13,038 nt of DNA from a virus, in the IMG/VR virus record IMGVR_UViG_2149837021_000077, positions 1 through 13,038 of that record, one strand, 5' to 3'. The position numbers and the translations under genes are program-made. The notes under the pieces were generated by a model, which saw only the letters and a program-made list of their open reading frames with translations, was not told the origin of the DNA and searched no databases. Each line of letters begins with the position of its first letter. Positions within the stretch are counted from its first letter, which is position 1. Shown here piece by piece: positions 1-13,038 of the stretch.

Positions 1-29
1 TTAATAAATAAAAATATTATATTTGTGAT

Positions 30-191
30 ATGGAAAGTGATATTAAAGAAACAATAAAACAAACAGAAGAGTATATTAAAGAATTGGATAAATGAATGCT
101 CGAATGTAAAGAGGCTACTAAAAGATTTGGTGATATTATAGACAAAGTATTAAAAAATAAAGATTATATGTTTATTTCTAAATTTGATTAA
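30..191 (+). CDS. small hypothetical protein, 53 aa if the TGA at 93-95 is read as Trp (otherwise 21-aa and 31-aa fragments)
   Basis: ATG 30-32 and TAA 189-191. The in-frame TGA at 93-95 is followed directly by ATG. It ends 2 nt before the next ATG. It is below the ORF-track size cutoff and has no recognisable motif. Confidence 0.3.
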
Positions 192-193
192 TT

Positions 194-334
194 ATGGATG
201 ATCATTTATTTAAAAAGCTTGAAGAACTAGAATACAGAATAGTTCAACTAGCAAACCAGAATAGAGGTTTAGTTTGGGAAGAAGTAGAAGAAATGCCAAA
301 ACCAGAAATTACTAATGCAACATATACTGATTAA
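194..334 (+). CDS. small hypothetical protein, 46 aa (MDDHLFKKLEELEYRIVQLANQNRGLVWEEVEEMPKPEITNATYTD)
   Basis: ATG 194-196 and TAA 332-334. It is tightly packed between neighbours (2-nt and 1-nt gaps). The N-terminal half looks helical or coiled-coil. Function unknown. Confidence 0.4.
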   Translation: MDDHLFKKLEELEYRIVQLANQNRGLVWEEVEEMPKPEITNATYTD

Positions 335-335
335 T

Positions 336-479
336 ATGAAATACCAAACCTATAAAGTATGTATAAATGGAGTGTATTATGTATATGTAATACCAGAAAA
401 TAGTAAGTTTTTAGTAGACTTACAAACAGGAGATTTAATACCTAAAGAAGATGATAAATTATTTGAAATGATGGAATAA
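336..479 (+). CDS. small hypothetical protein, 47 aa (MKYQTYKVCINGVYYVYVIPENSKFLVDLQTGDLIPKEDDKLFEMME)
   Basis: ATG 336-338 and TAA 477-479. It is the last plus-strand ORF before the convergent terminator hairpin. Confidence 0.4.
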   Translation: MKYQTYKVCINGVYYVYVIPENSKFLVDLQTGDLIPKEDDKLFEMME

Positions 480-483
480 ATGA

Positions 484-511
484 AAATAGGAGGGCATAAA
501 CCCTCCTATTT
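484..511. terminator. bidirectional intrinsic terminator between convergent transcription units
   Basis: Perfect inverted repeat AAATAGGAGGG / CCCTCCTATTT (484-494 and 501-511) with loop CATAAA. T-rich runs follow on both strands (tctgttt on +, TTTTCATTTATT on -). The HNH TAG stop (506-508) lies inside the stem. Confidence 0.6.
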
Positions 512-829
512 CTGTTTAAATCTTTGATAATTACTAACCGATGAATGAATAGCTTTATGACAAACTGAACATAATGTTATTAAATCTTCCAAATGTTCCT
601 GCTCATTATATAAATTCTCATACGTCTTATGATGTACCGATAAAGACCTATTTCCGCCTTCCTGAACACATCAGTTACAAGTTTGGCAGTGGTAGTTATC
701 CCGCAATAATATTTGCTCTCTAATGGCCTTAAAATCCTTTGATCTTATATATCTTTGGTACTTTAAATATTCTTCACTTCTTACTTTCTTCTTTGTCTTA
801 TGAAGCAGTTTACTTGATTTGGAGTCCAT
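506..829 (-). CDS. HNH endonuclease, 107 aa, one in-frame TGA (671-673)
   Basis: Hand translation: MDSKSSKLLHKTKKKVRSEEYLKYQRYIRSKDFKAIREQILLRDNYHCQTCN[TGA]CVQEGGNRSLSVHHKTYENLYNEQEHLEDLITLCSVCHKAIHSSVSNYQRFKQK. It has CxxC...HH...N...CxxCHxxxH HNH/zinc-finger spacing. ATG 827-829 lies 2 nt after the endolysin TAA. This is the only CDS ending in TAG. It is absent from the ORF track because the TGA splits it. Confidence 0.75.
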
Positions 830-831
830 AA

Positions 832-1284
832 TTATATAATTGTAAATTTCTGTCTTCTCTGCAAACCCTCTTTATTCTTCAGTCCTAAATGAATTCAACT
901 AGCTATTCCATTTCTAGGTTTCTCATAAATAAGTTGATCAAAATCATACTTTTCAATAGCTTCAGTAATCCAAACCTGAAATTCTTTCATTTGGCCGTTA
1001 CTTGGAATTATATCTGCTGCATATCCTGTTAGATGGGCAGATGTCAAAGATCCTCCTACAGCTTTATTAAGCTCATTACATCTATAACCTGAATTCACAC
1101 TTATTGCTGGATTCCCCAACCGATTAACATCACAATACTCTGCCCAATCACTTCTTAATGGGTCTAAAAGTTTCTCGACTAACTCTATAAGGTGTTCAGT
1201 AATCTCTTTATTTGGAGTATTATCTATCTTCTTAATAGAAGCTGTATCAGATCTTGTTAATTCACTAATAGTAAAATATTTCAT
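832..1284 (-). CDS. peptidoglycan peptidase of the M15 (VanY / L-Ala-D-Glu peptidase-like) family, endolysin, 150 aa, one in-frame TGA (895-897)
   Basis: Track ORF 895..1284 carries SGYRCNELNKAVGGSLTSAHLTGYAADI (the SxHxxGxAxD Zn motif) and FDQLIYE. Reading through the TGA gives ...NGIAS[W]IHLGLKNKEGLQRRQKFTII, then TAA at 832-834. This restores the W-x-H motif holding the last Zn-ligand His of the family. Confidence 0.85.
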
Positions 1285-1298
1285 TATTTAATAATATC

Positions 1299-1445
1299 TT
1301 TAAGCATAGTATAACGGTAAAATAAATGACATCCTGCACCAAGTGCTATGAGTACTAATGTAATCCAAAATGGAATTACTTTTACCATTAAAAATACTAA
1401 GATTATAATTACTATTGCTATTAAATATTTCATCCAATATTTCAT
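1299..1445 (-). CDS. small two-TM membrane protein, 48 aa, holin candidate
   Basis: MKYWMKYLIAIVIIILVFLMVKVIPFWITLVLIALGAGCHLFYRYYYA has two hydrophobic segments separated by a Lys. ATG 1443-1445 and TAA 1299-1301. It sits directly upstream of the endolysin. It is not in the ORF track because it is too short. Confidence 0.5.
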
Positions 1446-1448
1446 AAC

Positions 1449-2102
1449 TTATTTATTTAAAATTATACTTACTTTAATTCCTGCATCTCTTAGTTTTACT
1501 CAAGTATCAACTGGCATCTCATTATCACAATAAGATAAGCCTAAAATTCCAATATCTCTATCTTCTGATTTTAAATAGAATATTGCAATCTTATTAACAT
1601 CATTAGATTTAAATGTATAATACATTCTTCTATCTAATTCCTTTATATCTTCAACATCTCCAAATCATCCTCCTTTTTTAGATGTTTCCAATATAAATAA
1701 ATAATCAGATAATAGGAAGTCTTTATAGTGACTTGAAACTGGAGCAACTCCAGGTTCTGTTTCTTCACTATTCATAATTCCATAAGTGAATGGTAATCCT
1801 CCTAATCCTGAAGTGCCATTATGATACTCAATAACTCAAGCTCTATCTGCATTCGTATCATTTAAAAGGTCTTTAAGGATATATCTAACCTTAAGATCCG
1901 CTTCTTGTCGTATTACTTGATTAGTATTATGAACTGTTTCTATATAACTTACAACTTTATCATATATTATTCCTGGATTAGTACTTATAATTATTACATA
2001 AGAAATAAATATAAATCCAAATCCACCTTTAATTATTTCCCACAGTCCATATTTATCTACTCATTCTAATACCTTTCCAAACCAGTTTAATTTATTTTCC
2101 AT
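1449..2102 (-). CDS. N-terminally membrane-anchored protein, 217 aa, four in-frame TGA (2061-2063, 1836-1838, 1665-1667, 1500-1502); function unknown, first gene of the lysis-proximal cluster
   Basis: Hand translation: MENKLNWFGKVLE[W]VDKYGLWEIIKGGFGFIFISYVIIISTNPGIIYDKVV...NADRA[W]VIEYHNGTSGLGGLPFTYG...TSKKGG[W]FGDVEDIKELDRR...EMPVDT[W]VKLRDAGIKVSIILNK, then TAA 1449-1451. The start ATG overlaps the upstream TAA (TAATG at 2100-2104). No TAA or TAG occurs in 654 nt of AT-rich DNA. It is invisible in the standard-code track. Confidence 0.65.
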
Positions 2103-2527
2103 TACATATTATCAGAACAAGTACCCAGAGTGTTGTCTACAGCTAAATCAACTCTAACAAATACTCCAGTGCAAATATCTTTGAACTTCTGATAAAATGG
2201 AGTAAAAATTAAAGGATAAGAAATATCAACTTCTGGATATTGGTTATTAAATCGGTTAATTATATTAGTTAATGCTAATATTCCAGCTGATTGCTCTTCA
2301 AGCTGATTATTATCAGTCTCATCCCATCTTGCTATAAAATAGAGATTTAAAGAGTAAGTAATAGTATCCTCATCCATATTAAATGTATTTGGAGTTATAT
2401 AAAATACATTATATTCAATAGTTGGGATACTATTAAGTTCATATATATCCTTACTTCCTACAAAATTAATATTGGGTTCTTCAAGAGCACAAGCTTTTAA
2501 ATTGTTTATTAATTCAAAATACGTCAT
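2102..2527 (-). CDS. hypothetical virion protein, 141 aa (possible neck or head-tail joining component, by position only)
   Basis: This is track ORF 2102..2629 trimmed to the ATG at 2525-2527 (MTYFELINNL...), which lies 1 nt after the upstream gene's TAA (2529-2531). The 34-aa N-terminal extension would overlap the upstream CDS. TAA at 2102-2104. Confidence 0.6.
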   Translation of the reverse strand: MTYFELINNLKACALEEPNINFVGSKDIYELNSIPTIEYNVFYITPNTFNMDEDTITYSLNLYFIARWDETDNNQLEEQSAGILALTNIINRFNNQYPEVDISYPLIFTPFYQKFKDICTGVFVRVDLAVDNTLGTCSDNM

Positions 2528-2528
2528 T

Positions 2529-3212
2529 TTACTTACTCTTTTTATTGTTATCACTTGAAGGGAAATCATAAGCTCTTTGCAGAGGACCTTCACAAGAATT
2601 ATATCTCCAACCTTTACCTCTAGCTCCACCTAACCAAATAGTGCAAGATGAACTTGAATACATATTTGGATACATATCTTTAAGAGGTTTATAAGAATAC
2701 AATTCAGGAAAATCATTATAATATGTAATTACCCAATTTTGCAATCTAGTTTTAAAGAAATCTGCTTTATCTCTATAATATTTCTTAATAAGATTAACTT
2801 GGCTAATATCAGAAGTTAAATCTTTCTCATCATCAGTCCTCATAACCCCAAAATTACTCAGCTTAAACGAAATAGGTATAGTAATCTCACTTAATACTTG
2901 ATAAAGTAAATAAGGCTGAATATAGTAATCTAGCAATTCTTTATATCTATGATTTTCTGGGTCATCTATTGAAGTAGGATCATAAATAGGAGGTTCTATT
3001 GGATGAACTGGTTTATTTGGATCTTTTCAATCAATTACTAATTTCTGAATCTTTTCTAAGAGCTTAGTTCCAATTAATGACTGAAGCTCAATATCTTGTG
3101 CAAGTTTAATTGCTGACTGAAGATATTTACCAGAAACATTATTGTCTAAATTGGATTCTGATTTTATATAATCTTCAGATATTAATAGTACATTTCTATA
3201 ATTATTTTCCAT
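2529..3212 (-). CDS. head-tail adaptor/connector-like protein, 227 aa, one in-frame TGA (3027-3029)
   Basis: Track ORFs 3027..3212 and 2529..2936 are in the same phase. The 90 nt between them translate without a stop (...KLVID[W]KDPNKPVHPIEPPIYDPTSIDDPENHRYKELLDYYIQ...). The M at 2936 in the track is an internal TTG (Leu). The start overlaps the portal stop (TAATG at 3210-3214). The function call rests on position after portal and an N-terminal ISEDYIK...AQDIELQSLIG pattern recalled from gp6-like connectors, which is weak evidence. Confidence 0.55.
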
Positions 3213-4294
3213 TATTCAACTTGTTTAGTATCAGCTTCATTAAGGCTAAATGGTGAAATTGTGATTGAATTCTGCATTCCAAAGATCTTATCAAATGAAT
3301 CACAAATCTCTTTCTGAATAGGTCTAATCATAGTTCTATTATAAAGCTTGAATGAAGATTCAAATTCTTGCTCATTAAAACCAGTTGAATCTGAGTTAAT
3401 TCCAAATAAGTTAGGATTAGCTCTGAAGGCACAGAATATTTGATCTCTGGTTCTCTCAGATAATGATTGATATTTCTCATCAAAATCATCAGAATCTAAT
3501 CTTTCAATAGTAGTCTTATTTGCCTCATCTGCATTATATGAAATCAATATTCTGCCAGCATTCTGATAACCAGAGAACTTCTCATTAATATTCCTCTCAA
3601 TCTCCTCTCTAATTTCATCTGTAGGTTCCCCATTATTAAAGTTAATAATAAGATTACCCATAAATCCATTATTGATGTTATTTAAATGGAATTCATTAAT
3701 ATTTTTCTCAGTTTCACAAGATAAAATAGCAGCTCCATAAACAGGAATAGGATATACTCCTCTTGTTATATAACCTTTATTATAAAATATACTAGCTGGA
3801 TTTTCATCCCCAGCTCCAAATTTTGGATATTTTATAGCTTTTACAGACCAAGCTGTCCAATCAGTTGCATAATATAATATATCATTCTTTTCGCTTGACC
3901 TTACATTCATAAAATCAATATGATATATCTCTGCAACTCTTCCGAGCATATCTCTAATTACTTGGATAGCATAACCTCCAAATATCATCTTATCAATAGT
4001 GATTTTTCTCATTATATCAACTATTGTTTCACCTTTCTTGTTTACAACTACTTCAAATCCTGGAGCATTACATTTAACATCGTTACCAACAATAAAGTCA
4101 GCAGAACCATTAATAATGGATTGGAGAGTGGCAACATTTAAATATAAATCCCATAGATATAATGGATATTTGTTATCTTCTCCCCACATTACATAATCTT
4201 TTCCCCTCACTTTAGTTTCTGTAGGTAATACGATATTACTTGCAATAAATGGATCAATAGCACTTAACTGAACTTTTGTTTTATTTTCGCTCAT
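3212..4294 (-). CDS. phage portal protein (HK97/PF04860-like), 360 aa
   Basis: Its layout matches portal family architecture as I recall it: WGEDNKYPLYLWDLYLNVATLQSIINGSADFIVG, GGYAIQVIRD...EIYHIDFMNVR, YPIPVYGAA, NGFMGNLIINFNNGEPTDEIREEIE...FSGYQNAGRILISY, DDFDEKYQSLSERTRDQIFCAFRANPNLFG, LYNRTMIRPIQ. It contains no TGA. Confidence 0.8.
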   Translation of the reverse strand: MSENKTKVQLSAIDPFIASNIVLPTETKVRGKDYVMWGEDNKYPLYLWDLYLNVATLQSIINGSADFIVGNDVKCNAPGFEVVVNKKGETIVDIMRKITIDKMIFGGYAIQVIRDMLGRVAEIYHIDFMNVRSSEKNDILYYATDWTAWSVKAIKYPKFGAGDENPASIFYNKGYITRGVYPIPVYGAAILSCETEKNINEFHLNNINNGFMGNLIINFNNGEPTDEIREEIERNINEKFSGYQNAGRILISYNADEANKTTIERLDSDDFDEKYQSLSERTRDQIFCAFRANPNLFGINSDSTGFNEQEFESSFKLYNRTMIRPIQKEICDSFDKIFGMQNSITISPFSLNEADTKQVE

Positions 4295-4673
4295 AACTTA
4301 CGTATGTATTAGGTTTGTCGTATTGATAATTATTATTCTCATAATCTCCAATTCTTATTAATCCTGTTCCCAATATAGGTATTGGTTTACCAGCAACTAA
4401 TATCTGAGTACCATTAGTAAGAGTATTATTATATGTAACCAGAATAACTGGATTGCCATATAACTCTGATCTAAATGGATTGTTTACATCAACTATAACT
4501 TGAAATTTATTTGGATTAGTAAATAAAATATATTGATATTCACCGTCTCTCATTCCTTCTTGAAGTGTAATATCAAACTTATAGTAGATATTCTCAGAAT
4601 AATTCTGATTTTCAAGATTAAATGTATAAACTTCTTTAGTAGTTGTATTTTGCATTAATAAAGTATAATTCAT
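4281..4673 (-). CDS. hypothetical protein, 130 aa
   Basis: Intact ORF ending in TAA that overlaps the portal start by 14 nt. It is the first gene after the 4750-4775 terminator hairpin. No recognisable motif. Confidence 0.55.
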   Translation of the reverse strand: MNYTLLMQNTTTKEVYTFNLENQNYSENIYYKFDITLQEGMRDGEYQYILFTNPNKFQVIVDVNNPFRSELYGNPVILVTYNNTLTNGTQILVAGKPIPILGTGLIRIGDYENNNYQYDKPNTYVSYERK

Positions 4674-4737
4674 ATTTTACAGCAATTTACATTAGTTTTA
4701 CATATCTTTTTCTTAAAATATAAACTAATTTACTAAT

Positions 4738-4775
4738 GTATTAAAATAATTAAAGGAGACCTAAGCCTCCTTTAA
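4738..4775 (-). terminator. intrinsic terminator downstream of the fibre locus
   Basis: Minus-strand transcript has TTAAAGGAG-GCTTAGGT-CTCCTTTAA (9-bp stem, 4750-4775) followed by TTATTTTAAT. It lies in the 153-nt intergenic gap 4674-4826. Confidence 0.5.
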
Positions 4776-4826
4776 TGTCAAGTTTTTTACTCACTCAAAG
4801 TACTAAGAAAAAATAAAAACTGACAA

Positions 4827-5849
4827 TTAGTTTGAACTTGCTAAAGTTCAGTTTTTAGATGCAGCTAATGATTTCTGTTCCTCAGTAAGTGCATTATAAA
4901 CATCTGCTGCAAATTGAATGGTTTGAGATACTTCTCCTGTTAAATCAGCAGCTTTATTTAGAATATTATCAATAGTCAAAGAATTAAGACTTGGCAGTTT
5001 ACTTAAATCTAAATACGTTTTTAACCCTACTATTCCTCCCATATCAGTTATATAAGTATTATCGGAAGATCAGCTATAAAATGGCCAATTAGAAAAGTTT
5101 TGTCCTGCTGCACTTATACTTGTAACATCTCATTCAGGAAGTTCAGTTATATTATCAGGTAATTGTTCATAGAATCCTCCTATTTCCATATTAATTACAT
5201 TACCCGTAATATTAAACTTCATAGTTGGTAATATTGTCACTCTATCTTTTTGAACTCCAGTAAACATACCAGACATATGAATTGAACACCTTGGTCTAGA
5301 ACTATTAAACTCAATTTCATTTACATTAATAACAGAGTATGCAAAAGTATTGGTAAAACTAGAATTACCATTCTCTTCAATAATAAATTTTTGAATTATT
5401 GGAGAACTGTCTTGTATTTGAGTATTATAAAAAGCAAAGTTAGCACTGCTACAATATATTTCTGCTGGAAATAAAATATCAGAACATTTGATTTGATAAA
5501 AAATATATTCTAAATCATAATTCAAAATATTAAATGTGCTATTTAAATTTATTGTTATGCCCTTTAAATTTGCGTCTTGAAAAAACCATTTTGTAGAACT
5601 AGGATCATCAAATGAATATGTAACATTATCATATTGCTCTTGTGTCATACTAGAATATGCAAGTGTTAATCCATAATCATTTAAATTAATCTTTCCTCCA
5701 CCACCTCCAGAAATCTGTCCTATCTTATCTGCATAGCTTCTAAAGGTATCTGAATCTGATACAGCAACACCTTTAGCTACAATAGCATCTTTAATGGCAC
5801 TCTTAGTACCTTCAAGATACGTTAATTTATCAGAAATTGTATTTGCCAT
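4827..5849 (-). CDS. tail fibre / receptor-binding protein paralogue 3, 340 aa, three in-frame TGA (5130-5132, 5070-5072, 4848-4850)
   Basis: Track ORFs 5130..5849 and 4848..5042 are in phase. The joining segment reads ...ELPE[W]DVTSISAAGQNFSNWPFYS[W]SSDNTYITDMGGIVGL... and the tail reads ...EEQKSLAASKN[W]TLASSN, then TAA 4827-4829. The N-terminal DKLTYLEGTKSAIKDAIVAKGVAVSDSDTFRSYADKIGQISGGGGG is typical of phage fibre N-termini. The C-terminal module is shared with the 6716 and 10464 genes. Confidence 0.7.
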
Positions 5850-5850
5850 A

Positions 5851-6474
5851 TTAGATTACTTCACCATTAATTGTATCAAGAGTAGTTGAAATATTACCAA
5901 TCTGAGCTTGAATTGCTGAGATTTCTCCATCTAACTCTGTCATCTTTGTATTATATGCATCTGTAGTTACATAGTTTGATAACTCACTTTTATCTGCTTT
6001 AAGTGCAACTTCATCTTTAGTAGCTAATCCAGATACATCAGGAATCTTATTCTCTACAGCTGTAAGTTCTTCTTTAGTAGCAAAATCACTAGTATCAGGA
6101 ATTTCTGCTTTAGTTGCATAATTACTTAAATCTACAGATAGTTGCAAACCTTCTCCATTTCTATGTAAAGATAGAGGTTGATTAGCTTGGAATACTTCCC
6201 CTTTAAGATTAGTAATCTCAGTATTAATTGGAACAAGCTTAGCATCTCTAGATTGATCTACTAAAGGAGGAACTTGATCTTCAATACTTTCTGTTACTTT
6301 AGTATTAATTAACTCTTCTGCTTTCTCTTCAGAAATGTAATTACCTTTAGGTTGGAATCTTTCATCTGCTTCAATCTTAGTATAAGAACCAACAGGAAGT
6401 TGTCCAGATTCAATACCACATTTCTTACTTACATAAAAAGTTTGTGTATTTTTAGTGTTCTTAAGTATAATCAT
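5851..6474 (-). CDS. coiled-coil tail fibre protein, 207 aa
   Basis: It has repeated xxYATKxE(L/V)-type heptad-like motifs (LSVDLSNYATKAEIPDTSDFATKEELTAVENKIPDVSGLATKDEVALKADKSELSNYV). It shares LSVDLS(N/T)YAT with the 800-aa fibre. It is tightly packed (TAA then ATG on both sides). Confidence 0.7.
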   Translation of the reverse strand: MIILKNTKNTQTFYVSKKCGIESGQLPVGSYTKIEADERFQPKGNYISEEKAEELINTKVTESIEDQVPPLVDQSRDAKLVPINTEITNLKGEVFQANQPLSLHRNGEGLQLSVDLSNYATKAEIPDTSDFATKEELTAVENKIPDVSGLATKDEVALKADKSELSNYVTTDAYNTKMTELDGEISAIQAQIGNISTTLDTINGEVI

Positions 6475-6476
6475 AA

Positions 6477-6713
6477 TTATCTAACTTTTATTGATTCCTC
6501 ATACTCTTTAGAAGCTTTAATAGCTAATTCTTTATATTCAGCATCCTTATCTAAAGAGACTTCTGATAGATGCTCTAAATAGCAACTTAAAGGACAGATA
6601 CATTCAGTAAATGAACTGTATAATTTAATATCCATTCCTTCTTTATAGTTAGTAAGTACATAACCTTCTTCTGGACTAACTACTTTATATTTTTCTTTAA
6701 TTTCAATTTTCAT
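6477..6713 (-). CDS. small fibre-associated protein, 78 aa, paralogue of 10243..10464 (possible fibre chaperone or adaptor)
   Basis: This is track ORF 6477..6740 trimmed to ATG 6711-6713 (MKIEIKEKYKVV...), 2 nt after the upstream TAA (6716-6718). The core PEEGYVLTNYKEGMDIKLYSSFTECICPL aligns with SDEGYFITSYKEGDDIKEYSASTILYCPL of the other copy (16 of 29 identical by hand). Confidence 0.6.
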   Translation of the reverse strand: MKIEIKEKYKVVSPEEGYVLTNYKEGMDIKLYSSFTECICPLSCYLEHLSEVSLDKDAEYKELAIKASKEYEESIKVR

Positions 6714-6715
6714 AA

Positions 6716-7837
6716 TTATGCAACTCGATTTATACTTCAATTCTTTGAAGCTATTAATGATTTCTGTTCACTTGTTAATTTATCATATGCAGTAGATTTG
6801 AATGATATACTTGTATAAGAGGCTACTGCTGTGCCAATAGATTCAGCTATAGTTTGTAATGAATCTGTAGATAGATTTGGAGATTGTGCAAAATAAAGAA
6901 CGCCTCCTTTAGTTAAACTCTCTCCTAATCCATTTAAAGCTCCTACAGTTACTAATTCTGGACAAGATGCCGCAAAACTAGTACAATCTGTAACAAGATG
7001 GCAATCTATTTCTGGTGTAGCTATTAACCTACTACAAGTACTAAACATATAGCTTATATCTGTAATTCCAGTAAAGGTAAAATTACTTGGAATAGTTGTT
7101 AGATATAATGCTCTATGAAACATATGATTACAATCTCCTTTAAATGGAATATTAATCGTTATATTATCTATATTAGTAGCTCCATCACTAGTTTCTGCAA
7201 ATGCCCATTTTGGATCTACTAATACAAGATTTTGAAAATTATTCATTACAGAGAAATCATTATTATCTATTTTTACTCCAATAAATAAATAATTTGCACT
7301 TACTTCTTTAGTAGTTGTAGGTATTTTAACATTAGATAAAGTAGCACTATGTATTATTTGACCCCAAAATTGAGATTCATTAGCCCATCGTCCATATGCT
7401 TCATTAAGATTAGTAATCTCCTGGTTATTTAGATCAAAATGAGATGTTTTAAAAAACCCTCCTTTTTTACTTAAATCTCCACTATTTAACTTTACATCTG
7501 CATATGTTTGAGCAGAACCTATAATACTACAAAGAGGTACACCATCTATATTAAGGGCTAATTCACTTAAATCAGCAGTGAAGCTAATTACTGTAGAATT
7601 AGAACCAGATCCTCTACCCATTCAATCCCTTTGTATATCATTTATAGTTCCATCATAACTGCTAAATACATAACTGCAAGGATCAACTATTGTAGTACCT
7701 TGAGGAACTGGATTAGCAACTGTAACTATTTGTGGATTACAAGGATTGATAGGCCAGACTTTGGTACTGCCGACATAAATAGCAGTACCTTGTCTGTCGC
7801 CTACATAAAATGTTTTTAAATCATCTCTAATATTCAT
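6716..7837 (-). CDS. BspA-like leucine-rich-repeat tail fibre / receptor-binding protein paralogue 2, 373 aa, two in-frame TGA (7622-7624, 6737-6739)
   Basis: Track ORFs 7622..7837 and 6737..7621 are contiguous and in phase (…DIQRD[TGA]MGRGSGS…). The tail reads …SEQKSLIASKN[W]SINRVA, then TAA 6716-6718. LRR-like repeats are present (CNHMFHRALYLTTIPSNFTFTGITDISYMFSTCSRLIATPEIDC...). The N-terminal FYVGDRQGTAIYVGSTKVWPI is fibre-like. The 5' boundary is less certain because the TGA is followed directly by ATG. Confidence 0.65.
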
Positions 7838-7838
7838 A

Positions 7839-10241
7839 TTATTCTACAATTAAATATTGTGTATTAGGATCTTTAGTTGATAAACCATCATACTCTGATT
7901 GAGTTAGAACAGTAATAGTATTTATTTGAGGTTGGGTTCCAGTTCCAGCTTCAATATAGTTTCCAGCAGGCTGAATACCTAAATCTGATAAACTCTTATT
8001 GCCAGATAACTCAACAGAATTAATCTGAGGTTTATTTGTTAACTGAGTATAGTCAGTAGTCCCTCCACCTCCAGATATTTCAAGATTACCTTCTCCTAAA
8101 ATACTTTCACCATTAATAGTCTTTATATTAGTCCCAGAGACTAATTGCTCCTGATAACTATGATAACTAGTATCTGCTGATACTCCAGTTGGAGTAATAG
8201 TAGTTTGAACTACAGTATGATTAGCTGTAGTACTTTCAAAATGGAAAATAGCTTGAATATTTTCTCCTGAAACAAAACATACTTCTGGAGCTGCTATATC
8301 ACCATAACCTAGAATATTTACATAATAAAGCTCAAATGGTGTTTTATTAGCTATAGCATTCTTAACAGCAGCGAAATCTCCAGAAAGATGAGTAGTGGAA
8401 TTTATAAATAGAAATGGAATATTAGAACCACTTTCAATTTCTATATTACCTTCTCCAAGTAAAGACTGACTATTGATTGTTTTGATATTAGTTCCACTTA
8501 CAAGTAAATCTTGCTTAGTAGCCATCTCTTTATCAAGTGAATCAATCTTATTTCCATCTTCTTCTTGCTTTGTTTTAATAATTGATATGTCTGAAGTATT
8601 AGTTGCTACTTGAGTAGATAAAGATTCTACCACAGAAGAATCAGCTTTACCAGCAAGTTCTGTTTTTGTTGCATAATCTCCTACAGGCTGTTTAGTAGCA
8701 AGCTGCTCATCAACATAAGTCTTATCTGCTTTACCTGCTAAATCTCCAGAAACCTCTGCTTCAGTTACAAAGTTAGAATCATTAGTAAGCTCACTAACTT
8801 TAGTTGGAATATCACTCTTTAAAGCATAATCTCCTTTATCTTGTTTTAGATCTATTTTTCCTTCTAAAGAAGTTTCTAATGTATTAACCTTATCATTAGT
8901 TGCATAAGTAGATAAATCTACAGATAATTGAGTCTTATCTTCATTAAAAGCTAATGGAGCTTGAGGAGCAAATACTCCTTGTTTTTCCTCAAGTTTGGCA
9001 TCTACTTCTTCTTTAGTATATCCTTTATTAATAAGATCAATCTCAGTAACTTTAACAGTCATATTACCATTATTTACTAAGATTGCATTAATAACTACTA
9101 ATACATCATTATCTTGGAAATAATAGCCATATAAATCAATAGTTTCAGGATGTTCAATAGTTGCAACAGGAATAACTATAATATCACCTTTATATGTAAT
9201 CTGGCAGAATAAATAGAAGTCCAGATTAGTTCTAATAAAGTCATAGATATGTTTCTGTCTTACAGGATCATTCTCATCTAAATTAAGTAAGAAATGATTC
9301 TCAAAAGCAGAGATTACATTATCTATAATAGATATATTCTTTCCTGCTGTAAGCGTTCCCTGTTTTGAAGCTATCTCTTTATTAATAGCTGTATTTAAAG
9401 CATCAATTTCAGCTTTGGTATATTTATCTGCTAATTGTGCGTATAGAGGGCCATTAACAATACCAGCTTGGTTAGTCTCTGTATTATATATTGGAAGTTC
9501 AACTGCTTCTCCAGTTTGATTACCAAATACAGGAGCTAAAGTAACTTTAGATGGGACTGATTGAATATTAATGGCAGGTACGATTGAAGCTGCTCCAGAT
9601 AATTCAGTTCCATTTAAAGATGGTTTGTTACGAATAGTATTATAATCTGCAGAAATAGTATTCTCTTCAATTACTATACCATCACCTTGGTTTAATTTAT
9701 TCTGTTTAGAATTTATTGCACTTTCAGTAGCTTCTTTTGTAAGATAATTATCTTCAACTCATTTTTCAGTAGCATATCCATCTAAGCTACTAATAAACCC
9801 ACTATCATTAGTTAATTGTGAAGTTTTTGTTGGTATCTCAGATTTATCAGCTTTATTGGCAACTGCATCTGAAATTTCATTTGTAACCTCTTCTTTAGTC
9901 GGATAATCAGCTAATCATTCAGTTATCTGATTATCAATATTTTCAGCACTTGGAATAGTACTCTTTATTTGCTCTAACTCAGAATTAATAGTAACAATAT
10001 CTTCAGATGACGCTAATCCCAACTCTTCCGAAGTCATATTACCATTTAACTCAATACTATTGATCTCAGGTTTATCCTGAAGATCAAAATAGCTATTAGT
10101 AGCTAACTGAGAACCATCCATAACCTTAACTTCATCATCCTTGTCAATAACAATAACTTTAGTCACATTTGACTTATCTATTGTTTCAACTTCAAGGACA
10201 TTAAGATAAGGAAGAATTGTCTTTTCAGTTTCGTTTGCCAT
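7839..10241 (-). CDS. long tail fibre protein, 800 aa, two in-frame TGA (9915-9917, 9759-9761)
   Basis: Track ORFs 9915..10241 and 7839..9062 are in phase. I translated all of 9063-9914 and found no TAA or TAG. Downstream of the TGA at 9759-9761, the 696 nt 9063-9758 are open with no ATG, GTG or TTG, which is why the track starts at 9062. Contexts are ...NQITE[W]LADYPTKEEV and ...GYATEK[W]VEDNYLTKE. Fibre motifs recur: NKPxINxxELxGN x3 and SGTNIKTINxxSxLGEGNxEI x2. Confidence 0.75.
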
Positions 10242-10242
10242 A

Positions 10243-10464
10243 TTATTTATTTTTATAAGATTCCTCTTGTTCTTTTAAATATCTTTCATTTGTTTCTGCA
10301 TCAATAACCCTATAAATAGATGTATCAAAGGTTAAAGGGCAATATAAAATAGTTGATGCACTATACTCTTTAATATCATCACCTTCTTTATATGAGGTGA
10401 TAAAATATCCTTCATCAGAGTATAACTTTATAAATATGCTAGTTTCAATATGTAAATGTTCCAT
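10243..10464 (-). CDS. small fibre-associated protein, 73 aa, paralogue of 6477..6713
   Basis: Intact ORF ending in TAA. Its start overlaps the upstream stop (TAATG at 10462-10466). It shares the EGYxxTxYKEGxDIKxYS...CPL core with the other copy. Confidence 0.65.
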   Translation of the reverse strand: MEHLHIETSIFIKLYSDEGYFITSYKEGDDIKEYSASTILYCPLTFDTSIYRVIDAETNERYLKEQEESYKNK

Positions 10465-11417
10465 TATGCTAATACCCAGTTTTTATTAGTAGCTATTTCT
10501 TTCTGTTTATCTGATAATTTTGCCAGATTGGTAGCTCCTAATGTTAAAGTTTTGCTATCCTCTCCAGTTAAATCAACCAATGCATTAATAACAGACATTA
10601 AAGAATCAGTAGTAAGATTGGTACTTGCTGATAGATATAATCCTGCTCTAAGTTCACCGTTTACTGTAATATTAGTAATTCCACCACATTTTGAAAATAT
10701 AGGATTTATTGAACTTTCTTGAGATGTGTATGATGGAATGTTTAATGTTACATCTGTTAATCTAATGCAATCTCCAAACATATTAGTAGTAGTTACTAAT
10801 TTAGGAGCGTCTAAATTAAGTGTTTTCAGGCTATTATATCCATATAAGGTACCTCTGCTAAACATATTAGACCCATCTGTTAATTCAGGCATTGGAATAG
10901 TGAATGATGTTAAATCAGCACATTCTGTAAACATATGTCTGCCATCTTCTAATTTAGGCAATTGCATAGTGAACTCCTTAATGTTTGATCTTTGACATTT
11001 ATATCTTCCATCAACTAAATTTTCTCAACCTACAACATTTGCAGGAACAGATGTTCCCGTAAACCTATATAAATTAACTACAGCTTGCGTAATATCATAA
11101 GTTGAAGAAGTTGGCACATTAATAGTAGCTTCAACTTTCTCCATAACATCATAATTAGAGTCAGGAAGAATCTCTATTGGTCCATTCTGAGTAATTGTAA
11201 TTGCTTTGGAAGCTTGAACTGTAGGAACTACTACATCAACAGATACATTTACCTTAGACATTCCATCATATCCCTCATCTGGCAGTACTTCAAACTCTGC
11301 ATTTTGAGTATATTCTACTGATTTTTCTTGTAACTTACATTCAGCAGCTTTAATTAAATCTAAATTTTTAGTTGTAGTATTTTTAGCTACTGGTTCTGAT
11401 GTGAATACTATTGCCAT
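10464..11417 (-). CDS. BspA-like leucine-rich-repeat tail fibre / receptor-binding protein paralogue 1, 317 aa, one in-frame TGA (11025-11027)
   Basis: Track ORFs 11025..11417 and 10464..10967 are in phase and the joint reads ...PANVVG[W]ENLVDGRYKCQRSNIKEFTMQLPKLEDG.... The N-terminus has a duplicated motif (EVLPDEGYDGMSKVNVSV and EILPDSNYDVMEKVEATINVP). The C-terminus has MFxxCxxLT-type LRRs and ends ...SDKQKEIATNKNWVLA, with the W as TGG at 10476-10478. Confidence 0.75.
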
Positions 11418-11460
11418 ATTATTTTTCTATAAAATATAAATTATTCATTATGTGGTATAT

Positions 11461-11497
11461 AAACAAAATAAGGGGCAAGTAAATTAATACTCGCCCC
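11461..11497 (-). terminator. intrinsic terminator after the capsid / 174-aa gene pair
   Basis: Minus-strand transcript has GGGGCGAGU-AUUAAUUU-ACUUGCCCC (9-bp stem including one G-U, 11472-11497) followed by UUAUUUUGUUU. It lies about 10 nt after the TAA at 11509-11511. Confidence 0.65.
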
Positions 11498-11508
11498 TCT
11501 TTCTGTTA

Positions 11509-12033
11509 TTAAGCACCTACAACGCTTTGGATAGCTTCTGCAGATAACTCATAAGGATAAGAGTCTGAATCTGTTGAAAGTGTCAGAGTATAAGCATTCT
11601 GATCACCTTTAGCAGTACCAGTAACACCCGTACCAGCGGAAGCGCTTACATAATCATCTTTACCTAAGAACCAATACTTACCATTGCTATCTTCAACAAC
11701 AACTGCAAGCTGACCAATTGATAAAGCTGCAATCTCTACTCGTTTTGCTGTTTCCATCTTTGTAAATACAAGAGCAAGCTCATTACTTACATAATTAACA
11801 CCAGCACTTTCATCTACATTTAAAGTTGAGGTTAGAGAACCAGTAGCCTTTCTAAATTGGTAGTTATACCATTTAGCTGAAGACTCAAGAGTAATAGCTG
11901 AAATCATATTGCTCTCAGGATCAACCGTTACACTTTTAACATCTGCATACTGGGTAATCCATACCTGTTTGATTCCACCCAATGAAGGTTGGCAATCAAG
12001 TGTGATTCCTGCGATAGTTATTAAACAAGCCAT
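11509..12033 (-). CDS. conserved virion protein, 174 aa, possibly a major tail / tube-like protein
   Basis: Intact ORF with no TGA, directly downstream of the capsid gene and upstream of a strong terminator. The pattern GGIKQVWITQY...YQFRKATGSLTSTL...ELALVFTKM...NGKYWFLG...TGTAKGDQNAYTLTL resembles small tail-tube proteins, from memory only. The CDS call is firm but the function is tentative. Confidence 0.6.
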   Translation of the reverse strand: MACLITIAGITLDCQPSLGGIKQVWITQYADVKSVTVDPESNMISAITLESSAKWYNYQFRKATGSLTSTLNVDESAGVNYVSNELALVFTKMETAKRVEIAALSIGQLAVVVEDSNGKYWFLGKDDYVSASAGTGVTGTAKGDQNAYTLTLSTDSDSYPYELSAEAIQSVVGA

Positions 12034-12073
12034 AATTTCAATATCATTTAGAAGTTAATAAAATCTATTGAAA

Positions 12074-12979
12074 TTAAGCCTTGGCGCCTAATACTACTTC
12101 GTCAGGGAAAGCAACTTGTACACCAGCGTTAAATTCAATAGCTAATCTGAACTCGCGGAAATCCTGTGAATACCACAATTCGAATTTCTCTTCATCGTTC
12201 ATCATATCTACACCATAGAAGAAGTTCTTGTCTAACTGACCAGCAACAATCTTATCAGTTCCATTAAGACCATTAACAGCAATAACCTTAACCTGTGAAC
12301 CAGGAAGATAAATCTCACCATTAAGGCTCTCTCCGCTATAGTGGAAATAGTTCTTCTCAACAAGTTCATTTACGAACTTACGGAACATATCAGCACCAAC
12401 AAGAATAGAAGCACCATCAAGAACCTTCTCAGGAATTGCATTATAAACTGCCATAATGTCAGTATAGGCAGATGTTCCAGCAATTGTTACATCTACAGTA
12501 CCAGCATCAGCAGCAAGAATCTTAAGCAGACCATCAAAATACTTCAAGTTATTAGTTTCTGAAGCCGTATCACCCTGCCAGATAGCTATCTCAATAGCCT
12601 CTTTTACGTTCTCTACAACAGCATTTACGAAATCCTCTTCAAAAGGAAGAGTCTTCTGACCAGCGGCTACCTTAACTGCATACTGAGTCCAGTATTTCAG
12701 CATAGCCTTATCGCAATATGCCATATTAATCTTAATATTACCAGTCTTAAGAATTCTCTGAGAAAGAGTCTGAGTTCCAGCCTCATCCCAACCACAAGTA
12801 AGACCATCACCGAACTGAACATCGGTAGATAACAGGTTAAGAGCAGCATCAGTTTTAATATCTGTCTGAAGATTAAACAAACTTGCACTCTTAGCTTTTA
12901 AAACCGCTTCCTTAATAAGAGGGAGACGTCTTTGCTCCACATAAGCAGGAAGAGTTGTCATTACAGGACTATTTGCCAT
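12074..12979 (-). CDS. major capsid protein, HK97-fold family, 301 aa
   Basis: Intact ORF ending in TAA. Its layout is typical of HK97-like capsid proteins (…IWQGDTA…YFDGLLKIL…, C-terminal …KFELWYSQDFREFRLAIEFNAGVQVAFPDEVVLG). All four Trp are TGG and it has no TGA. Confidence 0.8.
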   Translation of the reverse strand: MANSPVMTTLPAYVEQRRLPLIKEAVLKAKSASLFNLQTDIKTDAALNLLSTDVQFGDGLTCGWDEAGTQTLSQRILKTGNIKINMAYCDKAMLKYWTQYAVKVAAGQKTLPFEEDFVNAVVENVKEAIEIAIWQGDTASETNNLKYFDGLLKILAADAGTVDVTIAGTSAYTDIMAVYNAIPEKVLDGASILVGADMFRKFVNELVEKNYFHYSGESLNGEIYLPGSQVKVIAVNGLNGTDKIVAGQLDKNFFYGVDMMNDEEKFELWYSQDFREFRLAIEFNAGVQVAFPDEVVLGAKA

Positions 12980-13038
12980 AATTATTTAAAATTTTATAAA
13001 TTAACCAATAAAGTTTTTAAGCTTTCTATCTATTTCTG

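What the first reader, a model, noticed from the sequence alone, without database searches (positions are those of the whole stretch)
506..11417. Fifteen in-frame TGA codons in 8 of 17 late genes: this block is decoded with TGA = Trp, so the standard-code ORF track is wrong
The plus-strand 'tca' triplets at 671, 895, 1500, 1665, 1836, 2061, 3027, 4848, 5070, 5130, 6737, 7622, 9759, 9915 and 11025 are all in-frame TGAs on the minus strand. In each case the frame continues in the same phase with no TAA or TAG, and it ends at a TAA (once a TAG) that lies within a few nt of, or overlaps, the next ATG wherever a gene follows in the operon. Three observations support this. (1) None of my 20 CDS needs TGA as a terminator (19 TAA, 1 TAG). 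(2) Upstream of the track's ATG at 9062 there are 696 nt of open frame with no start codon, which is very unlikely by chance in DNA this AT-rich. (3) There are two internal amino-acid controls. The shared fibre C-terminal motif is KN-TGG-VLA at 10476-10478 but KN-TGA-TLA at 4848-4850 and KN-TGA-SIN at 6737-6739. In the M15 peptidase, the TGA occupies the Trp of the family's W-x-H Zn-ligand motif. Stop-codon-recoded phages are known from metagenomes, but any standard-table annotation of this contig would miss or truncate half its genes.
Basis: partly seen in the sequence, partly recalled or inferred. Interest (0 to 1): 0.9.

Follow-up and report, generated by a model that had tools for sequence, protein, structure and literature searches.

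The report
Gut phage reading TGA as tryptophan
This window is part of a roughly 30-kb human-gut bacteriophage that reads the stop codon TGA as tryptophan, a known kind of viral code change that makes standard gene calling cut about half its genes, and here no suppressor tRNA explains it.

Summary
The observation and the interpretation both hold. All 15 minus-strand TGAs are in frame. No TAA or TAG interrupts those frames, and eight fragmented gene sets join into proteins of 107 to 800 aa. Four independent lines show that TGA means Trp: the KN-W paralogue control; an invariant W-x-H column in the M15 endolysin (TGG where the codon was read); TGA/TGG swaps at 8 Trp sites among strains; and W at 32 of 76 aligned TGA-site columns in standard-code relatives (Gly 5 of 76).

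Two points need correcting. First, recoding is genome-wide, not confined to a late block. The window is 100 % identical to a 30,028-bp human-gut contig. A 29.7-kb composite genome has 46 in-frame TGAs in 20 of 37 ORFs and no TGA terminators. Second, the head genes avoid TGA (0 of 10 Trp codons).

No tRNA, release factor or TrpRS was found anywhere in the genome. TGA makes up 41 % of Trp codons, against 77 to 95 % in Mycoplasma phages. The phage has a peptidoglycan endolysin, almost no Shine-Dalgarno sites, and relatives that use code 11 or code 15. Together these favour a standard-code, probably Bacteroidota, host, but the decoding mechanism is unknown. This is a new member of a known kind (Borges et al.; Cook et al. 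2024).

The parts
506..829 (-). HNH homing-endonuclease gene (107 aa), with one in-frame TGA at 671-673 (codon 53).
   Evidence: Pfam HNH and PHROG HNH alignments span residues 22-100. The TGA is conserved in 3 strains. This is the only gene that ends in TAG.
832..1284 (-). M15 (Peptidase_M15_3) endolysin gene (150 aa), with a TGA at 895-897 (codon 130), which is the W of the W-x-H motif.
   Evidence: phrog_894 endolysin matches residues 1-145 at E = 2e-30. In alignment A2 the column is W in all 19 full-length homologues, and code-11 gene calls end exactly there. The codon is TGG in standard-code relatives L085 and L087.
1284..1445 (-). 53-aa holin-like gene encoding a hydrophobic protein directly upstream of the endolysin. 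It has no TGA and 2 TGG.
   Evidence: Translation and codon table. The exact protein is indexed in 429 blocks of the collection.
1449..2102 (-). 217-aa gene of unknown function whose product has a hydrophobic N-terminal segment. Four in-frame TGAs lie at 2061, 1836, 1665 and 1500 (codons 14, 89, 146, 201).
   Evidence: Standard-code relative L060 has TGG, TAT, TGG and GTT at these four columns. All four TGAs are conserved in 6 to 8 strains, and the neighbouring TGG at 2040 is TGA in 2 strains.
2102..2527 (-). 141-aa gene of unknown function with no TGA.
   Evidence: Called as 141 aa in related loci. The start at 2527 follows the TAA at 2529.
2529..3212 (-). DUF6712 gene (227 aa) with a TGA at 3027-3029 (codon 62).
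   Evidence: Pfam DUF6712, E = 7e-11. This codon is TGA in 8 strains and TGG in 3.
3212..4294 (-). Portal protein gene (360 aa). It has no TGA in this strain, but Trp37 (4184-4186, TGG) is TGA in 7 other strains.
   Evidence: Pfam Phage_portal and PHROG portal families; strain comparison.
4281..4673 (-). 130-aa gene of unknown function with no Trp codons.
4827..5849 (-). Fibre-like gene (340 aa) with TGAs at 5130, 5070 and 4848 (codons 240, 260, 334). The last sits in the C-terminal KN-W motif.
   Evidence: The TGG at 5586 is TGA in 3 strains.
5851..6474 (-). 207-aa gene matching coiled-coil families, possibly a fibre component. It has no Trp codons.
   Evidence: Weak matches to coiled-coil Pfam and PHROG families.
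6477..6713 (-). 78-aa gene that is a paralogue of 10243-10464. It may encode a fibre chaperone (inferred).
   Evidence: The translations resemble each other. Each follows a fibre gene with 1 to 2 nt spacing.
6716..7837 (-). Fibre-like gene (373 aa) with TGAs at 7622 and 6737 (codons 72 and 367). The second sits in the KN-W motif.
   Evidence: Position 6737 is TGG in 6 strains and TGA in 3; 7622 is TGA in 7 strains and TGG in 2; the TGG at 7205 is TGA in 1 strain.
7839..10241 (-). 800-aa tail-fibre gene (Phage_tail_C) with TGAs at 9915 and 9759 (codons 109 and 161). Under table 11 it is split into 108-aa and 407-aa ORFs, with a 696-nt stretch between them that has no start codon.
   Evidence: Position 9915 is CGA (Arg) in 6 strains.
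10243..10464 (-). 73-aa gene, paralogue of 6477-6713, with no Trp codons.
10464..11417 (-). 317-aa fibre-like gene with faint LRR_5 matches. It has a TGA at 11025 (codon 131) and carries the reference KN-TGG-VLA at 10476.
11509..12033 (-). 174-aa gene next to the capsid-like gene, with 3 TGG and 0 TGA.
   Evidence: phrog_19091; codon counts.
12074..12979 (-). Putative major capsid protein gene (301 aa) with 4 TGG and 0 TGA. It lies in a block with higher G+C (about 37 %).
   Evidence: phrog_11320, and phrog_1623 'virion structural protein'. It sits after protease-like and scaffold-like genes. Composition.
194..479 (+). Two small plus-strand ORFs (46 and 54 aa). They begin the oppositely oriented module that continues, outside the window, into a 573-aa helicase-like gene. 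Neither has a TGA.

Best explanation
The window is 13 kb of the structural and lysis region of a tailed phage of about 29.7 kb and 30 % G+C. The phage is widespread in human-gut metagenomes, and its whole genome is written in genetic code 4 (UGA = Trp; only UAA and UAG terminate).

Shown here:
- TGA is a sense codon.
- It stands for Trp.
- It is used in about half the genes across nearly all modules.
- It is never used as a terminator.
- It interchanges freely with TGG among strains.

Inferred:
- The host is a cell-walled, standard-code gut bacterium, most likely a member of the Bacteroidota. The phage therefore belongs to the class of stop-codon-recoded gut phages described by Borges et al.
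- Full-length synthesis of most virion, lysis and packaging proteins needs a UGA-decoding state in the infected cell.
- The phage encodes no tRNA, release factor or TrpRS, so UGA must be decoded by something it does not visibly carry. Candidates are a host or co-resident suppressor tRNA, or loss or inhibition of RF2 that lets host tRNA-Trp read UGA.
- One protein has 11 TGAs, so per-site decoding must be efficient (inference).
- The reassignment is incomplete or costly. TGA supplies only 41 % of Trp codons, although A-ending codons make up 81 % of other NNA/NNG pairs, and the most highly expressed head genes avoid TGA altogether.

Confidence in the separate claims: TGA = Trp sense codon, about 0.97. 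Standard-code host with phage-specific recoding, about 0.65.
For: Frames and chance: (15 in-frame TGA, 0 TAA or TAG, P about 1e-68).

Trp identity:
- Paralogue motif.
- Invariant W-x-H column, encoded by TGG in L085 and L087.
- TGA/TGG polymorphism at 8 sites.
- At TGA-site columns in 7 standard-code relatives, W = 32 of 76, W+Y+F = 48 of 76 and G = 5 of 76.

Translation continues after the TGAs: polymorphic sites by codon position 3, 1 and 2 number 246, 140 and 100 after the first TGA, against 106, 43 and 29 before it.

Source and genome:
- The window is 100 % identical to JGI contig Ga0495776_121057.
- The composite genome is 29,676 bp with 37 ORFs, 20 of them with TGA. It has 46 TGA and 68 TGG; stops are 31 TAA and 6 TAG; coding density is 96 %.
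- A sister genome closes on itself at 29,846 bp.

No decoding machinery:
- ARAGORN found no tRNA in the window or in L001-L021.
- Rfam at E <= 5 gave no tRNA.
- Relaxed ARAGORN gave fewer hits than shuffled sequence.
- No release-factor or TrpRS family appeared in the Pfam and PHROG scans or in the precomputed Pfam hits.

Against a native code-4 host:
- Mycoplasma phages MAV1 and P1 use TGA for 77 % and 95 % of Trp codons, and 93 % and 82 % of their genes contain TGA. Here the figures are 41 % and 54 %.
- The phage has an M15 peptidoglycan peptidase next to a holin-like gene.
- A Shine-Dalgarno core precedes only 2 of 34 starts. The controls give 20 of 26 for phi29, 2 of 15 for Bacteroides phage B40-8, and 6 of 15 and 4 of 11 for the Mycoplasma phages.
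- The same family has standard-code members, TAG-recoded members, and a member with neither in-frame TGA nor TGA stops in the 20.7 kb examined (L060).
- 54 % of genes recoded falls in the 26-71 % range that Borges et al. give for phages of standard-code hosts, against about 90 % for phages that share their host's code.
Against: - The host is not identified. No CRISPR spacer or prophage link could be obtained, and the two MAG bins that hold distant relatives (a Bacteroidaceae bin and a CAG:239 bin) are weak evidence.
- No phage-encoded means of decoding UGA was found. Taken alone, that is what a native code-4 host would predict.
- In a sister clade even the opposite-strand helicase-like gene carries a TGA at codon 513. 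Small genes upstream of the terminase also carry TGAs. There is therefore no clean split between standard-code early genes and recoded late genes.
- The Shine-Dalgarno comparison rests on four control phages.
- TGA under-use could also mean recent adaptation to a code-4 host.
Confidence: 0.8

Rival explanations
1. The phage simply shares the code of a host that natively reads UGA as Trp. That host would be a Mollicutes-like lineage or an unrecognised code-4 gut lineage, and nothing phage-specific would be involved.
For: - No suppressor tRNA, release factor or TrpRS anywhere in the genome.
- TGA is never a terminator.
- TGAs occur in nearly every module, including the terminase, and in the helicase-like gene of a sister clade.
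- One protein has 11 TGAs, which requires efficient decoding.
- Cook et al. note that many code-4 phage predictions are phages of Mycoplasma or Spiroplasma.
Against: - TGA supplies only 41 % of Trp codons, against 81 % A-ending in other codon pairs. Mycoplasma phages of the same G+C reach 77 % and 95 %.
- Only 54 % of genes carry TGA, against 82-93 % in those controls.
- The head genes have 0 of 10.
- The phage carries a peptidoglycan endolysin, which a wall-less host would not require.
- Its starts lack Shine-Dalgarno sites, like a Bacteroides phage and unlike the two Mycoplasma phages.
- Relatives use code 15, which as far as I know no bacterium uses natively, also without a tRNA in the 14-16 kb held for each.
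- I know of no cell-walled code-4 bacterium common in the human gut (own knowledge).
Confidence: 0.2
2. TGA encodes glycine (code 25), as in phages of Gracilibacteria and Absconditabacteria.
For: The in-frame TGAs and the coding-density gain are the same under code 4 and code 25. Gly appears at 5 of 76 aligned columns.
Against: W is the commonest residue at TGA-site columns (32 of 76), and the aromatic residues together make up 48 of 76. The M15 W-x-H column is invariant W. The paralogue motif reads KN-TGG. Strains swap TGA with TGG at 8 sites and never with GGN.
Confidence: 0.01
3. The TGAs are real stops. The genes would then be pseudogenes, split genes with reinitiation, or rare read-through or selenocysteine sites.
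For: None, apart from the standard-table ORF track itself.
Against: - The chance of the frames staying open is about 1e-68, and one segment is 696 nt long with no start codon.
- Homologues span the TGAs.
- Polymorphism downstream of the TGAs is biased to the third codon position.
- The same architecture recurs in hundreds of metagenome blocks.
- 46 sites genome-wide, aligned to Trp, do not fit selenocysteine.
Confidence: 0.01

Closest known systems
Stop-codon-recoded gut phages using code 4 (TGA to Trp). Described by Borges et al. (bioRxiv 10.1101/2021.08.26.457843, later Nat Microbiol 2022), by Yutin et al. 2021 for crAss-like phages (PMC7886860), and by Cook et al. 2024 (PMC11210395).
   Same: - Low-G+C gut phage with in-frame TGA in structural and lysis genes and no TGA terminators.
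- Large gain in coding density under table 4.
- Close relatives use other codes.
- 54 % of genes are recoded, inside the reported 26-71 % range.
- Lack of a detectable Sup-TCA tRNA is common in this class: only 35 % (Borges) or 15 % (Cook) of code-4 genomes have one.
   Different: - The genome is small, about 30 kb. The best-studied TGA-recoded clades (Jade, Agate, crAss-like) are 100-200 kb and carry tRNAs, and some carry RF1 and TrpRS.
- The complete genome has no tRNA at all.
- TGAs are not confined to a late module.
- The head genes avoid TGA, rather than structural genes being enriched for it.
The Garnet and Amethyst clades of Borges et al. (about 34 kb, alternatively coded).
   Same: Similar genome size. 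Structural and lysis genes lie together as one recoded unit. The paper says four of its eight clades mix codes 11, 15 and 4 (without naming them in the passages read), and the family found here mixes them too.
   Different: The published representatives are TAG-recoded, and the analysed Garnet example is an integrase-bearing prophage of Prevotella. No integrase was found here.
Phages of native code-4 hosts (Mycoplasma phages MAV1 and P1, Spiroplasma phages).
   Same: UGA = Trp, similar G+C (27-29 %), only TAA and TAG terminators, and no tRNA genes.
   Different: Those phages use TGA for 77-95 % of Trp codons, in 82-93 % of their genes. Here the figures are 41 % and 54 %. This phage also has a peptidoglycan hydrolase and almost no Shine-Dalgarno sites.

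Membership tests
Code-4 (TGA to Trp) recoded bacteriophages | Many genes are interrupted by in-frame TGA, and coding density is restored under table 4 but not under other reassignments. | tested here: met
   15 TGAs in 8 window genes. ORF coverage of L004 is 0.57 under table 11, 0.94 under table 4 and 0.57 with TAG as sense. Genome-wide, 20 of 37 ORFs contain TGA.
Code-4 (TGA to Trp) recoded bacteriophages | TGA positions align with Trp in homologues. | tested here: met
   M15 W-x-H column; KN-W paralogues; W at 32 of 76 columns in standard-code relatives; TGA/TGG swaps among strains.
Code-4 (TGA to Trp) recoded bacteriophages | TGA is not used as a terminator. | tested here: met
   Terminators are 31 TAA, 6 TAG and 0 TGA. 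In the window they are 16 TAA and 1 TAG.
Code-4 (TGA to Trp) recoded bacteriophages | The element is a phage. | tested here: met
   Portal, terminase, capsid-like, tail-fibre, endolysin and HNH genes. The genome is a closed unit of about 30 kb.
Code-4 (TGA to Trp) recoded bacteriophages | The host uses the standard code, which is what separates recoding from simple code sharing. | not testable with these tools
   The evidence is indirect only: TGA share of 41 % against 77-95 % in Mycoplasma phages, the endolysin, starts without Shine-Dalgarno sites, and code-11 and code-15 relatives.
Code-4 (TGA to Trp) recoded bacteriophages | A phage-encoded suppressor tRNA(UCA), RF1 or TrpRS. This is frequent in the class but not universal. 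| tested here: not met
   No tRNA by ARAGORN, by Rfam at E <= 5, or by relaxed ARAGORN compared with shuffles. No release-factor or TrpRS family hit. The literature reports such tRNAs in only 15-35 % of code-4 phages.
Code-4 (TGA to Trp) recoded bacteriophages | Recoded codons are concentrated in late structural and lysis genes, with early genes in standard code. | tested here: inconclusive
   The opposite-strand helicase-like gene is TGA-free in this clade, but the difference is not significant (the module has 1 of 7, P = 0.10), and the gene has a TGA in a sister clade. The head block has 0 of 10 (P = 0.002). The terminase and the small genes upstream of it contain TGAs.
Phages of native code-4 hosts (Mollicutes) | TGA is the predominant Trp codon, tracking the A/G bias of other codon pairs, and is present in nearly all genes. 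| tested here: not met
   41 % TGA against an 81 % NNA share, and 54 % of genes. The controls MAV1 and P1 show 77 % and 95 % TGA, in 93 % and 82 % of genes.
Phages of native code-4 hosts (Mollicutes) | The host has no cell wall, so no peptidoglycan hydrolase is needed. | tested here: not met
   An M15 peptidase lies next to a holin-like gene.
Code-25 (TGA to Gly) phages of Gracilibacteria and Absconditabacteria | TGA positions align with Gly. | tested here: not met
   Gly at 5 of 76 columns against Trp at 32 of 76. No TGA/GGN swaps among strains.
Garnet and Amethyst clades (Borges et al.) | Terminase-tree placement within the clade. | not tested
Only the size (about 30 kb against 34 +/- 5 kb) and the mixed codes agree.

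The most novel reading that the evidence does not exclude
A very small (30-kb) gut phage with no tRNA achieves efficient UGA-to-Trp decoding in a standard-code, probably Bacteroidota, host by a route that does not use a phage suppressor tRNA. It might, for example, inactivate or deplete RF2 so that host tRNA-Trp reads UGA, or rely on a host or co-resident element's suppressor. Alternatively, its host is an unrecognised cell-walled gut bacterium that natively uses code 4. In either case the family records a codon-capture series: TGA as stop (L020, L085, L087), TGA absent as stop or sense in the stretch examined (L060), and TGA as 41-56 % of Trp codons (this clade).
Probability: 0.25. Interest if true: 0.75.

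Novelty: new member of a known kind. Interest (0 to 1): 0.4.

Why it matters
Practical value. Public annotations of this common gut phage are fragmented. The JGI and ENA gene calls split at the TGAs, and NCBI TPA endolysin entries for relatives are truncated. Table 4 restores full-length fibres, endolysin, terminase and three giant proteins.

Biological value. Code-4 phages are rare in the human gut: 46 vOTUs, or 0.08 % of UHGV, according to Cook et al. 2024. The metaproteomic study read here (Peters et al. 2022) validated TAG-to-Gln (code 15) only. I did not find experimental validation of TGA-to-Trp in gut phages in the papers I read.

This lineage is abundant (its proteins are indexed in 210 to 429 blocks of the collection), compact and free of tRNA genes. 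It has natural TGA/TGG polymorphism, and it has relatives in standard code, TAG-recoded code, and a state without TGA. That makes it a tractable system for two questions: how UGA is decoded without a phage suppressor tRNA, and how stop-codon capture proceeds.

Tried and rejected
- Megablast of the whole window and tblastn of the capsid-like protein against INPHARED phages gave no match.
- A PDB sequence search with the endolysin covered only the H-x6-D region (1LBU) and not the TGA site. The helicase-like protein had no PDB match and only sub-threshold Pfam Helicase_C_2.
- PHROG scans of the giant proteins and of the other unassigned proteins gave nothing, apart from weak HTH/sigma-factor-like matches for the 81-aa protein (Pfam HTH_50 and Sigma70_r4_2).
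- Suppressor tRNA. Standard ARAGORN and Rfam were negative. At an 80 % threshold ARAGORN reports 7 poor cloverleaves, all inside genes. One has anticodon 'tca' at window 2992-3089 (+), but that triplet is just the antisense of the TGA codon at 3027. Shuffled genomes give more such hits (mean 11.8, with 4 'tca' hits in 30 shuffles), so I rejected it.
- Prophage or host contig. Sister phages lie on contigs of 148,631 and 193,455 bp. The end of the 148-kb contig is a 29,846-bp unit closed by a 2,256-bp exact repeat, preceded by different fibre-like sequence. IMG/VR lists the whole contig as viral. I read it as an assembly chain of co-occurring variants, not an integration.
- The GTDB scan found only two distant relatives, on short contigs binned into MAGs. 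I do not accept these as host evidence.
- The Bacteroidetes -7 promoter motif TAnnTTTG occurs 4 times in the intergenic regions, against about 2 expected, which is not significant.
- The three in-frame TAA or TAG codons seen in other strains of gene 4827-5849 lie in a variable fibre region, and I take them as probable alignment or indel artefacts; I did not check them.

Full report
**1. The observation**

Each lies in the reading frame of a minus-strand gene. With TAA and TAG as the only stops, the fragmented standard-table ORFs join into eight proteins of 107, 150, 217, 227, 340, 373, 800 and 317 aa.

In the 4,062 in-frame codons of the 17 minus-strand genes there are 15 TGA, 0 TAA and 0 TAG. 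The other two frames carry TAA or TAG at 0.087 per codon. At that rate, the probability that all segments downstream of the first TGA stay open is about 1e-68.

The 696 nt at 9063-9758 contain no stop and no ATG, GTG or TTG. The terminators are 16 TAA and 1 TAG, and most lie within -1 to +3 nt of the next start.

**2. TGA means tryptophan**

Five lines of evidence agree.

- **Internal paralogue control.** The three fibre-like proteins share a C-terminal ...QK-x-[LI]A-x-x-KN-W motif. The W is TGG at 10476 and TGA at 4848 and 6737.
- **Endolysin.** The M15 endolysin TGA (895) falls on a column that is W in all 19 full-length homologues aligned, followed by x-H. Shorter database entries end exactly at that column. 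In two standard-code relatives the codon there is TGG.
- **Population data.** Among 11 closely related genomes (mostly 90-99 % identical to the window), TGA and TGG interchange at eight Trp sites: 2040, 3027, 4184, 5586, 6737, 7205, 7622 and the like. One example is portal Trp37, which is TGG in the window and TGA in seven other strains. The only other change at a TGA site is TGA/CGA at 9915.
- **Standard-code relatives.** Seven standard-code relatives of the same phage family have W at 32 of 76 aligned TGA-site columns, an aromatic residue at 48 of 76, and Gly at 5 of 76.
- **Polymorphism by codon position.** Downstream of the first TGA, polymorphism is biased to the third codon position (246, 140 and 100 sites for positions 3, 1 and 2), as it is upstream (106, 43 and 29). 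The same frame is therefore under selection past the TGAs.

Glycine (code 25), real stops, pseudogenes and selenocysteine are all excluded by these data.

**3. What the window is**

The capsid-like protein is encoded, residue for residue, on about 30-kb contigs in 210 blocks of the public collection. The holin-like protein is indexed in 429 blocks. The window is 100 % identical to JGI contig 3300045988|Ga0495776_121057 (30,028 bp), and the other sources are human-gut metagenomes.

Pipelines that choose the code automatically (Logan)-, 800- and 373-aa proteins. JGI and ENA calls are fragmented at the TGAs, and two NCBI TPA endolysin entries for relatives are only 127 and 114 aa.

I built a composite genome from L004, the window and L009. 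It has these properties:

- 29,676 bp, 29.8 % G+C and 96 % coding under table 4.
- 37 ORFs, of which 20 carry in-frame TGA.
- 46 TGA against 68 TGG.
- Stops are 31 TAA, 6 TAG and no TGA.

A sister genome closes on itself at 29,846 bp.

The gene content is as follows:

- Small and large terminase subunits.
- Three giant proteins of 726, 1118 and 896 aa. The last is long, rich in coiled-coil-type sequence and tape-measure-like by inspection.
- Protease-like, scaffold-like and capsid-like proteins.
- A fibre module.
- The portal protein, a DUF6712 protein, a holin-like protein, the M15 endolysin and an HNH endonuclease.
- On the opposite strand, a 573-aa protein with helicase-like motifs.

**4.

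Recoding is not a property of a late block. TGAs occur in the large terminase (1), the giant proteins (4, 11 and 5) and the small genes upstream of the terminase.

The block of protease-like, scaffold-like, capsid-like and 174-aa genes has 10 TGG and no TGA (P = 0.002 against the 45 % TGA share elsewhere). It is also richer in G+C (36.8 %).

The helicase-like gene is TGA-free in this clade, which is not significant. In a sister clade it carries a TGA at codon 513.

**5. Decoding machinery**

No tRNA was found by ARAGORN in the window or in L001-L021. Together these cover the whole genome in many strains. Rfam at E <= 5 found none either. Relaxed ARAGORN gives fewer candidates than shuffled sequence. 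No release-factor or Trp-tRNA-synthetase family appears in any Pfam or PHROG result.

This is not unusual for the class. Only 35 % (Borges et al.) or 15 % (Cook et al.) of code-4 phage genomes have a Sup-TCA tRNA.

**6. Native code-4 host, or recoding on a standard-code host?**

The evidence favours a standard-code host.

- **TGA share.** TGA supplies 41 % of Trp codons, while A-ending codons make up 81 % of twelve other NNA/NNG pairs. Two Mycoplasma phages of similar G+C use TGA for 77 % and 95 % of Trp codons, and 93 % and 82 % of their genes contain TGA. Here 54 % of ORFs do. That lies inside the 26-71 % reported for recoded phages of standard-code hosts and below the roughly 90 % for phages that share their host's code.
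- **Cell wall.** The phage carries a peptidoglycan peptidase next to a holin-like gene, so the host has a wall.
- **Translation starts.** Only 2 of 34 starts have a Shine-Dalgarno core. The controls give 20 of 26 in phi29, 2 of 15 in Bacteroides phage B40-8, and 6 of 15 and 4 of 11 in the Mycoplasma phages. Translation without Shine-Dalgarno sites is typical of Bacteroidota (established knowledge).
- **Family context.** An IMG/VR scan with a capsid alignment found 80 related loci, and the family spans several codes:
  - Loci with capsid identity of 65 % or more use code 4, except L060 (28 % G+C). L060 has neither in-frame TGA nor TGA terminators in the 20.7 kb held.
  - More distant members use the standard code at 29-58 % G+C, several with TGA stops.
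  - Two loci (L021, L100) are TAG-recoded.

  This is the path Borges et al. proposed, in which low G+C removes TGA stops and TGA then re-emerges as a sense codon.

Against this view: the host is unidentified, and the absence of any phage-encoded decoder is exactly what a native code-4 host would predict. I put the standard-code-host reading at about 0.65 and the native code-4 host at about 0.2.

**7. Mechanism (inferred)**

Most virion, lysis and packaging proteins cannot be made full-length unless UGA is decoded. One protein has 11 TGAs, so per-site efficiency must be high. The decoder is not a recognisable phage tRNA. The candidates are a host or co-resident suppressor tRNA, or loss or inhibition of RF2 that lets tRNA-Trp read UGA. 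The avoidance of TGA in the most abundant proteins, and its overall under-use, suggest that decoding is costly or limiting.

**8. Comparison with what is known, and novelty**

This is the phenomenon described by Yutin et al. 2021, Borges et al. 2021/2022 and Cook et al. 2024. It was first reported, to my knowledge, by Ivanova et al. 2014. By size and mixed codes the lineage resembles the Garnet and Amethyst clades, but I could not test membership.

It is a new member of a known kind. It is notable for its small tRNA-free genome, its high prevalence, its intermediate TGA use and the range of codes in its family. The metaproteomic study I read validated code 15 only. I did not find experimental validation of TGA-to-Trp in gut phages in the papers read here.

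**9. Verdict**

Interest is moderate (0.4): the finding is correct and useful for annotation, but it would not surprise a specialist. The open question is how UGA is decoded without a phage tRNA.

Noticed in passing
L020, L021, L060, L100 and other loci: The same phage family contains standard-code members at 29-58 % G+C, two TAG-recoded members (L021, L100), and a 28 % G+C member (L060) with no TGA as stop or sense in the 20.7 kb held. Together they form a natural series for stop-codon capture.
   Followed up: partly
window 11509-12979 (and composite genome 8426-11117): The head-gene block is richer in G+C (36.8 % against about 30 %). It has a lower A-ending codon share (0.69 against 0.82) and no TGA among 10 Trp codons. 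Possible causes are expression-linked codon choice or a recombinant origin.
   Followed up: partly
window 506-829; L001, L002, L007, L010, L013 and L015 gene lists: Homing-endonuclease genes (HNH, GIY-YIG, NUMOD) come and go between strains at several positions. The HNH gene of the window is replaced by unrelated sequence in L007, L011 and L012.
   Followed up: partly
window 6477-6713 and 10243-10464: Two small paralogous genes (78 and 73 aa) each follow a fibre gene directly. They may encode fibre-assembly chaperones. The fibre module itself is mosaic between strains.
   Followed up: no
L018 and L048 (JGI contig Ga0495776_101949, 148,631 bp); L013 (ENA scaffold, 193,455 bp): Sister phages sit on contigs of 150-190 kb. 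The end of the 148-kb contig is a 29,846-bp unit closed by a 2,256-bp exact repeat and preceded by different fibre-like sequence. It looks like an assembly chain of co-occurring variants, not a prophage.
   Followed up: partly
all gene starts of the composite genome, including window 506-12979: Almost no Shine-Dalgarno sequences (2 of 34 starts). Starts are preceded by A/T-rich runs such as TAATT-ATG, which resembles the pattern in a Bacteroides phage.
   Followed up: yes
window 9915-9917: This TGA (codon 109 of the 800-aa fibre) is CGA (Arg) in six other strains. It is the only TGA site whose alternative in other strains is not TGG.
   Followed up: no
window 2992-3089 (+): At a relaxed threshold ARAGORN draws a 98-nt 'tRNA-SeC(tca)' antisense to the DUF6712 gene. 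Its anticodon is the complement of the in-frame TGA at 3027. The stems are poor, and shuffled sequence gives more such hits, so I judged it a false positive.
   Followed up: yes
composite genome (L004 1-10000 and window): The gene order is unusual. Three giant proteins, one tape-measure-like, lie upstream of the head genes. In this clade the fibre module is inserted between the capsid-proximal 174-aa gene and the portal gene, whereas L020 and L021 have the portal directly after it.
   Followed up: no
L009 11435-13156 (outside the window; opposite strand): The 573-aa protein has Walker-A-like and DEYH motifs and only a sub-threshold Pfam Helicase_C_2 match. It is the only large gene on the opposite strand and the likely replication or early function. 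It has no PHROG or PDB match.
   Followed up: partly

What the first reader, a model, noticed from the sequence alone, without database searches (positions are those of the whole stretch)
832..1284. Endolysin activity depends on TGA read-through: the last catalytic His lies 2 codons after the TGA
With standard decoding the M15 peptidase stops at ...NGIAS (895-897). That product lacks the C-terminal W-I-H segment, and in this family that His completes the Zn site begun by the H-x6-D motif (SAHLTGYAAD). A truncated protein should therefore be inactive. Cell-wall hydrolysis would then be licensed only once TGA suppression is active in the infected cell. This fits the published proposal that recoding gates lytic functions. 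The upstream 217-aa membrane protein carries four more TGAs.
Basis: partly seen in the sequence, partly recalled or inferred. Interest (0 to 1): 0.7.

Follow-up and report, generated by a model that had tools for sequence, protein, structure and literature searches.

The report
TGA-as-tryptophan phage endolysin gene
The cell-wall-cutting enzyme of this roughly 31-kb gut phage is complete only if the stop codon TGA is read as tryptophan, but most of the phage's genes share that dependence, so this is a clear new example of a published phenomenon, not a switch specific to this enzyme.

Summary
The minus-strand gene 1284..832 encodes a 150-codon Peptidase_M15_3 (LAS-fold) endolysin. Codon 130 is an in-frame TGA (897-895) at an invariant Trp. 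The invariant His132 (891-889), the inferred third Zn ligand, lies two codons downstream. All 32 related contigs carry this TGA.

- The window belongs to a roughly 31-kb phage family that reads TGA as Trp genome-wide. About 60% of genes carry in-frame TGA, including terminase, tape measure and fibres.
- Endolysin TGA use is not significantly above the family background (BH p = 0.076).
- The adjacent 53-aa holin-like gene never uses TGA.
- The major capsid, protease, portal and a helicase-like gene avoid TGA.
- The 217-aa membrane protein is strongly TGA-biased (BH 2e-6). Its model resembles T4-type class III holins, so it is the better candidate for a translational lysis gate.
- No suppressor tRNA was found anywhere in the reconstructed genome or in about 60 related loci, so the source of TGA decoding is unknown.
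- Indirect evidence points to a standard-code Bacteroidota host.

Verdict: a new member of a known kind (stop-codon-recoded gut phages, Borges et al.), of moderate interest.

The parts
832..1284 (-). Endolysin CDS: 150 codons plus TAA. Peptidase_M15_3 / LAS zinc peptidase, with TGA read as Trp at codon 130.
   Evidence: Translation. Pfam PF08291. phrog_894. AF2 pLDDT 96. Foldseek 1LBU/hedgehog/VanY/LdcB. 150-aa homologues at up to 99% identity in public data.
895..897 (-). In-frame TGA, codon 130, at the invariant Trp.
   Evidence: W is invariant in 34 homologues. TGA in 17 of 17 unique and 32 of 32 family loci.
889..891 (-). CAT, His132: inferred third Zn ligand.
   Evidence: Invariant. Lies in predicted strand 130-134. 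Fits the LAS consensus H-X(3-6)-D-X(n)-H (PMC4087270). Metal binding itself was not tested.
1012..1035 (-). H84-x6-D91 motif (SAHLTGYAAD): first two Zn ligands.
   Evidence: Aligned to H154...D161 of 1LBU by phmmer and by profile. Invariant.
1284..1445 (-). 53-aa protein with two hydrophobic stretches that look like transmembrane segments (holin-like). Its stop overlaps the endolysin start (TAATG). It has no TGA.
   Evidence: Sequence. 0 TGA and 23 TGG across 12 unique family sequences. No family hit.
1449..2102 (-). 217-aa membrane protein with an N-terminal TM helix and a GAF-like domain. Four in-frame TGAs (2063-2061, 1838-1836, 1667-1665, 1502-1500). Candidate T4-type class III holin or lysis regulator.
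   Evidence: TGA positions. TGA fraction 0.71 in the family, BH 2e-6. AF2 pLDDT 71. Foldseek: GAF domains, 6pxe_F (T4 holin T/RI complex), BFVD 'Class III holin' and 'T holin' entries. No sequence-level match to T4 gp t.
506..829 (-). HNH homing-endonuclease-like gene directly after the endolysin. One in-frame TGA (673-671) inside C-x-x-C-N-W-C.
   Evidence: Pfam PF01844. PHROG HNH families. TGA position.
483..512 (-). Terminator-like hairpin plus T-run that ends the long minus-strand operon. The plus-strand genes converge here.
   Evidence: sequence.
2102..12979 (-). The rest of the same-strand structural gene string. Major capsid 12979-12074 and the 174-aa gene 12033-11509 are TGA-free. Then come leucine-rich-repeat-like (by eye) proteins and tail fibres with TGAs, portal 4294-3212, and a gene at 3212-2529 that is the counterpart of the relative's DUF6712 gene. 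This is the context showing that TGA = Trp is used widely.

Best explanation
The window is part of a roughly 31-kb tailed phage from gut metagenomes, probably of a Bacteroidota host. Its genome uses TGA as an ordinary tryptophan codon (genetic code 4).

The endolysin is a 150-residue LAS/M15_3 zinc peptidase. Its invariant Trp130 happens to be written TGA. The functional product is the full-length protein, with the Zn site formed by H84, D91 and H132. If TGA were read as stop, the 129-residue product would lack H132 and two core strands and would be inactive.

This dependence on TGA decoding is real, but most of the virion and lysis genes share it, so the endolysin codon is not a dedicated switch. 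If recoding does time lysis in this phage, the better candidate for the gate is the neighbouring 217-aa T-holin-like membrane protein, which carries 4-5 TGAs.

Shown: the anatomy, the code, the conservation, the fold and the codon statistics.
Inferred: inactivity of the truncated form, the host, and any regulatory role.
Unknown: what decodes TGA, because the phage has no tRNA gene.
For: - Code. Coverage by stop-to-stop open reading frames of at least 100 codons is 0.74 under code 11 and 0.91 under code 4. 10 of about 17 window genes and 24 of 39 ORFs of the reconstructed genome carry in-frame TGA. Across family alignments, TGA columns are shared with TGG 698 times, Tyr 150, Phe 104 and Gly 35, so TGA means Trp and not Gly.
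- Enzyme.
- Generality. Terminase, tape measure, fibres and a 1119-aa tail protein (10 TGAs) are all recoded.
- The endolysin is not special. BH p = 0.076, W47 is always TGG and W105 is mixed.
- The holin-like gene is TGA-free, while the TM protein has BH 2e-6 and a T-holin/GAF-like fold.
- Host clues. The nearest cultured endolysins come from Bacteroides phages and crAss-like phages. Capsid relatives sit in Bacteroidales-binned MAG contigs and in one Chitinophagaceae prophage. There is no Shine-Dalgarno signal (6 of 39 genes against 11% at random). BACON hits are weak.
- A standard-code sister lineage has the same GC content and no TGA at all (L043). This fits the published route to recoding.
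Against: - No suppressor tRNA was found: ARAGORN at default and permissive settings, and Rfam at E<=1, over the whole reconstructed genome and about 60 loci. Decoding in a standard-code host is therefore unexplained.
- The W130 TGA is fixed in all family members, including two divergent C-terminal variants. This could reflect selection and not only descent.
- The host was never identified directly.
- The holin assignment of the 217-aa protein rests on a pLDDT-71 model and on TM-scores of 0.4-0.6, with no sequence similarity.
Confidence: 0.65

Rival explanations
1. The TGA in the endolysin is maintained by selection as a translational lock. Early in infection host RF2 terminates at codon 130, giving an inactive stub. 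Active enzyme appears only once a phage-induced TGA-suppression state is established, and this times lysis.
For: - The gating idea is published for recoded phages (Borges et al., bioRxiv 10.1101/2021.08.26.457843).
- The TGA at W130 is fixed in 17 of 17 unique sequences, across recombinant C-terminal variants.
- The neighbouring TM protein is strongly TGA-biased.
- A helicase-like putative early gene is TGA-free (1 of 64 Trp codons).
- The probable host uses the standard code.
Against: - Endolysin TGA use is not significantly above background (BH 0.076).
- The holin-like gene has no TGA.
- A cytoplasmic endolysin is not dangerous without a holin (established holin-endolysin model).
- The late, highly expressed capsid, protease and portal genes avoid TGA, while small ORFs and a GIY-YIG gene in the putative early block contain it. 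There is therefore no clean early/late partition.
- No code-change machinery was found: no tRNA, and no release-factor or Trp-tRNA-synthetase family hit among the proteins that were scanned.
- The +4 context of TGA and TGG codons does not differ (p = 0.36).
Confidence: 0.2
2. The host itself reads TGA as Trp, either as a native code-4 bacterium or through a chromosomal tRNA-Trp(UCA). TGA is then an ordinary sense codon at all times and nothing is gated.
For: - No phage tRNA exists anywhere in a complete-length genome.
- A second, unrelated large phage that shares a fibre segment with this family is also heavily TGA-recoded.
- The +4 context gives no sign of competition with RF2.
Against: - As far as I know, the code-4 bacteria described so far are wall-less Mollicutes and insect endosymbionts, whereas this phage carries a peptidoglycan peptidase and a holin-like gene.
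- Only about 60% of genes carry TGA. This is within the 26-71% reported for phages of standard-code hosts and below the roughly 90% reported for phages of recoded hosts.
- The most highly expressed genes avoid TGA completely (capsid 0 of 156).
- Sister lineages use the standard code.
- The relatives and the translation-initiation signature point to Bacteroidota.
Confidence: 0.12
3. The TGA is a sequencing or assembly error, or the gene is a decaying pseudogene.
For: Some public gene callers output 129-aa and 127-aa truncated proteins.
Against: - The same TGA is present in 32 independent contigs from several sources.
- The downstream 20 codons are conserved and in frame.
- The genome-wide TGA pattern falls at Trp positions.
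Confidence: 0.01

Closest known systems
Stop-codon-recoded gut phages (TGA to Trp, code 4), as surveyed by Borges et al. (bioRxiv 10.1101/2021.08.26.457843); among the small clades Garnet, Amethyst and Topaz (22-34 kb)
   Same: - Low GC (about 0.29).
- TGA is absent as a stop in the sister lineage and is used as Trp here.
- In-frame TGAs lie in structural and lysis genes.
- A TM protein of the lysis cassette, the homing endonucleases and a tail protein are the most TGA-biased families, as reported for Agate phages.
- Close standard-code relatives exist.
- No detectable suppressor tRNA, as in about 65% of the code-4 genomes in that survey.
   Different: - Membership of a named clade could not be tested, because no reference sequences were at hand.
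- The capsid protein has no match in 50,697 GenBank phage records.
- The major capsid, protease and portal genes are TGA-free, so 'structural genes are recoded' holds only in part.
- The endolysin itself is not preferentially recoded.
Peptidase_M15_3 / LAS zinc peptidases: Streptomyces albus DD-carboxypeptidase (1LBU), E. coli/Klebsiella YcbK (MepK), and the endolysins of Bacteroides phage B124-14 and of crAss-like phages
   Same: - H-x6-D plus a C-terminal His.
- Hedgehog/DD-peptidase fold.
- 45-52% identity to the endolysins of Bacteroides phages and crAss-like phages.
   Different: - The position two residues before the last His is Trp (W-x-H), not the catalytic His of the H-x-H motif in 1LBU. 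The general base is therefore elsewhere and was not identified.
- That Trp is written TGA.
T4 holin T (class III holin), with antiholin RI
   Same: The 217-aa protein has the same length, a single N-terminal TM helix and a large C-terminal globular domain. It lies next to the endolysin. Foldseek matches 6pxe_F and BFVD entries named 'Class III holin' and 'T holin'.
   Different: - No sequence similarity (hhalign probability 0.1%).
- No Pfam, NCBIfam or annotated PHROG hit.
- Generic GAF domains match better.
- The model confidence is moderate (pLDDT 71).
Programmed UGA read-through (for example the Q-beta A1 protein)
   Same: A C-terminal extension is made only when UGA is decoded. UGA is typically read by tRNA-Trp.
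   Different: Classical read-through is a low-frequency event at one stop codon and gives two functional products. Here TGA is a sense codon at dozens of conserved Trp positions across the genome, with up to 10 per gene, which requires efficient decoding.

Membership tests
Peptidase_M15_3 (PF08291) / LAS zinc peptidase | Profile match above the curated threshold | tested here: met
   53.5 bits against a cut-off of 23.2, E 3e-14. phrog_894 endolysin, E 2e-30.
Peptidase_M15_3 (PF08291) / LAS zinc peptidase | H-X(3-6)-D zinc motif | tested here: met
   H84-x6-D91 aligns with H154-x6-D161 of 1LBU and is invariant.
Peptidase_M15_3 (PF08291) / LAS zinc peptidase | Third zinc ligand: a His C-terminal to the H-x-D motif | tested here: met
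   H132 is the only invariant His downstream and lies in predicted strand 130-134. The D-to-H spacing is 41, against 33 in YcbK. The His lies after the TGA.
Peptidase_M15_3 (PF08291) / LAS zinc peptidase | Hedgehog/DD-peptidase fold | tested here: met
   AF2 pLDDT 96.1, pTM 0.90. Foldseek top hit 1LBU (E 4e-5), followed by hedgehog N-domains, VanY, LdcB and LysB4.
Peptidase_M15_3 (PF08291) / LAS zinc peptidase | Zn-dependent peptidoglycan hydrolysis; loss of activity in the 129-aa form | not testable with these tools
   Needs enzyme assays.
Code-4 (TGA=Trp) recoded phage of a standard-code host (Borges et al.) | Many genes interrupted by TGA; coding density restored when TGA is read as sense | tested here: met
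Code-4 (TGA=Trp) recoded phage of a standard-code host (Borges et al.) | TGA aligns with Trp in homologues (not Gly, which would be code 25) | tested here: met
   TGG 698, against Gly codons 35, in shared alignment columns. W130 is invariant in standard-code homologues.
Code-4 (TGA=Trp) recoded phage of a standard-code host (Borges et al.) | Phage-encoded TGA suppressor tRNA or other code-change machinery | tested here: not met
   No tRNA in the window, in the reconstructed 31.1-kb genome or in about 60 family loci. The one low-threshold 'tRNA(tca)' is the antisense of a Trp codon. No RF or TrpRS family hit among the proteins scanned. The published survey also finds a tRNA in only 35% of code-4 genomes, so this feature is frequent and not obligatory.
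Code-4 (TGA=Trp) recoded phage of a standard-code host (Borges et al.) | The host uses the standard code | tested here: inconclusive
   Only indirect evidence for Bacteroidota. No CRISPR or prophage link for this family.
Code-4 (TGA=Trp) recoded phage of a standard-code host (Borges et al.) | Early genes in the standard code, late and lysis genes recoded; lysis genes preferentially recoded | tested here: inconclusive
   - Helicase-like gene 1 of 64; TM protein 0.71 (BH 2e-6).
- But capsid 0 of 156, protease 4 of 56, portal 0.11, holin-like 0 of 23, endolysin BH 0.076.
- Small ORFs of the putative early block do contain TGA.
T4-type class III holin (for the 217-aa protein) | About 218 aa, one N-terminal TM helix, a large C-terminal globular domain, encoded in the lysis cassette | tested here: met
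   Gene order: TM protein, 53-aa protein, endolysin.
T4-type class III holin (for the 217-aa protein) | Sequence or profile similarity to holin T | tested here: not met
   hhalign probability 0.1%. No Pfam hit at E<=0.1.
T4-type class III holin (for the 217-aa protein) | Fold of the periplasmic domain like that of T | tested here: inconclusive
   6pxe_F: E 2.5e-4, TM 0.41/0.53. BFVD 'Class III holin' and 'T holin' entries: E 2e-4 to 7e-3. GAF domains score better. Model pLDDT 71.

The most novel reading that the evidence does not exclude
A complete 31-kb phage with no tRNA gene, infecting a standard-code Bacteroidota host, makes TGA a Trp codon by a mechanism that does not involve a phage tRNA. 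Examples would be inactivation of host RF2, or alteration of host tRNA-Trp by one of its TGA-free early proteins. It would use the resulting delay as a translational clock on a T-like holin (4-5 TGAs) and on the endolysin (the TGA before the last Zn ligand).
Probability: 0.12. Interest if true: 0.75.

Novelty: new member of a known kind. Interest (0 to 1): 0.4.

Why it matters
- It is an unusually clean and testable example of a recoded lysis enzyme. One TGA separates the first two zinc ligands from the third, so the two readings of the codon predict an all-or-none difference in activity.
- The family is small (about 31 kb), abundant in public data and mosaic, and it has a standard-code sister lineage. 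It lacks any detectable suppressor tRNA. That makes it a compact system for asking how such phages get TGA decoded and whether recoding really times lysis.
- On the practical side, standard-code gene callers truncate this enzyme to 127-129 aa and mislabel it. Endolysin mining from gut viromes therefore needs code-aware annotation.

Tried and rejected
1. Hidden suppressor tRNA. ARAGORN at default settings, with introns, at the 80% threshold and in mitochondrial mode, and Rfam at E<=1 over the window plus two loci spanning the whole genome, all found nothing credible. A low-threshold 'tRNA-SeC(tca)' at window 2992-3089 has a counterpart 'tRNA-Trp(cca)' in a relative. It is a badly paired structure whose 'anticodon' is simply the antisense of a Trp codon (TGA or TGG) in the DUF6712-like gene. 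Rejected.
2. RF2-avoidance context. The base after TGA and after TGG Trp codons does not differ (chi-square p = 0.36).
3. Prophage in a 148-kb IMG/VR contig as a route to the host. The contig turned out to be a junction between this phage and a large, unrelated, TGA-recoded phage, joined at a shared fibre segment. It contains no host DNA.
4. A GenBank relative of that large phage (MT835470.1) uses the standard code and has no tRNA. Uninformative.
5. Megablast of the window, and tblastn of the capsid protein, against 50,697 phage records: no match.
6. Sequence-based annotation of the 217-aa protein with Pfam, NCBIfam, a PDB profile search and hhalign against T4 gp t gave nothing; PHROGs gave only a weak match to an unannotated family.
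7. Code 25 (TGA = Gly) and TAG recoding: rejected.

Full report
**1. The observation**

The minus strand of window 1284..832 reads ATG...NGIAS-TGA-ATT-CAT...TAA.
- Codon 130 is TGA (897-895) and codon 132 is CAT, His (891-889). The true stop is TAA at 834-832.
- H84 (1035-1033) and D91 (1014-1012) form SAHLTGYAAD.
- With TGA read as Trp the product is 150 aa. It matches Pfam Peptidase_M15_3 at 53.5 bits against a cut-off of 23.2, and PHROG 894 'endolysin' at E 2e-30.
- Public protein collections hold the same protein at up to 99% identity in two forms. Gene callers that allowed TGA give 150 aa. Callers that did not give 129 or 127 aa.
- In an alignment of 34 homologues, including standard-code Bacteroides and Achromobacter phage endolysins, W130 and H132 are invariant, as are S65, R68, N73, G78, S82, H84, G87, A89 and D91.

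The feature is therefore real and in frame, and it is not a chance stop.

**2. The enzyme**

- Both phmmer and a profile search align residues 43-96 with Streptomyces albus DD-carboxypeptidase 1LBU. This places H84 and D91 on H154 and D161 of that chain. From my own recollection these are two of its zinc ligands, with His197 as the third.
- The AF2 model built on 31 homologues has pLDDT 96.1.
- Foldseek returns 1LBU first (E 4e-5), followed by hedgehog N-domains, VanY, LdcB and LysB4. This is the LAS, or hedgehog/DD-peptidase, fold.
- The LAS zinc consensus is H-X(3-6)-D-X(n)-H (PMC4087270). In YcbK, another M15_3 protein, the proposed ligands are H169, D176 and H209 (PMC3927764).
- H132 is the only invariant His after D91 and lies in predicted strand 130-134. 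I take it as the third ligand.
- A product that ends at S129 would lack H132 and also strands 130-134 and 145-149. Loss of activity is a strong inference but was not measured.
- The position two residues before the last His is Trp, not the catalytic His of the H-x-H motif in 1LBU. The general base of this subfamily remains unassigned.

**3. The surroundings: TGA is a genome-wide sense codon**

- In the window, 10 of about 17 minus-strand genes carry in-frame TGA. They include an 800-aa fibre, three proteins that look leucine-rich-repeat-like by eye, the HNH gene, and the 217-aa membrane protein with four TGAs.
- Coverage by stop-to-stop open reading frames of at least 100 codons is 0.74 with TGA as a stop and 0.91 with TGA as sense. 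TAG reassignment gives no comparable gain.
- I fetched about 60 related loci from IMG/VR and Logan assemblies and joined two of them into a 31,115-bp circular-order reconstruction.
- 24 of its 39 ORFs contain TGA. Among them are the large terminase, the tape measure protein, and a 1119-aa tail protein with weak BACON hits and 10 TGAs.
- Across family alignments, the codons that share a column with TGA are TGG (698), Tyr (150), Phe (104) and Gly (35). TGA therefore means Trp, which is code 4 and not code 25.

**4. Is the endolysin special?**

- Family-wide, TGA makes up 0.34 of Trp codons.
- In a per-family Mann-Whitney test of the kind used by Borges et al., the TGA-preferring families are:
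  - a tail fibre;
  - a 53-aa ORF in the divergent block;
  - the 217-aa membrane protein (mean 0.69, BH 2e-6);
  - the NUMOD3 and GIY-YIG homing endonucleases;
  - the tape measure protein.
- The endolysin is not significant (0.44, BH 0.076).
- The TGA-avoiding families are the major capsid protein (0 of 156), the next 174-aa gene (1 of 93), the protease (4 of 56), the portal (0.11), the helicase-like 573-aa protein (1 of 64) and the 53-aa holin-like gene (0 of 23).
- Within the endolysin, W130 is TGA in all 17 unique sequences (32 loci), W47 is always TGG, and W105 is mixed. One of its two invariant Trp codons is thus fixed in each spelling. This looks like inheritance and not a drive towards TGA.
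- The base following TGA and following TGG codons does not differ (p = 0.36).
- The gene is translationally coupled to the holin-like gene (TAATG overlap). It lies near the end of a long same-strand string of structural genes that ends at a terminator-like hairpin at 512-483.

**5. The 217-aa membrane protein**

- It has sequence homologues only inside the family.
- It has no hit in Pfam, NCBIfam or any annotated PHROG family.
- Its AF2 model (pLDDT 71) shows N-terminal helices that include one hydrophobic span, followed by an alpha/beta domain.
- Foldseek against the PDB gives GAF domains. At rank 25 it gives chain F of 6PXE, the complex of the periplasmic domains of T4 holin T and antiholin RI (E 2.5e-4).
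- Foldseek against BFVD gives phage proteins of about 200-250 aa labelled 'GAF domain-containing'. It also gives proteins of crAss-like, Polaribacter and Tenacibaculum phages, and entries named 'Class III holin' (Proteus phage Stubb) and 'T holin lysis mediator'.
- The length, the single N-terminal TM helix, the large C-terminal domain and the position in the lysis cassette all match T4 holin T.
- Profile comparison with T4 gp t finds nothing.
- I treat 'T-like holin or lysis regulator' as a lead, at roughly even odds.
- If it is correct, the strongest TGA bias in the lysis cassette sits on the timer and not on the enzyme. This parallels the strongly recoded TM protein that Borges et al. describe in the lysis cassette of Agate phages.

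**6. What decodes TGA?**

No tRNA gene was found, as follows.
- ARAGORN found none in the window, in the two loci that span the genome or in about 60 relatives.
- Rfam at E<=1 gave only one sub-threshold snoRNA match.
- Permissive ARAGORN runs gave only poorly paired structures inside genes. One 'tRNA(tca)' is the antisense of a Trp codon.
- No family related to release factors or Trp-tRNA synthetase was hit among the proteins scanned.

Borges et al. likewise detected TGA suppressor tRNAs in only 35% of code-4 genomes. The absence is therefore typical but still unexplained.

**7. Host**

The evidence is indirect.
- The closest cultured endolysins are from Bacteroides phages (B124-14 group, 48-52% identity) and crAss-like phages.
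- A 51%-identical cellular homologue lies next to a BACON-domain gene.
- Capsid relatives in GTDB genomes are mostly whole-phage-sized contigs binned with Bacteroidales. One is a true prophage in a 269-kb Chitinophagaceae contig. A few sit in Lachnospiraceae, Coprococcus or Methanosphaera bins.
- Genes lack Shine-Dalgarno motifs: 6 of 39, against 11% at random positions. From my own knowledge this is typical of Bacteroidota.
- As far as I know, the natively code-4 bacteria described so far lack peptidoglycan or are insect endosymbionts.
- The share of genes with TGA (about 60%) lies inside the 26-71% reported for phages of standard-code hosts.
- A syntenic sister lineage (L043: capsid 66% identical, GC 0.28) has no TGA at all, either as a stop or as sense, and carries a different endolysin. 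This matches the published 'stop-codon depletion first, then recoding' path.

I put a standard-code Bacteroidota host at about 0.8.

**8. Comparison with what is known, and verdict**

- The enzyme is an ordinary member of the M15_3/LAS family.
- The coding is that of the stop-codon-recoded gut phages of Borges et al. The gating idea is theirs.
- The claim that hydrolysis is licensed specifically through this codon is not supported. The dependence is shared by most genes, the endolysin is not enriched for TGA, and the holin-like gene has none. The agent of suppression is unknown.
- The lineage itself appears undescribed, because there is no capsid match among GenBank phages.
- Novelty: new member of a known kind. 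Interest: 0.4.
- The residual interest lies in a complete small genome that has no suppressor tRNA, and in the TGA-rich T-holin-like gene.

Noticed in passing
window 11509-12979 (minus strand): The major capsid gene and the 174-aa gene after it have GC 0.38-0.40, against about 0.28 for the equivalent genome. They contain no TGA: 0 of 156 and 1 of 93 Trp codons across 39 and 32 unique family sequences. This fits avoidance of a poorly decoded codon in the most highly expressed genes, or host-like codon use.
   Followed up: partly
window 832-1284; loci L064-L082: The endolysin is mosaic within the family. One N-terminal half is combined with at least two very different C-terminal halves (…IIPSNGQMKEF…ASWIHLGL… and …LQNVSGSREEF…SQWVHIAL…), with breakpoints at different places (for example L073, L077). 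Every variant keeps TGA at the W-x-H Trp.
   Followed up: partly
L080/L108 (IMGVR_UViG_3300045988_175865); L106-L116: A 148-kb contig joins this phage to a large phage known from 85-171-kb contigs (GC about 0.32). That phage is also heavily TGA-recoded (for example 23 TGAs in one 1078-aa protein with collagen-like Gly-X-Y runs, seen by eye). Its 1542-aa fibre gene covers a stretch of about 440 nt that is 93% identical to the 31-kb family's fibre. Two unrelated TGA-recoded phages thus seem to exchange receptor-binding modules, probably on the same host.
   Followed up: partly
L043 (IMGVR_UViG_3300029905_000019): A syntenic sister phage (capsid 66% identical, same GC 0.28) uses the standard code and has no TGA at all in its 22 called genes, either as a stop or in frame. 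It carries an unrelated 153-aa endolysin in place of the M15 enzyme.
   Followed up: partly
L002 (crAss-like phage cr114_1, NC_055897.1 59723-60118): The homologous endolysin of this crAss-like phage has three in-frame TAG codons. One lies directly before the first zinc-ligand His (…GGSKTS*HCLGEAAD…). The same enzyme family is therefore interrupted by the other recoded stop in a TAG-recoded lineage.
   Followed up: no
window 506-829; composite genome 7423-8085 and 13187-13675: Homing-endonuclease-like genes (HNH after the endolysin; NUMOD3 and GIY-YIG in relatives) are present or absent between close relatives. They are among the most TGA-rich genes, as reported for an intron endonuclease in Agate phages.
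   Followed up: partly
window 4827-11417 (minus strand): The receptor-binding region looks like a repeated cassette. A protein that looks leucine-rich-repeat-like by eye (11417-10464, 7837-6716, 5849-4827) is followed by a small paralogous ORF of about 75 aa (10464-10243, 6713-6477) and then a fibre (10241-7839, 6474-5851). This region is the most mosaic part of the family.
   Followed up: no
proteins P0026-P0043, P0055-P0067, P0081, P0087-P0102: Public annotation pipelines that use the standard code truncate this endolysin to 129 or 127 aa and name it 'YcbK (DUF882 family)' or 'putative chitinase'.
   Followed up: no
composite genome 11274-12995 (homologous region lies just outside the window's left end): The only recognisable replication-type protein is a 573-aa protein with helicase-like motifs seen by eye (GxGGTS, DEYH). 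It has only a sub-threshold Pfam Helicase_C_2 hit and no PHROG or NCBIfam hit, and it is essentially TGA-free. The genome seems to have a very small replication module.
   Followed up: partly
all gene starts of the composite genome: No Shine-Dalgarno-like motif is enriched upstream of the start codons (6 of 39 against 11% at random). G is depleted at positions -25 to -1.
   Followed up: yes

What the first reader, a model, noticed from the sequence alone, without database searches (positions are those of the whole stretch)
4827..11417. Three paralogous receptor-binding proteins share a C-terminal module, and two of them are each followed by a paralogous ~75-aa partner gene
Genes 10464..11417, 6716..7837 and 4827..5849 end in the same module: ...LTTDSL..I......G.....(L/I).(L/F)....Y..L(S/T)(D/E)(K/E)QK(E/S)(I/L)A..KNW. 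The 4827 and 6716 copies also share a 15-nt identity (taatgatttctgttc at 4866-4880 and 6754-6768). The first two genes are each followed immediately by a small paralogue with the core EGYxxTxYKEGxDIKxYS...CPL. The third has no partner and is followed by a terminator instead. Together with two coiled-coil fibres, about half of the window encodes host-recognition hardware. This suggests a branched or multivalent adsorption apparatus built by cassette duplication. I do not know the function of the small partner family; chaperone or adaptor is a guess.
Basis: partly seen in the sequence, partly recalled or inferred. Interest (0 to 1): 0.65.

Follow-up and report, generated by a model that had tools for sequence, protein, structure and literature searches.

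The report
Phage LRR receptor-binders with small partner
A small gut phage that reads the stop codon TGA as tryptophan carries three related leucine-rich-repeat host-binding proteins, and two of them are followed by a tiny, undescribed partner protein that turns out to accompany such proteins in many other phages, including a crAss-like phage.

Summary
The three large genes exist as single ORFs only if TGA is read as Trp, and the sequence itself shows that it is.

The three proteins (10464-11417, 6716-7837, 4827-5849, all minus strand) are true paralogues (pairwise BLASTP E 1e-6 to 1e-10). They are BspA/DUF285-type leucine-rich-repeat (LRR) proteins. Each has an N-terminus specific to its position, an exchangeable LRR body and a shared C-terminal helical cap ending in K(N/G)W.

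The two ~75-aa genes are paralogues (E 2e-10) under purifying selection (dN/dS about 0.23). They belong to a large unannotated family, called S here. It has 232 clusters at 50% identity, no Pfam, PHROG, NCBIfam or PDB match, and a confident AlphaFold model with no solved-structure relative.

In 8 of 9 phage lineages examined, S lies directly downstream of an LRR protein. One of these is the RefSeq crassvirus cr128_1. RBP1 plus S1 form a clean 1176-bp cassette, flanked by a 27-nt direct repeat and absent from 8 sister genomes. Natural fusions suggest each coiled-coil fibre and the LRR protein after it work as one unit.

S is most likely an accessory factor for LRR receptor-binding proteins, either a chaperone or a bound tip subunit. 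This is inferred, not shown. The cassette is a new variant of a known kind, of moderate interest.

The parts
11470..11499 (-). Terminator-like hairpin (12-bp stem, 6 GC pairs, T-run) between the 174-aa gene and RBP1. It marks the upstream edge of the fibre/RBP operon.
   Evidence: The same 91-nt spacer is conserved in relatives.
10464..11417 (-). RBP1, 317 aa. It has a disordered N-terminus, two ~35-aa beta repeats (KLQEKSVEYTQNAEFEVLPDEGYDGMSKVNVSVDV and ASKAITITQNGPIEILPDSNYDVMEKVEATINV), a BspA/DUF285-type LRR body and the C-terminal cap. One in-frame TGA (aa 131, 11025-11027).
10467..10646 (-). C-terminal module of RBP1 (about aa 258-317): ...LTTDSLMSVINALVDLTGEDSKTLTLGATNLAKLSDKQKEIATNKNWVLA. 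The Trp codon is TGG.
   Evidence: (helices 270-279, 294-299, 303-311, pLDDT above 95)
10243..10464 (-). S1, 73 aa, acidic (pI 4.6). Its ATG overlaps the RBP1 stop codon (TAATG).
   Evidence: (AF2 pLDDT 95.4: five strands plus a C-terminal helix)
10235..10261 (.). Right-hand copy of the 27-nt direct repeat that flanks the 1176-bp RBP1-S1 cassette. It covers the start of the long-fibre gene.
   Evidence: family D15, 81% identity
11411..11437 (.). Left-hand copy of the same direct repeat. It covers the start of RBP1.
7839..10241 (-). Long fibre, 800 aa, rich in coiled coil and short repeats. It ends in a Phage_tail_C motif (ITVLTQSEYDGLSTKDPNTQYLIVE). Two in-frame TGA codons.
   Evidence: PF24243, E 1.2e-9, above the curated cut-off
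6716..7837 (-). RBP2, 373 aa. It has a conserved N-terminal adaptor (MNIRDDLKTFYVGDRQGTAIYVGSTKVWP), an exchangeable body (373-, 304- and 280-aa forms among relatives) and the C-terminal cap. Two in-frame TGA codons, one of them at the K-N-W Trp.
6719..6910 (-). C-terminal module of RBP2 (about aa 310-373): ...SPNLSTDSLQTIAESIG...YDKLTSEQKSLIASKNwSINRVA.
6477..6713 (-). S2, 78 aa, pI 5.0. It starts 2 nt after the RBP2 stop. The start is ATG 6713, not the TTG at 6740 listed mechanically.
   Evidence: (dN/dS median 0.23)
5851..6474 (-). Short fibre, 207 aa, coiled coil. It shares repeat motifs with the long fibre.
   Evidence: D11; E 4.5e-4 against the long fibre; fusion in L014
4827..5849 (-). 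RBP3, 340 aa. It has a conserved helical N-terminus (MANTISDKLTYLEGTKSAIKDAIVAKGV...), an irregular repeat body and the C-terminal cap. Three in-frame TGA codons. No S gene follows.
4830..5021 (-). C-terminal module of RBP3 (about aa 277-340): ...LPSLNSLTIDNILNKAADLTGEVSQTIQFAADVYNALTEEQKSLAASKNwTLASSN.
4749..4776 (-). Terminator-like hairpin (12-bp stem) 50 nt downstream of RBP3. It marks the downstream edge of the operon.

Best explanation
Window 11499 to 4749 (minus strand) is one tightly packed late operon of a ~30-kb tailed gut phage that reads TGA as Trp. It encodes a modular host-adsorption set.

The set contains three paralogous BspA/DUF285-type leucine-rich-repeat (LRR) proteins. Each is built from three parts: (i) an N-terminal adaptor specific to its gene position, (ii) an exchangeable LRR body that presumably binds the host surface, and (iii) a conserved helical C-terminal cap ending in K(N/G)W.

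RBP1 carries its own stalk of beta repeats. RBP2 is probably carried at the far end of the long coiled-coil fibre encoded just upstream of it, and RBP3 at the far end of the short one.

The two ~75-aa genes belong to a widespread, previously unannotated family (S): small, acidic, five beta strands plus a C-terminal helix. S is the conserved, translationally coupled downstream partner of phage LRR proteins. S most likely acts on the LRR protein as an accessory factor. Either it helps the protein fold and assemble, or it stays bound as a small distal subunit. Where fewer S genes than LRR genes are present, one S copy may serve several LRR paralogues in trans.

Shown here: the paralogy, LRR identity at profile level, TGA=Trp, conserved S-LRR adjacency across lineages, purifying selection on S, the indel nature of the RBP1-S1 cassette, and natural fusion or split forms of fibre and LRR protein.

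Inferred only: virion location, receptor binding, physical contact between S and the LRR protein, and chaperone versus structural role.
For: Paralogy: E 1e-6 to 1e-10; E 1.8e-24 between RBP2 and RBP3 variants.

LRR identity:
- Weak LRR_5 hit in RBP1.
- PF13306 and PF03382 are precomputed on many homologues.
- The RBP1-family profile matches solved BspA-type LRR proteins: 4gt6 E 3.1e-11, 4fs7 E 1.1e-10, 4h09 E 9e-5.
- The AF2 model has pLDDT 85.7, above 90 over the C-terminal 200 aa, and the top Foldseek hits are almost all LRR proteins.

Three-part architecture.

S family:
- 23 close clusters and 232 clusters at 50% identity, nearly all 65-100 aa.
- dN/dS median 0.23.
- AF2 pLDDT 95.4.

S directly follows an LRR/DUF285 or C-module protein in:
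- the window lineage, twice;
- the sister lineage L035;
- L038;
- L032 and L039;
- L033;
- L028 and L040;
- L034;
- crassvirus cr128_1, gp022-gp023.

Translational coupling: spacers of 0-2 nt.

Cassette behaviour: the 1176-bp RBP1-S1 unit is flanked by a 27-nt direct repeat and is cleanly absent from 8 genomes. In L033 the LRR-S pair sits at a different genomic position.

Fibre and LRR protein as one unit:
- L014 carries an in-frame deletion that fuses short-fibre aa 1-44 to RBP3.
- In L038 the motif that ends the long fibre lies mid-protein, directly before an LRR body and cap.

Tail context:
- The long fibre carries a Phage_tail_C domain.
- In cr128_1 the cassettes lie among the genes directly after the portal gene. 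That is where crAss001 encodes its head-fibre (gp21) and tail-fibre (gp22) genes (PMC10172136).
Against: - There is no experimental or structural evidence that these proteins are in the virion or bind a receptor.
- No complex prediction could be run.
- The pairing is not absolute. L008 has RBP2 without S2. L004 keeps S1 beside a 29-aa remnant of RBP1.
- RBP3 never has an S gene, and several LRR genes in other phages lack one.
- In L030/L031, S follows a fibre-like protein that is not an LRR protein.
- S is not tied to the shared C-terminal module. The S-linked LRR proteins of L032 and L039 end differently, while S-less LRR proteins in the same genomes carry the module.
- Covariation of S2 with RBP2 (Mantel r 0.68) is no stronger than with the start of the downstream fibre gene (r 0.83). 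Plain genetic linkage explains it.
- L012 and L017 carry nearly the same RBP2 with different S variants.
- S matches no known chaperone family.
Confidence: 0.6

Rival explanations
1. S is not a transient chaperone. It is a stoichiometric virion subunit that stays bound to the LRR protein as a distal cap, or as a docking domain for extra binding modules. In that role it would add to or modulate host recognition, as gp38 does at the tip of the T2-type long tail fibre.
For: Rare natural fusions place the S domain at the N-terminus of larger proteins. P0278 (605 aa) has S followed by an LRR-like region with a KGW end. P0259 (231 aa) has S followed by a further ~165-aa C-terminal domain. S has a compact, confidently predicted fold. 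Family members carry variable, acidic C-terminal tails. S is translationally coupled to the LRR gene.
Against: Genomes with several LRR genes usually have fewer S genes. L008 lacks S2 altogether. Both facts fit a factor acting in trans more easily than an obligatory 1:1 subunit. There are no virion data. Fusions are rare: 3 of the best 150 hits.
Confidence: 0.3
2. The LRR proteins and fibres are not tail receptor-binding proteins. They would be head fibres or other decoration adhesins, for example for sticking to mucus or to non-host surfaces, and S would help them dock or fold.
For: The cluster lies between the capsid/tube genes and the portal gene. In L028, L033 and L040 the LRR-S pair sits next to portal, protease and capsid genes. 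In crAss001 the gene directly after the portal gene encodes a head fibre (PMC10172136). BspA-type LRR proteins of bacteria are known as surface adhesins (established knowledge of the family).
Against: The long fibre ends in a Pfam 'phage tail tip' domain above the curated cut-off. The sister lineage L035 has a single LRR protein plus S directly after the tube-like gene, with no other candidate receptor-binding protein in the fetched 19.6 kb apart from a BACON-domain protein. The pattern of a conserved N-terminal adaptor with an exchangeable distal body is typical of tail fibres and receptor-binding proteins.
Confidence: 0.12
3. S has nothing to do with the LRR protein. It would be a small hitch-hiking gene, such as a moron, a regulator or a lysis or exclusion factor, that happens to sit in the same recombination block.
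For: S2 covaries at least as well with the downstream fibre start as with RBP2. In cr128_1, L035 and L030 the gene after S is lysis-related or encodes a membrane protein.
Against: The upstream neighbour is an LRR/DUF285 protein in 8 of 9 lineages, while the downstream neighbour varies: fibre, protease-side protein, DUF5675, DUF6712, endolysin. The LRR-S pair moves together and is gained or lost together. S has no transmembrane segment or signal peptide evident in its sequence.
Confidence: 0.05
4. The similarities are compositional or arise by chance in an AT-rich genome, and the small ORFs are not genes.
For: The window is about 30% GC. The small ORFs have no database annotation.
Against: BLASTP with composition-based statistics gives E 1e-6 to 1e-10. 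Hundreds of homologues exist. dN/dS is 0.23. The ORFs are intact in 41 instances across the loci. The AF2 model has pLDDT 95.
Confidence: 0.01

Closest known systems
BspA-type / DUF285 leucine-rich-repeat surface proteins (Pfam LRR_5 PF13306, DUF285 PF03382; solved examples 4gt6 from Faecalibacterium prausnitzii and 4h09 from Eubacterium ventriosum)
   Same: The central bodies of RBP1 and its homologues match these families at profile level and in predicted fold. The repeats have the MFxxCxxLT form.
   Different: These proteins are encoded by a phage, in a late structural operon. They carry fibre-type N-terminal adaptors or stalk repeats and a conserved K(N/G)W helical cap. RBP2 and RBP3 of the window give no Pfam hit themselves and are linked only through RBP1 and through variants in relatives.
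Tail-fibre accessory genes encoded directly downstream of the fibre gene (T4 gp38 and gp57A; Tfa of Mu, P2 and lambda) - comparison from established knowledge
   Same: S is a small gene immediately after the gene for the distal host-binding protein. It is co-transcribed and translationally coupled, and it is exchanged together with the distal module. The known families include both pure chaperones and proteins that stay on the fibre tip.
   Different: There is no sequence or fold similarity. The client here is an LRR solenoid rather than a trimeric beta-helical fibre tip. S is much smaller (about 75 aa) than Tfa or gp38. No functional test exists.
Genes directly after the portal gene of Crassvirales: cr128_1 (NC_055885) gp020-gp023, and the head-fibre and tail-fibre genes of crAss001
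   Same: cr128_1 carries two tandem LRR genes with the same C-terminal cap. gp022 is followed by a clear S homologue, gp023 (E 4e-28). gp020 is followed by a 64-aa weak S-like ORF. In crAss001 this genomic position encodes a head fibre, a tail fibre and further unresolved fibre proteins (PMC10172136).
   Different: This is a different virus order and genome size (95 kb podovirus-like against about 30 kb). All four cr128_1 genes are annotated as hypothetical. No homologue was found in the cultured crAss001 or any other cultured phage.
Stop-codon-recoded gut phages (TGA to Trp, code 4; Borges et al., bioRxiv 10.1101/2021.08.26.457843)
   Same: In-frame TGA occurs in structural and lysis genes, and TGA is not used as a stop. 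Related phages with similar gene order (L030/L031) use the standard code.
   Different: No suppressor tRNA was found in the window or in the fetched parts of relatives. I did not place this lineage in any of the named clades.

Membership tests
BspA-type LRR (Pfam LRR_5 PF13306 / DUF285 PF03382) | Match to the Pfam model at or above the curated gathering score | tested here: not met
   Window RBP1 scores 21.2 bits for LRR_5, E 2.8e-4, below the 27.7-bit cut-off. RBP2 and RBP3 give no hit. Many homologues do carry precomputed PF13306 or PF03382 hits.
BspA-type LRR (Pfam LRR_5 PF13306 / DUF285 PF03382) | Profile-level homology to solved BspA-type LRR proteins | tested here: met
   The RBP1-family profile A5 against PDB sequences gives 4gt6 E 3.1e-11, 4fs7 E 1.1e-10 and 4h09 E 9.2e-5.
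BspA-type LRR (Pfam LRR_5 PF13306 / DUF285 PF03382) | LRR solenoid fold | tested here: inconclusive
   The AF2 model is confident over the C-terminal 200 aa. The Foldseek PDB hits are almost all LRR proteins (4h09 probability 0.97), but E is only 0.02 and the TM-score is low for the full multi-domain model.
Phage receptor-binding protein / tail fibre | Located on the virion tail and needed for adsorption | not testable with these tools
   Only context is available: a late operon between two terminators, a neighbouring fibre with Phage_tail_C, and the genomic position of the cr128_1 cassettes.
Phage receptor-binding protein / tail fibre | Conserved N-terminal attachment part with an exchangeable distal part among close relatives | tested here: met
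   N-termini are nearly invariant within each position. The bodies are swapped (RBP2 forms of 373, 304-308 and 279-286 aa; RBP1 of 317 to 500 aa). Mean distances are 0.06 for the RBP2 N-terminus and 0.48 for its middle part.
Tail-fibre assembly chaperones (Tfa, gp38, gp57A) | Sequence or fold homology to a known chaperone family | tested here: not met
   No Pfam, PHROG or NCBIfam hit. No PDB sequence hit. No PDB fold hit: best E 0.47.
Tail-fibre assembly chaperones (Tfa, gp38, gp57A) | Encoded immediately downstream of the gene for its client fibre or receptor-binding protein | tested here: met
Tail-fibre assembly chaperones (Tfa, gp38, gp57A) | Required for folding or oligomerisation of the client | not testable with these tools
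   This needs co-expression experiments.
Code-4 (TGA=Trp) recoded phages | In-frame TGA at conserved Trp positions of real genes | tested here: met
   At the invariant Trp of the K(N/G)W motif, orthologues use TGA or TGG interchangeably: RBP2 12 TGA and 15 TGG, RBP3 24 TGA and 3 TGG, RBP1 14 TGG. Within the window, RBP1 has TGG where RBP2 and RBP3 have TGA.
Code-4 (TGA=Trp) recoded phages | TGA not used as a stop codon | tested here: met
   Of 512 called genes in the lineage, 458 end in TAA and 54 in TAG. These genes contain 486 in-frame TGA against 900 TGG. The ORF caller treated only TAA and TAG as stops, so this count cannot by itself show that TGA is never a stop. The independent support is that genes conserved across relatives read through TGA as single ORFs.
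Code-4 (TGA=Trp) recoded phages | Phage-encoded suppressor tRNA(UCA) | tested here: inconclusive
   None was found in the window or in 14 related loci. About 10 kb of each genome was not fetched.

The most novel reading that the evidence does not exclude
The S family is a new, structurally unprecedented class of partner protein for LRR-type phage receptor-binding proteins. It would physically cap or complete the LRR solenoid and stay on the virion, so that 'LRR body + S' is the real exchangeable host-range unit. This unit would be shared between small siphovirus-like gut phages and Crassvirales. It would be a plug-and-play adsorption cassette that moves between unrelated phage orders in the gut.
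Probability: 0.3. Interest if true: 0.7.

Novelty: new variant of a known kind. Interest (0 to 1): 0.55.

Why it matters
How most gut phages recognise their hosts is unknown. Their receptor-binding proteins rarely resemble those of cultured phages. Here the LRR half of RBP1 found a single hypothetical protein among 50,697 phage records.

This locus points to a whole class of LRR-based host binders with a fixed architecture and a dedicated small partner. That partner has at least 232 sequence clusters and no annotation anywhere. Recognising the LRR + S cassette gives annotators a handle for finding host-range genes in uncultured phages, crassviruses included. It also marks where recombination swaps specificity.

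The locus is also a clean internal demonstration of TGA=Trp. Standard-code gene callers cut all three receptor-binding genes in two.

Tried and rejected
- Nucleotide and protein searches of the annotated phage collection with the whole window, the capsid protein and S2 found nothing. S1 and cr128_1 gp023 found only cr128_1.
- A scan of bacterial and archaeal genomes for S found no relative, so there is no prophage or host lead.
- Broad S alignments were too divergent for pattern scans. Single distant S proteins found nothing in IMG/VR.
The 98%-identical P0001 was used instead.
- No complex (multimer) prediction is available.
- Fold searches for S against the PDB gave nothing significant. BFVD returned only uncharacterised small phage proteins.
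- The covariation (Mantel) test between S2 and its neighbours cannot separate function from linkage.
- The idea that S recognises the shared C-terminal module was rejected. S-linked LRR proteins in L032 and L039 lack the module, and S-less ones have it.
- The idea that S belongs to the gene downstream of it was rejected. That neighbour varies between lineages, and S1 is lost together with RBP1 rather than with the long fibre.
- Homology between the short-fibre N-terminus and the N-termini of L030 and L038 proteins looked plausible by eye but was not significant by BLASTP, so it is not claimed.
- A PDB sequence search with the 174-aa protein gave nothing. Calling it a tail tube protein rests on my reading of its sequence pattern and its position only.
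- Literature searches found no description of the S family or of LRR + small-partner cassettes in phages.


Full report
**1. The reading frames depend on TGA = Trp.**
Under the standard bacterial code each of the three large genes is cut in two. Counting TGA as sense raises the minus-strand ORF total from 3281 to 4045 aa.

The amino acid is Trp. In the shared C-terminal motif K-N-W, RBP1 uses TGG while RBP2 and RBP3 use TGA. Among orthologues in 27 related loci the same codon alternates: RBP2 12 TGA and 15 TGG, RBP3 24 TGA and 3 TGG.

Genes of the lineage were called with only TAA and TAG as stops, and they end in TAA (458) or TAG (54). They contain 486 in-frame TGA codons. Within the window, TGA occurs in the three RBPs, the long fibre, gene 2529..3212, gene 1449..2102 (four TGA codons), the M15 endolysin and the HNH gene. 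It does not occur in the capsid, 174-aa, portal, S1, S2 or short-fibre genes.

Distant relatives with similar gene order (L030/L031) have no in-frame TGA. This fits the picture of lineage-specific recoding of late genes (bioRxiv 10.1101/2021.08.26.457843). No tRNA was found in the window or in 14 related loci.

**2.
Pairwise BLASTP with composition correction:
- RBP1-RBP2: E 1.5e-8 (175 aa, 27%).
- RBP1-RBP3: E 7.6e-10 (92 aa, 35%).
- RBP2-RBP3: E 1.3e-6 (27 aa, 56%).
- S1-S2: E 2.4e-10 (29 aa, 59%).

Among relatives, an RBP2 form and an RBP3 form align over 237 aa (E 1.8e-24). The paralogy therefore covers the body, not just the tail.

At nucleotide level the only shared stretch is 39 nt at the three gene ends (4842-4880, 6731-6769, 10470-10508). 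It contains the exact 15-mer at 4866-4880 and 6755-6769. The duplication is therefore old.

Terminator-like hairpins bracket the cluster at 11499-11470 and 4776-4749. The seven genes in between are separated by 0-2 nt (TAATG, TAATATG, TAATTATG) and have no Shine-Dalgarno sequence.

**3. What the large proteins are.**
- RBP1 gives a sub-threshold LRR_5 (BspA) hit.
- Its homologues (344 proteins with E at most 1e-3, mostly on contigs of about 30 kb) often carry LRR_5 and DUF285.
- A profile of the family matches solved BspA-type LRR proteins: 4gt6 E 3.1e-11, 4fs7 E 1.1e-10.
- The AF2 model of a 98%-identical orthologue has pLDDT 85.7, above 90 in the C-terminal 200 residues. Nearly all its Foldseek hits are LRR proteins, though with weak E-values.
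- The shared C-terminal module forms three short helices and two strands that close the solenoid.
- The same cap (L-T-x-E/D-S-L-x-x-I-x-x-x-L-x-D-x-T-G ... K-G/N-W) ends LRR proteins of unrelated phages: L028, L033, L034, L035, L038, L040 and cr128_1.
- PHROGs and NCBIfam give nothing useful. Among 50,697 phage records only one hypothetical protein resembles the LRR half.

**4. Modular build.**
In 27 related loci the order is constant: capsid (301 aa), 174-aa protein, [RBP1-S1], long fibre (700-870 aa), RBP2-S2, short fibre (about 200-240 aa), RBP3, 130-aa protein, portal.

Within each position the first 30-40 residues are nearly invariant, the middle is swapped between forms, and the cap is conserved. 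The RBP2 N-terminus has a mean distance of 0.06, against 0.48 for the middle part. RBP1 varies from 317 to 500 aa. The sister lineage L035 has a 544-aa version with six stalk repeats where the window has two.

Two natural variants link each fibre to the LRR protein after it.
- In L014 an in-frame deletion joins short-fibre residues 1-44 to RBP3 from about residue 26.
- In L038 the 26-aa Phage_tail_C motif that ends the window's long fibre lies in the middle of one polypeptide, directly before an LRR body and cap.

I infer that RBP2 is the separately encoded distal part of the long fibre, and RBP3 that of the short fibre.

**5. The small partner family (S).**
- Close relatives form 23 clusters. 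Invariant residues are Y34, C42, P43 and L44.
- An exhaustive profile search finds 232 clusters at 50% identity (73 with E at most 1e-10). Nearly all are 65-100 aa.
- The genes are under purifying selection: median dN/dS 0.23 over 69 pairs.
- The proteins are acidic, with median pI 4.7.
- AF2 gives a very confident model (pLDDT 95.4, pTM 0.79): five strands and a C-terminal helix.
- The model has no significant PDB match (best E 0.47). In BFVD only uncharacterised small proteins of uncultured phages resemble it (TM-score 0.69).
- No member hits Pfam meaningfully, and none hits PHROGs, NCBIfam or PDB sequences.

**6. S goes with LRR proteins.**
S lies directly after an LRR/DUF285 or cap-bearing protein in these lineages outside the window's own:

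| Lineage | Upstream protein, then S |
|---|---|
| L035 | 544-aa LRR, then S 72 aa, then endolysin |
| L038 | LRR 537 aa, LRR 258 aa, then S 80 aa |
| L032 and L039 | DUF285 396 / 588 aa, then S |
| L033 | DUF285 735 aa, then S (placed after portal and DUF6712) |
| L028 and L040 | DUF285 745 aa, then S (between portal and protease; HK97-type capsid) |
| L034 | DUF285 1083 aa, then S 112 aa |
| cr128_1 (RefSeq crassvirus) | gp022 LRR, then gp023 S, E 4e-28; also gp020 LRR, then gp021, weakly S-like |

The exception is L030/L031, where S follows a coiled-coil fibre-like protein. The downstream neighbour differs in almost every lineage.

In the window lineage, RBP1-S1 behaves as one unit. It is a 1176-bp segment flanked by a 27-nt direct repeat (10235-10261 and 11411-11437). 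In eight genomes it is absent, and the identical 91-nt spacer is joined straight to the long-fibre start codon.

Decay intermediates also exist. L004 has a 29-aa RBP1 remnant with S1 intact. P0142 and P0043 are RBP1-S fusions produced by deletion.

**7. Limits on the mechanism.**
- The pairing is not obligatory. L008 lacks S2. RBP3 never has an S gene. Other genomes have more LRR genes than S genes.
- S is not tied to the shared cap.
- S2 covaries with RBP2 (Mantel r 0.68), but it covaries equally or better with the adjacent fibre start (r 0.83) and not with distant genes. This is linkage.
- L012 and L017 combine nearly the same RBP2 with different S variants.
- Rare fusions put S at the N-terminus of an LRR-like protein (P0278), or in front of a further ~165-aa domain (P0259). 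These hint that S can be part of a mature protein.

I therefore commit to S being an accessory factor of LRR-type receptor-binding proteins (0.6). I leave open whether it is a chaperone acting in trans or a bound subunit. A capsid-fibre role for the whole set cannot be excluded (0.12).

**8. Comparison with known systems, and verdict.**
By position and logic the arrangement works like the classical fibre gene followed by an accessory gene (gp37/gp38, or fibre/Tfa). Membership of those families was tested and failed.

The LRR bodies belong to the BspA/DUF285 superfamily at profile level. The window proteins do not reach Pfam's own cut-off.

Literature searches found no description of the S family or of LRR + S cassettes in phages. 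The crAss001 structural atlas leaves the corresponding distal fibre proteins unresolved (PMC10172136).

The locus is a new variant of a known kind, with a previously unannotated partner family. Interest is moderate (0.55).

Noticed in passing
whole window; TGA codons at 11025, 9915, 9759, 7622, 6737, 5130, 5070, 4848, 3027, 2061, 1836, 1665, 1500, 895, 671 (first base, minus-strand genes): The phage reads TGA as Trp. Standard-code gene calling splits 8 genes. TGA is absent from the capsid, 174-aa, portal, S1, S2, short-fibre and holin-like genes. It is densest (4 codons) in gene 1449..2102, next to the lysis genes. Distant relatives with similar gene order (L030/L031) have no in-frame TGA.
   Followed up: partly
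window 10235-10261 and 11411-11437; loci L016-L019, L022, L023, L026, L027: The RBP1-S1 pair is a clean 1176-bp presence/absence polymorphism flanked by a 27-nt direct repeat. RBP1, the long fibre and RBP3 all start with the same ...TAATATGGCAA context.
   Followed up: yes
L014 13770-14792 and 14936-15514: An in-frame deletion fuses short-fibre aa 1-44 to RBP3. A GIY-YIG-type homing endonuclease gene (192 aa) is inserted right after it. Relatives carry other mobile endonuclease genes at varying places in the structural module: NUMOD3 after the portal gene in L001 and L036, HNH_3 between the short fibre and RBP3 in L036, and a 212-aa GIY-YIG-like ORF before the capsid gene in L004.
   Followed up: partly
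window 7839-10241 (long fibre), e.g. 8077-8136 / 8437-8496: The long fibre contains internal duplications. The motif LVSGTNIKTIN(S/G)(Q/E)S(L/I)LGEGN(I/L)EI occurs twice. A PEINSIELNGN / PQINSVELSGN motif lies near both ends. Length varies from 707 to 870 aa among relatives.
   Followed up: no
window 11509-12033 (174 aa) and relatives' upstream genes (L001 979-7016): The 174-aa protein after the capsid gene looks like a tail tube protein by position and sequence pattern. It matches only unannotated PHROGs and no PDB sequence. Upstream in relatives lie a 1118-aa protein with no family hit and an ~890-aa tape-measure-like protein. The gene order is unusual: tape measure, protease, scaffold, capsid, tube, fibres, portal.
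   Followed up: partly
window 1449-2102 (217 aa); L030 8209-8883; L037 7272-7898: A protein of about 210-225 aa with an N-terminal transmembrane segment sits near the lysis genes in the window and directly after S in L030. In cr128_1 the gene after S is annotated as a lysis regulatory protein. Homology between these proteins was not tested.
   Followed up: no
window gene junctions 4827-11417; L035 18895-19635: The late genes have no Shine-Dalgarno sequences. A BACON-domain protein occurs in the sister lineage, and the cassette is shared with a crassvirus. Together these hint at a Bacteroidota host. No host evidence was obtained.
   Followed up: no
window 1-500, plus strand: Three small plus-strand ORFs (30..191, 194..334, 315..479) run opposite to all other genes. 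The cumulative GC skew changes slope here. One of them also contains an in-frame TGA. This may be the edge of a divergently transcribed module.
   Followed up: no
L032 6783-8234: In L032 the DUF285 gene ends in TGA, 27 nt before the S gene's ATG and in the same frame. Read-through of that TGA would give an LRR-S fusion protein. I did not check whether the 27 nt are free of stop codons.
   Followed up: no
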